From Candidatus Babeliales bacterium (lineage in GTDB: Bacteria > Babelota > Babeliae > Babelales > JABDEC01), in the NCBI GenBank assembly GCA_031292305.1, contig JARLHJ010000012.1, positions 1 to 64,000 on the forward strand: a stretch of 64,000 bases of DNA, in the 5' to 3' direction. Positions 1 through 64,000 of this stretch are shown one piece after another (position 1 is the stretch's first letter; the number at the start of each line of letters is the position of its first letter). The notes beneath the pieces were generated by a model, which worked only from the letters and a program-made list of their open reading frames with translations, was not told the DNA's origin and searched no databases. The position numbers were made by a program, and so were the translations under genes.

Positions 1-370
1 AATTTAAAGCAGTATCTAAATTCTCTTTTTGTGCAGAGCTTAAGAGTCCTGTGCTTTTTAGATTTTCAGCCATTTGTGCAAATTCAGGAACTAAATTATC
101 AATTTCTTCATTTTGCTGTTCTTTCGATAGATTTGCAGCAAAACCACCTAATTTTTGATATAGAATTTTATATTTAGTATTAATATTTCCAGAATTAAAT
201 GCATTTACTTGTTCCGGACTTAGTATTTTAACCAACTCTGAATAAATTTCAGGATTTATTTGTACTTGTTCCAATTTAAGCACAAAAGGTACATACTCAT
301 AAGCAGCATTTAAAGAAGGTATTATTCCTAAAAACAGTACAAAAACAAAAATTTCTTTAATATATTTCAT
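1..370 (-). CDS. Hypothetical secreted protein, 5' part only (start codon at 370, gene runs off the window edge)
   Basis: The reverse complement from 370 reads ATG AAA TAT ATT AAA GAA..., giving MKYIKEIFVFVLFLGIIPSLNAAYEYVPFV... with no stops to position 1. The N-terminus is a hydrophobic signal peptide ending in an AxA-like site. It is absent from the ORF track only because it is truncated by the window. Confidence 0.4.
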   Translation of the reverse strand, partial: MKYIKEIFVFVLFLGIIPSLNAAYEYVPFVLKLEQVQINPEIYSELVKILSPEQVNAFNSGNINTKYKILYQKLGGFAANLSKEQQNEEIDNLVPEFAQMAENLKSTGLLSSAQKENLDTALN

Positions 371-526
371 ATTTTTCCTTTATTAATATTACTAATTATA
401 TTTAAGTTTAAAGCATTCGTTGTCATAAAGTCAATAACTTCAGATCAATAAGTTTTCAGATAGCAAAATTAAGGGTATTTTTACGTTTTGATTGAAGATA
501 AAGTGTTAATATCTTACTATTAAATA

Positions 527-3286
527 ATGAAAGTTTTTTCAATTTTATTAAAAATTATATTCGGGCTATCAATTGGGATAATTATTTCGCTTTATTTGCT
601 GCAATATGAAAGGCAATTAAAAGAGACAATATCAAAGCATATAAAAGCATTTATGAACACATCATTAAGTGCTGATATTGATTTTAAGGTAACGCATATA
701 AATATTTTCTTTCCCTTTGTAAAAATAGAGAAGGTGCAAGTTAAGCCTTTGCAAAACACTTCAGATTGGTATTGGCATTGTAAGAAGATATCAGTATCTA
801 TATCATGGATAGATATTTTATTTACAAAATGTATACAGCCCAAAATAGTGATAGATAATCTCGAGGCTTATACACAAGCAAGAAATGGTGATTTGTTAAT
901 AGGTCCACATTTCCAGAAATTATTATTTTCAGGCAATGACCAACCAATTCCAGTAATAATTAATGATTTAAAATTAAATAAATCTAATTTTATTATGGAA
1001 GATAAAGATTTAGATTTTAAATTTCAAATAAGATACGATTGCCAAACTACAGAAATAGATAAAATTTTACAGAATAGAATTTATCTCAATGGTGGTTCAA
1101 TTATATGCAAAAATGTTCAATATTGTAATAATATTTCCGGCTTGGTTCATCTGGGTATTCTTTATAGCGGCGCAATTAAAAATTTTTCTTTAGACGGGCT
1201 TATCGAATTAAATCATTTAAGCATGCATGAAAATAAATGTTTTTTTGTTGGCAAATGGCAAAGTGATGCAGATGAGTGTTTAATTCGGTTTTCTACTATA
1301 GATGGTAAATCAATTATTAATCTTTTAATGTCTGGTATAAAAGAAACAGAACAAAAATTAAGTTTAAGTTTGCGCTCACCTATTTCTACTTTCCAAAAGA
1401 TTTTACAATTAAATTATGGGCTCGAGGCTGATTTTCAATTAGATGCAAATTTAGATATTAATAACCTGCAAAATTTTAAGGGCGTATGCAAAGTAAAAAA
1501 ATTACAAGATAAGTCAGGTTCAGTAATATTAGATGATATAAAAATAAATTTTAATAAAAATTTAAATGCTATTAATAGCAATATTATTATAGATAAAAAA
1601 GATAAACTTAAACTATTGGGTGAACTTAATTTTGATTTAGAATCAAAAGTGGGTAATTTGGTTTTTAAGAATGAATTAGGCGCTAACAGTCCCAACTCTT
1701 TATTTCTCTCTTTATTATTCAATCACAAACTAGAATATTCAGGAGAATTTAATTATAATTTATTTAGCACAGTGTTAAACCAACAACTTAAATCACGTGG
1801 TCAAATTAAGGGGTCCACACAATTTTTAGATATAAATAGCAATCTAGATGATCAAGAAATTGATCTTAAAGTGTGTTTGCAGCCTTATTTTAAAATAGAT
1901 AAATTTTTGTTAACTGATAATAAAAAAAATGAATGCTTAAATATAGTCTCAGATATAAAACAGGTAAATAACATTAACGCGATTTTTAACTGCAATAATA
2001 TAAAAAATTGGCTGTCTAATTATATTAATTGTTTTAGTGTATCTGCAAATAAGCAATTGTTTTTAGGTGATGGTAAATTAGAACTAGACGGTAATTGTAC
2101 TCATACAGGTTTTAATGGCGTTATAAAGATGCGTAATGCTAACTTAGTTATCCCCGAAATTCATAATGTTATAAACAATATTGCCGGTAAAATTGACTTA
2201 AATATAAAAGAAAAAAAAATTATTATACAAGATTTGTTAATTAATTTTTATAAGGGTCAACTGGAATGTAAACAACTAACAATTATTTTCGATGATACTT
2301 TTCAAATAATTAAGTTTGTGCATTTTCCTTTAGTTATTAAAAACTTTTTTATTAATTGGGAAAATATTTTTTTAACTAACATTACAGGTAGATTATTGGT
2401 CCAAAAAGAAGTAGATAAAAATATAGCTATCACCGGAAATATAGGCTTAGACAAATCAGAAATTAAAGACAATATATTTTCACCTGACTTTAGAAAAAGT
2501 ATATTTAACCAGACAAGACCTGAAGAATCAAATATTAAACAAAAGAGCTTGATAGATGATATTAATATTAATGTTTCTTTATTTACTAAATCAGCAATAA
2601 AAATAAAAACTGCTTTTTTTAAAAGTTTAATTAATTTAGATCTTAAAGTAGTAAAAGAAAAGCAGATAGATCTTCAAGGCGATATTAATTTAATAGATGG
2701 CGAAATTATTTTCCCATATAAAGCCTTAAAAATAACGAATGCAAATATTAAGTTTTTACCAGGCCAAATAGATGATCCAATAATTAATATAATCGCTAAA
2801 AATAAAATAAAAGGTTATGCAATAACATTGCAGGCAATGGGTTCAGCGCAAAACCCACATATTTTATTGGAATCTAATCCAACGCTTAAAGAAGAGCAGA
2901 TAATTTCACTTTTATTAATTGGTTCAGAAAGTTCTTTAAACTTGGTAATACCTGCATTGTTGTCAGAAAATATTAAAAATATGGTTTTAGGTTCAGCGCA
3001 ATATCAAGAGAAATTAAAAAAACATTTTTCACAAATATTATTACCATTCAAGCATGTAAGATTTATTCCCGCATTTCATGATGCTTTAGGAGGTAAAGGC
3101 TTAACTGCTACTTTAGATATTGAAGTAAATGATAGGTTAAGTGCCAGCATTCAAAATAATTTTACAACATTTGAACAAGCAAGAGTTGAAGTTGATTATT
3201 CATTAACTGATGACGTAGTTCTGCGTGGTGTTCAAGATGAGGTTGGCAATTTATCAGGTGAAGTTGAAATGCGCTGGAAATTTTAA
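527..3286 (+). CDS. tamB: TamB/AsmA-family outer-membrane translocation and assembly module protein (919 aa)
   Basis: An N-terminal membrane anchor is followed by a long region with a beta-rich signature. The C-terminal region (…RVEVDYSLTDDVVLRGVQDEVGNLSGEVEMRWKF) resembles the DUF490/TamB C-terminus. Size is typical of the family. Confidence 0.5.
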   Translation: MKVFSILLKIIFGLSIGIIISLYLLQYERQLKETISKHIKAFMNTSLSADIDFKVTHINIFFPFVKIEKVQVKPLQNTSDWYWHCKKISVSISWIDILFTKCIQPKIVIDNLEAYTQARNGDLLIGPHFQKLLFSGNDQPIPVIINDLKLNKSNFIMEDKDLDFKFQIRYDCQTTEIDKILQNRIYLNGGSIICKNVQYCNNISGLVHLGILYSGAIKNFSLDGLIELNHLSMHENKCFFVGKWQSDADECLIRFSTIDGKSIINLLMSGIKETEQKLSLSLRSPISTFQKILQLNYGLEADFQLDANLDINNLQNFKGVCKVKKLQDKSGSVILDDIKINFNKNLNAINSNIIIDKKDKLKLLGELNFDLESKVGNLVFKNELGANSPNSLFLSLLFNHKLEYSGEFNYNLFSTVLNQQLKSRGQIKGSTQFLDINSNLDDQEIDLKVCLQPYFKIDKFLLTDNKKNECLNIVSDIKQVNNINAIFNCNNIKNWLSNYINCFSVSANKQLFLGDGKLELDGNCTHTGFNGVIKMRNANLVIPEIHNVINNIAGKIDLNIKEKKIIIQDLLINFYKGQLECKQLTIIFDDTFQIIKFVHFPLVIKNFFINWENIFLTNITGRLLVQKEVDKNIAITGNIGLDKSEIKDNIFSPDFRKSIFNQTRPEESNIKQKSLIDDININVSLFTKSAIKIKTAFFKSLINLDLKVVKEKQIDLQGDINLIDGEIIFPYKALKITNANIKFLPGQIDDPIINIIAKNKIKGYAITLQAMGSAQNPHILLESNPTLKEEQIISLLLIGSESSLNLVIPALLSENIKNMVLGSAQYQEKLKKHFSQILLPFKHVRFIPAFHDALGGKGLTATLDIEVNDRLSASIQNNFTTFEQARVEVDYSLTDDVVLRGVQDEVGNLSGEVEMRWKF

Positions 3287-4215
3287 TTCAATAACAGTTT
3301 CATGTCTTCAGGCAAATCTTTTTTAAATACAAAAACTTGTCCTGCATATTTAAATTCTAAAGAATAAGCATGCAGTGCTTGTCTATTAATTAATTTAGAT
3401 ACTTTTCCATAAAGTTCATCGCCGATAACAGGGTGGCCAATTGCTGCAAAATGTACACGTATTTGATGTGTTCTGCCAGTTATTAGATTCACTTCAACTA
3501 AACTCATATCACTTAAGTGTTCTAAATTCTTATATTCAGTTCTTGCTTCTTGTTGATCACGTATAAAATCATCTTTTTTAACACACATTCTTTTTAATGT
3601 GCCAGGTTTTAAAACAATAGGAAAATTAATAATGCCTTCTTGGGGGGCTTGGCCTTTAACAATTGCCCAATAAGTTTTTTTAATTTCTCTGTCTTTAAAC
3701 ATTTGTAAAAATGTTTCTAATGATTTGTTATTTCTTGCAATTAACATGATTCCAGATGTTAAAAAATCTAATCTGTGTACTATGCCAGATCTCTCTGACC
3801 CTGGTTGTAGGGTAAAAATCTCTGGGTAATTAACTTCTAACCAGTCCACAACACTAAGTGTGTTATTAAGTTGTATTTCACTTTTTTCAGGATTGCCGTG
3901 TGTTAAGATACCTGCAGGTTTATATATTACTAAAAAGTCTTCATGTTCATGCAAAAGCTCAATTCCTGAATTTTTGACTAATTCTTCTTTTTCAAGAACA
4001 GTCTGTTTTTTAGGCATGTTTACAGTTACTGCATATCCTGTTTTTAAATCATATCCTGATTTTGTGATAACTTTGTTGTTAACCAAGACGTAACTGTCAT
4101 CAATTAATTTCTGCACAAAGGAGCGCGAAAATTGCGGGCAATGTTTTGAAACAAATTTATCTAATCTAGTTTCATTATCTTGTATATCTACTGTAAAGGT
4201 AAAATTATTTTGCAT
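3283..4215 (-). CDS. rluD: RluA-family 23S rRNA pseudouridine synthase (RluD-like) with N-terminal S4 domain
   Basis: The catalytic motif HRLDFLTSGIMLIARN matches the RluA-family HRLDxxTSG(L/V) motif. An N-terminal S4-like RNA-binding segment is present. Length is 310 aa. Confidence 0.85.
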   Translation of the reverse strand: MQNNFTFTVDIQDNETRLDKFVSKHCPQFSRSFVQKLIDDSYVLVNNKVITKSGYDLKTGYAVTVNMPKKQTVLEKEELVKNSGIELLHEHEDFLVIYKPAGILTHGNPEKSEIQLNNTLSVVDWLEVNYPEIFTLQPGSERSGIVHRLDFLTSGIMLIARNNKSLETFLQMFKDREIKKTYWAIVKGQAPQEGIINFPIVLKPGTLKRMCVKKDDFIRDQQEARTEYKNLEHLSDMSLVEVNLITGRTHQIRVHFAAIGHPVIGDELYGKVSKLINRQALHAYSLEFKYAGQVFVFKKDLPEDMKLLLN

Positions 4216-4636
4216 TAATGTCTTTAGCGTTCGGTAATAATTGTATGTAATCGATTGTTGCTAATATTGAATTTGATAGGATCATTTTAAGTGACCGATT
4301 GTAAAAATCTAAAGTTCTAACTGGAGAGTTTTCAAGAGTTACTTCAGCTTCACTTATTGCGCTAGTAATTACATTCGAAATTATCAATAAAATTTTATTA
4401 TCAGTGTATTTTAATTCTTGATGCCAAGATTGCAATTTATTATCTAATTTATATTGCCAATTCCTTTCATTTTCATATGATCTTGCATTTAAAGATTCAA
4501 CTATTTCATCCAAAGTTCTAATCAGGATTGCTTTTTCTGCATTGTTTAATCTAGCAATATCATCTAGAGTATTCGCTTGGCAATTAAAGAATGAAATTAA
4601 GGTTATGAAAATTCTTAAATATATTTTTTTAAACAT
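4205..4636 (-). CDS. Hypothetical lipoprotein/secreted protein (143 aa)
   Basis: N-terminal signal peptide with a lipobox-like SFFNC. Its start overlaps the rluD-like gene by 11 nt, suggesting translational coupling. Confidence 0.4.
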   Translation of the reverse strand: MFKKIYLRIFITLISFFNCQANTLDDIARLNNAEKAILIRTLDEIVESLNARSYENERNWQYKLDNKLQSWHQELKYTDNKILLIISNVITSAISEAEVTLENSPVRTLDFYNRSLKMILSNSILATIDYIQLLPNAKDINAK

Positions 4637-5387
4637 AGGTTTCCCTGAAAGTTGTTAAGGCGGCTAATAATTTTTGTTCACTTAAAATTGTGTTATAAAT
4701 AGTTTCTATTTCTTTTATTTGTTCCTTTAAGGACAGCCAAATACCAAGATTGCTACACTCTTGCAGTTGGTCATGTACTGCGCTTTTTCCTAACTTAATA
4801 ACCAATTTAGCTATTGTATGGTCAGCAATAGAATTAACTATTAAGTCACTATAATTAGGTTTTTCTAATTCATGATAAGAATAACATTCTTTAATTTCTT
4901 CCATATAGCCAAGTAAAAGTTCTATTTTCTTAGGATCTAATTTTCTAATATCTTCCATAATATTTTTACGTTCTTGTATTATAATTTGTTCCTTTTCATT
5001 TTCAATTACGTTCATTATAGAAGACCAAATGCTCCAAAAAGCATACTCATCTGGATCTGTATCAGAATTTTTTATTAATTTTATAAAATATTTAATAAAT
5101 TTAGTTATTTTTATTTTACTAATTTTTATGATGTGTTTAATTTGTTTAGATCTTTCATATTTACCACCAATCAAAGCGTTTTGTATTCTTTGCATTGCAA
5201 AGTATAAATCTGAAATTTCGTTGCAATTCAACTTTCTAACACCCTTCATAACAGGGTCAAGATTTAATTTTTCTAAAACTTCTTCTCTGGTTTTGTGTAT
5301 TTCGGCAACACGTGATTCAACAGAATCCATTGCATTGCAGTTAAAAACAGAAATAATAGCTAGTGAAAATATTATTTTATTGAACAT
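4629..5387 (-). CDS. Hypothetical helical lipoprotein (252 aa), possible divergent BamD-like protein
   Basis: Signal peptide with a lipobox-like VFNC. The protein is helical and rich in E/K/L. It is BamD-sized and sits immediately upstream of the rluD-like gene, matching the conserved bamD-rluD synteny of Gram-negatives. This is inference only. Confidence 0.4.
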   Translation of the reverse strand: MFNKIIFSLAIISVFNCNAMDSVESRVAEIHKTREEVLEKLNLDPVMKGVRKLNCNEISDLYFAMQRIQNALIGGKYERSKQIKHIIKISKIKITKFIKYFIKLIKNSDTDPDEYAFWSIWSSIMNVIENEKEQIIIQERKNIMEDIRKLDPKKIELLLGYMEEIKECYSYHELEKPNYSDLIVNSIADHTIAKLVIKLGKSAVHDQLQECSNLGIWLSLKEQIKEIETIYNTILSEQKLLAALTTFRETYV

Positions 5388-5779
5388 TCAACTCCGAATT
5401 TGGTTTTATATATTTCTCTTATAAATCGAATGTATCTTCTGAATCCACCAGCAATAAGTGTACATCTCAATTGCTGGGCTTCAATTTTGCATTTCCAAGA
5501 TTCTTTTCTAACCTTAAAGCATATATCCTGGCCTATACAAATTACTTTTTCTGAAATCCCACTAAAATTTAAAGAATGCTTTGGTAGTCCATCTACAGTA
5601 AATCCTCTTTGGAAATTGTCTCTATATGCCAAATCTAGGTAGTATATCAAATTACCCATATCTTTTTGATCTAATTTTCTTATTTTTTTAATATTATTTA
5701 CCGGATAATTAAAAAAAACAAAACCAAATGCTATAGATAGGATTATTTTCTTAAACATATTCACCTTTTTATTTAACAA
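5372..5779 (-). CDS. Hypothetical secreted protein (135 aa)
   Basis: N-terminal hydrophobic signal segment. It is the first gene of a four-gene minus-strand string with overlapping stops and starts. Confidence 0.4.
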   Translation of the reverse strand: MLNKKVNMFKKIILSIAFGFVFFNYPVNNIKKIRKLDQKDMGNLIYYLDLAYRDNFQRGFTVDGLPKHSLNFSGISEKVICIGQDICFKVRKESWKCKIEAQQLRCTLIAGGFRRYIRFIREIYKTKFGVECSIK

Positions 5780-5815
5780 TTAAGTATATTTATAGTGTAT
5801 TGGAGGGGGTATTTT
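5764..5815 (+). repeat. Promoter-like direct repeat, copy A (CCTTTTTATTTAACAATTAAGTATATTTATAGTGTATT…GGTATTT)
   Basis: Near-identical to 6583..6638 apart from a 3-nt indel and a few substitutions. It contains TTAACA … TATAGT-like hexamers. Confidence 0.5.
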
Positions 5816-5903
5816 TAGTCAAAGTTAACTTTTTGCCTCAGGGTAAAGTCACCAAAAATAGGGCTGTTGTGAATCCAAAGATTATCGGTAGAGTTAATAA
5901 TAT

Positions 5904-6476
5904 ATGTATATATTAACTATTTTAGGGGGTGGCGTGATTAAAAAATTATTACTAAGTTTGCTGCTAGTTTTCAGTGCACAAGGTGTGATTTTAAGAAATG
6001 GTATTGACGTTTCTCAGGATTCTATCGATAAAGTCTGGGAATTTGTTCAACACTTATATAAAGATAGCATGTATAAAACCTTAGCTGATTTGTCTAATAG
6101 TGCAAAAAACAATAGCCCAATTGAATATGCTGGAATTGTTTTTAAGGGCAGAAGAGTTTCTAATATTCCAGATAATAGTTTTTACATACAAATGCCTGTT
6201 AAATTTAATAATGAAAAAACAAGATACGGGATGAATCGCCAGCGAATTGCAATGGGTAAAAAACACGATGAAGCAATACAAGAAATGATACTTTTAGGTA
6301 TTTGTGATAAAAATCGAGTTCTAACTTCAGATGCAATTAATATTATAAAATCTTCAATTTATAACCTGTCTTACGAAGATAAAACCCAAGCAGTTATGAG
6401 CTGTTCAATTCAGCACCCTGTAAGTTTTACAAAAAGACTAAAAATAAATTTTAAGAATGTGTTTTATAAGAAATAA
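5904..6476 (+). CDS. Hypothetical secreted protein (190 aa)
   Basis: Signal peptide MYILTILGGGVIKKLLLSLLLVFSAQG. No recognisable domain. The gene is flanked by the two copies of the promoter-like repeat. Confidence 0.45.
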   Translation: MYILTILGGGVIKKLLLSLLLVFSAQGVILRNGIDVSQDSIDKVWEFVQHLYKDSMYKTLADLSNSAKNNSPIEYAGIVFKGRRVSNIPDNSFYIQMPVKFNNEKTRYGMNRQRIAMGKKHDEAIQEMILLGICDKNRVLTSDAINIIKSSIYNLSYEDKTQAVMSCSIQHPVSFTKRLKINFKNVFYKK

Positions 6477-6582
6477 TTCATAATTTCTCATAGTTTAATA
6501 TATAACCTATTGGTTTAAGAAATAATTTTTCATAAATTTGTAGGTTATATTTGTTTTTCTGATCTAAAATTACAATATCTTA

Positions 6583-6638
6583 ACCTTTTAATTAACAATT
6601 AAGTAGATTTAAATTATAGTGTATTTAAGCAGGTATTT
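6583..6638 (+). repeat. Promoter-like direct repeat, copy B
   Basis: CCTTTTAATTAACAATTAAGTAGATTTAAATTATAGTGTATTTAAGCAGGTATTT, a direct repeat of 5764..5815. Confidence 0.5.
6592..6620 (+). promoter_or_regulatory. Putative sigma70 promoter of mgtE (TTAACA-17 bp-TATAGT)
   Basis: -35 TTAACA, 17-bp spacer and -10 TATAGT, about 45 nt upstream of the mgtE start. Confidence 0.4.
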
Positions 6639-6667
6639 ACTTAAACTATGACCCTAGGAAGTAATTC

Positions 6668-8029
6668 ATGATTCCACAGAAGATATTTAATCAAATAGAA
6701 AACAACATAGAGACTATAATTAATAAGGATTCAGCTCTAGGAATCGAGCTTTGGAATGAATTGCTAAAAATTCACCCTGCAGATTTAGCTACCTTTTTTA
6801 CTAACATAGATAAAGAAGATTTTAAAGCATTGTTCGTTGGCTTGCCAGAAAAAATCAAGGCATCAACTTTTGACTATCTTTCAGATTCAATGAAGGCATT
6901 TACATTATCATTTACTAAAGAAGATGAAAAAGGTCTGCTATTAGAAAGTATATCAATCGAAGAACTAACAGATCTTTTTGATTACTTATCAGATGAAGAA
7001 ATAAAAGATTATTTTGAGCTTTTACATAAAAAAGATAGAGAAAAAGTACTTTCTTTAATGAAATTTAGCCCTGAATCAGCAGGGGGGATCATGGATCCTT
7101 ACGTGGTAACATTTAGGGAATATTTTACAATTGAACAAAGTATTAATATTTTACAACGTGTGAGACCAAGTAAAGATTTACATCAGCAAATTTATGTAAC
7201 AGATAAAGATAATAGATTAGTAGGCCATATACAGTTAGAAGATCTATTACTTAAAAGCCCTAAAACAAAGTTAGCAAATATTTTAAGGCAAAATGAACTA
7301 GTGGTATCGGTAGATGAAGATCAAGAAGAGATAGCAAAACAAATGATGCACTATAGCTTGGTGACTGTGCCTGTAGTAGGTGATAATGAGATTTTCTTGG
7401 GAGTTATTCCAAGTACAACGTTAGTGGATATTATTGAACAGGAAGCTACAGAAGATATTTATAAAATTTCTGGTATGGCTCCAATTAAAAAATCTTATTT
7501 TGAAATTCCATTTTTTAAACATTTTTTTGATCGTGGTTATATTTTGGCAATCTTATTATTAATTGAGTCATTTTCCAGTACTATATTAAAAGCATATGAA
7601 CATTCTTTAGTAGATTTTTCCTTTTTAGGCTTATTTATACCTATGCTTGTAAGTACAGGCGGTAACACAAGTAGCCAGACTTCAGCTTTGGCAATTCAAG
7701 GTTTAGCTTTAGGTGAAATTAACTATTCTAATATTCGCAGATTCTTTAAACGTGAATTTTTTATGGCATTTTGCTTAGCAACAATGTTGGGTTTAATTGC
7801 CTTTTTAAGAGTCTATTTTACCCATGGTAAAATTTTGGCAAGTGTAGTTGTGGCTATGTCTTTATCGGTGATTGTAATGCTTTCTGTTGTGCTTGGCAGC
7901 TGTATTCCATTATTATTAAAAAAGATTAATATTGACCCTGCGTTTGCAGCGGGTCCATTCTTGGCAACTATAGTAGATATTTTAGGAATTTTAATTTATT
8001 GTTATATAAGTAAGCTTATTTTATCATAA
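6668..8029 (+). CDS. mgtE: Magnesium transporter MgtE
   Basis: MgtE N-domain, tandem CBS region and C-terminal 5-TM domain (…VSTGGNTSSQTSALAIQGLALGE…PFLATIVDILGIL…). Length 453 aa. Confidence 0.85.
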   Translation: MIPQKIFNQIENNIETIINKDSALGIELWNELLKIHPADLATFFTNIDKEDFKALFVGLPEKIKASTFDYLSDSMKAFTLSFTKEDEKGLLLESISIEELTDLFDYLSDEEIKDYFELLHKKDREKVLSLMKFSPESAGGIMDPYVVTFREYFTIEQSINILQRVRPSKDLHQQIYVTDKDNRLVGHIQLEDLLLKSPKTKLANILRQNELVVSVDEDQEEIAKQMMHYSLVTVPVVGDNEIFLGVIPSTTLVDIIEQEATEDIYKISGMAPIKKSYFEIPFFKHFFDRGYILAILLLIESFSSTILKAYEHSLVDFSFLGLFIPMLVSTGGNTSSQTSALAIQGLALGEINYSNIRRFFKREFFMAFCLATMLGLIAFLRVYFTHGKILASVVVAMSLSVIVMLSVVLGSCIPLLLKKINIDPAFAAGPFLATIVDILGILIYCYISKLILS

Positions 8030-8053
8030 ATTTACATATATTTAATATTTTAC

Positions 8054-8080
8054 TTGACAGGAATGCGCTCTGTGTATAAT
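8054..8080 (+). promoter_or_regulatory. Putative sigma70 promoter of the tRNA operon (TTGACA-15 bp-TATAAT)
   Basis: Consensus -35 TTGACA and consensus -10 TATAAT about 65 nt upstream of tRNA-Lys. The spacer is short, so confidence is moderate. Confidence 0.35.
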
Positions 8081-8147
8081 ATTTTTCTATACTAACTCTT
8101 TTATTGAAAATCTTTTCAATTATTTAGATTGTTTTTAGAAATTTTAT

Positions 8148-8223
8148 GAGCCGCTAGCTCAGTCGGTAGAGCAACAGCCTTTTAAGCTGTGGGTCGTTGG
8201 TTCGATTCCAACGCGGCTCACCA
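8148..8223 (+). tRNA. tRNA-Lys (anticodon UUU)
   Basis: Cloverleaf drawn by hand. Acceptor stem GAGCCGC/GCGGCTC. D-arm GCTC-AGTCGGTA-GAGC. Anticodon stem ACAGC/GCTGT with loop CTTTTAA (anticodon TTT). T-arm GTTGG-TTCGATT-CCAAC. Encoded CCA. Confidence 0.9.
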
Positions 8224-8295
8224 TATTTAGCTTAAAGTCTATCTATGGTGTACTAAATCAGGTTGGTTTAGTCAAATTTTAACTTGAAATAATAT

Positions 8296-8373
8296 GTCCC
8301 TATCGTCTAGCCCGGTCCAGGACGCCACCCTTTCACGGTGAAAACATGGGTTCGAATCCCATTAGGGACGCCA
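8296..8373 (+). tRNA. tRNA-Glu (anticodon UUC)
   Basis: Acceptor GTCCCTA/TAGGGAC. Anticodon loop CTTTCAC (TTC). T-arm GGGTTCGAATCCC. Encoded CCA. Strongly resembles the canonical bacterial tRNA-Glu. Confidence 0.85.
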
Positions 8374-8414
8374 TTTTTATTCTTTTTAGAGTAATATTGG
8401 CTCTATAAATTTAA

Positions 8415-8447
8415 AAAGATCAGTTTAAAAGCTGATCTTTTTTTTTT
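8415..8447 (+). terminator. Rho-independent terminator of the tRNA operon
   Basis: Hairpin AAAGATCAG-tttaaaag-CTGATCTTT followed by T10. Confidence 0.7.
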
Positions 8448-8502
8448 GATTATTTTTAGGTAATAGGAAGTTTAATGATCCAATACAAAAAATTAGGAAA
8501 AA

Positions 8503-9372
8503 ATGGTTAAAAAATATAATTTTTATATAATTCTGTTATTAATTTCATTAAATTTATTATGCAGCGAAAGTTTAAAAATGGAAACAAAACCTATTGGACT
8601 TAGATACCTAGATTTTCTAAAAGTTTTTGCAATACCTAATCAAGATAATTTTTCTAAAGAAATTGAATCTTTATTCTCTCCAGATATTAAAAAAGTAGTT
8701 AATTCTAATTTAGTATGCAAAGATCGTAATCAATTATTAGAACAGATGAATGATGTTAAAAAAACTTATGGTTTAGGGTATATGGAATTGTTAGAATTAT
8801 TTATAGATAAGAATACTAATTCTAATATCTTAAGCTGGGAAATTAAATATAAAGATAATACAGTTGAAACTGTTATAACTATTTTAAAATATAATGAACT
8901 AGATTTAATAACAGAAATAAATGAAGTCTTTGGAGAAAAAGAAGTTTATAAGTTTCCAGAAGTTAAAAATCATTTAATTGAAGTAGCGCAAAATTATTTA
9001 AAATTTGTTAATGATGTTGGAAGTGCAAAATCTGTAAAATCAGATGATACTCGAGTAAAAACATTATTTGCTGAAAACTTAACTAAGATTGATAACCGTA
9101 CAATTTTGTTTGCAAATGATCGTAATTTATTATTGTCTCAAATGAAAGGCTTTGAAAAAGAATACACCCCTAATTCAAACGTAGCTGATTGGACTGTAAA
9201 CTTAAATACAGCATTAATAATTCCTTCAACAGAGACTAATTCTGTAACAGTACAATTTGAATGGCAGCACATAAATGTTGGTAGAGCTACAACTACTGCA
9301 ATATTACAATGTAATAGCAATAATCAAATAGAAAAAGTTATAGATGTTTGGGCAAAAATACATTCTGTTTAA
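8503..9372 (+). CDS. Hypothetical secreted protein (289 aa)
   Basis: N-terminal signal peptide. No recognisable motif. Confidence 0.45.
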   Translation: MVKKYNFYIILLLISLNLLCSESLKMETKPIGLRYLDFLKVFAIPNQDNFSKEIESLFSPDIKKVVNSNLVCKDRNQLLEQMNDVKKTYGLGYMELLELFIDKNTNSNILSWEIKYKDNTVETVITILKYNELDLITEINEVFGEKEVYKFPEVKNHLIEVAQNYLKFVNDVGSAKSVKSDDTRVKTLFAENLTKIDNRTILFANDRNLLLSQMKGFEKEYTPNSNVADWTVNLNTALIIPSTETNSVTVQFEWQHINVGRATTTAILQCNSNNQIEKVIDVWAKIHSV

Positions 9373-9766
9373 ATGATAAACTATTGAAGTTTGGATGCTT
9401 AATCTGGCTATAAGAATTGCATTCATAATGGTAAATCTCGAATGTTTAAATAATTTTTTGTGATTTATAATTTTATCATAATGACTTTTCTTAGCTTTTA
9501 CTTCCTTTGATTTCTTAGACTTTGTAGCTGATTTCAAACGTTTATCTACTTCTACTAACATTACAAATAAAGCTGTAACCTTTTTTTTCGATTATCAAAA
9601 GACAAAACGACATTTGCCTATTTAAACATTGTATTTCTTTTAAATGATATTCAATATCATTCGTTAAATTCTAATAAAATGAATGAAGCTTTTATAAAAA
9701 TATAATTAGTTTACAAAAATGCGAAGTATGCCCTTCGTAGCTATCCACAAAGTGGATGCGTAACAA

Positions 9767-9916
9767 ATGTTTAATCAATATACAGCATTAGCTGAAAAGC
9801 GCGTTGATGCTAAACAGATGAATGATAAAACTGCTAAAGAATTTTCATTTTTTCATAGAATGGTTAAAAATGCTTTAGAAAAAGAAGCATTTGGAAGTAT
9901 CCAAAGCAAATTATAA
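9767..9916 (+). CDS. Candidate small protein (49 aa), hypothetical
   Basis: ATG…TAA ORF MFNQYTALAEKRVDAKQMNDKTAKEFSFFHRMVKNALEKEAFGSIQSKL. It is followed at 9941..9975 by a strong hairpin terminator. No RBS is obvious, so confidence is low. Confidence 0.25.
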   Translation: MFNQYTALAEKRVDAKQMNDKTAKEFSFFHRMVKNALEKEAFGSIQSKL

Positions 9917-9940
9917 TATCAAAGAAGACCAAATAATCAA

Positions 9941-9975
9941 AGAAGGCCAGCGTAAAAAGCTGGCCTTCTTCTTTC
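9941..9975 (+). terminator. Rho-independent terminator (GAAGGCCAGC…GCTGGCCTTC + T-run)
   Basis: Perfect 12-bp stem followed by CTTTC. It belongs to the GCCAG…CTGGC hairpin family seen at several gene ends in this window. Confidence 0.55.
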
Positions 9976-10025
9976 AAAAACATAAAAAATGTTCGTTTAA
10001 ATAATAATTTTTAATTAAAAGAATG

Positions 10026-10604
10026 TTATTTGGCCTTACAAGTTTCTTGTGGATTGCGCCATATTAATATTGAATTAGAAGAATTTTTTGATAATAAGAT
10101 ATCTTTTATATACACAAACCCTGATTTTTTATAACAGTTAATGCTTCTAATATTATTAATATTGGGATCTACCATACAAGCATTGAAATTATTATCGACG
10201 AATTTGATTAAAAATTGTTTTAGAATTTCAGTCCCATATCCCTTATTTAAAAATTCAGTATTGCCAATATAAAAATCTATTGCAGCAAGTTTGGGAATTT
10301 CTTTAATTTCATTTTCAATTAGAGAAAGTTCGTAGCCTTCACGTTTAAATTCTCTAGCGTTATATAATTGAATATATCCTATAGGTTCATTTTTTATAAA
10401 AATTATAAAGCAATCAATATTTTCGGTTTTATCAATACGGGGTCCTAATTTTTTTTCAATGCCATGCAAAGTAATTTGTTTGGATGTAGAATTTCCAAAC
10501 CATTCTTTTACATGTTCAGAATTTAACCATTTAATTAAATATGAAAAATGTGATCGTCTTAATTTAACAAATTCAATTTTATCATTTTCAAAAAATGTAT
10601 TCAT
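10026..10604 (-). CDS. GNAT-family N-acetyltransferase (192 aa)
   Basis: Acetyl-CoA binding-like segment …IGNTEFLNKGYGTEILKQFL… with GNAT fold topology. Small cytoplasmic protein. Confidence 0.6.
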   Translation of the reverse strand: MNTFFENDKIEFVKLRRSHFSYLIKWLNSEHVKEWFGNSTSKQITLHGIEKKLGPRIDKTENIDCFIIFIKNEPIGYIQLYNAREFKREGYELSLIENEIKEIPKLAAIDFYIGNTEFLNKGYGTEILKQFLIKFVDNNFNACMVDPNINNIRSINCYKKSGFVYIKDILLSKNSSNSILIWRNPQETCKAK

Positions 10605-10708
10605 CTAAGTCTACTTTCTATTCAATTTAAGTGTGTTAATTATAGTTTAATTTTAACTTTTTAGTAATACCTGTTAAAATATTTAAAAATAAAAATCTAG
10701 GAGAATGA

Positions 10709-11200
10709 ATGAATAAATTCAATAAAATATTAGCCTTTTTCCAAACTTTAGTAATTTTTGTAAGTCCAATTGCTGGGATAACTTCGATTTGTGGCTTTGT
10801 TTACGGTTTTTATTGGGTTCGCAACCATAAAATACAACAAAGAATGGATCATAGAAGTGAAGAAGCAAGAAAAGCCTTAGATCATTTATTTGAAGTTAAA
10901 TTGTTATTAAAAGAAGCTTTTGAAGGTGATGCTTGTGATCGAAAAGAAGTATTAGATAATAGATTGCCAATTCTTTTAAATAATTTACTTAACACATTAT
11001 TTTTCATAAAGCATTCACAGGCTATTGAGGACTTAAAGAAAATGCTTAATGATTTATTAGAAGCTGTTGTAAGTTATGAAGATATTAAAAATTCTGAAAT
11101 TGTTTGTAGCAGGGTTAAATCGATAATTTACCAAAATAATCATAATAGATTAGATGATCTAAAGATTGTTTTATTAGAAATTTATGAAATGAAACGATAA
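10709..11200 (+). CDS. Hypothetical membrane-anchored protein (163 aa)
   Basis: One N-terminal TM helix and a helical C-terminal part. The RBS GGAGAATGAATG is present. Confidence 0.4.
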   Translation: MNKFNKILAFFQTLVIFVSPIAGITSICGFVYGFYWVRNHKIQQRMDHRSEEARKALDHLFEVKLLLKEAFEGDACDRKEVLDNRLPILLNNLLNTLFFIKHSQAIEDLKKMLNDLLEAVVSYEDIKNSEIVCSRVKSIIYQNNHNRLDDLKIVLLEIYEMKR

Positions 11201-11462
11201 TTAATTTTAAATTTTTTCCTATAGCTTTTTACATAAGATCTTTTTTTATAAACTGACCTCCTTTTTGCATAAAATCACCTAAATTACAGTAATATTTAAT
11301 ATTTTCGAGTTTTCACATGGAAAGAATGCGTCAACTAATGATTCTAATAGCTTGTTTTTTATGGCTTGGATTTGTTACTATTAGAATGAGTAAGTAGATT
11401 GAACCTTAAAAAGTCAATCTTCTTAGGTGTGAAAGCAGTTTAACGTAAAAAAGGAGGTAATT

Positions 11463-11678
11463 ATGAAAATATTTCATAAAATGTTAATTTTTGTTCTTTT
11501 AGCATCTGCAACTACAGCAATGCAAGGTTTTCTAGGTGATGTAATTAGAGGTAGTGGTCAATTAGCTGGTAACGTAGTTACTGGTGCTACAGACACAGCA
11601 GCAAACATAGTATCTGGTCCAGGTTACTATGAAGATGACATTTATTATCCAAGAAGTGGTTACAGATCTTATAGATAA
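11463..11678 (+). CDS. Small secreted Gly/Tyr-rich protein (71 aa)
   Basis: Strong RBS AAAGGAGGT 6 nt upstream. Signal peptide, then a G/A/T/V-rich segment with a YY…Y tail. A perfect palindromic terminator follows. Confidence 0.45.
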   Translation: MKIFHKMLIFVLLASATTAMQGFLGDVIRGSGQLAGNVVTGATDTAANIVSGPGYYEDDIYYPRSGYRSYR

Positions 11679-11689
11679 ATAATAATTAT

Positions 11690-11723
11690 TTACTCAGGGC
11701 TATTAATTAATAGCCCTGAGTAA
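11690..11723. terminator. Perfect 34-nt palindrome (TTACTCAGGGCTATTAA|TTAATAGCCCTGAGTAA), probable terminator
   Basis: The exact inverted repeat is seen directly. It lies 3' of the 11463 gene. Confidence 0.5.
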
Positions 11724-11804
11724 ATATATCTAGACTAACTTTTAATTTTTTGTATAAACTATCACGAATTTCAAAAGTTTAACGTTTTAAAAAGTGAGTA
11801 GTTT

Positions 11805-12347
11805 ATGATGAAAAATAATTCAATATTTCTTTTATTAGTTATTGGTTTAATTAGTAATTCACAATTTATATATGGCAAAAAATGTTTTAACAATGTTAAT
11901 CCGCCTAGGCCGCAACCAATAACATTAACCTACTATTTGAATGTCTCAGATTTTGCAAGAAGTTTTATTGCAATCCCAACATCTAATGTATCAACAAAAA
12001 GTTTAACATTAGCTTCTAGTTATCTTGCAGGAAGAGCCCCTATTTATAATTCAGCAAACAAGAAGGCTGGAACATGCTCAGCATCATTTTTAAATATGAA
12101 AACTAAAGATGGAATTTTTACCGATATTTCTAATTATATATCTGCTGAAAATGGGTTAATAGTAACTTGGTTTACACCAACAAAATTAGCAAACTTAGAA
12201 TTAGATAGCATTATACATGGCATGGTTACTGAATGTCTGGTGACTGTAACAACTAAGGTAGGATTTTCGCTATTTTACGGACAAAAATTTAATTTAGTTG
12301 TTTCATCAAAGGATGGAAGAATCTATTTTCAATTTACTAGTATCTGA
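11805..12347 (+). CDS. Hypothetical secreted protein (180 aa)
   Basis: Signal peptide. The beta-rich composition is suggestive only. A terminator at 12392..12424 (AAGATCCG-tttcaaag-CGGATCTT + T-run) follows. Confidence 0.4.
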   Translation: MMKNNSIFLLLVIGLISNSQFIYGKKCFNNVNPPRPQPITLTYYLNVSDFARSFIAIPTSNVSTKSLTLASSYLAGRAPIYNSANKKAGTCSASFLNMKTKDGIFTDISNYISAENGLIVTWFTPTKLANLELDSIIHGMVTECLVTVTTKVGFSLFYGQKFNLVVSSKDGRIYFQFTSI

Positions 12348-12625
12348 TCTATAAGAGAGTAATAACTCATAAAAATGATAAATTTATTAATAAGATCCGT
12401 TTCAAAGCGGATCTTATTTTTTTGTATTGATTATGAAAACTTTTTTTTTAAATTTCTCAATTTTAAATTTTTGAACAAATGCTTTGCCAGTAATAATTAA
12501 TTTAAAATCAAGGTACAAAAAGCAATAGATGTAAATTTAGTAATTATTTTTATATTGCAATATGAAATTTTATTGTGTTAATATATAAATAATATTTCAA
12601 TTTAGCTGTATAAAGGGGGCTGGGT

Positions 12626-14257
12626 ATGCAAAATAAATTAAAGAAGCTATTTATCTCATTTTTAATATTATTTGGTTCTAATAATGCAATGGATAAGGTG
12701 CAGTCTAATTTTAGTGAAGAAAAAGAAGAAAAAATTCATATGTTGGGTGTGCCTACATCTCATGTTCCAGTAAACCCTGTATTAAGCATGCCAATACCAG
12801 TAAAGCAGACAGAGAAAAAAGAAAATTCTCAAATACCCAACCTATTGCAAAGCAAACCCGAATTAGAAGAAAAAGTTCAGGATGTGTTGCATCTTGTAAA
12901 GAATGCTCGTGAAAATTTCAAAAAAATAAATGTTAAAAATATTGATAAACTTGAAATTTTTGTAGATCCAAAAGATAAAAGTAAAAAAGAACTAGATGAA
13001 ATTAAAGAGAATGCTTTGAGTCATAAAGAAGAACTTGATGAAAATCAAAACGTAGATTCAGTAACAATAGAAAAAATTAGTGAACCCAATTTTGAAAATG
13101 GTTTATGGTACTTAGATTTAGCAATTAAAAAAATGCAATCTAAGCCTGCAAATAATAAGGTAAATTCTATTGAAGTAGTAAATAAGGATATAAAGGAGAT
13201 TGAAAATATTTTTAATAATATCGAATCAAATCTTACATTAATATTCGAGCAAGTTAAAGCAAAAATTGCACTTCTTAATTCACTTAAAATAAATGAAAAA
13301 GAAAAAGATTCTAAAGATATTAATAATCATACTGATATAAATATTAAGCAGTTAGGTAATATTTTTGAAAGCTGGAATAATATAAAAAAACGTGAAATTA
13401 AAGCATTTGCAGAACTTAAGCAAGAAGTTGCAACACAAGCAATGATAGCAAAAAAACCAAACATTGATGTGCCAAAGAAAGAAGTTGAGGAAAAAAAATC
13501 AGATGAAACATTCACAAACAAACCAATAAAACCACCACTTTTGAATCCTAAGCCGATTAAAATTATAGAAAAGCCAACATCCATATTAAAACCAGATATA
13601 AAAAAAGAACCAGAACTAAAAACTAATGGAGACTATGAAAAGCTTCAATCTGATTGGGAGCAAGCCAAAGGTAGTGAGAAAACAAAATTATTTGCTGAAT
13701 TACAAGTTTATAAAATTAAACACAAAATGAAGTTTAATTTGAATAACGTGGATTATAGAGTAGGTTCTAAAGAACGTATAGCTAAAGCTATAGAATTATT
13801 TAAAGATAAGCCCGGAGCAGAGAATCTTATTAAGAAAATTATTTTACAAGGTTCAACTAATACTCCCGGAAATTTGAGAGTGGCTATAGGAGCAGCATAT
13901 GAATTACTAATGGGATTACAATTAACAGAAGAAGGTCAAACAGTAATTGGGTTTGGAAGTGTATACACTTCCAAAAAAATCAACAGAAAATTTGAATATG
14001 ACATAGAAACCAATGAAACATTAATAGAATGTAAACATTGGAATTGGTCAGATAACCAAAATCGAAAAATTGCAGAAATTCAAAGAGATTTTGAAGAAAG
14101 AAAAAACCTTGCAAATGAGCAACAAAAAGAGTTTATTTTAATTTCTAAAGAAGACATTCCTGAAAGGTTAAAATTGTGGCTTGTAAATAAGAAAATTTCA
14201 TATTCAATAATTCCTAAGCCTGCAAGTATGTACGCAAAAACTTTTGGAAAAGGATAA
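12626..14257 (+). CDS. Large lysine/glutamate-rich secreted protein (543 aa), hypothetical
   Basis: Signal peptide. A long charged coiled-coil-like middle contains a PKP-rich segment (KPIKPPLLNPKPIKIIEKP). The last roughly 200 aa look globular. Confidence 0.5.
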   Translation: MQNKLKKLFISFLILFGSNNAMDKVQSNFSEEKEEKIHMLGVPTSHVPVNPVLSMPIPVKQTEKKENSQIPNLLQSKPELEEKVQDVLHLVKNARENFKKINVKNIDKLEIFVDPKDKSKKELDEIKENALSHKEELDENQNVDSVTIEKISEPNFENGLWYLDLAIKKMQSKPANNKVNSIEVVNKDIKEIENIFNNIESNLTLIFEQVKAKIALLNSLKINEKEKDSKDINNHTDINIKQLGNIFESWNNIKKREIKAFAELKQEVATQAMIAKKPNIDVPKKEVEEKKSDETFTNKPIKPPLLNPKPIKIIEKPTSILKPDIKKEPELKTNGDYEKLQSDWEQAKGSEKTKLFAELQVYKIKHKMKFNLNNVDYRVGSKERIAKAIELFKDKPGAENLIKKIILQGSTNTPGNLRVAIGAAYELLMGLQLTEEGQTVIGFGSVYTSKKINRKFEYDIETNETLIECKHWNWSDNQNRKIAEIQRDFEERKNLANEQQKEFILISKEDIPERLKLWLVNKKISYSIIPKPASMYAKTFGKG

Positions 14258-14298
14258 ACTTGTAAAGGGTTAACAAAGAAGTATTAATACATATTCTA

Positions 14299-15210
14299 TT
14301 AATACTTCTTTGTTAACCACCACATAACTTCATGTTTGTTATGGTATAAGTGAATAATTTTACTACCATCTATTTTTAAAAACTCATCTATTACTTTAAA
14401 GTCCGCTTCGCCTTGAAATTTTATTGTACAGACAAAGTTTTTAGTGTTACTTTCTTGCATCCATTTTTTAATTAGCGTAAGCAAGCGTTCTGGATAACAA
14501 ATTATATCAGAAAAGAACCATTCAATATTTGGCAAAGATTTAGGGTCAAGTGCAAATGCGCTTTCTTGCAAAAAAGTTATGTTGGCGAGTTTTGCAATTT
14601 TTGGATCTAAAGGTGCTTTGTCAACGCTTACTACATTTAACCCAAGTTCAGATAAAACCCAGCTCCAACCTCCAGGGCAAGAACCCATATCAATAACTTG
14701 AGTGCCTTTAGCAGGTGTTTTACAATGCAAGGTAAATAATTCCCACAATTTTAAATAAGCGCGAGAAGGTGGAATAGTCTTATTTTCAACAAATTCGCAC
14801 TTTCCTAGTGCAAAACGGGAAGTTGTCTCAGTTGAGTATACTATTGTATTTGCATCAAGCAGGGTCCATCCTCCCATTGGATATTTGGGTAAATCGCCTA
14901 AGAATTCAATAGGTTGATCTTTAATTTTATATAAGCCTTCTTGGATTAATTGTGCTCTTCTATGATTTTCTATAGTAAATAAAGACCAGTTTCTGCCTGC
15001 AGCTTTAAGTTTTTTGATTCCATCACCTATTGAGGCGATAGTTTCTTTTTTGCAATTGATCCATGTCACTTGAGCAAAAATCGGGCAATAATTTTGATCT
15101 AAAAAGTATAAGCGATCATGTTTTTCAAAGTTTATTTTGCGATATCTTAATTCTCGCTCTAGTTCATGTTCAAGTTCAAAGATTGCTAAGGCTATATTTA
15201 TAAGGTTCAT
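14299..15210 (-). CDS. rlmM: RlmM/FtsJ-like 23S rRNA 2'-O-ribose methyltransferase
   Basis: …PSRAYLKLWE… followed by the SAM-binding motif VIDMGSCPGGWSWVL, resembling RlmM PSRSxLKLEE / DLGAxPGGW. Confidence 0.6.
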   Translation of the reverse strand: MNLINIALAIFELEHELERELRYRKINFEKHDRLYFLDQNYCPIFAQVTWINCKKETIASIGDGIKKLKAAGRNWSLFTIENHRRAQLIQEGLYKIKDQPIEFLGDLPKYPMGGWTLLDANTIVYSTETTSRFALGKCEFVENKTIPPSRAYLKLWELFTLHCKTPAKGTQVIDMGSCPGGWSWVLSELGLNVVSVDKAPLDPKIAKLANITFLQESAFALDPKSLPNIEWFFSDIICYPERLLTLIKKWMQESNTKNFVCTIKFQGEADFKVIDEFLKIDGSKIIHLYHNKHEVMWWLTKKY

Positions 15211-15361
15211 AGGTTTAATTATCGCTTTTTATGTTGTAGTATTTATTATTTAATATACCTTAAATTGCTAAAAATGAAAAATTTGGCAGATTAATAGGTG
15301 TTAAAACTTGATAAAAGTTTCTATTTGACAATTTATATAAATAGTTTATTATTATTAAGAT

Positions 15362-16114
15362 GTGATATTTTTTACCAAAACATTGAAAGTAGGTAATGAA
15401 ATGAAATCTTTAAAACAATTAATATTATTTTTCATAATGGGCATGAATATAATGCAAATTGATGCTGCTCAAGAAAATATGTCTGCAGAGGATTATAATA
15501 AAATAACCAAATCTGCAGAACAAAGAGGTATGTATTCACGAGATTATACTGAATTGATCTTGTCTGCATGTATTGGTTTTATAGATAAATTTGAATTAAT
15601 ATCTCATGAACTTGGTCATGCTATAACTGCAAAAACATTCAATGGCAGTCCAATTGATATTAACTTAGGTGAGATTATAAAAATAGGTGATGCGCAACAA
15701 TATTTATTCAAATTATTAGGTATAATGGTAAATGGATTTGAAAATTATGGCGCTACAAACCATAGAATTTATAATAATGAAAGTAATAAAAAACTAAAAT
15801 TTTTTTTGATAAAACTTATGGGGCCAGTATTTGGAATTACTAGTTTAATTATTATGAAAAGCTTATTAAATAAATTTATAAAAAGTAACGATACATCATC
15901 TTTAAATTTATATCTAAAATTTTTAAGACTCATATGTAATATAAGAATTGCAGTGGAAACTTTTTATGGTTTAACGCCATTTAATTCCACAAAAAAAGGT
16001 GATGGGTATCAAATTTGGAAATTATTAGATTCTAATGAAAAATATATTGGTAAAATTCCTATTGAATATATATCAAACTTACATGGTTTTATGAAACCAC
16101 TTAGGCTTGCATAG
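15362..16114 (+). CDS. Hypothetical secreted protein with an HExxH motif (possible metalloprotease-like)
   Basis: A signal-peptide-like region begins at the internal Met (MKSLKQLILFFIMG…). The motif ISHELGHAIT is HExxH. No further family assignment is possible. Confidence 0.4.
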   Translation: MIFFTKTLKVGNEMKSLKQLILFFIMGMNIMQIDAAQENMSAEDYNKITKSAEQRGMYSRDYTELILSACIGFIDKFELISHELGHAITAKTFNGSPIDINLGEIIKIGDAQQYLFKLLGIMVNGFENYGATNHRIYNNESNKKLKFFLIKLMGPVFGITSLIIMKSLLNKFIKSNDTSSLNLYLKFLRLICNIRIAVETFYGLTPFNSTKKGDGYQIWKLLDSNEKYIGKIPIEYISNLHGFMKPLRLA

Positions 16115-16129
16115 GCATTAAGATTAAAA

Positions 16130-16172
16130 AAGAATAAGGCCAGGAAAAAATTCCTGGCCTTATTCTTTTTTA
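16130..16172. terminator. Bidirectional rho-independent terminator (AAGAATAAGGCCAGG-aaaaaatt-CCTGGCCTTATTCTT)
   Basis: Perfect 15-bp stem with T-runs on both sides, between convergent genes. Confidence 0.65.
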
Positions 16173-16224
16173 ATCTATTATTAATCGCGTTTTTTACCCA
16201 TACATTTAAGTAAGTATAAAATAA

Positions 16225-16662
16225 TCATTTATAAGCACTTAACGCTATTTCCAATAATGCTTCTTTTGAATTGTTAAGTAATTTTCCAATTATTCGCGAT
16301 TCAAACGCATGAAATTTTTTATTATGATCCTGTGTTACCCAGCCGATAGTATATGGTAATCCTGGAGGAGCGGGCATGCTGCCTGTTATTATTACATAAA
16401 TATATTTTCCATCGGAAGGAATAACGACAATTTCTTTTCTTTCAAATGTATTATTTTCATCAAAAGAAATATTATTTTCTAAGGCTTCTTGTTTTGATTT
16501 AAAAGCGGTTTTGCCTATTAAAACTTGATCTAAAAGATTTAAAAAAACTTTTTCAGGAATATTTTTACCGGTATATAAATATTCCGAAGAAATTATTAAT
16601 GTTGGAATAAATAAAACTAATAAAAGTATTTTTTTTGGATCAATCATTTTTAACATGCTCAT
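16225..16662 (-). CDS. Hypothetical secreted protein (145 aa)
   Basis: N-terminal TM/signal segment. Confidence 0.4.
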   Translation of the reverse strand: MSMLKMIDPKKILLLVLFIPTLIISSEYLYTGKNIPEKVFLNLLDQVLIGKTAFKSKQEALENNISFDENNTFERKEIVVIPSDGKYIYVIITGSMPAPPGLPYTIGWVTQDHNKKFHAFESRIIGKLLNNSKEALLEIALSAYK

Positions 16663-16705
16663 ATTGTATTTCCTCAGATTGGAACAATAATTTCTCTAGA
16701 GTATT

Positions 16706-17389
16706 TTAATCTCTTTTTTTACCCATAAATTTAAGTAAATATAAGAATAAATTTATAAAGTCTAGATACAGTGTTAATGCACCGGTAATGCTTAATTTTG
16801 TTGCGTCTTCATGTGTAGAAGCAGCATGTGCAAGCATTTTAATTTTTTGTGCATCATAAGCTGTTAATAGTGTAAATACTATTACACCAAAAAAGCTTAA
16901 AGCGTAATCAAATGCACTATTTTGTAAGAACATATTAACAAAAGAAGATAATATTATTCCAAATAAGCACATTGTTAAAGCACTACCCATTTCTGACAAA
17001 TCGGCTTGAGTAAAATGACCATATAAGGCCATAGCACCAAACATTGCAGCTGCTAAAAAGAATACTACAGCAATTGAGCTCATAGTATAAACTAAGAAAA
17101 CAGATGATAAAGTTAAACCAGTTAATGCAGAATAAGCAATAAATGCCATTTGTGCAGTAGTTGTACTTATTTTGTGAATTGCAGCTGATAAACTGATTAC
17201 AAGTGCAAAATTAACTAGCATTAAAACCATTAACAATCCAGGTGTGCCAAATAGCAAGTTAATCATATATGGGCTATTTGCTGTATAAAAAGCAACCAAA
17301 CCAGTAATTGATAAACCTAACGCCATCCAACCATATACCTTAGAGATAAATAGTGAAGTTGCTTGCGATATTGAGTAGTTGTTATTCAT
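16706..17389 (-). CDS. Bax-inhibitor-1/YccA family membrane protein
   Basis: Seven hydrophobic segments with a short charged tail. The start MNNNYSI… follows the RBS-like AAAGGAAC. The ORF-track start at 17458 is probably an upstream extension. Confidence 0.7.
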   Translation of the reverse strand: MNNNYSISQATSLFISKVYGWMALGLSITGLVAFYTANSPYMINLLFGTPGLLMVLMLVNFALVISLSAAIHKISTTTAQMAFIAYSALTGLTLSSVFLVYTMSSIAVVFFLAAAMFGAMALYGHFTQADLSEMGSALTMCLFGIILSSFVNMFLQNSAFDYALSFFGVIVFTLLTAYDAQKIKMLAHAASTHEDATKLSITGALTLYLDFINLFLYLLKFMGKKRD

Positions 17390-17633
17390 GATAGTTCCTT
17401 TCAGTATGAATATACTTTTTACTTTACTATAAATACATTCTACCATAAATTTTATCATTTGAAAATCATTGCTTTAAATTTATTTTAGGATAGAATTATA
17501 ACGTATAAGTTAAAGTTCTAACATTTCTGAATATATAATATTAATCTAAGGGTTTTTTCTTCATCCGCGGCATGGCAAGTTTCAGGGAATCGTCACTTTA
17601 TTCAATCGATATTAGCCAGTGAAAGGGAATATC

Positions 17634-18218
17634 ATGCTAATCTACATATCTAATTTTTTACAAAATTTTGCTAATAATATTTTTTTTGCAAGTGCAGTTG
17701 TTGGTACAACGCTATTTGTTTTAAGAATGCTCATGACCGTTTTTGGTGGAGCATTAGAAATAGATGATGCCGATACAGATTTTGATTTGGAATCACATCA
17801 CCATTTTATACCATCATTTAAATTGTTTACTTTGCATTCTATATCCGGTTTTTTTATGATGTTTGGCCTTGTAGGCCTTGCATGTATGCACCAATATAAT
17901 ATGACCTATGTACAATCATTTTTAATGGCAAGTGCTGCAGGTTTAATTATAATGTTGGTTACAGCTTTTATATTTAAAGGCGCACTATATTTTGAATCAC
18001 AAGGTGATGTATTTGATATACAACAAAGCATTGGATTGACTGGGATTGTATATCAAACTATTCCAGAAAGCGGGCAAGGCAAAATTAATGTGGTGATAAA
18101 TGGAACAACACGAGAATTATTAGCACAATCGATAAACCAGAAATCAATAGAATCATTTGCAATTATTAAAATTGTAAATGTCATAGATCACGAAATAGTT
18201 GAAGTGATCAAAATTTAG
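17634..18218 (+). CDS. NfeD-like membrane protein (partner of the flotillin/SPFH protein)
   Basis: N-terminal TM helices and a C-terminal soluble beta domain. It lies immediately upstream of an SPFH/flotillin gene, the classic nfeD-floT operon. ATG at 17634 is preferred over GTG at 17619. Confidence 0.6.
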   Translation: MLIYISNFLQNFANNIFFASAVVGTTLFVLRMLMTVFGGALEIDDADTDFDLESHHHFIPSFKLFTLHSISGFFMMFGLVGLACMHQYNMTYVQSFLMASAAGLIIMLVTAFIFKGALYFESQGDVFDIQQSIGLTGIVYQTIPESGQGKINVVINGTTRELLAQSINQKSIESFAIIKIVNVIDHEIVEVIKI

Positions 18219-18231
18219 AAAGGGTACAGCT

Positions 18232-19551
18232 ATGATGAATTTCATAATTTTAGGTGCACTGTTATTTGCACTATTCATATTTTTTACTTTTGCATATTTA
18301 GCAACTTGTTATCGCAGATGTGCATCTAACCAGATTTTAGTTGTCTTTGGTAAATTAACAGGCAAGCAATCTGCTAAATGTTACCATGGCGGTGGAACTT
18401 TTGTTTGGCCATTAATTCAGGATTATCAATATCTTGATTTGACTCCTATGGCTATTCACGTTCCTCTTAAGTCTGCATTATCACAACAGAATATACGTAT
18501 AAATGTTCCAAGTACTTTTACTGTAGCATTAGATACAACGCCAGAGTCTATGAATAATGCTGCAATAAGATTGTTGTCTTTAACTTCAAAAGAAATTGAA
18601 CTTATGGCAACAGAAATAATAGTTGGACAATTGCGATTAACTGTTGCTTCATTGAGAATAGAAGAAATCAACCAAGATCGTGAACGCTTTTTATTTGAAA
18701 TAAGAAAGCACATAGAACCTGAGCTTAAAAAAATAGGTTTAATGTTATTAAACGTTAACATAACTGATATAACAGATGAATCAGGTTATATAGAAAGTAT
18801 TGGCAGAAAGTCTGTATCTACTGCTTTAAACCAAGCCAAGATTGATGTTTCTGAACAAGAAAAACTTGGTGATATTGGTAAAGCGTTAGCTGAAAAAGAA
18901 AGACGTATTCAAGTAGCTGTGTATAATGCACAAGCAGTTGAAGGTGAAAATCAATCTAAAGCTAATATTGCAAATGTTAATGCGCAATTAATTGAACAAG
19001 AAGCTGATGCAGATAGACGCAGTAGAGTTGCATTGCATAATTCATATGCAGAAATTAACGTGGCTAAAAGTTTAGCAGAAATTAAGCGTTTAGAAGCTGA
19101 AGAAATTGTGCCAAAAGAAATTGAAAAAAGAAAAATTGAAATTGACGCAAATGCTCAAGCTGAAAAACATAAAATAGATGCTTATGCACAAGCTGCCGCA
19201 ATACTTGCTTTACAACAAGCAGAAGCTGAAGGTATTTTAAAAATACTTAAAGCAAAAGCTGATGGTTATAGAATGTTGGTTGAATCTTGTTCTAATAATG
19301 CACAAGATGCTGCTACAATGTTGATGGTAGAAAAGCTGGATGAAATTGTAAAACTACAAGCAGAAGCTATCAAAAACATTAAAATAGATAAAATTACTGT
19401 TTGGGATAGTGGCAAAGGTAATACGAGTTCAACTGCTGACTTTTTAAGTAATATGATTAAGTCTTTACCACCTCTACATGAAGTTGCTGCTATGTCAGGA
19501 GTTAAATTGCCTGAATACTTAGGTAATCTAGAAAAACAGAAACCAGTTTAA
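18232..19551 (+). CDS. Flotillin-like SPFH/band-7 protein (439 aa)
   Basis: N-terminal TM and an SPFH domain are followed by a long Ala/Glu-rich coiled coil (EA repeats) typical of flotillins. Confidence 0.75.
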   Translation: MMNFIILGALLFALFIFFTFAYLATCYRRCASNQILVVFGKLTGKQSAKCYHGGGTFVWPLIQDYQYLDLTPMAIHVPLKSALSQQNIRINVPSTFTVALDTTPESMNNAAIRLLSLTSKEIELMATEIIVGQLRLTVASLRIEEINQDRERFLFEIRKHIEPELKKIGLMLLNVNITDITDESGYIESIGRKSVSTALNQAKIDVSEQEKLGDIGKALAEKERRIQVAVYNAQAVEGENQSKANIANVNAQLIEQEADADRRSRVALHNSYAEINVAKSLAEIKRLEAEEIVPKEIEKRKIEIDANAQAEKHKIDAYAQAAAILALQQAEAEGILKILKAKADGYRMLVESCSNNAQDAATMLMVEKLDEIVKLQAEAIKNIKIDKITVWDSGKGNTSSTADFLSNMIKSLPPLHEVAAMSGVKLPEYLGNLEKQKPV

Positions 19552-19556
19552 ATCGA

Positions 19557-19590
19557 TAATAAGAGCCAGGGTAAGCCTGGCTCTTATTTT
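19557..19590 (+). terminator. Rho-independent terminator (AAGAGCCAGG-gtaag-CCTGGCTCTT + T-run)
   Basis: Perfect stem followed by ATTTT. Confidence 0.6.
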
Positions 19591-19765
19591 GTGCTATTTT
19601 TTAAAAAAACACTATTATAGAGCAATTATTCTCAATCTGGCTGACACCTAGGACAAAAATAGATAAAATAGTTTCAAATTTGTTGCAATTAGAAAACAAT
19701 ATATGTTATCCTTGAATTAATAATGCTTTATTGTAAGGCATACTTAAATTAAAAAGGAGTACAAA

Positions 19766-20593
19766 ATGAAAAAATTTAAATTGGCTATGTTAGTCTCATT
19801 ATTGGCAGTTTCCGGTAATTTAATGACAGATGATACAGTTGCAACTTCTGATTCATCATCTGCAACTCCAGCTGCAAGTACTGATAGTTCATCAAGTTCA
19901 TCAACAACTACACCTGCAACAAGTTCTGATGTTGCAGTGGCTATTTCAACAACAACTACAAGTCCAGATGCGCCAGCGGCTACGCCTGTAGACACACCTG
20001 TAGTAGCTTCAGCTTCGGTAGTAGATAGTTCAGCTATAGCTACTCTAGATGCATCTACAACTCCAGAGACAATAGCACAAGACAATAAAGATTTACAAGC
20101 TTCTGGTGATGCAGTAAAAGCTTCAGAAACAGAAGCAGTTGCTACTGATGCAGAAGTATCAAAATCAGAAACAGATGTAAAAGATGCTAAAGTTGATCAA
20201 GCTCAAGCAACTACTCCAGATGAAAAAGTTGCAGCTACAACAGTAGTTGAATTAGCTAAGCAAGAATTAGATGCAACTAAAGAAGTTGCGAAATCTGTTA
20301 AAAACTTAACTTCAACAAAAAAAGATCTTAACACTAAAATTAAAACTTTAGTTAAGGCAAAAGTTGATTTAAAAGCAGCAGTTAATTCAAAAGAGAAAGA
20401 AAAAAAGGCTGCTGAAATTAAAAAAGCTCAACTAGCGTTAGATCAAATAAAAGCTTCAATTAAGCAAGCTCAAGTACAATATGATGCTCTTAAAGCTAAA
20501 TCAAAAGTAATTAAAAATAATCTAGTGGCTGCAAAAACTAAGTTTAAAGCACGTAAGAAAAATAATGTAGGCAGCAGACCAGTTAAGAAGTAA
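19766..20593 (+). CDS. Secreted low-complexity protein: Ser/Thr/Ala/Asp-rich N-terminal half, Lys/Ala-rich coiled-coil C-terminal half (275 aa)
   Basis: RBS AAAGGAG. Signal peptide MKKFKLAMLVSLLAVSGNLMT. Composition was read directly. The antisense ORF 19744..20085 is an artefact of the repeats. Confidence 0.5.
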   Translation: MKKFKLAMLVSLLAVSGNLMTDDTVATSDSSSATPAASTDSSSSSSTTTPATSSDVAVAISTTTTSPDAPAATPVDTPVVASASVVDSSAIATLDASTTPETIAQDNKDLQASGDAVKASETEAVATDAEVSKSETDVKDAKVDQAQATTPDEKVAATTVVELAKQELDATKEVAKSVKNLTSTKKDLNTKIKTLVKAKVDLKAAVNSKEKEKKAAEIKKAQLALDQIKASIKQAQVQYDALKAKSKVIKNNLVAAKTKFKARKKNNVGSRPVKK

Positions 20594-20633
20594 TTCGCAT
20601 AAAGCATAATATTATATATTTAATATTTACAAT

Positions 20634-20670
20634 AAAGAGCCAGGAAATACCTGGCTCTTTTTATTATTTT
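20634..20670 (+). terminator. Rho-independent terminator (AAAGAGCCAGG-aaata-CCTGGCTCTTT + T-run)
   Basis: Same stem sequence family as the terminator at 19557. Confidence 0.6.
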
Positions 20671-20707
20671 CTATAAAATATCCCAATATTAACACAGAAG
20701 GAATATC

Positions 20708-21328
20708 GTGCTTAAAACTAATGTTTTTATTTTAATTATCTTAATTACAATACCAAGTTGCTTTGCAAAGGATTCTAAAATGGAAGATGCGAAAAAACCA
20801 ATAATTCAAATTATATTAGGAAGTACAAGGCAGGGTAGAACTTCAGAGAAAGTATATAATGCATTAAAAGGCTTAATTGATAAAAGAACAGACGTAGTTT
20901 TAGAAAAGATAGATTTAAAAGATTTTAACTTACCATTCTTAGATGATGCTGTTTCTCCATCTAGTCGCAAAGAAATCACAGACCCTATAATTCAAAAATG
21001 GTCAGATAAAATAAAACAAGCAGATGCTTATATTATTCTAGTGCCTGAGTATAATTCTGGTTACCCGGGCGTTTTAAAAAATGCTTTAGATCTTTTATAT
21101 AAAGAATGGAACAATAAGCCGGTTGCATTTATTGGTTTTTCAGGCGGACCTGATGGTGCAGCAAATGCTATTGCGCAATTGCGACAAGTAGCGCGTGCAT
21201 TTAAAATGACACCTGTTGAGGCTGAAATTAAAATACCAACATCATGGAAAGCATTTGATGAACAGGGAAATTTGATTAATAATGTTGAAGCTGATTTTAA
21301 TAAGATTATTGACCAATTAAAGAGATAA
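20708..21328 (+). CDS. NADPH-dependent FMN reductase-family flavoprotein
   Basis: …IIQIILGSTRQGRTSEKV… and …LVPEYNSGYPGVLKNALDLL… fit the flavodoxin-like FMN-reductase fold. The track ORF starts at a GTG and carries a hydrophobic leader. The true start may be the internal ATG (MEDAKKP…). Confidence 0.6.
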   Translation: MLKTNVFILIILITIPSCFAKDSKMEDAKKPIIQIILGSTRQGRTSEKVYNALKGLIDKRTDVVLEKIDLKDFNLPFLDDAVSPSSRKEITDPIIQKWSDKIKQADAYIILVPEYNSGYPGVLKNALDLLYKEWNNKPVAFIGFSGGPDGAANAIAQLRQVARAFKMTPVEAEIKIPTSWKAFDEQGNLINNVEADFNKIIDQLKR

Positions 21329-21358
21329 ACTTAATTATCTCTTTAATTGTGGTGAAAT

Positions 21359-21745
21359 TTACATCTTGATTTTTTCAGCCCAGTCAACATCCTGAGTTTC
21401 TCTATGAAGTATCAATTTATTTATGAATTTCATAATCAAAAAAGCACTAAAAGAGATTAATAGAAAATCTATAACCGCTTGTAAAAAATGACCATAACTA
21501 ATTGCCACTTCAGGTGTAATTATATGGTTTTTGTGTTTCACCGCTTCTTTTAATATTATTTTAAGGTTTGGAAATGTTGCTCCGCCTAATAAAAAACCGA
21601 TAGGCGGAGTAACAATATCATTTACTAAAGATGAAACAACTTTGCCAAATGATACGCCCAGCACGATACCTACAGCCATATCAACAGCACTTGTTTTTAG
21701 TGCGAAGTGTTTAAATTCACTCATTAGCTCATTAATTTTGGACAT
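21359..21745 (-). CDS. mscL: Large-conductance mechanosensitive channel MscL
   Basis: MSKINELMSEFKHFALKTSAVDMAVGIVLGVSFGKVVSSLVNDIVTPPIG… is the hallmark MscL N-terminus and TM1. Length 128 aa. Confidence 0.9.
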   Translation of the reverse strand: MSKINELMSEFKHFALKTSAVDMAVGIVLGVSFGKVVSSLVNDIVTPPIGFLLGGATFPNLKIILKEAVKHKNHIITPEVAISYGHFLQAVIDFLLISFSAFLIMKFINKLILHRETQDVDWAEKIKM

Positions 21746-21886
21746 ATTAACCCTTTTTTTAGGTAAAAAATAAATTTAAAACAACTTATTAGCTAGTATA
21801 ATAAGCTCTTTTAAATAATAAAAGTACAAATATATATATTTACTGTATGCTTATAATATAATAAATAGAAACATTCATAGGAATAT

Positions 21887-23131
21887 ATGTCATATAATGA
21901 TCCCAGAAACAAAACAGATAAAAAAAGTGGATACAAGCCTAAATCTAATGATGCTAGATCATCAGGTAGACCATCAAGAGGAAATTCAGGTTCACGACCT
22001 GGCAATTCTGGTAGATCAGCACGACCTATTCAAACATTTGACCCATCAGCAGTTATTAAAAAAGTAGAAGAACAAGTAATAGCGCCAGTTTATGTACCTA
22101 AACATAAATTTGCAGACTTTGCTATAGAAGAACAACTTAAAAAAAATATTATAGATCGTGGTTATATTAACCCTACCCCTATTCAAGATGAAGCAATTCC
22201 TCTTTTGTTAGAAGGTAATGATATAATTGCTACTGCCAACACTGGTACAGGTAAAACAGCAGCATTCTTGATTCCTTTAGTTAATAATCTATTAACTAAA
22301 AAGATCTACAAAGTGCTTATTATTACCCCTACAAGAGAATTAGCAGCACAAATTCAAGATGAATTATCGATGTTTATGAATAAAACAGGCTTTAATTCAG
22401 TATTATGCATTGGTGGTTTAAGCTTAGGTCCCCAAATTCAGCAGTTAAAGCGAAATCCTGAATTTATAATAGGTACACCAGGTAGATTAAAAGATTTAGA
22501 AGAACAAAGATTTCTTAACTTTAACAGTTTTGATGCCATAGTATTAGATGAAGTAGATACAATGCTTGATATGGGCTTTATTAGAGATATTAAATATATT
22601 ATTTCTAAATTGCCTTCAAAGCGCCATTCATTATTCTTCTCTGCTACAATTGATGCTAGTTTAAAAGAAGTTATGAACAGCTTTTTACGCAAGCCTATTT
22701 CTGTAAGTGTAAAAACAAGGCAAACTGCTGAAAATGTTAACCAAGAGATAATAAAAGTTGGTGACAAAAATAAGTTGGAAATGTTACATGACCTGTTAAT
22801 TAAACCAGAATTTAAAAAAGTAATTATATTTTCGCGTACTAAACGCGCTACTGACAGATTATCTAAAGTTTTAAAAGAACGTGGTTTTGAAGTTGCTTCA
22901 ATTCATGGTGATAAAACTCAGGCGCAAAGAAAAAAAGCTTTAGCATTCTTTAAAGATGATAAAGTAAAAATTCTTTTAGCGACCGACGTTGTGGCCCGTG
23001 GTATTGATATTGACGATGTTTCACATGTTATCAACTTTGATTTACCTGCGACACATGAAGATTATATACACAGAATTGGTAGAACTGGCCGTGCTAATAA
23101 AATCGGACAGGCTATTACTTTTATTGATTAA
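21887..23131 (+). CDS. DEAD-box ATP-dependent RNA helicase with N-terminal Arg/Ser/Gly-rich extension
   Basis: Motifs seen: Q-motif region, TGTGKTAAF (Walker A), DEVD (DEAD variant), SAT, and HRIGRTGR (motif VI). Confidence 0.9.
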   Translation: MSYNDPRNKTDKKSGYKPKSNDARSSGRPSRGNSGSRPGNSGRSARPIQTFDPSAVIKKVEEQVIAPVYVPKHKFADFAIEEQLKKNIIDRGYINPTPIQDEAIPLLLEGNDIIATANTGTGKTAAFLIPLVNNLLTKKIYKVLIITPTRELAAQIQDELSMFMNKTGFNSVLCIGGLSLGPQIQQLKRNPEFIIGTPGRLKDLEEQRFLNFNSFDAIVLDEVDTMLDMGFIRDIKYIISKLPSKRHSLFFSATIDASLKEVMNSFLRKPISVSVKTRQTAENVNQEIIKVGDKNKLEMLHDLLIKPEFKKVIIFSRTKRATDRLSKVLKERGFEVASIHGDKTQAQRKKALAFFKDDKVKILLATDVVARGIDIDDVSHVINFDLPATHEDYIHRIGRTGRANKIGQAITFID

Positions 23132-23146
23132 TAATTAAGATATTAA

Positions 23147-23185
23147 AAAAACGAGCTAATCCATCAAAGATTAGCTCGTTTTTTA
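23147..23185. terminator. Bidirectional rho-independent terminator (ACGAGCTAATC-catcaaa-GATTAGCTCGT, flanked by A- and T-runs)
   Basis: Sits between the convergent DEAD-box gene and the Cys-rich gene. Confidence 0.65.
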
Positions 23186-23187
23186 AT

Positions 23188-24099
23188 TTATAATTCGATA
23201 AGTTCATTAGCTTCTTCAAAACCAGGATTAATAGGTTCTACTATAGCAGGTCCATGCTCTACAGATGGATTGTAACCAGCCACACATTGATTATTTGTGC
23301 AAGCATAATTTGGACAACCTACCATTCCCGCAGGACACAATTTTTCTTTGCAATCCGCATCAGTTTTACATTGTGATGTTGACGCGTTTTAAGTTCTTTC
23401 CCAAGGTCTATTGCAAGTCCCTAAGTGTCCATTATTAGGTTTAGTTAAATCGCAACTATAACCACCATCAGTTACACAATTAGCGTCTGAATCACATGCA
23501 TCATTTGCAAACCTAACTGCAGGCATTCCACCTACAATGATTGGTTTAGGAGTTGCAAGTTTTTTGGGTTGAGCAACCTGTTTTTTTACAACCGCTTTTG
23601 CAGCTATAGGTTTATTATCAAGTTCTTCTAAAACAAATGAATTATCATGTGTTTGTATTATAGCATATGTTCCATGTAAATTAATTGAATGCGGAAGTTT
23701 TACTGTAGAGATCTCAGGTGATGAATCTTGTATTGGAGACATTGCAAGTTTGGTAATTTCTTCTTCTTTATTTACGTATTTTTTCATTATAATTTTAGAA
23801 ATTGATTTGGGGTGGTTGCAAGTAAATGCACCGCGCGCCACTTGAGCTACACGTTTTCTCATTACCAAGCCTGCATAACTAATTGGAAATTTAAATGTGT
23901 TTTTATCTGCTATATCATGCGCTTGGACAATATATTTGCCACTATGTTGAGCGTTTGATTCATCTGTACAAGTAAAATCGACCTGTGCTTTATCGTTTGT
24001 CATATTTATAATTTTAAAGTTTGAAACAGCTTCACTTGCTCTTAAAGCTGAACATATTAGACTTACAATAATTATTAATATAGTTTTGTTCTTTATCAT
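23188..24099 (-). pseudogene. Cys-rich secreted protein gene with an in-frame TAA (pseudogene, recoding or sequence error); full frame about 303 codons
   Basis: After the TAA the same frame continues …NASTSQCKTDADCKEKLCPAGMVGCPNYACTNNQCVAGYNPSVEHGPAIVEPINPGFEEANELIEL* to 23188. This extends the Cys-rich pattern begun before the stop (…CDSDANCVTDGGYSCDLTKPNNGHLGTCNRPWERT*). Confidence 0.45.
23389..24099 (-). CDS. Secreted Cys-containing hypothetical protein (236 aa), probably interrupted; see pseudogene feature
   Basis: Signal peptide. The ORF ends at TAA (23389-23391), but the same frame stays open for a further 66 codons. Confidence 0.5.
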   Translation of the reverse strand: MIKNKTILIIIVSLICSALRASEAVSNFKIINMTNDKAQVDFTCTDESNAQHSGKYIVQAHDIADKNTFKFPISYAGLVMRKRVAQVARGAFTCNHPKSISKIIMKKYVNKEEEITKLAMSPIQDSSPEISTVKLPHSINLHGTYAIIQTHDNSFVLEELDNKPIAAKAVVKKQVAQPKKLATPKPIIVGGMPAVRFANDACDSDANCVTDGGYSCDLTKPNNGHLGTCNRPWERT

Positions 24100-24205
24100 A
24101 TTTCCCCCATTTTGTTATTCAATCGAAATAATTGTATAATTATGTTAGCATTTTGAGGTTCTAGAAAGCAATAGTTGCTGTTTTCCAGGTTTAAATCTTT
24201 AACCA

Positions 24206-24233
24206 TTGACTCAGAATGTTTCAATTTGATAAT
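24206..24233 (+). promoter_or_regulatory. Putative sigma70 promoter of dps (TTGACT-16 bp-GATAAT)
   Basis: Hexamers read directly about 50 nt upstream of the dps start. An A/T-rich partial palindrome downstream (AATAATGTTTATTAG) could be a Fur/PerR-type operator. Confidence 0.4.
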
Positions 24234-24281
24234 TTATATATTAATAATGTTTATTAGATACAATTTCTTAAAGGAGAAAAT

Positions 24282-24770
24282 ATGAAAAGTTTAATGCATC
24301 ACTCAAAAATAAGTTTACCTGAAAAAGACAGAATTGAGCTTATAAATATTTTAAATAAATCATTAGCTTCAACAGCTGATTTATACGCGCAATTAAAGCA
24401 GGCTCATTGGAATGTAAAAGGAAGAGAATTTATTGAATTACATAAGTTATTTGATGAAATTGCAGAATTAGTAGAAGAGCAAGTAGATATTATAGCAGAA
24501 CGTATCACTAGTTTAGGTGGTACTGCTTTAGGTACAATTCAACAAGCTACAACTAATACAGAGCTAAGATTATATCCAGTTGATATTTTTAAAGCAGAAG
24601 ACCACATAGAACATTTAACGCATAATATTGCAATTTTAGGCGAGCTTACTCGTACTAATATTAAACGTTCTGAAGATTTAGGCGATATGGGTACTAACGA
24701 TTTATATATAGATCTAGTAAGATTGTTAGACAAGAGCTTATGGTTTATTGAGGCTCATGTTCAAAAGTAA
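24282..24770 (+). CDS. dps: Dps (DNA-binding ferritin-like protein)
   Basis: 162 aa. …LYAQLKQAHWNVKGREFIELHKLFDEIAELVEEQVDIIAERITSLGG… is the ferritin-like di-iron fold signature of Dps. RBS AAAGGAGAA. Confidence 0.9.
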   Translation: MKSLMHHSKISLPEKDRIELINILNKSLASTADLYAQLKQAHWNVKGREFIELHKLFDEIAELVEEQVDIIAERITSLGGTALGTIQQATTNTELRLYPVDIFKAEDHIEHLTHNIAILGELTRTNIKRSEDLGDMGTNDLYIDLVRLLDKSLWFIEAHVQK

Positions 24771-24793
24771 TTGAAATTAAGATTATTTAAATT

Positions 24794-24825
24794 AAACCCC
24801 AAAGGAAACTTTGGGGTTTTTTCTT
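24794..24825 (+). terminator. Rho-independent terminator (AAACCCCAAAG-gaaa-CTTTGGGGTTT + T-run)
   Basis: Perfect stem followed by TTTTTC. Confidence 0.7.
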
Positions 24826-24936
24826 TGGATAGCGTAATATTTACTTCCAGTTGCAGGAAATTGCTTATTTGATAATATAATAATTGCGTATGTCTAACTT
24901 GGTGAAACACAAAATCTAAATGCGTTAAGGTAAATA

Positions 24937-25395
24937 ATGAAAAAATTAATGAGTTTTATGCTTATTCTTTTAGTAAGCACAACATTGGTAAATGCAGAAT
25001 TGAACAAGGTTACTAAAGCAGTAGCAACCTTAGTTCCATTAAACGTGGCAACTACTTTTCTAGGTTATAAATGTATTCAATGGGGAAATGCAAATAAATA
25101 TTTAGCAGAAGATGTTAAACAAAATCCTCAAAATAATCTGGATTATATAAGAGATTTTTGTGCTAATTATAAAGAAATTATAAGTACTGGCAAGCACGTA
25201 ATTACAAAACACGATTCAGCTTTATATTTAAAGTTTATTGATGTTAAAAACAAACCTGATGATTTAAAAGAGTTTGGTTACTATATAAGCACTTTGATGA
25301 AAGAAAAATCAAATAATTTAGTTGCAGTTGGCGTGATTCTTCCTTTGTTAGTTTTAGCTAGCTCATCTGTTTATGTTTATAATTTAAGCAAATAA
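24937..25395 (+). CDS. Hypothetical secreted protein (152 aa)
   Basis: Signal peptide MKKLMSFMLILLVSTTLVNA. Terminator at 25419..25460 (TAGACCCAGATT…AATCTGGGTCTA + T-run). Confidence 0.4.
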   Translation: MKKLMSFMLILLVSTTLVNAELNKVTKAVATLVPLNVATTFLGYKCIQWGNANKYLAEDVKQNPQNNLDYIRDFCANYKEIISTGKHVITKHDSALYLKFIDVKNKPDDLKEFGYYISTLMKEKSNNLVAVGVILPLLVLASSSVYVYNLSK

Positions 25396-25550
25396 GTTAC
25401 CTCTTTTTCAGAATTTAATAGACCCAGATTTGTTTTTTCAAATCTGGGTCTATATTTTTTAAATAAATTATTAAACCCAAAAGCATATCTATTGCTTATC
25501 CCTCATTTATTTTGATACTATTAGTATTAAATAATTAAGAAGGGTTTAAA

Positions 25551-25898
25551 ATGAATTCTACTACGCCAAGGCTACGAAGAACAGGAAAATTAATAATTTT
25601 AATTTTCGCATTAATTGCGTTTAATACAAATATTGAAGCTAATAGAGGCTATGCAAGCGGTAATTTCAACCGTGGATATAGTAATAGAAATAATAGAAAT
25701 CAGCGTTGGTCAAATAACCCTTACGGATGGGGAAATAGAAACCGTTGGAACTCAAACTATTGGAACAATAATTATAGACCATATCCTATTTTTAATACAT
25801 GGCCATATGATGAATATTCTTATGTCTATGATGATTATTATGATGATTGTTATTACTACCCACAAAGCTGTCAGTTTGGCTTCTTTTGGGGGTATTGA
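25551..25898 (+). CDS. Small secreted Asn/Arg/Trp/Tyr-rich low-complexity protein (115 aa)
   Basis: Signal peptide, then NRGY/NRN/WN repeats (…NRGYSNRNNRNQRWSNNPYGWGNRNRWNSNYWNNNYRPY…) and a YDDYYDDCYYY tail. Confidence 0.45.
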   Translation: MNSTTPRLRRTGKLIILIFALIAFNTNIEANRGYASGNFNRGYSNRNNRNQRWSNNPYGWGNRNRWNSNYWNNNYRPYPIFNTWPYDEYSYVYDDYYDDCYYYPQSCQFGFFWGY

Positions 25899-25902
25899 TT
25901 AG

Positions 25903-26481
25903 ATGGATATTGATTTAATAATAAAAGTTTCATTAACAATATTTGTTATTATATTGTTTCCTGTATATAAAAAAAATTATGGCTTAAGAAATTTTTTATG
26001 GTTATCTGATATTGGATTATTTCTAACGTTGTTTGCTTTATGGTTTAAATCGCCATTATTAATAAGTATTGCAGTCGTTGGAATTTTGCCCTTAGAGATA
26101 ATATGGAACATAGATTTTTTTGTTAAATTACTTAGTAGTTACAGCATTTGTGGGTTATCCAACTACATGTTTGATAGTAAATATAGCTATGCATTAAGAA
26201 GTTTGTCATTGTTTCATGTCTTTATGCCTCTAATTTGGGTTTATTATCTAAGTAAATGGGGTTATGATATTGGTGCATTTCAATATTGGCTCTTTCTCTT
26301 TTGGATTATACTTACCGTATGTTATTTATTTACAAGCCCAAAAGAGAATATTAATTGGGTTTTTATGCCTGCAAAGTCTAATTGGGATAAAATATCACCT
26401 TTGCAATGGCTACTTATTCTTATGGTTGTGATACCAGTTTTCATATCTTTACCAATGCATTTTATCCTAAAACACCTGTAA
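25903..26481 (+). CDS. Hypothetical polytopic membrane protein (192 aa)
   Basis: About six hydrophobic helices. The start lies 5 nt after the previous stop. Confidence 0.45.
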   Translation: MDIDLIIKVSLTIFVIILFPVYKKNYGLRNFLWLSDIGLFLTLFALWFKSPLLISIAVVGILPLEIIWNIDFFVKLLSSYSICGLSNYMFDSKYSYALRSLSLFHVFMPLIWVYYLSKWGYDIGAFQYWLFLFWIILTVCYLFTSPKENINWVFMPAKSNWDKISPLQWLLILMVVIPVFISLPMHFILKHL

Positions 26482-26619
26482 ATTCATTGCTTGCTGAAAC
26501 CTTTAGGGGTATTTATGCCTTAAATAAGGCAAATTCATTTATTGGAAACTATTGCAATTAGAAACTTTCTTGATTTATACTATTAATAAAGTGAAGTTTA
26601 TTCAAAAAAGGAGGCTCAA

Positions 26620-27681
26620 ATGAAAAAGTTTTTAATATTAATGCTAGTTTTAGCATTAGGTTCAACAGTTAATTTAGATTTAATTGCTAGAGGCGGCGGT
26701 GGCGGTGGTCATGGCGGCGGTGGTCGCGGTGGCGGTGGTATGCGTGGAGGCGGTGGTATGCGTGGTGGCGGTATGCGCGGTGGCGCTAGAGGAGGTGCAC
26801 GTGGCGGCGCAGCTCGTGGTAGAGGTGCTGCAGGTCGTGGAGCTGCAAATCGTGGTGGAGCAAATCGTACAAGAAATGCTAATGCTAACCATAATAGAAA
26901 TGCGAATGCCAATCGTAACAGAAACGCAAATAGAAATCGTAATGGCAACAGAAACAGAAATGGTAATAGAAATAGAAATGGCAATAGAGGTCGTGGTGGT
27001 CGTGGCAACTGGAATCATGGTGGCAATTGGAACCGTGGCGGAAACTGGGGCGGCTGGGGTTATGGCGGCTTAGGCTTAGGATTAGGCTTATTAGGCGGTG
27101 GTCTATTAGGTTACGGTCTATTAGGCGGTTTTGGTCCATACGGTGGCTACGGTTATGGTGGCGATTCAACAACATATGTTGAAGGCGATACTACTTATGT
27201 AGATAGTGGCTATGTAGATAGTGACTATGTTGATAATGGATATTCAGACAATAGTAATAATTATACAATTGTTTCTGATGATAATTCGGGCTCTGCAAAT
27301 GGTGCTTCTGCTGAAAATTCAGAAATGGAAGCAGCAAAGCAAAAAATATTAGCAGATCCAATTAAAAGAGAATTTACTCAAACCTTAGATAATCTAAGTA
27401 AAGAAAATCCAGCAGCTTATGATGCATTCCAAAATAAGCTTAAAGATGATTCTGCATTTAGAGATAAGCTTGAAAGACAGCTAAAAACAAATAAGGGAAT
27501 TAAGAAAGTTACTGCAAGCTTAAAGCGTGCAGATTACCAAGAGTCATTAATAAATGCAGGTAAAGCAGATTCAATATTAAACTCGGGTATTTTAGATGAT
27601 TCTGAAAATATTCAAGCAGTTAAGTTTCCATCAAATGAAGAAACTGTAATAATTGTGCCTCAAGGTACAGTAGCTGGTTAA
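26620..27681 (+). CDS. Secreted Gly/Arg (RGG-type) and Asn/Arg-repeat low-complexity protein (353 aa)
   Basis: RBS AAAGGAGG. Signal peptide. Then GGGGRGGGGMRGGGGMRGG…, (NRNRNG)n repeats, GNWNHGGNWNRGGNW, GYG repeats, and a C-terminal roughly 130-aa non-repetitive region. The ORFs listed on the other frames and strand here are repeat artefacts. Confidence 0.55.
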   Translation: MKKFLILMLVLALGSTVNLDLIARGGGGGGHGGGGRGGGGMRGGGGMRGGGMRGGARGGARGGAARGRGAAGRGAANRGGANRTRNANANHNRNANANRNRNANRNRNGNRNRNGNRNRNGNRGRGGRGNWNHGGNWNRGGNWGGWGYGGLGLGLGLLGGGLLGYGLLGGFGPYGGYGYGGDSTTYVEGDTTYVDSGYVDSDYVDNGYSDNSNNYTIVSDDNSGSANGASAENSEMEAAKQKILADPIKREFTQTLDNLSKENPAAYDAFQNKLKDDSAFRDKLERQLKTNKGIKKVTASLKRADYQESLINAGKADSILNSGILDDSENIQAVKFPSNEETVIIVPQGTVAG

Positions 27682-27763
27682 ATAAAAATTAGTTCTCCTG
27701 GTGTATAAACCAGGAGAACTAAAGTAAATGTGTATAACTGTATATTTTAAAAAGGAGAATGAA

Positions 27764-27973
27764 ATGGAAAATATAAAAATAGTTGATAACATTGTTTTAT
27801 TATTGTTAATTATTGGTGCATTAAACTGGGGTCTAGTTGCTTTCTTAGATTTCAACTTAGTAGCTCGCTTATTAGGTGAAGGTACTGTATTTGCTCGTGT
27901 TGCATATGCATTAGTTGCTGCAGCAGGAGTTTACGCAGCTACTTGGTTTGTAAGAGATCAAGTTTCACAATAA
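27764..27973 (+). CDS. DUF378-family small membrane protein
   Basis: MENIKIVDNIVLLLLIIGALNWGLVAFLDFNLVARLLG… matches the DUF378 GALNWGL signature. RBS AAAGGAGAA 7 nt upstream of this ATG. The track ORF starts earlier at 27728. Terminator at 27995..28029. Confidence 0.7.
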   Translation: MENIKIVDNIVLLLLIIGALNWGLVAFLDFNLVARLLGEGTVFARVAYALVAAAGVYAATWFVRDQVSQ

Positions 27974-28219
27974 TTAGAACATTTTAGATTATTAAGCTCC
28001 ATGCAATAATACATGGAGCTTTTTTTTTGCTTAGGAATCTATTTAATTTGTTTTGATTATATTGGATGTTCGAAGTGCTGTTAAATTGTTCGGGAATAAA
28101 TATATAAAGTTATTAATGTCACGCAAAATTGATATTAATTAAAATTATATTTTTATATTTAGATTTCTATGTTATTAAATTTATATAATTATTGATCTTT
28201 TTATAATGAGAAGGGTTTT

Positions 28220-28906
28220 ATGAATGTTTTAATATTAAGTATTGTTTTGCTATTAAGTTTCAATATCTTTTCTGGTTTAGATTTTAAGTATCCATATACA
28301 GTGCCAACATTGCCGTATGAATATAAGTCATTAGAACCCTATATAGATGAACAAACTATGAAATTGCATCATGATGCGCATCACAAAACCTATGTTGATA
28401 ATTTAAATGCAGTTTTGGTTGATAACAAAAAATTGCAAGCAAAAGACTTAGAGTGGTTATTAAGAAACTTAAATACAATAGAAGACACTCAAACACAAAC
28501 GACAATAAAAAATAATGGTGGTGGTCATTGGAACCATTCATTTTTTTGGAAAATTATGGCTCCTGATTGTCAAAAACTTTCAAATAAAAAATTAATGAAA
28601 GAGATTAAGAAACAATTTGGGTCATTTGATAAATTTAAAGATCAATTTAATGCAGCAGCTAAAAAAGTATTTGGTAGCGGTTGGGCTTGGTTATGTGTTG
28701 ATCAAAATAAAAAATTGGTAATTATTACTACACCAAATCAAGAAAGCCCGATATCACAAGGTTTAGAGCCAATACTTGGTCTTGATGTCTGGGAGCATGC
28801 ATATTATTTAAAATACCAAAATAAGCGAATTGATTATATTAGTTCATTTTGGCATGTGATTAATTGGCGACAAGTTGAAATGAATTATAGTTTTGCAATT
28901 AAGTAA
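28220..28906 (+). CDS. Fe/Mn-family superoxide dismutase with N-terminal signal-peptide-like extension
   Basis: …LPYEYKSLEPYIDEQTMKLHHDAHHKTYVDNLN… and …DVWEHAYYLKYQNKRIDYI… are the Fe/Mn-SOD metal-ligand motifs. About 20 hydrophobic residues (MNVLILSIVLLLSFNIFSG) precede the canonical start of the fold. Confidence 0.9.
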   Translation: MNVLILSIVLLLSFNIFSGLDFKYPYTVPTLPYEYKSLEPYIDEQTMKLHHDAHHKTYVDNLNAVLVDNKKLQAKDLEWLLRNLNTIEDTQTQTTIKNNGGGHWNHSFFWKIMAPDCQKLSNKKLMKEIKKQFGSFDKFKDQFNAAAKKVFGSGWAWLCVDQNKKLVIITTPNQESPISQGLEPILGLDVWEHAYYLKYQNKRIDYISSFWHVINWRQVEMNYSFAIK

Positions 28907-28920
28907 ATTTATAAGATATA

Positions 28921-28957
28921 AAAATAGCTAGCATAAAATTATGCTGGCTATTTTTAT
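28921..28957. terminator. Hairpin terminator between convergent sod and propeller genes
   Basis: AATAGCTAGCATA-aaat-TATGCTGGCTATT (one mismatch) with flanking A/T-runs. Confidence 0.5.
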
Positions 28958-28970
28958 ATCTTATAACTGT

Positions 28971-29993
28971 TTATTTTAAAATCTCCGGTAACAAAAAATC
29001 AGCTAAAAATATTTGGCATGTTTTGTCATCACTACGTTTAGATGTCCAAATAATTTGTTTGCCATCTTTACTAAAACTCGGCAAACCATCAAAAGTAGGG
29101 TGATATGTTAGTCTATAATTAACGCCACTTTTAATATTCATTAAATATATCTCATAGTTATGGTGCCCATGCAATGAAGTTGTATATGCAATTACTTCAC
29201 CATTGGGGTGCCAGTATGGCGCCCAATTAACTGCGCCATTATTAGTCAGTTGAATTTTATTTTTACCATCAGCTTCCATGCAATAAATTTGCAAATAATG
29301 TTCTTTTTCATAATCTGCTCTATAAATTATTTTCTTTGCATCTGGAGAAAAGAAAGGTCCGCCAATATAGACGTTATCTTCAAATGTAATCTGTTTTATA
29401 TTTGTACCATCTGCATTCATGGTATAAATATTCATGCGCCCATGCATGTTGCTCGCAAAAACAATTTGTTTGCCATCACTTGAATATGCACATTCTGCTT
29501 TGTAGTCAGGGCCAGTCGTTAATCCTTTTAATTCTGTGCCATCTGGGTTTGCTTCATAAATATTCATGTATGGTGTAAATTCCCAGCTATATTTGCTGTT
29601 ATCTTTTTTATATCCTGGCACTGCTTGTTTAGTTTTGTCTAAATCTGGGTCTTCATGGCTGCTTGCAAAAATAATCTTCTTACCATCAGGTCTAAAATAT
29701 GCACATGTACATGCACCTTTACCGGTGCTAACCATTTCAGGCATGGTTTCACCAATGCGCAATGTATAAATCTGGTAATGCTCTTTTCCCTTTGGCACTG
29801 CTTGGAAAATTATTGTTTTGCCGTCGGGAGAGAAATAAGATTCACCGGCTTTTTCAAATCCCATTGATGTGTATGTTAATTGCCTAATATTTTGTAATGC
29901 AGGCTGTTCTTGAAGTGCATCAAAATTTTTATAATTTGCTGCGCAAATAGAAAATAGACTTAAGAAAAAAATAAAATAGTTTTGCATTTCCAT
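28971..29993 (-). CDS. TolB-like WD40-like beta-propeller repeat protein (340 aa)
   Basis: Signal peptide, then repeated …SPDGKxIIF/…YSSDGKQIVFAS…/…FSPDAKKIIY… blades characteristic of the Tol-dependent-translocation beta-propeller repeat. It lacks a TolB N-terminal domain and is not in a tol-pal operon. Confidence 0.6.
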   Translation of the reverse strand: MEMQNYFIFFLSLFSICAANYKNFDALQEQPALQNIRQLTYTSMGFEKAGESYFSPDGKTIIFQAVPKGKEHYQIYTLRIGETMPEMVSTGKGACTCAYFRPDGKKIIFASSHEDPDLDKTKQAVPGYKKDNSKYSWEFTPYMNIYEANPDGTELKGLTTGPDYKAECAYSSDGKQIVFASNMHGRMNIYTMNADGTNIKQITFEDNVYIGGPFFSPDAKKIIYRADYEKEHYLQIYCMEADGKNKIQLTNNGAVNWAPYWHPNGEVIAYTTSLHGHHNYEIYLMNIKSGVNYRLTYHPTFDGLPSFSKDGKQIIWTSKRSDDKTCQIFLADFLLPEILK

Positions 29994-30084
29994 TCCTAAA
30001 ATATAATTTACTGAGAAAGCAGCTTACTATATTTTTCAGAAAGTTTATATTTAACTGATCGTTTGTCAGTAAATTTCGATTAAA

Positions 30085-30654
30085 TTATTGGCATGGATTT
30101 TTGCTTTTTTCTTCTAAGCTGTAATAAAGAATCATAAAGAAAGAAAGTGAAGCCAATATTGTCATAGATACTAAAAGAGCGGTAAATCCAAAATAAGATG
30201 CAATAACTCCACCGCTTAAGCAAGCGATACCATAGAAAATTGTAGATACGCCTTCATTCATTGCCCAGCCGCCAGAAAGATCATGCATGGTTTGTTTAGA
30301 ATATTCAGCGTCGTAAGCTGGGTTAGATATTGCACTACCTAATGCGCCTAATACTTCTGTTAAAAACAGAGTATAAATATTAGTAACAAAGAAATACATT
30401 ACAACGCTCATAACCCACAAGAACCAACCAATACAAAGAAATTCTCTTTGGTAAATACGGCTAGATTTTGTTTGGTAAATTAATATAGTAGCCACGCCGG
30501 TAACTATAGAAAATAATGCTACAGCAAAGGAAGTTTCTAAGATTCCTCCACCGATTCTTTCTACAAAAAATGCATAGATTGGTGCTAAAATACCTTGGGA
30601 AAATGTTGAAATACTATAAGAAGCGATTAAGAGTCTTAAATATTTTTTTTGCAT
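30085..30654 (-). CDS. Hypothetical polytopic membrane protein (189 aa)
   Basis: Five to six hydrophobic helices. Confidence 0.4.
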   Translation of the reverse strand: MQKKYLRLLIASYSISTFSQGILAPIYAFFVERIGGGILETSFAVALFSIVTGVATILIYQTKSSRIYQREFLCIGWFLWVMSVVMYFFVTNIYTLFLTEVLGALGSAISNPAYDAEYSKQTMHDLSGGWAMNEGVSTIFYGIACLSGGVIASYFGFTALLVSMTILASLSFFMILYYSLEEKSKNPCQ

Positions 30655-30740
30655 AATAAAGCCTTTAACATAAGTTGTTTATTTAATATAAGTTAAAGGT
30701 ATTATATGATAATGCAATTAAATAAATTTGATAGCAGTAT

Positions 30741-31220
30741 TTACTTATTTTTTGCGTTCTTTATTAGATTAATAATATAATTTTTCATTTCTAAAATTAG
30801 TAAAGAAGATTCTATTCCAGTTGTTAAACGAGAAAAATGATTTTCTGGATTAATATTAGAATCCATTTTTAAATGAAGGCAAGTAACGCATGCAGCACAA
30901 ACTAGAGAGAAATTAATATTATTAACGTCTTTTGAGTAGCATGGATTTTCATTATCACTTACTTTTTTATAAATATTCAAGCCAGTTATTAAAGCACCAG
31001 GCAGAAGCATTATTTCTGGTGTATTTTCTGCAAAATAGCCTAAACATTTGCCAAGATAGTAGCTTGTTAGAACAAATGCTCCAGCTTTAGCACTTTTTAA
31101 ATAAATACTTTCAGTTTTTTGTTCTTCTACTTTTACCTCTGGATCAATTGTAATTTGAACTGTGCCTAGCATGTTAGAAGATAGTATTAATAAACTTAGG
31201 CTTAAGATAAATTTTTTCAT
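30741..31220 (-). CDS. Hypothetical secreted protein (159 aa)
   Basis: Signal peptide. Confidence 0.4.
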   Translation of the reverse strand: MKKFILSLSLLILSSNMLGTVQITIDPEVKVEEQKTESIYLKSAKAGAFVLTSYYLGKCLGYFAENTPEIMLLPGALITGLNIYKKVSDNENPCYSKDVNNINFSLVCAACVTCLHLKMDSNINPENHFSRLTTGIESSLLILEMKNYIINLIKNAKNK

Positions 31221-31299
31221 GGCATCCTCTAATTGTGTAAATATAGTATGTATAGGTCATATTATTAAGTTTAGGCTATATATTTCATTTGTAAAATGG

Positions 31300-32427
31300 T
31301 CACTGTTTTAAATATTTCTTATTTCTTAGCTTTTCTGGCAATAAACAATCAGTTGTATATTTCTCATACCCTTTGCCGTAACCAATTTCTTGCATTAATT
31401 TAGTGGGTGCATTGCGAATGTTCATTGGCACTGGCAAATTACCTAGTTTTTTAACATCATCTTGTGCTTCTAGTAGTGCGTAATAGGACGCTTTGCTTTT
31501 TGGTGCATTTGCCAAATAGCAAACTCCATGTGCTAAATTAATTGCACATTCTGGGTAGCCAATTATTTCCACTGCGCGAAAAACAGAATTGGCAATTGCT
31601 AATGCATTAGTGTCTTCTAGGCCAATATCTTCACTTGCAAATATAACCATGCGACGTGCGATAAATTTAGGGTCTTCGCCAGCTTCTACCATACGTGCTA
31701 AATAGTATAATGCCGCATTAGGTTGGCTTGCGCGCATAGATTTTATAAATGCAGAAATAGTATTGTAATGTTCTTCTGCTTTTTTGTCGTACCTTAAGAA
31801 TTTGTTTTGTAAGGCGTTCTGTAAATTTTCTATATTAATTTCTTTATAAAGTTTTACAGTATTTTCTAGCATTGTAATGGCTTGTCTTGCATCACCATTT
31901 ACCATTCTTGCTAACCATTCTTTTGATTCTTGGTCTATGTTTAAACCAGTTGAATCTATAATTTTAAATATATTTTCTTGAGTCAATTCATTTAAAATAA
32001 ATACACGGCAACGAGAAAGCAAAGCTGAAATAACTTCAAAGCTTGGATTTTCTGTTGTTGCGCCGATTAAGGTTAATTCACCAGATTCAACATAAGGTAA
32101 TAAAAAATCTTGTTGTGCTTTATTAAATCTATGAATTTCATCTAAAAATAATATTTTTGATTTGTCGGTTTTATTGGCAATAATTTTTCTAATATCATCT
32201 TTGCCTGTAGAAACAGCAGAAAGTTCATAATATTCTGCATCTAATGCATTTGCGTAAATTCTGGCTAGGGTTGTCTTACCTGAACCTGGCGGTCCCCATA
32301 AAATAAAACTGAAGATATGTTTTTTTTCTATAGCTATTTTTAAGGGTTTGCCATTTCCTACTAGATGTTCTTGTCCTGCAAAGTCGTTTAGGGTTTTGGG
32401 TCTAATTTTTGATGCTAATGGTTCCAT
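31300..32427 (-). CDS. rarA: Replication-associated recombination protein A (RarA/MgsA AAA+ ATPase)
   Basis: …[18 protein letters not shown]… (Walker A), …[23 protein letters not shown]… (Walker B and sensor), …[21 protein letters not shown]… match the RarA/WRNIP family. Confidence 0.85.
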
Positions 32428-32527
32428 TTTGTTCCCCCATTTAAGTATAATAAAGATAGATGTTCTTTATATTACTATTATACCATAAAAAATAGATTTT
32501 ATAAACTGGTAGGGGAGGTGTTAGAAA

Positions 32528-33055
32528 GTGAAGATAATTAAAAATAGAAAACCGATTTTTATGGTTCACAAACATCATGCCACTAAATTACACTATGATT
32601 TAAGGTTAGAAATTGGAGGTAAATTAAAATCCTTTGCTATGTATGAATTGCCTATTAAACCGTCTGAACCAGTTAATGCTGTGCAAGTGCCAGATCATCC
32701 ATTTTGGTATAGGCATTTTGAAGGTGTAATACCAGAAGGAGATTATGGTGCTGGGCCAGTAATGGTTTGGGACAAAGGTTTATTTTCAAGCTTTATGAAA
32801 GACCATGATGGCAAAGCTATAAGTTTAGAAGAATCTATAAAAAAGGGCTTTATGTTACTTTGGCTAAAGGGACACAAACTAAATGGTGGTTATATTTTAG
32901 TTAGATTAAGCAAGAAGGCAAAATGGTTGATAATAAAAATGGATGATGAGTATGTTATTAAAGGTCGCAAACCAGCTAATTGGCAACGTTCTGTTAAAAG
33001 CAATAAAACATTAGATCAAATTTTAGAACATTATTCAGACAAATTAAAAAAGTAG
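32528..33055 (+). CDS. Stand-alone LigD-type 3'-phosphoesterase (PE) domain protein
   Basis: …FMVHKHHATKLHYDLRLE…KSFAM…PDHPFWYRHFEGVIPEGDYGAGPVMVWDKG…LNGGYILVR… matches the LigD PE-domain consensus (QKHxAxRLHYDFRLE … EGxIPxGxYGAG … WD.G). The track start is GTG 32528. ATG 32561 is an alternative. Confidence 0.75.
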   Translation: MKIIKNRKPIFMVHKHHATKLHYDLRLEIGGKLKSFAMYELPIKPSEPVNAVQVPDHPFWYRHFEGVIPEGDYGAGPVMVWDKGLFSSFMKDHDGKAISLEESIKKGFMLLWLKGHKLNGGYILVRLSKKAKWLIIKMDDEYVIKGRKPANWQRSVKSNKTLDQILEHYSDKLKK

Positions 33056-33105
33056 CAATTTCCCAAATTTCTGAAGGAAATTGCTACAAAAATTAATAAT
33101 AAATA

Positions 33106-33327
33106 TTATCTTTTTTTACGTAACATTGGTAAACCAGTGCGTTCATTTTCTGTTACTTCATAACCTTCTGGTAATTTATCTAATGCGAATTCTTTAGTAA
33201 CTTCACCAGCAAAATAATAAATTCTTTGTTTGCGGCCGCCAGAAAGTTCTACTTCTTTTGAATGTAGATTGTAATCTTTTCCACTTTTCTTTGATTTAAC
33301 TGTAAAAGCCATGATAATACCTTTCAA
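33106..33327 (-). CDS. Small hypothetical protein (about 68-73 aa)
   Basis: ORF with a basic C-terminus. No family recognised. Confidence 0.3.
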   Translation of the reverse strand: MKGIIMAFTVKSKKSGKDYNLHSKEVELSGGRKQRIYYFAGEVTKEFALDKLPEGYEVTENERTGLPMLRKKR

Positions 33328-33430
33328 TTATTTAACATTTAAAATTTATTCATAAGATAAAGCTATTTTATTAACTAAATAAAATGCAATATTTCATTAA
33401 AATAGAATTTTCTAGATTTATAATCAAATA

Positions 33431-33976
33431 TTATTTTTTAGTAGAGAATAATTTAATCATTTCTCTATTAAACGCTGGAATATCTTCAGGTTTTCGAGAC
33501 GTTACTAAATTATCATCGACAACCACTTCTTCATCTATCCAATCGGCACCAGCATTTTTTAAATCTAATTCTAGAGATGGCCATGAAGTTAATTTTTTGC
33601 CTTTAACAGCTTGCGCATTTATAAGAGTCCATGGACCGTGACAAATTGCTGCAATAGGTTTTTCATTTATAACAAATTCTTTTATAAACTTAATGGCATC
33701 GGGAATAATTCGTAATTTATCTGGATTCATTACGCCTCCAGGTAAAACTAAGGCATCATATTTATTGGCATTTGCTAAACTCAATTCAATATCAACTTTT
33801 AATTTTTTAGACCAGTTATCATTATTCCAACTTTGAACTTTAGATTTTTCAGGTGAAATTATTTCAACAATTGCACCTTCATTTTCTAATGCTTTTTTGG
33901 GTTTTTCTAACTCAGAAAGCTCAAAGCCATTAGCTACCAATATTGCTACTTTTAAGCCTAATAATAAATTTGTCAT
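33431..33976 (-). CDS. DJ-1/PfpI-family protein (glutamine amidotransferase-like class 1)
   Basis: …KVAILVANGFELSELEKPKKALENEGAIVEIISPE…YDALVLPGGVMNPDKL…KPIAAICHGPWTLINA… includes the nucleophile-elbow Cys motif AICHG. Confidence 0.85.
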   Translation of the reverse strand: MTNLLLGLKVAILVANGFELSELEKPKKALENEGAIVEIISPEKSKVQSWNNDNWSKKLKVDIELSLANANKYDALVLPGGVMNPDKLRIIPDAIKFIKEFVINEKPIAAICHGPWTLINAQAVKGKKLTSWPSLELDLKNAGADWIDEEVVVDDNLVTSRKPEDIPAFNREMIKLFSTKK

Positions 33977-34010
33977 AATGTTTCCTTTTTATAAAAAAAA
34001 TTTATGATAA

Positions 34011-34184
34011 TTAAACTTTTGGTCCGGGAAAAAATATCGTTTGAATTAACGATATAACAAATAATATTGCAAAAATTGGCCATAAAATTTGTAATAATAT
34101 TAAAATTCCTGAGCCAACTAATAAACCACTGAAACTTAATCCACCTGTTAACAAAGCAAGTAATAAAAATATTAATAATAACAT
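34011..34184 (-). CDS. Candidate small hydrophobic membrane protein (57 aa)
   Basis: RBS GGAGATAAT precedes the ATG. MLLLIFLLLALLTGGLSFSGLLVGSGILILLQILWPIFAILFVISLIQTIFFPGPKV has two TM helices. Not in the ORF track because it is under 60 aa. Confidence 0.3.
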   Translation of the reverse strand: MLLLIFLLLALLTGGLSFSGLLVGSGILILLQILWPIFAILFVISLIQTIFFPGPKV

Positions 34185-34504
34185 ATTATCTCCTTCTTAT
34201 ATGAATTTATGCTTTATCCATTAAAGCACATTTACTACAATAGTAACAAATTTCATATTTGAAAAACAAGATTTTGAAGTTGGAAAATCAAGTACTAATT
34301 TATACTTGATAATAAATTTTAAGCTGTGTTAATCTTAAATATAAGTAAAAAACAAGTTAAACAGTACAATCTATGACATCGCCATGTGACAACTTTAACG
34401 CACATTATTACTATAATTTTTTATTCATAGTTATCGCTTGCTTTTTAGTATTCACATTTTAGTAAATTTAACAATATATTATTTTACTAAAAAGGAGATA
34501 TGTT

Positions 34505-34903
34505 ATGATTGGTTCAAGTTTTACAGCTCAAAAAACCTATAATACATGGCTTTTGCTACGCATTGCTTATGGTCTTTTATTTATCGTTGTTGGTGTAGAT
34601 AAATTTTTTAATTATATTGTAAACTGGGGACAATACGTTAGTCCTGTAATATTAGACAAATTATTTCCAGATTTATATACATTAATATTAATTGTATCTG
34701 TAGTTGAAATTTTATTAGGGCTTTTAGTTTTAACAAAATGGACCCGCGCAGGCGCTTATGGAATGGCAGTATGGTTTTTAATTATTGCTGTAAATTTGGT
34801 AACAACGTTTCATTTTTTTGATATTGCTGCGCGTGATGTTATATTAGCAATTGGTGCTATTGCTTTGGCCAGATTAACTGAAATTAAAGACGAAATTAAA
34901 TAA
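34505..34903 (+). CDS. Small 4-TM membrane protein, possibly DoxX-like (132 aa)
   Basis: RBS AAAAGGAGAT. Four hydrophobic helices. The LLLRIAYGLLFIVVGVDKF motif resembles DoxX-family N-termini. Confidence 0.4.
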   Translation: MIGSSFTAQKTYNTWLLLRIAYGLLFIVVGVDKFFNYIVNWGQYVSPVILDKLFPDLYTLILIVSVVEILLGLLVLTKWTRAGAYGMAVWFLIIAVNLVTTFHFFDIAARDVILAIGAIALARLTEIKDEIK

Positions 34904-34913
34904 AGGAGATCTT

Positions 34914-35030
34914 ATGGAAAATACTCATAAAAAATGCGAAGAATGTGGTAAATGGCCTTGTAAATGTATTTATGATGGCAACCAAAAGAAATGTGAAGAA
35001 TGTGGCAAATGGCCTTGCATTTGTAAATAA
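34914..35030 (+). CDS. Cys-rich micropeptide (38 aa) with duplicated KKCEECGKWPCxC motif
   Basis: RBS AAGGAGAT 5 nt upstream. Translation is MENTHKKCEECGKWPCKCIYDGNQKKCEECGKWPCICK*, with 8 Cys in two identical CxxC…CxC units. Confidence 0.4.
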   Translation: MENTHKKCEECGKWPCKCIYDGNQKKCEECGKWPCICK

Positions 35031-35083
35031 CTTATATTTTTTAATCCCCGTTGGCTTTTTCACAACCAGCGGGGATATTTTAA

Positions 35084-35307
35084 TGAAAGAAATAATGAAC
35101 AATAAAAATTTAGGCATTCTTTATATTATTCTAGGTTCTGCAATAGTTGTATTATTTGCAGGGCATTTATTAATTAGATTTTTAGGTGCTATTTTTGGTC
35201 TATTTATTTTAAATCATGGCTTACAACTTTTGCGTTTTGCTCCGGTGCAAATTTTAGCATTTCAAATTTTTGAAGATATTAAGAATGGCGTGAAGAAAAG
35301 AAAATAA
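35084..35307 (+). CDS. Small 2-TM membrane protein (74 aa)
   Basis: MKEIMNNKNLGILYIILGSAIVVLFAGHLLIRFLGAIFGLFILNHG… has two helices and a basic tail. It is the 3' part of track ORF 34945..35307. Confidence 0.35.
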
Positions 35308-35482
35308 AAGTTTGTCATTTTCAGGCCTTGTAATGAGGCCTTCTTTTAAACCTCCTATTTTACCCTGTAAGTCAGCTCTAATTGAAATTAATCATTGATT
35401 ATATGCTTAAACTCTTGCTTTTTAGGCTTGGCAACTGCTACTCTAATAGAAATAATGGTGTTAATCAAAAAAGGGAGAAGTT

Positions 35483-36082
35483 ATGAATTATTTTAATAAT
35501 TTAACCGGTAATGAACGTGAAGCGCTAAATCAGTTAAAAGAAAATAGAGGCTGGTACTTAGCATTAGGCATAGGCTTAGTTGCATTAGGTATTTTAGCAG
35601 TTTTATTTTCAATAATTAGTACAGAATTAATGGTAATATATTTAGGTGCAGTTTTATTTGTATTTGGTGTTTTTGAAGTTGTAAAAGCTTTAAAATTAAG
35701 CCATTGGAGCAATTTCTTTTTACATCTATTTTTGGGGATATTATATATTGTCGCAAGTATTTTTATAGTAATACATCCACTTGCTAATGCATTAAGCTTA
35801 ACGCTATTATTAGCAGTGTTCTTTGTAGTTGCAGGTATTGCACGTATAGTCTTTTCATTTACAAACCATGTACGCAACAGAGGCTGGTTACTTTTAAATG
35901 GATTAGTAACATTATTACTTGGTATTTTAATCTGGGTTCAATGGCCATATTCAGGCCTATGGGTTATTGGTACAATCGTTGGTATTGATGCAATATTTAC
36001 AGGTTGGACATGGATTATTTTAGCAATTGAAGCGAAAAATATTAAGATAGAAAATCATCATCATAATAGTGAAGTTAAATAA
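35483..36082 (+). CDS. HdeD-like (DUF308) acid-resistance-type membrane protein with His-rich tail
   Basis: RBS AAAAGGGAGAAG. Six TM helices with the repeated GxxxxGIL pattern typical of HdeD/DUF308. C-terminus ENHHHNSEVK. Terminator at 36101..36130. Confidence 0.5.
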   Translation: MNYFNNLTGNEREALNQLKENRGWYLALGIGLVALGILAVLFSIISTELMVIYLGAVLFVFGVFEVVKALKLSHWSNFFLHLFLGILYIVASIFIVIHPLANALSLTLLLAVFFVVAGIARIVFSFTNHVRNRGWLLLNGLVTLLLGILIWVQWPYSGLWVIGTIVGIDAIFTGWTWIILAIEAKNIKIENHHHNSEVK

Positions 36083-36140
36083 TATAATTTGTTATAATGA
36101 AAAAGGCAGAGTAATTCTGCCTTTTTTTTATCTTAAAATA

Positions 36141-36800
36141 TTATGGAAATTGCTGAATGCCCAATTTTTTCCAATCTTCAGTAAACTTTTCAATACCCTG
36201 ATTTGTCAAAATATGTTTAATAGATTTTTCAAAAATTTCTACAGGCATAGTAACCGCATCAGCGCCATTTAAAATAGCTTCATGAAATTCACGAACAGTG
36301 CGAATCGATGCTGCTAATAATTCAGTTTCAAAGTTATAGTTATCAAGCATTTCTCTAATTTCAGAAATTATCACATTTCCATCTACGTCTAAATCATCTA
36401 AGCGGCCCACAAATGGTGAAATGTATGTCACACCTAATTTGGCCATCATAAGACTTTGTAGCATTGTGAACACAAGTGTTACATTCACAGGCACTTCTTC
36501 TATTACTAATTTATTAATAATTTTATAATAATCTGCATGACAAGGTATTTTGACAATAATATTTTTAGATAATGCCGCAATTTCTTTTGCCTGTTTATAA
36601 ACATCATCAGGATTGGTTTTTGTAATTTCTACACTTATATCACCATCTGGTAATATTGAGCAAATTTCTAAAATAATTTTTTTTGCATCTCCACCTTCTT
36701 TAAAAAGTAATGACGGGTTTGTTGTAATACCATCTATTAAACCTGTTTGTGATAACTCTTTTATCTTTGCTATATTTGCGGTATCTAAAAATATTTTCAT
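36141..36800 (-). CDS. tal: Transaldolase / fructose-6-phosphate aldolase (short TalC/FSA type)
   Basis: MKIFLDTANIAKIKELSQTGLIDGITTNPSL… is the classic N-terminus of FSA/short transaldolases. The catalytic Lys region …IIVKIP… is present. 219 aa from this start. The track ORF extends 16 codons further upstream. Confidence 0.8.
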   Translation of the reverse strand: MKIFLDTANIAKIKELSQTGLIDGITTNPSLLFKEGGDAKKIILEICSILPDGDISVEITKTNPDDVYKQAKEIAALSKNIIVKIPCHADYYKIINKLVIEEVPVNVTLVFTMLQSLMMAKLGVTYISPFVGRLDDLDVDGNVIISEIREMLDNYNFETELLAASIRTVREFHEAILNGADAVTMPVEIFEKSIKHILTNQGIEKFTEDWKKLGIQQFP

Positions 36801-36920
36801 AATTTCTCCTAGTTTGCAATTTATTATTACAAAAAAAATTACAAGCAATCAATATATTTGTTGAATTGAATAGAACTGTTTGTTATATTTAAATTTATTA
36901 TTCCATTAGTTGGGACATTT

Positions 36921-37967
36921 ATGACGTATAGCTTTCCATCAATTTTTTCTCAAAAACTATCATGTAGTGTAATAACAGGTTCTGTTATAAAAACTATTTA
37001 TGGTGATTTTGAGATTCAAGAGCAAGTGTTAATAGATTTATTAAATAGTGCTGCAGTGCAACGTCTTAAAAAAATTCGCCAAGGCGGAATGACAGACTAT
37101 GTTTTTAAAGAAATAGACTATTCACGCTATGACCATTCTGTTGGCGTTTTAGTTATTTTAATGAAATTTAAAGCAAGCTTAAATGAGCGCATTGCAGGGT
37201 TGTTGCATGATGTTTCGCATACGGCATTTTCACATGTTGCTGATGTAGTATTTAATCATAGAGATGAAAAAGAATCTTACCAAGATGCAATTCATGAATG
37301 GTATATTCAAAATACTGATATTCCAGAAATTTTAAAACGTTATAATATATCTGTAAAAGAAATTTTACATAAAACAAATGACTTTAAAGCTTTAGAACAA
37401 GATTTGCCTGATTTGTGTGCTGATAGGCTTGAGTATAATTTACATACGGCATATTTGAACGGCATGTTGACTCAAGAAGATATAAGCGCAATTTTAAGTG
37501 ATTTAACTTTTTTTGATGGCAAATGGTTTTTTAATAGCATAGAAATAGCAACACAGTTTGCATCAGTCCCTTTAAAACTTAATCAAAGCTATTGGGCGCT
37601 AGAAGTAAATTTATATGTATATTATTTTGCAGGCAAACTTTTACGACGTGCATTAGAATTAAATATTATTACGCATGACGATTTTCATTTTAAAGATGAT
37701 TATTTTATTTTAGAAAAATTGGATGAAAGTAGTGATACAGAAATTCAAGATTTAATGTCTAAAATTTTTAATTTTCAAGATCATTATAAATTAGGTTCAT
37801 TTTCTGATTCTGATCTGTTTTTAAAGGGCAAATTCCGTGGAATTAACCCTTTAATTAAATGCGATTCTGAGTTTAAAAGACTTTGTGATGTTAATAATGA
37901 ATTTAAGATTGAATTTGCTAATGTTAAAGCAAAACTTTCACAAGGCTTTTTCTTTAAGTTTCTTTAA
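36921..37967 (+). CDS. HD-domain metal-dependent phosphohydrolase
   Basis: …YDHSVGV… and …AGLLHDVSHTAFSH… are HD-domain metal-binding motifs of the H…HD…H type, resembling dNTP-triphosphohydrolase-like HD domains. It is shorter than Dgt. Confidence 0.55.
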   Translation: MTYSFPSIFSQKLSCSVITGSVIKTIYGDFEIQEQVLIDLLNSAAVQRLKKIRQGGMTDYVFKEIDYSRYDHSVGVLVILMKFKASLNERIAGLLHDVSHTAFSHVADVVFNHRDEKESYQDAIHEWYIQNTDIPEILKRYNISVKEILHKTNDFKALEQDLPDLCADRLEYNLHTAYLNGMLTQEDISAILSDLTFFDGKWFFNSIEIATQFASVPLKLNQSYWALEVNLYVYYFAGKLLRRALELNIITHDDFHFKDDYFILEKLDESSDTEIQDLMSKIFNFQDHYKLGSFSDSDLFLKGKFRGINPLIKCDSEFKRLCDVNNEFKIEFANVKAKLSQGFFFKFL

Positions 37968-39415
37968 TAGCATCTATCAAAAATTTCAACTGATCCTTTA
38001 TTGGATATAATCGCTAATCTATCATCTGAAGATGAGAAAGCATAACTTGATATATTATTCAAATGGTGTTCAATTAATTCATCATTTAGTGATTCTAACT
38101 GCTTAGGTAAATTTTGTTGATTACTAATAAATTGCGATTGAGAAGAAATTGCTTTGAAAGTATTTGTTGAAAGAATATAATCAAATTCACCTAAACGTCT
38201 TGTATATCCTGGTCTATATATTGTACCATCAGTAGAAGGACAGTTACCACCTGGCGTATGTTGAAAACCACGCATTTTGATAATTAATTCTGACTCATTT
38301 TCGTTGAATTTAATAGATTCAATATTTAAAAAAAAGTATTCACTAAAAGTATTTATCCAATTAATCAAAGTTCCTGGCAATAATGACAATTTCTGATCTG
38401 TTTTCAAAGAATCGTATTCAATATTGCCGATATCCATAAGGAATATTACCTCAAAATTATTGTTCCAAATGTTAATACTATGTTTATTGTATGCGAGCAA
38501 AAATCTTTCTTTTGGTGACCATAATAAAATATTTTTTCCATGACCTTTTACACTTTCATCAAACTTATCATCAATAGCATTCAAAATAATTTTACCTTCA
38601 TATTTACCGGGCTCTAAATAGCTTGAAACAATACCAGAAAAATCATTTGAGAAATGATAATTGTCTCTTTCAAGCAAATTAATAGCATTATTAATCAAAA
38701 CTGAGCGGGTTCTAGAAATTTGCTTATATTGTTGTATTTTCTTAAGCTCTTTTAATGCTTGACCAATTTTATTATCATTTAATTTTCGAATTATTTGATC
38801 TAAAATTAACTGTGTCCATTTTGATTCATAACCCAGGTAATCCCGTATTATTTTTAATAAATAAATTGCTTTTGGTACATCGAGCGCCTTATAATCAGAT
38901 TCTATCCCGTTAGATATTTTTGCTGCAATCGCTTTTATAATTTGTGAAATATCATTTATGCATTCATCTAATTGGTCTTTTATATCATTACTCAGATCAG
39001 CAAATTTTATTTTAATATTTTTTAAAATCTCAAAAGCATTGTCAAATTGATAGTTGTTAATGTAAAGCTTTGATTTGTTAAATAATATTTTTAAATCATG
39101 ATAAGGAGTATTAGATTCTACTGAATTTAAATTCAGTAGAATCTTTGTTCTTAAATTACCAATAAATAAATTTATGCTCTCATTACTTGCACAACTAATC
39201 GAGCTTGAAGAGCTACTAGGACTTGAATAATTATTTTCTTTACATTCCTGAGCTGAACATAAGTTTGTAAAAATTAACAGAATAATTATAAAAATATTTT
39301 CAATTGATCCTAAGCTGAGATCTCTGAAGGCGTTTTTTTTAAATTTAATTAAATTTTTATTCAGGATCATCATGAAATACAGGTTCGGGAATATCTTCTT
39401 CAAGTAATAAATCAA
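37964..39415 (-). CDS. Hypothetical membrane-anchored/secreted protein (up to 483 aa)
   Basis: N-terminal hydrophobic segment and a Ser-rich stretch. No recognisable domain. The 5' end overlaps the next gene, so the true start is probably an internal Met. Confidence 0.4.
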   Translation of the reverse strand: MIYYLKKIFPNLYFMMILNKNLIKFKKNAFRDLSLGSIENIFIIILLIFTNLCSAQECKENNYSSPSSSSSSISCASNESINLFIGNLRTKILLNLNSVESNTPYHDLKILFNKSKLYINNYQFDNAFEILKNIKIKFADLSNDIKDQLDECINDISQIIKAIAAKISNGIESDYKALDVPKAIYLLKIIRDYLGYESKWTQLILDQIIRKLNDNKIGQALKELKKIQQYKQISRTRSVLINNAINLLERDNYHFSNDFSGIVSSYLEPGKYEGKIILNAIDDKFDESVKGHGKNILLWSPKERFLLAYNKHSINIWNNNFEVIFLMDIGNIEYDSLKTDQKLSLLPGTLINWINTFSEYFFLNIESIKFNENESELIIKMRGFQHTPGGNCPSTDGTIYRPGYTRRLGEFDYILSTNTFKAISSQSQFISNQQNLPKQLESLNDELIEHHLNNISSYAFSSSDDRLAIISNKGSVEIFDRCY

Positions 39416-39716
39416 TTTTATTTTCCAGCATTGAAATTTGTTGTCTTAATTTGAGATTAAGAGCTTCTAATTGAAGTTTTTGTTGATTTAATTCAAGATT
39501 TTGATTTTGTAGTAGGTGAAAATTATTTAATAATTCTTGGTGTTTCGCATATAGATTATTAAACTCTTGGGAATTATTTTGATATGAATTGCGTGCCCCT
39601 CTTGAATGTAAATAGATCTCGTGCCCAGGCTCTAGGCCTTCCGTGCCCACTATAGTGCCAAAACAAGTATTTATATTTATTAAACAAAGTGCTATTAACA
39701 TTTTATATTTATTCAT
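39357..39716 (-). CDS. Hypothetical secreted coiled-coil protein (119 aa)
   Basis: Signal peptide, then Q/L/N-rich heptad-like repeats. Confidence 0.35.
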   Translation of the reverse strand: MNKYKMLIALCLININTCFGTIVGTEGLEPGHEIYLHSRGARNSYQNNSQEFNNLYAKHQELLNNFHLLQNQNLELNQQKLQLEALNLKLRQQISMLENKIDLLLEEDIPEPVFHDDPE

Positions 39717-39723
39717 GATTTTC

Positions 39724-42174
39724 CTATTGCTTCACGACAAAACTAATTATTTTATCTTTAACAAATATCACTTTAACAACTTCTTTTCCTTCAAGCCATT
39801 TAGCAATTTCTTGTCTTGCAAGTTCTTCAACTTCTTTTTGTTCAGAACCAGGCTTAACTTTAAGGTCAGCACGTAACTTGCCGTTAACTTGTACAGCAAT
39901 AGTAGCAAAATCGTCGACTGTTAATGCAGGGTCATAAGTTGGCCAGGTGCAATCTTTTAATTGTTTTGCAAAGAGGGTTTCTAGCAATTCACTAGACAGA
40001 TGCGGTGCCATTGCCGATAGGCAAACTATTAATTGTTCTAAGTTGGTTTTGCCAAGTTTTAATTGTCCAGAACTCATGTCATTCAAGAATTCCATGAATG
40101 CAGAAATTGCAGTGTTAGGTTTAAATAAATTTAAACGTTCTTGGTAATCGCGTAAGAATTTATGGAATCTTTTTTTAGCTTCTAGGCTCTCATCTGAATC
40201 AGTAACATTTGCTGAATCCACACAGAAGTTCCAGAATCTATTTAAGAATCGCTTAATACCTTCAAGGCCAGCATCTTGCCATTCGCAATCTAATTCAGGT
40301 GGTCCCATAAATAAGATGTACATCCGCAATGCATCAGAGCCATAAGCTTTAATAATATCATCAGGGTTAACAACGTTACCCTTAGATTTAGACATCTTTT
40401 CAACAAGGCCTGTTTTATCTGAATATTTAAGCACCATGCCTTGGTTAAATAATTGTGTAAAAGGTTCATCAAATTCTAAATGTCCAAGATCATGCAGAAC
40501 TTTAACATAAAAGCGTGAATATAACAGATGTAAAATTGCATGTTCAATACCACCTACATATAAATCTACCGGGAGCCAATATTGCATATCGCGTTTGTCA
40601 AATGCTGCAGTTGTTAAATGTGGGTTTGGATACCTTAAGAAATACCAACAAGAACCAGCCCATTGTGGCATGGTATTAGTTTCACGTTTAGCAGGGCCAC
40701 CACATTTTGGGCATGTTGTATTAACCCATGAATCAATTCCCGCTAATGGAGATTCACCAGTTCCGGTTGGTTGATATTTTTCAACTTGTGGCAATGTAAC
40801 AGGTAGCTGATTTTCAGGCACGGGCACTACACCATCTTTTGGGCAATGAACTAATGGAATTGGCTCTCCCCAATAACGTTGGCGAGAAAATATCCAATCG
40901 CGTAATTTATACTGTGTCTTTTTAATAGCAAGGTCTTTTTGAACGCAATGATTAGCGATTTCATTACGTACTGATCCTGCTTTTTTGCCAGCAAAAATTC
41001 CTGGCTCTGTTAAGATTCCATTTTGCATATCTGTGTAACAGACTTCTAGATTGCGTATTTTTTCTCTTAGTTCTAAATCTTCTGGAAACAATACAGTCTT
41101 TAAAGGAATGCCATATTGTTTTGCAAATTTAAAGTCACGTTCATCATGAGCAGAACATTTTACAATCCCGGTACCGTAATCTTTAAGAACATAATTTGCT
41201 ACCCAAATTTGTAGCTCACCATTCCCAACTGGATCAATAATATATTGCCCAGTAAAAACACCCATAGGTGTGCTTACAGATTCTGGGTCTTTAGCGCGTT
41301 GTGCTATAATTTGCTTGCAAACTTCTAGAACTACATCTTTTTTTTCATAATTTTTAATTAATTCAGGTAAAAGTTCGTGATCGGGTGCAATAACCACAAA
41401 TGTGTCAGCTTTATAAGCTTCAAAGTGTGTTGAATAAGTTTGTATTATTAAATTACTATTTTTGACTGGGGCTGAAAATAATAAACCTTCTGATTTGCCA
41501 ATCCAGTTACGTTGCATTGTTTTAACTTTTTCAGGCCACAGGGGAAGTCTATCCAGGCCTTCAAGTAGTTTTTCTGCATAGTCAGTGATTTTTAATATCC
41601 ATTGTCTAACTTTTTTTTCAATAACTTGCGTTCCACAACGTTCGCATTTGCCATTTATAACCTCTTCATTTGCAAGCCCGGTCAAATCATGTGGACACCA
41701 ATTAATAGATGCATCAGCTTGATAAGCAAGACCAGCATTAAACATTTGCAGAAATATCCATTGTGTCCATTTATAATAGTCAGGATCAGTAGTATTTACT
41801 TCTTTATCCCAATCGTAAATGGCACCAATTTCTTGAAGTTGTTTTTTGAAATTTGCGATATTAGCTTGTGTGCCTATTTCCGGGTGAATCCCTTTTTTAA
41901 TTGCGTCATTTTCAGCAGGTAGGCCAAATGCGTCCCAGCCCATTGGATGCAAAACATTATAATTTTCTAACCATTTAATACGGGCATAAACATCAGATAG
42001 TGTATAACCTCTCCAGTGGCCCACATGCAACCCAGAACCTGAAGGGTATGGAAACATATCTAGGCAGTAATATTTTTTGCCACTATCTGTAGGCCGAGTT
42101 TTAAATGGATTTTTTTGCCAGTTTTCTTGCCACTTTTTTTCAATTTTAGAAAAATCATAAATCATAAAGTTCAC
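39724..42174 (-). CDS. leuS: Leucyl-tRNA synthetase
   Basis: P(Y)PSGxxLHVGHW HIGH-type motif (…[17 protein letters not shown]…), KMSKS motif (…KMSKSKGN…), editing CP1 domain and anticodon-binding C-terminus. 816 aa. Confidence 0.95.
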
Positions 42175-42284
42175 CTAGAATATGTTTTTTGTCTTAGCTT
42201 TTATATTAATTTTATCTCAATATCTTATTTTTTGCAAAGTAGCTTTGATAGGGTAAAGATGCTTGCAAAATTAAGAAGGAACTA

Positions 42285-43511
42285 ATGAAGAATTTTATTT
42301 TATTTTTTATTATTAATTTAGTTATAAACTGTTATGCAATTGTTGAGATCCAGGCTTCGCATTTGGCAAACCCCCCAATTGGAACAAAAGTCGCAAGAAA
42401 AAAAATTTTAGTTTTAAGCACAAAAGGAGGTGGCGGGAATACTTGCGCTGCCAATGCTGTTGCTAGTTATCTTGAAAAAGATTATGACATTACTGTAGTT
42501 AATGTAATTTGTGATGTATTTGGATGCTGTAATTCTTTAAAGCCATTCTCATATGCGGAAGACTGCTATAATTTTTTATTAAAACATAGATGCAACTTTT
42601 TAATTAATTTTTACAATTATTGTGGGTTATTTACTTTTAAGTTACTTAAAACAGTTTTAACAAATGTATTATATACTTATATTAAAAGTCATAAGTTTGA
42701 TATGTTAATTTCTATGACACAGTATATAAACGGGGTAGCTCTAGATGCTGCAAAAAAATTAGATATTCCATTTCTAGTTATTACGACTGATTTAAATACG
42801 GCGACATTTGCACATGATATTTCTGATCCAAATTATAAAAAATTTAATTATCTTTTGCCATTTGAAGATGAGCTATTAACTGATAAAATTGCATTCGCTA
42901 AAATACCAAAAGATAAAATAAAATTCATTGGTTATCCATTAAGAGAAGATTTTTTTGAATGCAAAGATGCAAATGAAATTAAGAAAAAATGGGGCATTCC
43001 TACAAATAAACCTATTGCTATGGTACTAATGGGATCTATTGGTTCGACGGCAACTTTTATGTATGCATATAGGTTGTCAAAATATAAAAAGCCATTGCAT
43101 ATAATTATTTGTCTGGGTAAGGGTGAGTGGCTACGTGAAAAAATTAAAAGAATTAAATTTCCACCACATATAACTGTTTCACTGGTGGGCTTTACAAATA
43201 AAATCTCTGATTTGATGGCAGTCTCAGATGTACTTATAACAAAAACAGGATCCCATTCTGTTTGTGAAGCAATGCAATCAAAAGTTCCATTAATACTAGA
43301 TTCAATTAATCCAAGCCTTGAATGGGAAGATTTAAATCCTGTATATATAGACAAGCATCAATTTGGAGAAAACTTAACCGATTACCAAGATATTTATGAT
43401 TGGTTGGATAAAGTTTTAAAAGATAAAAAATATAAAGATAATTTATTATCACAACGCGTATATAATTTCTCTCATGAATTAAAGAAATTGATTTCAGGTT
43501 TTTTTGATTAA
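42285..43511 (+). CDS. GT28-family glycosyltransferase (MGDG-synthase/UgtP-like)
   Basis: N-terminal …KKILVLSTKGGGGNTCAANAV… resembles the Gly-rich N-terminal motif of MGDG synthase / diacylglycerol glycosyltransferases. The C-terminal GT-B half includes …VLITKTGSHSVCEAM…. Confidence 0.55.
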   Translation: MKNFILFFIINLVINCYAIVEIQASHLANPPIGTKVARKKILVLSTKGGGGNTCAANAVASYLEKDYDITVVNVICDVFGCCNSLKPFSYAEDCYNFLLKHRCNFLINFYNYCGLFTFKLLKTVLTNVLYTYIKSHKFDMLISMTQYINGVALDAAKKLDIPFLVITTDLNTATFAHDISDPNYKKFNYLLPFEDELLTDKIAFAKIPKDKIKFIGYPLREDFFECKDANEIKKKWGIPTNKPIAMVLMGSIGSTATFMYAYRLSKYKKPLHIIICLGKGEWLREKIKRIKFPPHITVSLVGFTNKISDLMAVSDVLITKTGSHSVCEAMQSKVPLILDSINPSLEWEDLNPVYIDKHQFGENLTDYQDIYDWLDKVLKDKKYKDNLLSQRVYNFSHELKKLISGFFD

Positions 43512-43652
43512 TTTTGCTTGTTATTTTTTTTAAGATGAACTAACTTGTGTAAGTATTAAAAAAAAATTTGCGATGGATGAAGGTAGAAGATTTGAAGCGG
43601 CCTTGGGTTAAAAACCAGGGCTTTAATTTTTTAACCAATTAAGGATTATTAT

Positions 43653-44276
43653 ATGCAAACATCCACAACAGAAAATATACCAACTACTACGAAAAATGAT
43701 GAATTGATTTTAGTAGTTAAAAGAGAATCTTTATTTGATTCTCAAGAGGCCTTTCAAGGTGTTCAAGAAATAGATTTTCAAAGTTATTCAGCTTTAATTA
43801 AAAGCAACCAAGAATTTTTGCCACGTTCTGTAATGGAACAAGATTTTAAATATAAACAAATTATTCCCTACTTAGTTTTTACATATAATAATAAATTGTT
43901 CATGATGCAGCGTCAGGCTAAAGCATCTGAAACTAGACTTGCAAATAAATATACATTAGGCATTGGTGGCCATATAAGACAAGAAGATATGTCTAGTGAT
44001 TCTATAATTGACTGGGCTAAGCGTGAATTTTATGAAGAAGTTGATTATAAAGGCAATTTAGATATTCAGGCTATTGGCGTTTTAAATGATGATTCTAATG
44101 ATGTTGGAAAAGTGCATCTTGGTTTTATATTTTTATTAAAAGGCGATTCTGGATTAATTCGTGTTAAAGAAGAATTAAAAAGCGGAGAGCTTTTATCTTT
44201 TGCTGAATGTGAACTTTATTATGAAAAAATGGAAACCTGGAGTCAGATGGTTTTTGATTTTTTAAAAAATAGATAA
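43653..44276 (+). CDS. Possible Nudix-family hydrolase with an extended Nudix-box loop
   Basis: …GIGGHIRQE-(12 aa)-REFYEEVDY… fits G(x5)E…RE(x2)EE with a longer spacer. Confidence 0.35.
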   Translation: MQTSTTENIPTTTKNDELILVVKRESLFDSQEAFQGVQEIDFQSYSALIKSNQEFLPRSVMEQDFKYKQIIPYLVFTYNNKLFMMQRQAKASETRLANKYTLGIGGHIRQEDMSSDSIIDWAKREFYEEVDYKGNLDIQAIGVLNDDSNDVGKVHLGFIFLLKGDSGLIRVKEELKSGELLSFAECELYYEKMETWSQMVFDFLKNR

Positions 44277-44348
44277 TTAAAAATAATCAATAAAAAAATG
44301 AGAGAAAACTAGCTAAAGTTTTCTCTCATTTTGATTAAAGTTACCATG

Positions 44349-45311
44349 TTATAGTTTAAAATTTTCTTTTTCTAAAGTTATTTTTTCCCACATTGTTACG
44401 GTTCCATCTTTATAAGCTGCAGCTAAAAATTGTTCATCAGATGTATGTGATATCGAGTTAAGGGTAATTGAAAGATCATTAAATAATTTTTTTATAATAA
44501 AATTATATTCATAATAAACTAGAGTATTAAATGTTGGTTCATTTGAAATATAACATTCTGAATGTTGTGTTTGAGGTTTTGCCCAAAGTAAAAAATCTAC
44601 TTTATTAACAGTAGATTTAAAGATTGTTAATTTTTTAGTTTTTAATTCACATATTCTAATTGTGTTATCTATTGCAATAGTACCTAAAAATAAAGAATCA
44701 TCTGACCAGGTGATTGACCTAATAGGTAAAGGCATTTTAACTTCTTTAATTTTTTTTTCTGATGAAATATCCCAAATTATTATCTTATTATTATAAGAAG
44801 ATGCTAATTGTGAATTATCAGGTGACCATGCAATAGCATAAGTAAATCCTTCGAAATCCTTTAAAAATTTATGTTTATCCAGTTGCAGATTAATTTTATC
44901 AAGTTTTAAAATTAATATAGAATTAATGCCTCCAATAGCTAATCTATTATCAGAAGACCATTTTAAATATTTAATAACATACTTGGAGTTATTTTCAAAA
45001 ATTAAATCCAAATCAGTTATTATTTCTCCTTTTGTGTCAGATATTTTAATTACCCCATCTTGCCCCCCTGAAGCTAGTAGATCATTATTTGACCAGTCTA
45101 CACAATTAACTTGTGATTCATGCTTCAATGTTGAAATTTTTCTATATGTATATGCTGGGTGTTTATAATTTCGTTCTTTTAATTGTTTATAAATATCATC
45201 TCGCTCTTTTACGGCAACATTTAATTGTTTAAAAGCATCTACAGTAGAAATATCAGCGCTTTTAAGCGTAATACACAAAGTTAATAGAAGAAGAATAATT
45301 ATTTGTTTCAT
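44349..45311 (-). CDS. Secreted WD40-repeat protein (320 aa)
   Basis: Signal peptide. The repeat …NCVDWSNNDLLASGGQDGVIKISD… and others ending in WD/WE-like dipeptides. Confidence 0.6.
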   Translation of the reverse strand: MKQIIILLLLTLCITLKSADISTVDAFKQLNVAVKERDDIYKQLKERNYKHPAYTYRKISTLKHESQVNCVDWSNNDLLASGGQDGVIKISDTKGEIITDLDLIFENNSKYVIKYLKWSSDNRLAIGGINSILILKLDKINLQLDKHKFLKDFEGFTYAIAWSPDNSQLASSYNNKIIIWDISSEKKIKEVKMPLPIRSITWSDDSLFLGTIAIDNTIRICELKTKKLTIFKSTVNKVDFLLWAKPQTQHSECYISNEPTFNTLVYYEYNFIIKKLFNDLSITLNSISHTSDEQFLAAAYKDGTVTMWEKITLEKENFKL

Positions 45312-45568
45312 GAATTTCCTAACTAGAAAGGTTGAGGTTTCAATTTAATAATATAGAGTTGATAAAAATTGTCAATTTATTTCAGTTAGTATATTTGACT
45401 TGATCTTGAAATTCACTTTTATTATTTGATATAAGAAGATGTTGGGAATAAAATTAAATAATGGGCGCATTCATATAATAATATTATAATAATAACAATT
45501 TATATTTTATACTTCTCGCCAGTTCGCAACTATGGAGATAGCTAAGCGAACTAGTAAAGATGTTAATT

Positions 45569-45997
45569 TTAATTTTCAACTTCTTCTAAATTTTCTTCTT
45601 TAATAAATTGCGTGAATAATTTGGGTAATTCTTCAAAGTTATAAAAAAAAAGTTTAAGTTTTATGCCATTATTTTTAAAAACAATAAATTCATCTTTTTT
45701 TAATGATTTGTCTTCATTTAAAAACAACTCTATAGGTAGGTTTTGTTTGGAAGAAAACGATTTAACAACTGTAGAATATGTATCATACCAAGAGAAATAA
45801 ACAGTTACTTTTCTTTCTATTTGAATGATTGTTTTGACATAAATGTGAAATTTATTGTCAGAGCTCTGCTTTGCTATAAACACAGGTTTAGCGTATTCTT
45901 CATTTAGAAAAGCATATCCTATAATTTCTGCATTTGCAGTGCCTATGAATATGATAGAATAAATAAGTAATAAGTTTTTCAAATTAAATTTCATCAT
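45569..45997 (-). CDS. Hypothetical secreted protein (142 aa)
   Basis: Signal peptide. Confidence 0.35.
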   Translation of the reverse strand: MMKFNLKNLLLIYSIIFIGTANAEIIGYAFLNEEYAKPVFIAKQSSDNKFHIYVKTIIQIERKVTVYFSWYDTYSTVVKSFSSKQNLPIELFLNEDKSLKKDEFIVFKNNGIKLKLFFYNFEELPKLFTQFIKEENLEEVEN

Positions 45998-46367
45998 CTA
46001 AATATAAATGTTCGCCAAATTTTAAATGATATTGTGATGCAACAAGTAATAATAAATCAGCAGGAAGTTCTGTAGCTCTTTTTTGAATACTGCTCATGTT
46101 AAAAAAGTTTGATTGATCTTGTTCGATCATATCTGCGTATATACACGCAATTAAAGTCATTACAGCTGTATTATTTGCTTTTTTAGCGCCTAAATAAATT
46201 TGATTAATATTTCTTTCAGTTATCTCAGCTTTTATACAAATCATAGAATCAGTTTTTTTTGATTGCTTATCAGATTTACTTTCAGAAGAATAAGCAGAAT
46301 AAATCTGGCATAACATAATGCCTAGTAATAATAATCTTTGCATTTTTTTCATAATATTCCTTTTCAA
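45984..46367 (-). CDS. Hypothetical secreted protein (127 aa)
   Basis: Signal peptide. It overlaps the downstream gene start by 14 nt. Confidence 0.35.
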   Translation of the reverse strand: MKRNIMKKMQRLLLLGIMLCQIYSAYSSESKSDKQSKKTDSMICIKAEITERNINQIYLGAKKANNTAVMTLIACIYADMIEQDQSNFFNMSSIQKRATELPADLLLLVASQYHLKFGEHLYLDDEI

Positions 46368-46457
46368 TTTAGTATTTTTATAAAATATAACCTAAGTATG
46401 CAAAAATGTCTATTTATTTCAACTAGGCAATATAAGCAGGTAGGTTTTAGGGGGGCT

Positions 46458-46844
46458 ATGAAAAGAGTTATTATATTAATTCTTTCTTTATATTTTGAAT
46501 CTCAGGCATTTGTTACAATAAATAATAGAATTGAAAAGAATATAATAGTAAAAATTTTAAATGTAGGTATCGAAACAACTATTGCCAAATTTAGCCTGCA
46601 ATCAAATGAGGGTGCCAAGCGTAATTTATATGATGATTTTGGTATTACTTGGAAACTTAAAATGTCATTTAAAATTGAAGAGATTAAGCATGAGCCAATG
46701 GTTTGTAATATTTTTAAAAAATGGACCTATGTTTTTGACATTGTCTCTGATGGAATTTATGTCACTAGAGGATATGATATAGAAATTTTGGGAGACCTGT
46801 TGGTTTTGAAGCCTGAAAAGATATTTTCTTTTAATAATCAATAA
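46458..46844 (+). CDS. Hypothetical secreted protein (128 aa from the internal Met)
   Basis: The G-rich RBS-like AGGGGGG precedes ATG 46458 (MKRVIILILSLYFESQAFV… signal peptide). The track ORF 46338..46844 probably over-extends. Confidence 0.35.
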   Translation: MKRVIILILSLYFESQAFVTINNRIEKNIIVKILNVGIETTIAKFSLQSNEGAKRNLYDDFGITWKLKMSFKIEEIKHEPMVCNIFKKWTYVFDIVSDGIYVTRGYDIEILGDLLVLKPEKIFSFNNQ

Positions 46845-46851
46845 TTTTTTA

Positions 46852-47259
46852 TCATGAAATTATACAACAATTTTTTTCAGTATTTAATATAGGCATATAC
46901 ATGTATTCTAAATAATAAATTGATTCGTTTGTTTGTAATTTATATAAATCATTATTTAACTTTAAAAGATTAACCCAACTATATGGTGTTTTTAATTTAT
47001 TATTATCAAAAAATATATTCAAAGGTAGATAACATAATAGTTTTTTATTGCTAATCATTATGTTTACAGGAACAATTAGATCGTTTTCAGGATCATTTTC
47101 TAATGAATAATTTATCTGATGCTTAGGGACGAAATATTTTTTTTTATGTTTAGATTGTCTAATTATATGTTGATTAGTTAATATTTTAATTGTTCCTAAA
47201 AATTCTTCCGAAAAGATATAATTAAAAAAAAGTAAGATTAAAAATATTTTTAATATCAT
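46852..47259 (-). CDS. Hypothetical secreted protein (135 aa)
   Basis: Signal peptide. Confidence 0.35.
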   Translation of the reverse strand: MILKIFLILLFFNYIFSEEFLGTIKILTNQHIIRQSKHKKKYFVPKHQINYSLENDPENDLIVPVNIMISNKKLLCYLPLNIFFDNNKLKTPYSWVNLLKLNNDLYKLQTNESIYYLEYMYMPILNTEKNCCIIS

Positions 47260-47367
47260 ACGCCCCTTAAATAGATTTAAGTTACTATTGCATAATTATA
47301 TATATATTTTCAATAGTTATGTTCCAATAATTATTCTTTCTTAAGAAAAAAATATAAGATAGTTAGT

Positions 47368-47901
47368 ATGAAAAATATAGGCATAGTTTTAAAAACTTTT
47401 TTTCCAATTAAGCAACAAATCTTAGTTTTAGATAGAAAACTAGGAAAGCTCTTTTTGTCGTCTAAGCATCAAAATAATTTATTGCGTTTATGCAATGGAG
47501 TAGTTTTTGAGTATAATTTAGAATCACAAAATGATAAAAATTTAATCACTGACGTAGATATTATTAGGTTTCCAAATGTAGGTGAAAATATTTTATTTTT
47601 TCATCACATTCTTGAATTGTATAATTTTTTTATTCCTATAGGATTTACATATTGCCAATTGTTTGATTCGCTTTACTCAATGTATGATTTGTTGGAGCAA
47701 GAAAATATAACAAAAAAAGAGCAAAAATTGTTTTTATATCAATTTTTTTCATTATTAGGAATGTGTCCTATTAATGAAAAAGAGTTTGGATTAAACAGTA
47801 TAGATTTGCAAGATGAAAAGTTTTTAGAAAAATGGATTAATACTTGTATTAATTCGCATCCTAACGTTAGTTTTTTAAAAACAAAGATTCCTTTTAACTA
47901 G
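47368..47901 (+). CDS. Hypothetical protein, weak RecO-like N-terminal pattern (177 aa)
   Basis: N-terminus GIVLKTFFPIKQQILVLDRKLGKLFLSSKH… loosely resembles the RecO OB-fold start. The protein is much shorter than RecO. Confidence 0.3.
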   Translation: MKNIGIVLKTFFPIKQQILVLDRKLGKLFLSSKHQNNLLRLCNGVVFEYNLESQNDKNLITDVDIIRFPNVGENILFFHHILELYNFFIPIGFTYCQLFDSLYSMYDLLEQENITKKEQKLFLYQFFSLLGMCPINEKEFGLNSIDLQDEKFLEKWINTCINSHPNVSFLKTKIPFN

Positions 47902-47913
47902 GATAAATAAATT

Positions 47914-50900
47914 ATGAAAAATTTAGTACTCAGTTTTATTTTATTTTTAAACGTTGTCACAGTAAACGCTGATTGGTTTAGTTTTTTGCCATTTTCTGAA
48001 AAAAAAGAAAAGGCAGCAGATAGTCAGTTAATTATAGCCAGTGGCGTTCAAGAAAAACAACATCAACTTAATATATTAAAAAAAGAAAAAGAATTATTAG
48101 AAAGTTCGGATAAAGAATTTTTTGAGACGCTTCAGTCGGAATTAAATATAATAAATCAAAAAATATCAGATATTAAAGAAAAATTACAATCTTCTACCTT
48201 TGATTCAGCATTTCATAATAAAATGTTATCGAAGTTAAATGAAATTTCTCAAGTATTATTGGATACACAGCTTTTAAGAAAAAAAATTGTAGAAGTTATT
48301 GATCAAAATATAGAAATGCTAGAAACCTATCTTAAAGACCCTTATTTTAAGAATATTAAAGTTGAAACAAAAACTTCTTATGAATTTAATACGCTTTATA
48401 AGTTGAGCAAAGACATTTCTAAATCTGAAGAAGAATTAAAATGCCTAAATGAAGAAAAAATAGCATTGGAATCTAGCTTAGAGTCAAATAAAAAGGATTT
48501 AATTGCATTAGATAAAGATATTAAATTAAAAGAAAAAGATAGAAAAAATGGGCTAAAGTTAAATGCTACAGATGAATCATTATCAGTTGCACAACGTGGT
48601 GAACTATTAGATTTAGATATACAGTTAATTAATACTAAAAAAAGATTTTTAGAACTAAAGTTTAAAGAGTTAAGTAATAAATTGATGCTGTTAAATACAA
48701 GAGCATTTGTTGCAGATTCTATTTTAAAAATTCTTAAATCTAATTTGATAGTAATAGAAAACTCTCTGTGGATTTCTGAATCTGATATAGATTATTATGA
48801 AGATGAACTAATCAATAAAAAACGTGAATCAATAGAAGCTCAATCAAATTATTCACAAAATATTAAAAGGCTTTCACAAGAAAAAGAACAATTAAGTAAA
48901 GAAATAGAAACACTAAGTAAAAAATATAAAATTCATATAACAGATTTAAATGAACTTAATTTATGGAATATAGACCCTGATACTGTAAATTCAGAAGTAG
49001 GTCTTTATGAATTAGGATATATATACGATAGAATATTTGCTTTAGAGCGTGAGATTGAGTTAAAAGAAACAATGCGAGAGTTAGAAAGAGAAAAAATTGA
49101 GGCAGAGGAATTTTTAATAAAAATTCTAACTTCTTGGCATAAAATCACACAACATAAATTTAAATCAGAAGAAGATATTAATAACGAAATAAAAACTTAT
49201 GAAGATTATAAGATTGATACTAGTCGTGCAATTGCATCTTACAGAGATAAGATAAATATAGTTACTAATTTATTAAATAATCAAATTAGGGCATTAAATA
49301 ATTTAAAAGAACGTATTACAATATTAGATCAAAATGAATCTAAATTTATAAAGAGATATGGTAAAGACAATTTTAAAAAGGCTCATTCATTATTGGAAAA
49401 AGTAGAAGAGCAAAAAAACATTCAAACAGATTTCAATAATAGATTAATTGAGGCATATTCTAATTTAATAAATTATAAGAAGAATTCCTTAAAACAAATA
49501 AATGTTATAGTAGATAAATTAGAACGTGCCGTAGGTATTTTACAACGTTCTGAATATGCTATTTCTTGGTCGAATATTAAAAACATTAGTCCAGATATTG
49601 GATTGTTTTTATTTGATCTAAAAAATGTGATAGTATCTTCTATTTCAACAACCGGTATTAAAACAATATTTAGTAAATTATCTGCATTTGCAGGAAATTT
49701 TAATTCATTATTTATGTTCTTAATTATAATGTTGTTAATTTTAATATCTTACTTCTTGTTAAGAAAATTTTTATTAATACTTTATCAGGATTTTTTACTA
49801 GTAAGACCCGCAAATAAAATCTTATATTTTTTAAATTCTTTAGTGGCATTAATAATAGGATTTACGGCTTTTAATTTATTAAGTCTTTATATTTGGTCAA
49901 TAATTTTTAGTTTAATTAGATTTAAATATATTACAGATTTAAGCTTTAGAGTTGTTTTTTATTTAGTTTCAATCCCATATTTGTGTTCCATAGTTACTAA
50001 GTTTGCTCATTTTTTGATCGCATTTAACATTAAAAATAATTTTTCATTATTAAATGCATCTTTTCAAAAACGATTTGTGAATGTTTTTCAATTTCTTTTA
50101 TACTCAACAATTATAATTTTCTTTTTCCGCGAAGCTTTCTTATTAATTACATATGGTAAATCAGAGCTTCCAATATTGCTATTAGCCTTTTATTCAATAA
50201 TTTTAAGATCAGGTTTAATATTCTTAATTGGTAAAGAAGAAATATTAAGTTTTATTCCAACATCAGGAGGCACTGGAACTTGGAATTGGATAAGGACTAA
50301 AATAGATAAATATTATTATCTAATTCTTATAGTAATAATAGGTGTAATTATAATTAGTGATCCTTATATAGGTGGCTTTAGTAAATTAGTTTCATTTATA
50401 TTGCAGGGGATTATATATACAGCTTTATTATTTGTTGTTTTATGGTGGCTGCAAATATTCTTAAAAAAGATTTCTTCAGCGGCATTTTTTAAATTAGATG
50501 AAGAAGATGTTGCTCATGAAAGATTTTTATATGCAAAAACTTTCTATAGTATATTTACAATAGTTGCCATTTTATTTTTCATATGTTCAGTGGCATTTAT
50601 TTGTGCAAAAATATGGGGATTGCCTGTATCTATAGATAAAGTTTCTGATGCGCTCAACGTTACACTTTTTAATGTAAGGGGTGATTTAGATCAATTAATT
50701 CCTATTACATTAAGATCTTTCCTAACAATATTTGTTTTTATTATGGCAAGTTTTGTAGTTGCATGGGTTTTTGAACGTTTTATTCTACGTAGAATATTTG
50801 ATATTTTATTAGTAGACCAAGGTGTTCAAAGTATAATTTCAAGCATTAGTTATTATCTAATTCTTATAATTATTATTTTAGTTGGTTTTTTACATGTAGG

Positions 50901-51525
50901 TTTCGGCGGAATGATTCCAGTAGTTCTTGGTGCATTAGCTGTTGGCTTAGCTTTTGCAATTAAAGAACCTGCAAATGATATTATTGGATATTTTATAATT
51001 GCAGTAGAACGTTCCATAAAGATTGGTGATTATATAGAAGTTGATCCAAACACTAAAGGCATTGTACGCAGTATTAGTGCAAGATCGATAGTTATAAGAC
51101 GTAATAATAGTGTGAGTATTATTGTTCCTAATTCTAAAATAATTAGTGCATCTTTCTATAACTGGAACTATGTAAGAGGCTTTGTAGCTTTTGAAGATAT
51201 AGTATTAACAATACCATTTAATGTAGATCCTGAAAAAGTATCAAAGTTATTGTTTCAAGTATTAGATGAAAACCCAAATATATTAAAGAGCCCAGCACCT
51301 GTAGTCAGATTAGATGATTTTAGTGAAAATGGTTATGTGTTTATGGTAAGAGGTTTTTTAAGTTCACAAAATGTAACTAATATGTGGAACATTGCAAGTG
51401 GTGTTAGACTTGGTATTGTTAAAAAATTACGTGAAAATAATATAGAAATCTCAGAAGCTATTAGAAAAGTTATTATTGCCCCTGAATCCTTGGCTATATT
51501 AAATAAAGGCTTACAAGATAAGTAA
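47914..51525 (+). CDS. MscK/KefA-like mechanosensitive channel of the MscS family (1203 aa)
   Basis: Signal peptide, a roughly 550-aa periplasmic coiled-coil region, about 11 TM helices, and a C-terminal MscS core (…GALAVGLAFAIKEPANDIIGYFIIAVERSIKIGDYIEVD…GIVRSISARSIVIRRNNSVSIIVPNSKI…). Confidence 0.75.
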   Translation: MKNLVLSFILFLNVVTVNADWFSFLPFSEKKEKAADSQLIIASGVQEKQHQLNILKKEKELLESSDKEFFETLQSELNIINQKISDIKEKLQSSTFDSAFHNKMLSKLNEISQVLLDTQLLRKKIVEVIDQNIEMLETYLKDPYFKNIKVETKTSYEFNTLYKLSKDISKSEEELKCLNEEKIALESSLESNKKDLIALDKDIKLKEKDRKNGLKLNATDESLSVAQRGELLDLDIQLINTKKRFLELKFKELSNKLMLLNTRAFVADSILKILKSNLIVIENSLWISESDIDYYEDELINKKRESIEAQSNYSQNIKRLSQEKEQLSKEIETLSKKYKIHITDLNELNLWNIDPDTVNSEVGLYELGYIYDRIFALEREIELKETMRELEREKIEAEEFLIKILTSWHKITQHKFKSEEDINNEIKTYEDYKIDTSRAIASYRDKINIVTNLLNNQIRALNNLKERITILDQNESKFIKRYGKDNFKKAHSLLEKVEEQKNIQTDFNNRLIEAYSNLINYKKNSLKQINVIVDKLERAVGILQRSEYAISWSNIKNISPDIGLFLFDLKNVIVSSISTTGIKTIFSKLSAFAGNFNSLFMFLIIMLLILISYFLLRKFLLILYQDFLLVRPANKILYFLNSLVALIIGFTAFNLLSLYIWSIIFSLIRFKYITDLSFRVVFYLVSIPYLCSIVTKFAHFLIAFNIKNNFSLLNASFQKRFVNVFQFLLYSTIIIFFFREAFLLITYGKSELPILLLAFYSIILRSGLIFLIGKEEILSFIPTSGGTGTWNWIRTKIDKYYYLILIVIIGVIIISDPYIGGFSKLVSFILQGIIYTALLFVVLWWLQIFLKKISSAAFFKLDEEDVAHERFLYAKTFYSIFTIVAILFFICSVAFICAKIWGLPVSIDKVSDALNVTLFNVRGDLDQLIPITLRSFLTIFVFIMASFVVAWVFERFILRRIFDILLVDQGVQSIISSISYYLILIIIILVGFLHVGFGGMIPVVLGALAVGLAFAIKEPANDIIGYFIIAVERSIKIGDYIEVDPNTKGIVRSISARSIVIRRNNSVSIIVPNSKIISASFYNWNYVRGFVAFEDIVLTIPFNVDPEKVSKLLFQVLDENPNILKSPAPVVRLDDFSENGYVFMVRGFLSSQNVTNMWNIASGVRLGIVKKLRENNIEISEAIRKVIIAPESLAILNKGLQDK

Positions 51526-51649
51526 GCAAGGTTTTAAAAACTCTATATAGTTACATTACTCAGATTGAATAATTTTCAACAAAAATAGCATTAGAGTCTT
51601 GTTTTCTATCTTTATAATATGTTACCCTTGAATTAAAGAAGGGGAGCAC

Positions 51650-54382
51650 ATGGAAATAAAAAAGATAATATTTATTGTTTTGGTTGCATTTATTACCAGC
51701 GAAAACCTATTTGCTGCTGGCTTTAATTTAAATATAGTTAATAAAAGTACAAAAACGATTTGGGTACAATCGCAAAAAGATACACGTGTAGGGTATAATT
51801 ATATTCCAGGTAGTTTAATACCTGTTAACTCTAACATGACTCAAACTTTGTCTTCTGAAGTATCTAGTGTTCCTTATTATTTTTTCTATTCCAATGTAAG
51901 TAATGCTCCAAGTATGGCACAAATTACATTTGACGCATCAGGATTTACTGCAAATTCTAATCCCCTAGGATTTCCAATAAAAACTAACTATTTATATCAA
52001 TTTGATAATACTCAATTGACGCAAAAGCCAAGTGATTTTACAATTTATGTAACTGACCCTACTTGTAATTATAATGCGTCAGCGCCTGCTTGGGATTACA
52101 GTGTTGATAGTAATGGAAATGCTTCAAATTTTAAATGTGTTGCTCAGGAAAATTCAATAACTGCAGGTCATTTTAATTTTCAAAATAATACTAACCAAGA
52201 TGCCATTTCTATTACAGGATTTAATCCTGGTTTTGGGTCATGTACACCTGGTTTACCAACCGGAATAGCGCATGGCAATAGTGCTAGTTTTGATGCTTGG
52301 TGCACAATTAATTCTGCGGGCTCTATTCAATACACACCTATAGGTGGTAGTGCACAAACTATAAGTTTAAAAAATATAAATACAACAGATACATATTTTC
52401 AAATTACATTTAACCAAAGTAGTGTTACTTTAAATTCGGGTACAACTAGTGGAAGTTACCCTAATGCAATTGGTACATTTACATATGTATCACCGACTGC
52501 TACTGCATCAGTAACAACAACTTTGCCTGCAGTAACAACTCCCACACCGACACCAGTTGCAACCACACCTTCAATAAATTCAATATCAGTAGGGCATTTT
52601 AATTTTACAAATAATACCAAACAAGATGTAATTTCTATCAATGCATTTAATACAGGTGGGTCCTGCCCAGGACTTGGTTTACCAACAGGCATACAACATG
52701 GCAATAGTGCAGATTTAGATATTTGGTGTGCAATTAATGCCAATGGTTCAATTCAATACACACCTACTGGTGGAAGTGTACAAACAATAAGTTTAAAAAA
52801 TATAAATACAACAGATACATATTTCCAAGTTACATTTAGTCAGACTGGTGTAACTTTAAATTCAGGAAAAAGCAGTGGAAGTTACCCGAATGCAATTGGT
52901 ACATTTACGTATATATCACCAACTCCAACGGTTACCCCGGCGGTTACGGCACCTGTAACACCAGCGGTTACACCGACACCAACTGCAACTCCAATAGTAA
53001 CTCCAACTGCGATACCAGCAGCTACGCCTGTAGCACCAACACCTGCAGTAATACCAACAGTAACACCGACAGTAGCTCCAGCTTCGGTGCCAGCAGTTTC
53101 GCCTGCAGCACCAACACCGACACCAACCGTAACACAAACAGTAACTCCAGTTACGACACCAGCAGTTTCGCCTGCAGTAATAGCAATAACACAAGCAGCT
53201 GCACCTGCAGTAACAACTTCGTCTAGTACAACAATTAAGGCACCAGTGGATGTGCCTACGCAATCAATAGTATCAACTACAACTTCTTCACAAGTAGCAG
53301 ATTCAGAGCCGATTATATTTTTAACGCCAACATTGACTGAAGAACCAGTTGTAAACACACCTTCAAATAATTCCACATCTGTAGGACATTTTAATTTTAC
53401 AAATAATACCAAGCAAGATGTAATTTCTATTAATGCATTTAACACAGGTGGGTCATGCCCAGGACTTGGTTTGCCAACAGGCATACAACATGGCAATAGT
53501 GCAGATTTAGATGTATGGTGTAAAATTAATGCAAATGGCTTTATTCAATACACACTTACATCTGCAAGTGTACAAACAATAAGTTTAAAGAATATAAATT
53601 CAATAGATACATATTTCCAAGTCATATTTAACCAGACTGGTGCAACTTTAAGTTCGGGTACAAGTGCAGGAAGTTATCCTAATGCAATTGGTACATTTAC
53701 GTATGTGTCACCAAACGCAGCTGCTAATTCATCAAATGTTGTACCAATACCAACAATAAATACAACTTTGATTCCAGCAGTAACAGCAACAGCAGCTTCG
53801 GGAATTCTAACACCAACTGTTAGTTCTGCAACTCTATCGCCAGTAATTACAACGTCACCAACCACCGTTTCTAATGTTTCATCTGCATTACCAACGCTTC
53901 TATCAGAGTCTACAACTGCAATTCCTGTAACTTCTAATGATAGTGCTACCTCAGTATTGGGAGTGTCAACACCTATAGTTCCTTCAGTAGCTTCAGTACC
54001 ATTAGCATCAACTTTAGTACCTGCGCCGTTAACGCCAGCTTCCACACCTAAGGCTGCCTTAACTTCTGTAACTCCTATTAAAAAAGCTACTGTGGTTGCA
54101 AAGCCTAGTGTTGTATCAAAAAAACCTATTGTACCCGCTAAGCCTGTTGCAAAAAAACCACTTGTGTCAAAGAAACCAGTACCTGTTTTAAAAAAGCCTG
54201 TAGTAGCAAAAAAACCAATTGTAGTCGCAAGACCTGTAATTAAAGTAACTAATAGTGATGGTTGTAAATTAAGTGGTCAGTCTTGTAAGTGTTCAAATAC
54301 TGGATTATCTGGAACATGTAGTATAGGTGATGCTAAACCTGGTTTATATTGCCATTGTGACGAAGAAGAAGACGATTACTGA
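51650..54382 (+). CDS. Large secreted protein (910 aa) with a conserved N-terminal domain, three copies of a roughly 110-aa GHFNF…TFTY domain, P/T/A/V-rich linkers, a Lys/Pro-rich tail and a Cys-rich C-terminus
   Basis: RBS GAAGGGGAG. Signal peptide. Repeat domains at about 52166-52497, 52592-52923 and 53384-53715. Linkers such as …PTVTPAVTAPVTPAVTPTPTATPIVTP…. Tail …KKPIVPAKPVAKKPLVSKKPVPVLKKPVVAKKPIVVARP… then …CKLSGQSCKCSNTGLSGTCSIGDAKPGLYCHCDEEEDDY. The antisense and off-frame ORFs within it are artefacts. Confidence 0.6.
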   Translation: MEIKKIIFIVLVAFITSENLFAAGFNLNIVNKSTKTIWVQSQKDTRVGYNYIPGSLIPVNSNMTQTLSSEVSSVPYYFFYSNVSNAPSMAQITFDASGFTANSNPLGFPIKTNYLYQFDNTQLTQKPSDFTIYVTDPTCNYNASAPAWDYSVDSNGNASNFKCVAQENSITAGHFNFQNNTNQDAISITGFNPGFGSCTPGLPTGIAHGNSASFDAWCTINSAGSIQYTPIGGSAQTISLKNINTTDTYFQITFNQSSVTLNSGTTSGSYPNAIGTFTYVSPTATASVTTTLPAVTTPTPTPVATTPSINSISVGHFNFTNNTKQDVISINAFNTGGSCPGLGLPTGIQHGNSADLDIWCAINANGSIQYTPTGGSVQTISLKNINTTDTYFQVTFSQTGVTLNSGKSSGSYPNAIGTFTYISPTPTVTPAVTAPVTPAVTPTPTATPIVTPTAIPAATPVAPTPAVIPTVTPTVAPASVPAVSPAAPTPTPTVTQTVTPVTTPAVSPAVIAITQAAAPAVTTSSSTTIKAPVDVPTQSIVSTTTSSQVADSEPIIFLTPTLTEEPVVNTPSNNSTSVGHFNFTNNTKQDVISINAFNTGGSCPGLGLPTGIQHGNSADLDVWCKINANGFIQYTLTSASVQTISLKNINSIDTYFQVIFNQTGATLSSGTSAGSYPNAIGTFTYVSPNAAANSSNVVPIPTINTTLIPAVTATAASGILTPTVSSATLSPVITTSPTTVSNVSSALPTLLSESTTAIPVTSNDSATSVLGVSTPIVPSVASVPLASTLVPAPLTPASTPKAALTSVTPIKKATVVAKPSVVSKKPIVPAKPVAKKPLVSKKPVPVLKKPVVAKKPIVVARPVIKVTNSDGCKLSGQSCKCSNTGLSGTCSIGDAKPGLYCHCDEEEDDY

Positions 54383-54514
54383 TAAGTTGCAAAAGAAGAC
54401 GACTTTGATCAAAAAAAGCCTAACTGAATAAATTATTAAAAAATGCATTACAAACACTTGTTTTATATATTTTAACTATGTTACTCTTAAATAAAAAGTA
54501 AAAAGGGGTAAAGT

Positions 54515-55756
54515 ATGAAATTTATAAATAAGATTTTCCTACTAGGTTGTTTAGGTGTATATGGCTTAAATGGCGCTGGTTTTAATTTAAATATAGTTAA
54601 TAAAAGTACAAAAACTATTTGGGTGCAATCTCAAAAAGACGTACGCGTGGGGTATAATTATACTCCAGGTAGTTTAATACCTGTTAATTCTAATATGACT
54701 CAAACTTTGTATTCTGAAGTGCCTAGTGTTCCTTATTATTTTTTTTATTCCAATGCAAGTAAGGCTCCAAGTATGGCACAAATTACCTTTGATTCAACAG
54801 GATTTACTGCAAGTTCTAATCCAATAGGATTTCCAATAAAAACTAATTATATATATAAATTTGATAATACTAAATTGGTACAAAAGCCAAGTGATTTTAC
54901 CATTTATATTAGTGATCCTAAATGTAGTTATACATCAGCTTCTGCGGTATGGGATTATAATGTTGATGGTGCTGGAAATGCTTCTGGTTTTACTTGTGTA
55001 ACGCCTCCAATAGCCAATGGGCATTTTAATTTTATAAATAACACAGCCGATACAATTTCTATAACAAAATTTAATTCAGGTGCTGGATCATGTACTCCTG
55101 GTTTACCACAAGGTATACAGCCTGGAAATAGCGCAAGTTTTGATGCTTGGTGCCCAATTAATACAAATGGATCTATTGAATTTACGCCAGTGGGCGGCAA
55201 AGCTCAATCAATTGATTTAAAAAAACTGAATACAGATACATACTTTCAAATAAAATTTGATAAAAGTAGTAGTATTGTAACATTAAATTCTGGTACAGAT
55301 GGAAAAACTTATTCAAATCTTGTTACTAGCGTTGCTTATACGCCAGCGCCCCTATCAGCTCTTAATCCTAATTTTACTACAGGGTCTATTAATGGAAAAT
55401 TTAAATATCAAAATGATACAAATGATAAAATAACAATTAAGAGTATTACAAATTGTAGTCCTTGGATGCCAATGTTAAATCCGGGTGATGCTCCATCAAC
55501 AGATTATTGGGGTTGTTCATTTACTAGTCCAATTAGTACGATTACCTATACAACAAGCAAAGATGGTTCAGCAAGTAATACTATAAGAAAAATCACTTTT
55601 TCTAATCTTTTTTCTACAGATAAAGATTTTCGTATTAGGTTTGCAGATAGAGTTTATTTAGAATCCGGACCGGTAGGTACAGGTGTGGCTTCTGATGCTA
55701 ATAAAACTATAGCATGGCCTCGTATATTAGCTTCTACAGTTTATCCTGCATCATAA
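54515..55756 (+). CDS. Secreted paralog (413 aa) of the 51650 protein: same N-terminal domain plus one GHFNF-type domain and a distinct C-terminal region
   Basis: RBS AAAAGGGGTAAAG. The first roughly 165 aa are about 90% identical to the upstream gene (AGFNLNIVNKSTKTIWVQSQKD…). Then …GHFNFINNTADTISITKFNSGAGSCTPGLPQGIQPGNSASFDAWCPIN…. Confidence 0.6.
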   Translation: MKFINKIFLLGCLGVYGLNGAGFNLNIVNKSTKTIWVQSQKDVRVGYNYTPGSLIPVNSNMTQTLYSEVPSVPYYFFYSNASKAPSMAQITFDSTGFTASSNPIGFPIKTNYIYKFDNTKLVQKPSDFTIYISDPKCSYTSASAVWDYNVDGAGNASGFTCVTPPIANGHFNFINNTADTISITKFNSGAGSCTPGLPQGIQPGNSASFDAWCPINTNGSIEFTPVGGKAQSIDLKKLNTDTYFQIKFDKSSSIVTLNSGTDGKTYSNLVTSVAYTPAPLSALNPNFTTGSINGKFKYQNDTNDKITIKSITNCSPWMPMLNPGDAPSTDYWGCSFTSPISTITYTTSKDGSASNTIRKITFSNLFSTDKDFRIRFADRVYLESGPVGTGVASDANKTIAWPRILASTVYPAS

Positions 55757-55779
55757 TGTATTAGAGCTTATAAATTACT

Positions 55780-55813
55780 AAGGGATTGATATTAAATTTA
55801 ATATCAATCCCTT
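55780..55813. terminator. Perfect 34-nt palindrome (AAGGGATTGATATTAA-AT-TTAATATCAATCCCTT), bidirectional terminator
   Basis: Exact inverted repeat between convergent genes. Confidence 0.5.
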
Positions 55814-55819
55814 ATAAGT

Positions 55820-56080
55820 TTAATCTTTTTTGTGAATCTCAGATCTGTTGTGAATTATAGATTGATTTTTTTTAGATAAATAACTGTTTAATAAAGCTAT
55901 AAATTTGCTAAACAATCCACCTAAATATATGCCATAAATTGTTAAAACAAAGCCTGTTATTAAAAGAGGGTAATATAAAATTTTCATTAAAAAACCTGAA
56001 ATGAAAAGCAATATTGATACCCCAATTAAAACTAAAAATGAACCTTTATAGCTATCTGGTAAATTGTTTAAAAAATTCAT
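55820..56080 (-). CDS. Small 2-TM membrane protein (86 aa), paralog of 56101..56352
   Basis: …GSFLVLIGVSILLFISGFLMKILYYPLLITGFVLTIYGIY… is about 50% identical to its neighbour. Basic/His-containing tail. Confidence 0.45.
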   Translation of the reverse strand: MNFLNNLPDSYKGSFLVLIGVSILLFISGFLMKILYYPLLITGFVLTIYGIYLGGLFSKFIALLNSYLSKKNQSIIHNRSEIHKKD

Positions 56081-56100
56081 AAATTCCTTTATCTAATTAT

Positions 56101-56352
56101 TTATTTTTTATGTTCGTGGCTTTTATGATGAGATGATTTACTTTTAGGTAAGTATTTATTTAATACCTTAACATTATCAAAAACTTCGCATTCATATAAA
56201 CCATAAACAACGAATCCAATTCCAGCTATTAACAATGGATAAAATAAAATTTTAGTAATAATACCAGAAATGAAAAGCAAGAATGTTACGCCAATTAAGA
56301 CTAAAAATAATCCGTGTTGTGCTTGTTTAGATAAGTTCTTGAATGAGTTCAT
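56101..56352 (-). CDS. Small 2-TM membrane protein (83 aa), paralog of 55820..56080
   Basis: …HGLFLVLIGVTFLLFISGIITKILFYPLLIAGIGFVVYGLY…. The tail SSHHKSHEHKK is His-rich. Confidence 0.45.
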   Translation of the reverse strand: MNSFKNLSKQAQHGLFLVLIGVTFLLFISGIITKILFYPLLIAGIGFVVYGLYECEVFDNVKVLNKYLPKSKSSHHKSHEHKK

Positions 56353-56416
56353 GAGATCTCCTTTATATAATATAAATATATTTCGTAGTATATATCTAAA
56401 GATTTTCGAATTGCAA

Positions 56417-56974
56417 CTAATTTTTAAAAAAGCCTTCTAAGGGCCATGTATTCGAGAAATCAAGATGGCTATCTTGCATAGGTTTATGGTACACAAGAAA
56501 ATAAATTTTAGGGACTTTAATATCATTTTCTCTTAATGTTTTTAACAAACCTTCAATTAACATTAATTTTTGATAAGTTGAATGGTCTTCAATAAGTAAA
56601 TTTCTATCGAATGATAAAAAAAGTTCGTTTGAAGCTTCTGATATTAGAGCTGTTTGCAAGAAAATCTTTTCAATTATTTTCTCTTCATCTAACAAATTAA
56701 GCCAACTATTTAAGATATGTTGTACATTGTCTTGTAAATTTGCAGATACTAAAATAGTTGTAGTTTCATTTATCCACTTATTATTGTTCCAATAAAATAG
56801 TTTAATTCTTTTTTTGGTAGCTAAATTATTATCTTCTTTAAAGGCTATTGTTTTTGTAGGCCATCTAAAAATTATAAAATCATTTTGAATACCGAAAAAT
56901 ATTGTACCCAAAATTAAAAATATAAATGAATGGGACAGATATTTAAATTTATTCATATAACCTGCTTGGCACAT
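56417..56974 (-). CDS. Hypothetical membrane-anchored protein (up to 185 aa)
   Basis: N-terminal TM. It overlaps the upstream amidase-like gene by 26 nt and is probably co-transcribed with it. Confidence 0.35.
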   Translation of the reverse strand: MCQAGYMNKFKYLSHSFIFLILGTIFFGIQNDFIIFRWPTKTIAFKEDNNLATKKRIKLFYWNNNKWINETTTILVSANLQDNVQHILNSWLNLLDEEKIIEKIFLQTALISEASNELFLSFDRNLLIEDHSTYQKLMLIEGLLKTLRENDIKVPKIYFLVYHKPMQDSHLDFSNTWPLEGFFKN

Positions 56975-57620
56975 ATGGGCTAAGTATTGGTTGTAAAGCT
57001 AAAAGTACAGGTTCTACGAAATTTTTGTAATCGTTTGAATTTTTTAATCCCGCTTCTAAAGCAATTGCAGGTGCTTTAATTCCAACCAAGGGTTTAAAGG
57101 GAATGCCTAATAAGTATTTAAAATCAAATTGATTATTTTTTTCTAATATTTGTTTCATTTTATTTGTGTAATCTAATGTTTTATTAACATTAATTAAATG
57201 TGCATTATTATAATTTATAAAACTAATATTAGATGGTAATTGCATATAAAAGGGTTCATTAAGGTAATGGTATAAATATAATTTTGGTCTTACGTCAGTT
57301 TCTTTATAAAAATGAATGCTTAAATAAAAATCTACATCTAATCTGTTTGCAAAATTAGCATTCTGTAAAAATTCTAAAGTTTCGCCAGGTACACGTGTTA
57401 ATATTACACGTACATTTTGGTAGTTTGCTTCAATGCTCTTTTTTAGCTCTTGTGCAAATTGTAGAGTTATACCACGCTCAAAGCTATCATTTAATGTGCG
57501 TCCTGCATCTTTAGCATCACCTGCTGGGTCTAGCATTATTGTAAATGTTTTAGGTTGATAATAATCAAAGCTAAATAGGGGAAGGAATATAAGAAAAATT
57601 AAAAGTTTTTTTATCTGCAT
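56949..57620 (-). CDS. Amidase_3-like (N-acetylmuramoyl-L-alanine amidase fold) secreted protein with a substituted first metal ligand
   Basis: Signal peptide. …TIMLDPAGDAKDAGR… aligns with the amidase_3 motif …IDAGHGGxDPGA…, with His replaced by Asp. …ERGITLQFA…, …VILTR… and …DFYLSIHF… align with the Glu, LTR and SIHA(D) segments. Confidence 0.45.
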   Translation of the reverse strand: MQIKKLLIFLIFLPLFSFDYYQPKTFTIMLDPAGDAKDAGRTLNDSFERGITLQFAQELKKSIEANYQNVRVILTRVPGETLEFLQNANFANRLDVDFYLSIHFYKETDVRPKLYLYHYLNEPFYMQLPSNISFINYNNAHLINVNKTLDYTNKMKQILEKNNQFDFKYLLGIPFKPLVGIKAPAIALEAGLKNSNDYKNFVEPVLLALQPILSPYVPSRLYE

Positions 57621-59809
57621 ACTAAATCTGTTGTTAAAAATTCTTTAAGAAACGTTTTGCGTTTAACGCTTTTGTTGTTTTTAATAGCCATAGCCATAGC
57701 TTTAACCTGTCCTATAAATATACACAATTTTTTTGCTCTTGTAATTGCAGTATATATTAAATTTCTTTGTAGCAATGCAAAATGCTGTGTAAATATAGGG
57801 ATTATAACAGCCTGGAATTCAGATCCTTGGCTTTTATGGATAGAAATAGCATAAGCCAATGTAATTTCATCTAATTCGTCAAAATCGTATTCAATTTCGC
57901 GTTCATAATATTTAATAAGAAGTTTTTTATCTTCAGTATTTATATTTTCTACGTTGCCAATATCGCCATTAAAAACTAATTTCTCATAGTTATTTTTGAT
58001 TTGCATTACGCGATCACCAATTTTATAAGTATAACCAAAATTAGAAACTTGTGGTCCTTCAGTTGGGGGATTTAAAATTGATTGTAATTGTATATTTAAG
58101 TTTTGTGTTCCAACAATTCCTTTATTCATAGGAACTAGCGTCATAGCTTGTGATGGTAGTATATGAAATTGTGCTAAAGTCTTGGCCATTATGCCTTTTA
58201 AATGATCTATTGCTTTTAATGGGTCTTCTTCTTTTATAAAGAAAAAATCTTTTTTAGTATCCGGTAAAAATGTAGTTGGAAATTCGCCTTTATTTATTCT
58301 ATGCGCGTTTAAAATAATTAAACTATTTTTTGCTTGTCTAAAAATTTGTACTAATTTAATGCAAGTTATTTTATTACTTTGTATTAAATCATTTAAAAAG
58401 TTGCCAGCACCTACTGCAGGTAATTGGTCTACATCACCTATTAAAATTAAATGTGCATTTAGTGGAATCGCTTTTAAAATAGAATTAGCCAAAAAAATAT
58501 CAATCATCGATGCTTCATCAATAATTAAGAAATCTAAGCTTAAGCTATTTTTTTCATTATGTGCAAAACCCATAGTCTTAAAATCAAATTCTAGCAATCT
58601 ATGAATTGTTAAAGCAAACCTTCCAGTGCTTTCCATCATACGCTTGGTTGCTCTTCCAGTTGGTGCTGCTAATTTATATTTAACTTTTTGTTCATCTAAA
58701 GTATTTAATAATTTTTTTATTAACGTTGTTTTACCTGTTCCAGGCCCACCTGTAATTATAGTTACTTTATTTCGCATGCAAGCTAGTATGCCTGCTTTTT
58801 GATCTTCGTTTAATTCTACGCCACTTGTGTCATTGTCTAAGCTTTGCGAAATTGCATTCATATCAAATCTATTTCCCTGATCCGCTTGGGATATATCTGC
58901 GGCGTGATAGGATAATAAATTCTGTATTTTTGTAGCTACATTTTTTTCTGAATGATAATATTTGCTTAATGTAACATAATGCTTATCTAGGTGAGTTAAC
59001 AATTTAATCTTATCTTCTTCATATAATTGGTGCATAGCCAATTTAAGTAAAGCTGCGTTTTCCGTTTGTTCTAATTCAAGCAGCATACAAGATTTATCTT
59101 TAAGTTCTTGCACTTCTACATATAGATGGCCATTGCCAACTTCAGAGGTGATAGCAAAAGTAATACCGGATTTAATACGTTTTACAGAATTTCTTTCAAT
59201 TCCCATCTTAAGTGCAATCTGATCAGCAGTTTTAAATCCGACACCCCAAATTTCATCAGCTATTCTATAAGGGTTTTCGGTCATCACCGCAATAGAATTT
59301 TGTTCATATTTTTTGTATATTTTAGTTGCATATGATGTTGATATTCCACGTTCTTGCAAGAATATCATAACATTAGAAATCTCACGTTGAGATTTAAAAG
59401 ATTCAATTATTTGTTCAACACGTCTTTGGCCTATTCCGCCAACTTCTTTTAGTCTGTCAGGCTCATTTTCTATAATTTCTAAGACAGATTGTCCAAAATG
59501 ATTAACCAGTCTTTCTGCATATTTTGGGCCTATGCCTTTAATTAAACCAGAACCCAGATATTTTTTAATTCCTAAGATACTTGTCGGAACAACATTAATA
59601 CATTGGGCGACTTCAAATTGTCGCCCAAATTTAGGATGAAAAATCCAATTTCCAGAAAGTAAAACTTCAGTTCCTGGTTGTAAGTTTGGAATGTAGCCTT
59701 TAGCTGTAATAAATTCATCAGTTTTAACTTGAATGTTAAAAATAACAAATCCATTATCATTATTTTGAAATAAAGTTTTTTCTACAGATCCGCGAAGTTC
59801 TACATTCAT
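57611..59809 (-). CDS. recD2: RecD2-type ATP-dependent 5'-3' DNA helicase (RecD-like/TraA family)
   Basis: N-terminal OB/HhH region. Walker A …ITGGPGTGKTT… and SF1 motifs (…LILIGDVDQLP…). C-terminal UvrD-like and SH3-like domain. 732 aa. Confidence 0.85.
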   Translation of the reverse strand: MNVELRGSVEKTLFQNNDNGFVIFNIQVKTDEFITAKGYIPNLQPGTEVLLSGNWIFHPKFGRQFEVAQCINVVPTSILGIKKYLGSGLIKGIGPKYAERLVNHFGQSVLEIIENEPDRLKEVGGIGQRRVEQIIESFKSQREISNVMIFLQERGISTSYATKIYKKYEQNSIAVMTENPYRIADEIWGVGFKTADQIALKMGIERNSVKRIKSGITFAITSEVGNGHLYVEVQELKDKSCMLLELEQTENAALLKLAMHQLYEEDKIKLLTHLDKHYVTLSKYYHSEKNVATKIQNLLSYHAADISQADQGNRFDMNAISQSLDNDTSGVELNEDQKAGILACMRNKVTIITGGPGTGKTTLIKKLLNTLDEQKVKYKLAAPTGRATKRMMESTGRFALTIHRLLEFDFKTMGFAHNEKNSLSLDFLIIDEASMIDIFLANSILKAIPLNAHLILIGDVDQLPAVGAGNFLNDLIQSNKITCIKLVQIFRQAKNSLIILNAHRINKGEFPTTFLPDTKKDFFFIKEEDPLKAIDHLKGIMAKTLAQFHILPSQAMTLVPMNKGIVGTQNLNIQLQSILNPPTEGPQVSNFGYTYKIGDRVMQIKNNYEKLVFNGDIGNVENINTEDKKLLIKYYEREIEYDFDELDEITLAYAISIHKSQGSEFQAVIIPIFTQHFALLQRNLIYTAITRAKKLCIFIGQVKAMAMAIKNNKSVKRKTFLKEFLTTDLVCR

Positions 59810-59815
59810 GTGATA

Positions 59816-60484
59816 TTATTTGCTATACTTTAATTTAAATTGTGCAAAAGCTTTTGGGCAGCTAAAAATTAAATCCCCTAAAAACATATTGACATGATTT
59901 AAAAATATATCAAATTCTTTCAAGCTTTTTACTTTAGTTGCAAACACTTCTTCTTCTTTTCCTAAAGGGGTGTTAATCCATTCAAAACATAAGCTTTTTT
60001 TAATTTTTCTTTTGTTAAATGATTGCTGTATCAAGTCAACCACTAAAGACTTTGTCCATGCAATTCGTTCAATAAATTCTTGAGTAGTATCTAAAAATTC
60101 TTTTTTTACAGCTTCTAAGGCAGTATGAATATCTTTAGATTTTGCAGCATTGGGTTCTTTATTCAATTCTTCTTCGAATTTAACTAAAGCGCCCATATCA
60201 TATCTTTTCCCATCAAAAAGATAATTGCCAACTCTTTGTTTGGTTTTTAGATCTAATTCTCCATATATCATATCTTTTATTTTTGATCTAACTAGGATAA
60301 TTTGCTTGATTGCAGTCGCATCAAGGGCATTAGTAATACCATCTAAACCTTGAATTTCACGGCCTATTAGTTTTACATAAGAATCGGGTTTTTTAGGTGC
60401 ATCAGCCAGTATAGGTAGTGATAATAATAACATGACAAAAATCAACGCTTGTTTCATGAATGCTCCTTTTATTAGTACATACAA
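59816..60484 (-). CDS. Hypothetical secreted protein (222 aa)
   Basis: Signal peptide (…MKQALIFVMLLLSLPILA…). No recognisable domain. Confidence 0.4.
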   Translation of the reverse strand: MYVLIKGAFMKQALIFVMLLLSLPILADAPKKPDSYVKLIGREIQGLDGITNALDATAIKQIILVRSKIKDMIYGELDLKTKQRVGNYLFDGKRYDMGALVKFEEELNKEPNAAKSKDIHTALEAVKKEFLDTTQEFIERIAWTKSLVVDLIQQSFNKRKIKKSLCFEWINTPLGKEEEVFATKVKSLKEFDIFLNHVNMFLGDLIFSCPKAFAQFKLKYSK

Positions 60485-60526
60485 TAACTCACGCTAAATT
60501 TTGCAAAATTAATTGGTTAAAAGCAA

Positions 60527-62140
60527 TTAAAAATTAATTTCAAAACGACCAGCAATAGTAAAATCTTTGCCAATACCTTTAGTAGCAATTGCATATTCTC
60601 CAAATAAAGACAGGCTCCAATCATAATCTTTTTGGATTTTATTATATCCAAAGCTTCCAAAAAGTTTATTTTGTACTGAACCAATATTTTGGCCTTTTGC
60701 AACTTTTAGATTTTTGCAAGGGTCTATGCCGCAAATTGATCCAATTTTTTCTTTTTGCTGCCACCAAGCATCATATCCAATATTAAAATCCCATTCACGT
60801 ATCCTAAAATTTGTTCCAATTGTAAATTGAACAGAATTTTTAGGAAAAATATCAGTCTTGTATAAACCAGGGAACAATGTTTCAACCAATGCTTGGTTTA
60901 ATTGTTTCATATCTTGGGTAGCAGCTTCTTCATTTCCGTCAGCAATATCTTTTTCAAATTTTGCCAGATCGAGATTTTTAATTTTTAAAAAGAATCTTTT
61001 TTCAACATGCGGGAATGTGTATTCATAAGATAAGTTTGAAAATATAGCAACGCCTTCTTGTATCTTTATTCTAGATTCAAAAAATAAACCAGCAGTAAAA
61101 TGTCTATGGTTTCCTAATGGACTATCTAGAACCATTGCTCCAAATCTATCTAGTGCATCAAAACCTATTGGTTTAAGTAATGCAATAAGTTCTTCTTTTG
61201 CTTCTTCATCTTCCATTAAAGCTTTGTTGCCCAAGCAAGATATTAATTTTAAATTTATTTTTGGTGTATTTAGATCGCCTCTAAAATCAGATCCCAGCAA
61301 TCCCTTTTTTAAGCAGAATGTAGTTGGTAATGTGGTTTGCATACCAAGTTTAGCGCAGAAATTAGAATCATGTATAAAAGGGAATGCTAAGCGTATTCTC
61401 ATATCCCCAAATCCAATTTTGTCACTTACCACATGCTGCAAAAATTCTTTTTCTATTGCTTTAGAGTCTACATCGCCACCGGGTGGTGTTAATTCTCTTT
61501 TTAAGTTGTATTCTTCTGCCTCAGTTGGACGTATGTTTCTTTCTTGATAAAAAAATGGAATATCAAATTCTAAGCTACAATGTTTGTAGTTCTTAAAAAT
61601 TTGAGTCATAATACCTACTCTTCTTTCTTCAAGTTTAATATTACCAACTAATTTTGATATTTTTTTAATTAGTGGAACTTGATCTACAGTAGTAAGACTT
61701 TTTTCAAGCTTATCAATTATGCATGGGGTATTTATAGTAATATAAGATCTAAGATGTGGGTGATTATTAGAATAAAATTCTTTAGTGCAAACATTGCCAA
61801 AAAGATTAAATTTTAATACAAGGTCTTGGCAAGCATGTTCTAAATGATAAAGATTAAAAATGGGCAATGTTGTAATTGGTCTTTTATTTACTTCATTGGT
61901 TTTTTGATATATATCACAATCTGACAATATTGATGCAGTTGGTGAACCAAATACCAAAATAGTTAATGCTTCTAAATTAGTTGTATCAGAACAAGGCGCA
62001 GGCCCATCGTTGTCTTTCTTTTCCAAAGAGGCTTTATCATCTGTGAAGCCTTCGAGTTCCTCAGCAAAATCACAAATTAATGGATTAAAAAATGAACACT
62101 GCATAAGCAATAATAGAATAATTTTTTTTATGGGTGACAT
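60527..62140 (-). CDS. Putative Cys-rich outer-membrane beta-barrel protein (537 aa) with C-terminal Phe
   Basis: Signal peptide. Alternating hydrophobic beta-strand pattern in the C-terminal half (…YDWSLSLFGEYAIATKGIGKDFTIAGRFEINF). The terminal aromatic residue is typical of BAM substrates. More than 12 Cys. Confidence 0.45.
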   Translation of the reverse strand: MSPIKKIILLLLMQCSFFNPLICDFAEELEGFTDDKASLEKKDNDGPAPCSDTTNLEALTILVFGSPTASILSDCDIYQKTNEVNKRPITTLPIFNLYHLEHACQDLVLKFNLFGNVCTKEFYSNNHPHLRSYITINTPCIIDKLEKSLTTVDQVPLIKKISKLVGNIKLEERRVGIMTQIFKNYKHCSLEFDIPFFYQERNIRPTEAEEYNLKRELTPPGGDVDSKAIEKEFLQHVVSDKIGFGDMRIRLAFPFIHDSNFCAKLGMQTTLPTTFCLKKGLLGSDFRGDLNTPKINLKLISCLGNKALMEDEEAKEELIALLKPIGFDALDRFGAMVLDSPLGNHRHFTAGLFFESRIKIQEGVAIFSNLSYEYTFPHVEKRFFLKIKNLDLAKFEKDIADGNEEAATQDMKQLNQALVETLFPGLYKTDIFPKNSVQFTIGTNFRIREWDFNIGYDAWWQQKEKIGSICGIDPCKNLKVAKGQNIGSVQNKLFGSFGYNKIQKDYDWSLSLFGEYAIATKGIGKDFTIAGRFEINF

Positions 62141-62301
62141 AATTTTCTTATATTAATTAAGGTTAATTTTATTAGGTAACACTATTGTAGCTTAATTTTT
62201 TCATATTTCAAATTAGCCCTAATTTTTAAATAATTAATATTTTTCTTGTAAAAAAGCTTTTAATTAGGCTAAAATAAGACTTAAGATTTAATAATCCTGT
62301 T

Positions 62302-62568
62302 ATGGAAAGGATTTTTATGGATATTGATGGGATTTTTGTAGTAAGAGCAGCGGCATTTTTAGGTGCAGCTTTTGTTATGGCTATTGGTAGTGTGGGTCCA
62401 GCTTTAGGTCAGGGTATGATTGGAAAGCAATCTTGCGAAAGTATTGGCAAGTACCCAGAAAGTTCAAGCAAAGTGCGAATAGCTATGATGATAGCATTAG
62501 CAATGGTAGAATCTTCAGCTGTTTTTTGTTTTTTAATAGCGTTGTTATTGATATTAACCGTTAAATGA
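62302..62568 (+). CDS. atpE: ATP synthase F0 subunit c
   Basis: Two-helix hairpin with a Gly-rich helix 1 (…FLGAAFVMAIGSVGPALGQG…) and helix 2 with the conserved acidic residue (…IAMMIALAMVESSAVF…). The true start may be the second Met (MDIDG…). Confidence 0.8.
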   Translation: MERIFMDIDGIFVVRAAAFLGAAFVMAIGSVGPALGQGMIGKQSCESIGKYPESSSKVRIAMMIALAMVESSAVFCFLIALLLILTVK

Positions 62569-62569
62569 C

Positions 62570-62938
62570 ATGACGATTAATTTTACAATAATTATACAAG
62601 CTATTCATTTTTTTTTAGCTTATTTAATTATAACAAGGTTTTTTATAAAGCCTGCGCTCGATATTATTGTACTGCAAGAAAAGCAGGACCGAGAATTATT
62701 GAGGCAATTAGATTTGTATACTAAAAAATATGAGGAAAAAAATAAAAATAAGCTGGATTTATGGAAAGAAAGTTTAATTAAATTTTCTTTTTATAAATCT
62801 GATATAGATAAAACCAAAAATAAAATTCAAGTAAATTGGGAAGTTCCCAAAGTTTGCGAGCCATCAGATTTTTTAATCAATTCATTAAAAAAAGAAACTT
62901 TAAGTTTTTTAAAGGATAAAATAAGTCATGTTCAATAA
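62570..62938 (+). CDS. ATP synthase F0 subunit b-type (b')
   Basis: Single N-terminal TM followed by a charged helical stalk. It is immediately downstream of atpE and overlaps the next b-type gene by 11 nt. Confidence 0.5.
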   Translation: MTINFTIIIQAIHFFLAYLIITRFFIKPALDIIVLQEKQDRELLRQLDLYTKKYEEKNKNKLDLWKESLIKFSFYKSDIDKTKNKIQVNWEVPKVCEPSDFLINSLKKETLSFLKDKISHVQ

Positions 62939-63422
62939 TATGAGTTATTTGTCTATTTTTTTTAGGTTATTTAATTTTGCAATTATTATGGGTATTTTTT
63001 ACTATATTTTTAAGAAATATATTAAAGAAGGCATAATGAAACAAATTAATGATCGTATCGAATATTTAAAAAATATTAAGGATGAGCAAATAGCACTTAT
63101 AGAAAATGCAAAACAACTTGATATAGATATAAACCAGCAGAATAAACTTACTCAAGATTTATTATATAAATTAGATAGATGGAAATCTGTAATTCAAACG
63201 GAACAAGAAGATAAATTAAAAAAACTTGATTCTATAAAAGTTGATATTCAAAATAAACAAGCAATTAAAAATAATCTTTTATCGCAAAAAATTGTTTATA
63301 GCCATGTGATACCTCAAATTATAGAAGATAATAAAATTGAAATATTAAAAGAATTTTCAGATAATAAAGAGGCTGTTAGATATCAAAAAGATATTATTGC
63401 ATTTATAAAGAAAAGCCTATGA
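62928..63422 (+). CDS. atpF: ATP synthase F0 subunit b
   Basis: N-terminal TM (…FNFAIIMGIFYYIF…), then a long amphipathic helix. It overlaps atpH by 4 nt (ATGA). Confidence 0.6.
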   Translation: MFNNMSYLSIFFRLFNFAIIMGIFYYIFKKYIKEGIMKQINDRIEYLKNIKDEQIALIENAKQLDIDINQQNKLTQDLLYKLDRWKSVIQTEQEDKLKKLDSIKVDIQNKQAIKNNLLSQKIVYSHVIPQIIEDNKIEILKEFSDNKEAVRYQKDIIAFIKKSL

Positions 63423-63967
63423 ATATTAAAGATTCAATCATTGCAAAAAGGTATGCAGTAGCATATTTGAATTTATCTTTAGAAAAGTTGGATAATGAAG
63501 ACTTATTAAAAATTCGTGGAGCCTATGATTTTTTATTAAATAACAGGCAAGCCTTTTTTTTATTAACTTTGCCAAATATATCTTTATCTGATAAAACATA
63601 TTTAATAGATGTTTTTTTAAAAAAATTTAATTTATCTATTTATTTAAAAGATTTATTTTTATTATTAGTAGAGCAAAATAGAATTTATCTTGTAAAAGAT
63701 GTTTTGAAGGCAATTATAACCATTTATCAAGTAAGAAGAAATATTATGATATTTGATATATCAAGTTCTGATTCTTTAGATAAAAATGATATAGATGTTA
63801 TTTCAAAATTTTTGTATAAAAATACAAAGAATGAAATTTTACCGCTTTATAAGATAGATAAAAGTCTTATAGCAGGTATAAAGTTGCAAAGCGGATCTTT
63901 TTTATGGGAATATTCTATTAAAAAACAATTGGCCAGCACAAAAAAATTATTATATAAATTAAGGTAA
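63419..63967 (+). CDS. atpH: ATP synthase F1 delta subunit (OSCP)
   Basis: The N-terminal …IAKRYAVAYLNL… pattern resembles delta (…ARPYAKALF…). Operon position after b. 182 aa. Confidence 0.6.
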   Translation: MNIKDSIIAKRYAVAYLNLSLEKLDNEDLLKIRGAYDFLLNNRQAFFLLTLPNISLSDKTYLIDVFLKKFNLSIYLKDLFLLLVEQNRIYLVKDVLKAIITIYQVRRNIMIFDISSSDSLDKNDIDVISKFLYKNTKNEILPLYKIDKSLIAGIKLQSGSFLWEYSIKKQLASTKKLLYKLR

Positions 63968-63978
63968 AAAACCCTAAA

Positions 63979-64000
63979 ATGGAAATAAAAAATACAGATC
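63979..64000 (+). CDS. Start of the next ATP synthase gene (probably alpha subunit), truncated by the window edge
   Basis: ATG GAA ATA AAA AAT ACA GAT… (MEIKNTD) 11 nt after the atpH stop. The call rests on operon order only. Confidence 0.3.

Follow-up and report, generated by a model that had tools for sequence, protein, structure and literature searches.

Two adjacent genes of a Candidatus Babeliales bacterium, read from the same strand, encode proteins that share an N-terminal domain and a repeated module. The question that they raise is what such proteins are, where the cell would place them, and whether the module belongs to a domain family that is already known. Dependentiae are widespread obligate parasites of protists. 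They are diderm and intracellular and conserve a type II secretion system; the Babeliales are without LPS (PMC4776705). The genes lie within what is here called the window, the whole stretch of 64,000 nucleotides that was analysed.

Gene structure and flanking elements

The two open reading frames called in an earlier note on this DNA, both on the forward strand, were borne out to the nucleotide, as was its outline of gene 1, in which the three modules, the P/T/A/V linkers, the Lys/Pro tail and the Cys-rich acidic end could all be located at residue level (Table 1). The description of the gene 1 product as "giant" does not fit a protein of 910 aa. Gene 2 had been credited with a single module, where there are two, M4 and M5; the latter, which had been missed, is placed in the module family by tblastn (E 4e-6) and by comparison with shuffles (z = 9.8).

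Table 1. Features of the gene pair and its flanks (positions are those of the window)
Feature	Coordinates	Strand	Remarks
Upstream block of gene 1 (CTTGTTTT...TATGTTACCCTTGAATTAAA), then GGGGA ribosome-binding site	51598..51638	+	aligns with 54457-54497
Gene 1	51650..54382	+	910 aa; NCBI MDR3646264.1, hypothetical protein, Candidatus Babeliales MAG
Signal peptide, gene 1	51650..51715	+	residues 1-22, MEIKKIIFIVLVAFITSENLFA; sole hydrophobic window of the protein
N-terminal "head" domain, gene 1	51716..52153	+	residues 23-168; predicted all-beta; Cys pair C139/C163
Module M1	52157..52501	+	residues 170-284; 8-strand beta-sandwich (model); Cys pair C198/C218
P/T linker 1	52502..52582	+	27 aa
Module M2	52583..52927	+	residues 312-426
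P/T/A/V linker 2	52928..53374	+	149 aa; degenerate 75-nt repeats inside
Module M3	53375..53719	+	residues 576-690; nearest copy M2 (87% nt, dS 0.35)
S/T/P/V linker 3	53720..54073	+	118 aa
Polycationic Lys/Pro/Val repeat tail	54074..54247	+	residues 809-866 (58 aa); 16 K/R, 0 D/E, 11 P, 15 V
Cys-rich C-terminal knot, gene 1	54248..54379	+	44 aa; 6 Cys, 8 D/E; last residues acidic, DEEEDDY
Upstream block of gene 2, then GGGG ribosome-binding site	54457..54497	+	aligns with the gene 1 block
Gene 2	54515..55756	+	413 aa; NCBI MDR3646265.1
Signal peptide, gene 2	54515..54574	+	residues 1-20; not alignable with the gene 1 signal peptide
N-terminal head domain, gene 2	54575..55006	+	residues 21-164
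Module M4	55010..55351	+	residues 166-279; 65% identity to M1
Module M5	55379..55753	+	residues 289-413; divergent, 30-36% identity
Palindromic hairpin, perfect 16-bp stem	55779..55814	.	between convergent gene 2 and ORF 55820-56080

In gene 1 the linkers are 76-89% P, T, A, V and S and come to about 300 residues in total, and the raised GC content at 52-54 kb is due to Pro, Thr and Ala codons. Long spurious antisense ORFs run across the linkers. The GC3 of the pair is 0.13-0.19, against a mean of 0.19 for the other genes of the window, which indicates that the codon usage is native and that the pair is not a recent import; recent horizontal transfer was therefore ruled out.

The core motif of the upstream block common to both genes occurs 5 times in the whole window, where 0.48 occurrences would be expected, and the block is a candidate promoter. 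The hairpin 3' of gene 2 is likely to be a bidirectional terminator. The neighbours of the pair, coding for an MscS-family channel and an Amidase_3 protein, are envelope genes.

Repeats, duplication and selection

At the DNA level module copies can be followed from 52126, 52552 and 53344, and a fourth from about 55049; the repeats exceed chance expectation by far. The N domain had been described as some 165 aa long and about 90% identical between the genes at the nucleotide level. That identity holds for the first 100 codons (51716-52015 vs 54575-54874), whereas the domain as a whole is of about 145 aa and is identical at 84.5% of nucleotides and 78.5% of amino acids. In every comparison between copies dN/dS is 0.22-0.66, which indicates purifying selection, the domains being under constraint at the level of the protein.

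The copies differ at 13-50% of nucleotides, third positions being over-represented among the changes, and divergence of this order (87% identity between M2 and M3) makes collapse or expansion of the repeats during assembly unlikely. Indeed, it is scarcely credible that the locus is an artefact, either a repeat wrongly put together in assembly or low-complexity, non-coding DNA with a reading frame open by accident. The contig does come from a MAG, the repeats are internal, the linkers are of low complexity and the antisense ORFs across them are long, but an artefact would not be expected to combine this pattern of divergence and a dN/dS below 1 with ribosome-binding sites at both genes, a shared upstream block and a confidently modelled module.

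The repeat comparisons support tandem duplication both of genes and of modules, as had been suggested, and the order of events is best explained by tandem duplication of the gene followed by duplication of the module. The N domain was also considered as a sixth, divergent module, and this was rejected as unsupported (hhalign probability 2.3%; Smith-Waterman z no greater than 2 vs shuffles). Short look-alikes are shared by the N domain and the module (AGFNLNIVN and AGHFNFQNN; QITFD and QITFN).

Searches for relatives and known domains

The module had been reported as unlike any characterised domain, and no significant match was found in Pfam, NCBIfam, PHROGs or PDB sequence searches. The first three were run on the whole proteins, and Pfam on the isolated domains as well, while the PDB searches used both single sequences and profiles. 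In Pfam there was nothing at E up to 1 for the whole proteins or up to 10 for the isolated N domain and modules, and no profile HMM of the bacterial Ig-like, FN3 or Cna-B repeat families (Big_*, fn3 etc.) was matched. The Cys-rich end of gene 1 had no match in PDB or Pfam searches.

When 1.84 billion representatives were searched in full by hmmsearch with a profile of signal peptide, N domain and modules, the two paralogues were the sole matches. Contig collections from genomes, metagenomes and viruses, scanned by pattern and tblastn with two different alignments each, gave no homologue. A word-indexed protein search found gene 2 itself only, though this method missed exact self-matches and its negatives carry little weight. 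By these searches, which covered signal peptide, N domain and modules, the gene pair is lineage-restricted and without detectable homologues.

Fold of the module and the thaumatin question

In the structure model (pLDDT 93.7, pTM 0.87) the module is a beta-sandwich of 8 strands, and the model of full-length gene 2, in which the head domain has a pLDDT below 40, independently gave M4 and M5 the same arrangement of strands. The modelled module shows the two sheets, 7-9 strands, length of about 100 residues and superposability of a generic Ig-like beta-sandwich, a term used here for a fold class and not for a homologous family. The closest solved folds are those of C. elegans PUD-1/PUD-2 (4jde), the extracellular Ig-like lobes of PepT1/PepT2 (5a9d, 5a9h, 5a9i) and the plant S-protein homologue SPH15 (6g7g), and many unrelated beta-sandwiches match just as well.

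A thaumatin flavour had been suggested for the N domain. Members of the thaumatin or PR-5 family have 10-16 conserved cysteines forming 5-8 disulfides, and their fold is a lectin-like beta-sandwich with disulfide-rich lobes. If the N domain were a glucan-binding domain of this kind and the modules carbohydrate-binding, the whole would be a cellulosome-like protein targeted to glycans, for example those of protist cyst walls. PT linkers are typical of CBM-containing enzymes, two viral thaumatin-like proteins are among the weak Foldseek matches of the module (E 0.09 and 1.6), and there is a local match of LNIVNKSTKTIWVQSQK in the N domain to FEIVNRCSYTVWAAASK in thaumatin, at the same N-terminal position. 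However, this last match, obtained by BLASTP with an approximate query for thaumatin I, is of 6/17 residues with an E of 0.014 in a single comparison. The N domain and each of the modules have 2 Cys where thaumatins carry 10-16, the PROSITE PS00316 pattern is absent, PF00314 is not matched, no thaumatin chain is among the PDB sequence matches at E up to 10, and there is no CBM, GH, cohesin or dockerin match even at E up to 10. The suggestion is not supported by these sequence comparisons, and the glycan-targeting reading as a whole is most improbable.

Export and attachment

Both proteins begin with a Sec-type signal peptide, as had been stated, with a basic start and a hydrophobic core, and homology of the mature proteins starts exactly at AGFNLN, just before which cleavage would be expected. 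From these features both proteins are probably exported. The conserved Cys pairs were likewise found, exactly one per domain with a spacing of 20-24 in 7/7 domains, which fits one disulfide per domain and an oxidising compartment.

There is no LPXTG motif, C-terminal beta-barrel or known sorting domain in the sequence scan and Pfam search, and the signal peptide is the only transmembrane segment. The sortase-anchored class is not matched, as LPXTG is missing, the C-terminus is acidic and the signal peptide alone forms a hydrophobic window; nor is the type V autotransporter class, since the Lys/Pro tail and the 44-aa Cys-rich end make up the last 100 residues, with no Pfam match. A lipobox was defined as [LVI][ASTVI][GAS]C in which the Cys lies some 15-35 residues into the protein and follows a hydrophobic core of 7 residues or more. 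Gene 2 was rejected as a lipoprotein, its LLGC (residues 9-12) fitting a relaxed pattern only, with the Cys at residue 12 after a hydrophobic stretch of 5 residues, and the signal peptide of gene 1 is without Cys. Enrichment in N-glycosylation sequons (2.3-2.7 per 100 aa vs 0.63 in other ORFs) was set aside as well, being fully accounted for by the N/S/T-rich composition.

The reading preferred here, tentatively and at slightly less than an even chance, is that the two genes encode a lineage-restricted, Sec-exported, disulfide-stabilised modular pair, in which a long form held by its tail projects its head towards the host and a short form is untethered. After Sec export the proteins would fold in the oxidising periplasm. 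The cationic C-terminal tail may then hold the long form in or on the envelope via anionic envelope polymers or lipids, so that its N-terminal head, borne on a flexible stalk tens of nanometres long, could reach structures of the protist host, while the short form would be the same head, stalk-less and free. Passage beyond the periplasm, the anchoring function of the tail and binding of any kind are all conditional in this scheme, as is the adhesin or host-interaction role proposed in the earlier note, which was drawn from the architecture. Against the tethered model, the pair is without a recognised outer-membrane export route or anchor, the head, given its low pLDDT, offers no sign of a binding site, and the searches yielded no homologue from which conservation or synteny could lend it weight.

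The proteins might instead be soluble secreted effectors, unattached to the bacterium, for instance type II substrates or cargo of outer-membrane vesicles. Their modules would then bind the membranes or glycans of the host, within the phagosome or the cytoplasm. Type II substrates, which would have a Sec or Tat signal peptide, periplasmic folding and a type II system in the same genome, carry to our knowledge no sequence signal of their own; in the pair a signal peptide and Cys pairs are seen. The signal peptides are not accompanied by an anchor signal and gene 2 is entirely without a tail, while a type II system is conserved in the phylum (PMC4776705) and both secreted ORFans and vesicles are reported from Chromulinavorax (PMC6561590). 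On the other hand, the module's structural matches, as noted, do not single out any beta-sandwich, no conserved lipid- or sugar-binding motif was found, and in its long linkers and polycationic tail gene 1 is closer to what is usual in surface proteins that are tethered. Effectors of this kind are unlikely.

A decidedly unlikely alternative is that the pair provides structural elements inside the envelope, with the Lys/Pro tail on peptidoglycan and the modules on the outer membrane. The Lys/Pro-rich segment resembles the periplasmic spacer of TonB, and the neighbouring genes are of the envelope. The pair would then stand in for tethers that have not been found in Dependentiae, no Lpp, Pal, OmpA or OmpM homologue having been detected in ten genomes of the phylum (bioRxiv 10.1101/2021.05.31.446380). 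However, the roughly 350 linker residues would span some 100 nm, well beyond the periplasm, a core tether should be phylum-wide whereas no homologue was found among the 1.84 billion representatives, and there is neither a lipid anchor nor a beta-barrel.

Comparison with known systems

The overall architecture is a conventional one, familiar from other surface proteins. Gram-positive MSCRAMM-type proteins combine Ig-like repeats with Pro-rich wall-spanning regions, and the order of parts is the same in gene 1, from signal peptide and N-terminal domain through tandem beta-sandwich repeats to a Pro/Thr/Lys-rich C-terminal region. Unlike them, the pair has no LPXTG, C-terminal membrane segment or Pfam match to Big, FN3 or Cna-B, and the organism is a diderm. 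PT-box linkers are known from cellulases and cellulosomal scaffoldins, such as CenA and Cex of Cellulomonas fimi, which are likewise secreted proteins with extended Pro/Thr-rich linkers between small beta-sandwich modules. In the pair, by contrast, the searches revealed no domain of the catalytic, CBM, cohesin or dockerin type, and the linkers of gene 1, at up to 149 aa, greatly exceed those of the cellulases and scaffoldins in length and contain much Ala and Val.

TonB has a (Lys-Pro)n spacer, and mycobacterial HBHA binds heparan sulphate through C-terminal Lys/Pro/Ala repeats. The tail of gene 1 similarly strings Lys and Pro together with no acidic residue among them and, by analogy, might serve as a rigid spacer or bind polyanions, but its repeat unit, KKPxVx, is Val-rich and is followed by the 6-Cys knot and the acidic tip. 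It would go considerably further, and is judged improbable, that the head and the module each represent a new domain family within a Babeliales-specific host-contact or envelope system, in which KKPxV tail, knot and tip would be an undescribed, non-covalent means by which a long stalk protein is attached to a diderm envelope without LPS and without any of the four known outer-membrane tethers.

In Chromulinavorax, signal peptides are found on 44% of CDS and ORFans are enriched in that set (PMC6561590). The pair is like the secreted ORFans of Chromulinavorax destructans (PMC6561590) in having a signal peptide, no recognisable homologues and an intracellular protist parasite as its source, although the secreted ORFans of Dependentiae are a category and not a family, and no sequence relation to the pair was detected.

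Significance

Since the architecture is conventional and secreted ORFans are numerous in the phylum, the value of the pair is local to its lineage, and the roles given to it here are proposals drawn from sequence. The module model adds one sequence-orphan Ig-like family. The pair is a well-defined and constrained candidate for studies of the surface and of host contact in Dependentiae, and a clean example of a parasite building new extracellular proteins by the duplication of modules.

Architecture of the gene pair

Two ORFs on the same strand, which an earlier note had placed at 51650-55756, are present there and encode MDR3646264.1 (gene 1, 910 aa) and MDR3646265.1 (gene 2, 413 aa), both annotated as hypothetical protein, on the same 69,208 nt contig of a Candidatus Babeliales MAG. 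Both cluster as singletons. At the protein level, the three modules (M1 to M3), P/T linkers, Lys/Pro tail, and Cys-rich acidic end described for gene 1 were all found, behind a signal peptide and the N domain, the head shared by both proteins. In the case of gene 2, said to hold one divergent module, there are two, M4 and M5, the latter having been overlooked. M5 is 30–36% identical to the other modules (tblastn E 4e-6; alignment z = 9.8 against shuffles) and retains the 23 invariant module positions, the Cys pair among them. In the DNA, a 300 nt unit recurs in gene 1 at 52126, 52552, and 53344 (73–89%); a fourth copy, incomplete, lies in gene 2 at 55049. TRF reads the first two copies as a 426 nt tandem.

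Features of the gene pair and of the surrounding sequence
Feature	Position	Strand	Detail
Gene 1 ORF	51650-54382	+	
Gene 1 signal peptide	residues 1-22		
Gene 1 N domain	residues 23-168		
Gene 1 M1	residues 170-284		
Gene 1 linker 1	residues 285-311		27 aa, P/T-rich
Gene 1 M2	residues 312-426		
Gene 1 linker 2	residues 427-575		149 aa, P/T/A/V-rich
Gene 1 M3	residues 576-690		
Gene 1 linker 3	residues 691-808		118 aa, S/T/P/V-rich
Gene 1 Lys/Pro/Val tail	residues 809-866		16 K/R, 11 P, 0 D/E
Gene 1 C-terminal end	residues 867-910		44 aa, six Cys, last residues DEEEDDY
Gene 2 ORF	54515-55756	+	
Gene 2 signal peptide	residues 1-20		
Gene 2 N domain	residues 21-164		
Gene 2 M4	residues 166-279		65% identical to M1
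Gene 2 M5	residues 289-413		divergent module
N-[ND]-T, gene 1	residues 179-181, 321-323, 585-587		
N-[ND]-T, gene 2	residues 175-177, 300-302		
Motif TATGTTAYCCTTRAATWAA, paralogues	51618-51637, 54477-54496		ahead of gene 1 and gene 2
Motif TATGTTAYCCTTRAATWAA, further copy	19702-19721	+	2 mismatches; upstream of ORF 19766-20593
Antisense ORFs	52456-54045	-	95–204 aa
MscS-family channel	47914-51525	+	1203 aa; adjoins gene 1 on upstream side
Small membrane protein	55820-56080	-	86 aa; downstream of gene 2
Small membrane protein	56101-56352	-	83 aa; downstream of gene 2
Palindrome	55779-55814		16 bp stem, TAAGGGATTGATATTAAATTTAATATCAATCCCTTA
WD40 protein	44349-45311	-	
Lys/Pro-containing ORF	12626-14257	+	543 aa

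There is exactly one Cys pair, with a spacing of 20–24, in each of the 7 domains, consistent with a single predicted disulfide in each, formed in an oxidising compartment. All five modules, the divergent M5 included, carry the invariant tripeptide N-[ND]-T at positions 10–12, within the first beta-hairpin; it could be a structural turn, or else a glycosylation sequon that is conserved. Sequon enrichment was dropped, the overall density being no higher than composition predicts.

Relatives and fold

The module had not been recognised as a characterised domain, and indeed profile searches and structure comparison place it in no known sequence family. The whole proteins have no match in Pfam or NCBIfam at E up to 1, the isolated domains nothing meaningful in Pfam at E up to 10, and no PDB match to a single sequence or a profile scored better than E 0.37; PHROGs gave one 14-residue match only (E 0.0034). 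When 1.84 billion representative proteins were scanned in full with HMMER, using a profile built from the signal peptide, the N domain, and the modules (the parts to which this large-scale result applies), only the two paralogues came back. Nor did degenerate-pattern and tblastn scans bring up a relative in the genome, metagenome, or viral contig collections.

The AlphaFold2 model of M1, from an alignment of the five module copies only, has eight strands (pLDDT 93.7, pTM 0.87), a pattern recovered in the full-length gene 2 model for M4 (pLDDT 73–85) and, at lower confidence, M5. Its structural neighbours are PUD-1/PUD-2 (score 8.7), the extracellular Ig-like lobes of PepT2 and PepT1 (8.4 and 8.0), a plant S-protein homologue (8.1), and Pneumolysin domain 4 (7.8). 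Lower down come Bacteroides fimbrial proteins, TssJ, pilus chaperones, MSP/ASH domains, and actinoporins, and none of these matches, high or low, exceeds 16% identity. With Foldseek, the gene 2 model matches the two-lobe PepT domain (E 3.6e-4); the viral library gave nothing at E ≤1e-3, its weak top matches being uncharacterised giant-virus proteins. The module as modelled is therefore a generic Ig-like beta-sandwich outside every known sequence family.

The full-length gene 2 model leaves the N domain unmodelled (pLDDT below 40); its fold may be new. The thaumatin flavour once suggested for it was not borne out: profile searches gave no match, the PS00316 signature is absent, the domain has just two Cys, and the likeness to thaumatin I comes to 6/17 identities at the N-terminus. 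A glycan binder of thaumatin or CBM type is very improbable. The proposal that the N domain is itself a divergent module copy was unsupported.

Constraint and duplication history

Third-position changes dominate in every pairwise comparison of copies, with dN/dS of 0.22–0.35 for the closer pairs and 0.5–0.66 for the saturated comparisons with M5. GC3 is 0.13–0.19 in all parts of both genes, matching the other genes (mean 0.19) of the window, whose G+C is ~28%, the raised G+C at 52–54 kb being due to Pro, Thr, and Ala codons, and a ribosome-binding site, GGGG(A), precedes both genes. M2 and M3 are only 87% identical in nucleotides, so that the copies are too diverged for assembly collapse or expansion to be their source; the earlier note had named an assembly artefact in repeat number as a way to be refuted. 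The module copy number is that of the MAG assembly. That the locus is an artefact would be the least probable reading of all. The antisense ORFs, over the P/T linkers and parts of M2 and M3, are Gly/Val/Ala/Thr-rich or Cys/Arg/Trp-rich and were dropped as genes, being by-products of repetitive Pro/Thr/Ala/Val codons.

The dS values, >1 for M5 against the other modules, ~0.9–1.0 for the gene duplication (M1-M4; distal N domain), 0.6 for M1/M2, and 0.35 for M2/M3, suggest that M5 split first, followed by the gene duplication, then M1/M2, and last M2/M3. The 90% nucleotide identity reported for the N domain holds only over the initial 100 codons (300 nt) of the mature domain (51716-52015 versus 54575-54874; dS 0.28), the overall values being 84.5% nt and 78.5% aa. 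The remainder has dS 0.91, and 0.9–1.0 with the adjacent module (71%). This sharp step inside the shared domain is best accounted for by a tract of gene conversion between the two genes.

A 41 nt upstream block is common to both genes. The signal-peptide codons (51650-51715 versus 54515-54574) are unalignable, though this block and the mature N-terminus flanking them are conserved. The motif TATGTTAYCCTTRAATWAA ahead of both genes has 5 matches in the window at ≤3 mismatches (0.48 expected), one of them upstream of an ORF whose product has a signal peptide and is rich in S/T/P/A in its N-terminal half and in Lys in its C-terminal half. Genes for secreted mucin-like proteins may have this motif in common as a promoter or regulatory element.

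Neighbouring genes

The neighbours are ordinary chromosomal genes. The MscS-family channel combines a signal peptide with a ~550 aa N-terminal coiled-coil region (MscK-like layout). The two small membrane proteins, without Pfam match, are tandem paralogues with two hydrophobic segments apiece (FLVLIGV..LLFISG...KIL.YPLLI.G) and His/Lys-rich basic ends; an Amidase_3 and a RecD2 helicase are also downstream on the opposite strand. The perfect palindrome between the convergent genes is likely a bidirectional terminator. LeuRS, a WD40 protein, and ATP synthase delta are more distant; the WD40 beta-propeller is eukaryote-like, and such proteins are typical of the host-interaction repertoire reported in Dependentiae (PMC4776705). 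Among the flanking ORFs ≥150 aa scanned within ~15 kb, no secretion-system, glycosylation, or mobile-element genes were recognised, and 5 had no Pfam match. Elsewhere, the product of the 543 aa ORF, also without Pfam match, combines a signal peptide with a Lys/Glu-rich region resembling a coiled coil; a Lys/Pro-rich stretch in it (KPIKPPLLNPKPIKIIEKP) is a weak match to the tail of gene 1.

Probable export and possible function

Known anchors and export signals (LPXTG, lipobox, C-terminal barrel, transmembrane segment) are absent; the Cys at position 12 of the gene 2 signal peptide (LLGC) does not satisfy the lipobox rules. Dependentiae are diderm intracellular parasites of protists with a degenerate envelope, the Babeliales lacking LPS and the type II secretion system being conserved in Dependentiae (PMC4776705), and signal peptides are carried by 44% of Chromulinavorax proteins, a set enriched in ORFans (PMC6561590). 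Against this background, the pair are best read, from their architecture, as Sec-exported, disulfide-stabilised envelope or extracellular proteins. In gene 1 the head is followed by beta-sandwich beads, spaced out along ~300 residues of extended linker, and then by a polycationic tail, an order that suggests a tethered stalk displaying the head tens of nanometres off the cell; gene 2, a head and two modules, would be the untethered version. This reading is tentatively preferred. Soluble effectors binding host membranes or glycans would be a rather unlikely alternative. An internal envelope tether, to which the failure to detect any known outer-membrane tether in Dependentiae lends some weight (bioRxiv 10.1101/2021.05.31.446380), is a poor fit with the linker length and the lack of conservation, and is less likely again.

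The sequences of the gene pair are orphans, of an overall kind that is already well known: signal peptide, Ig-like repeats, Pro/Thr linkers, and basic tail. Secreted ORFans are to be expected in the phylum Dependentiae.
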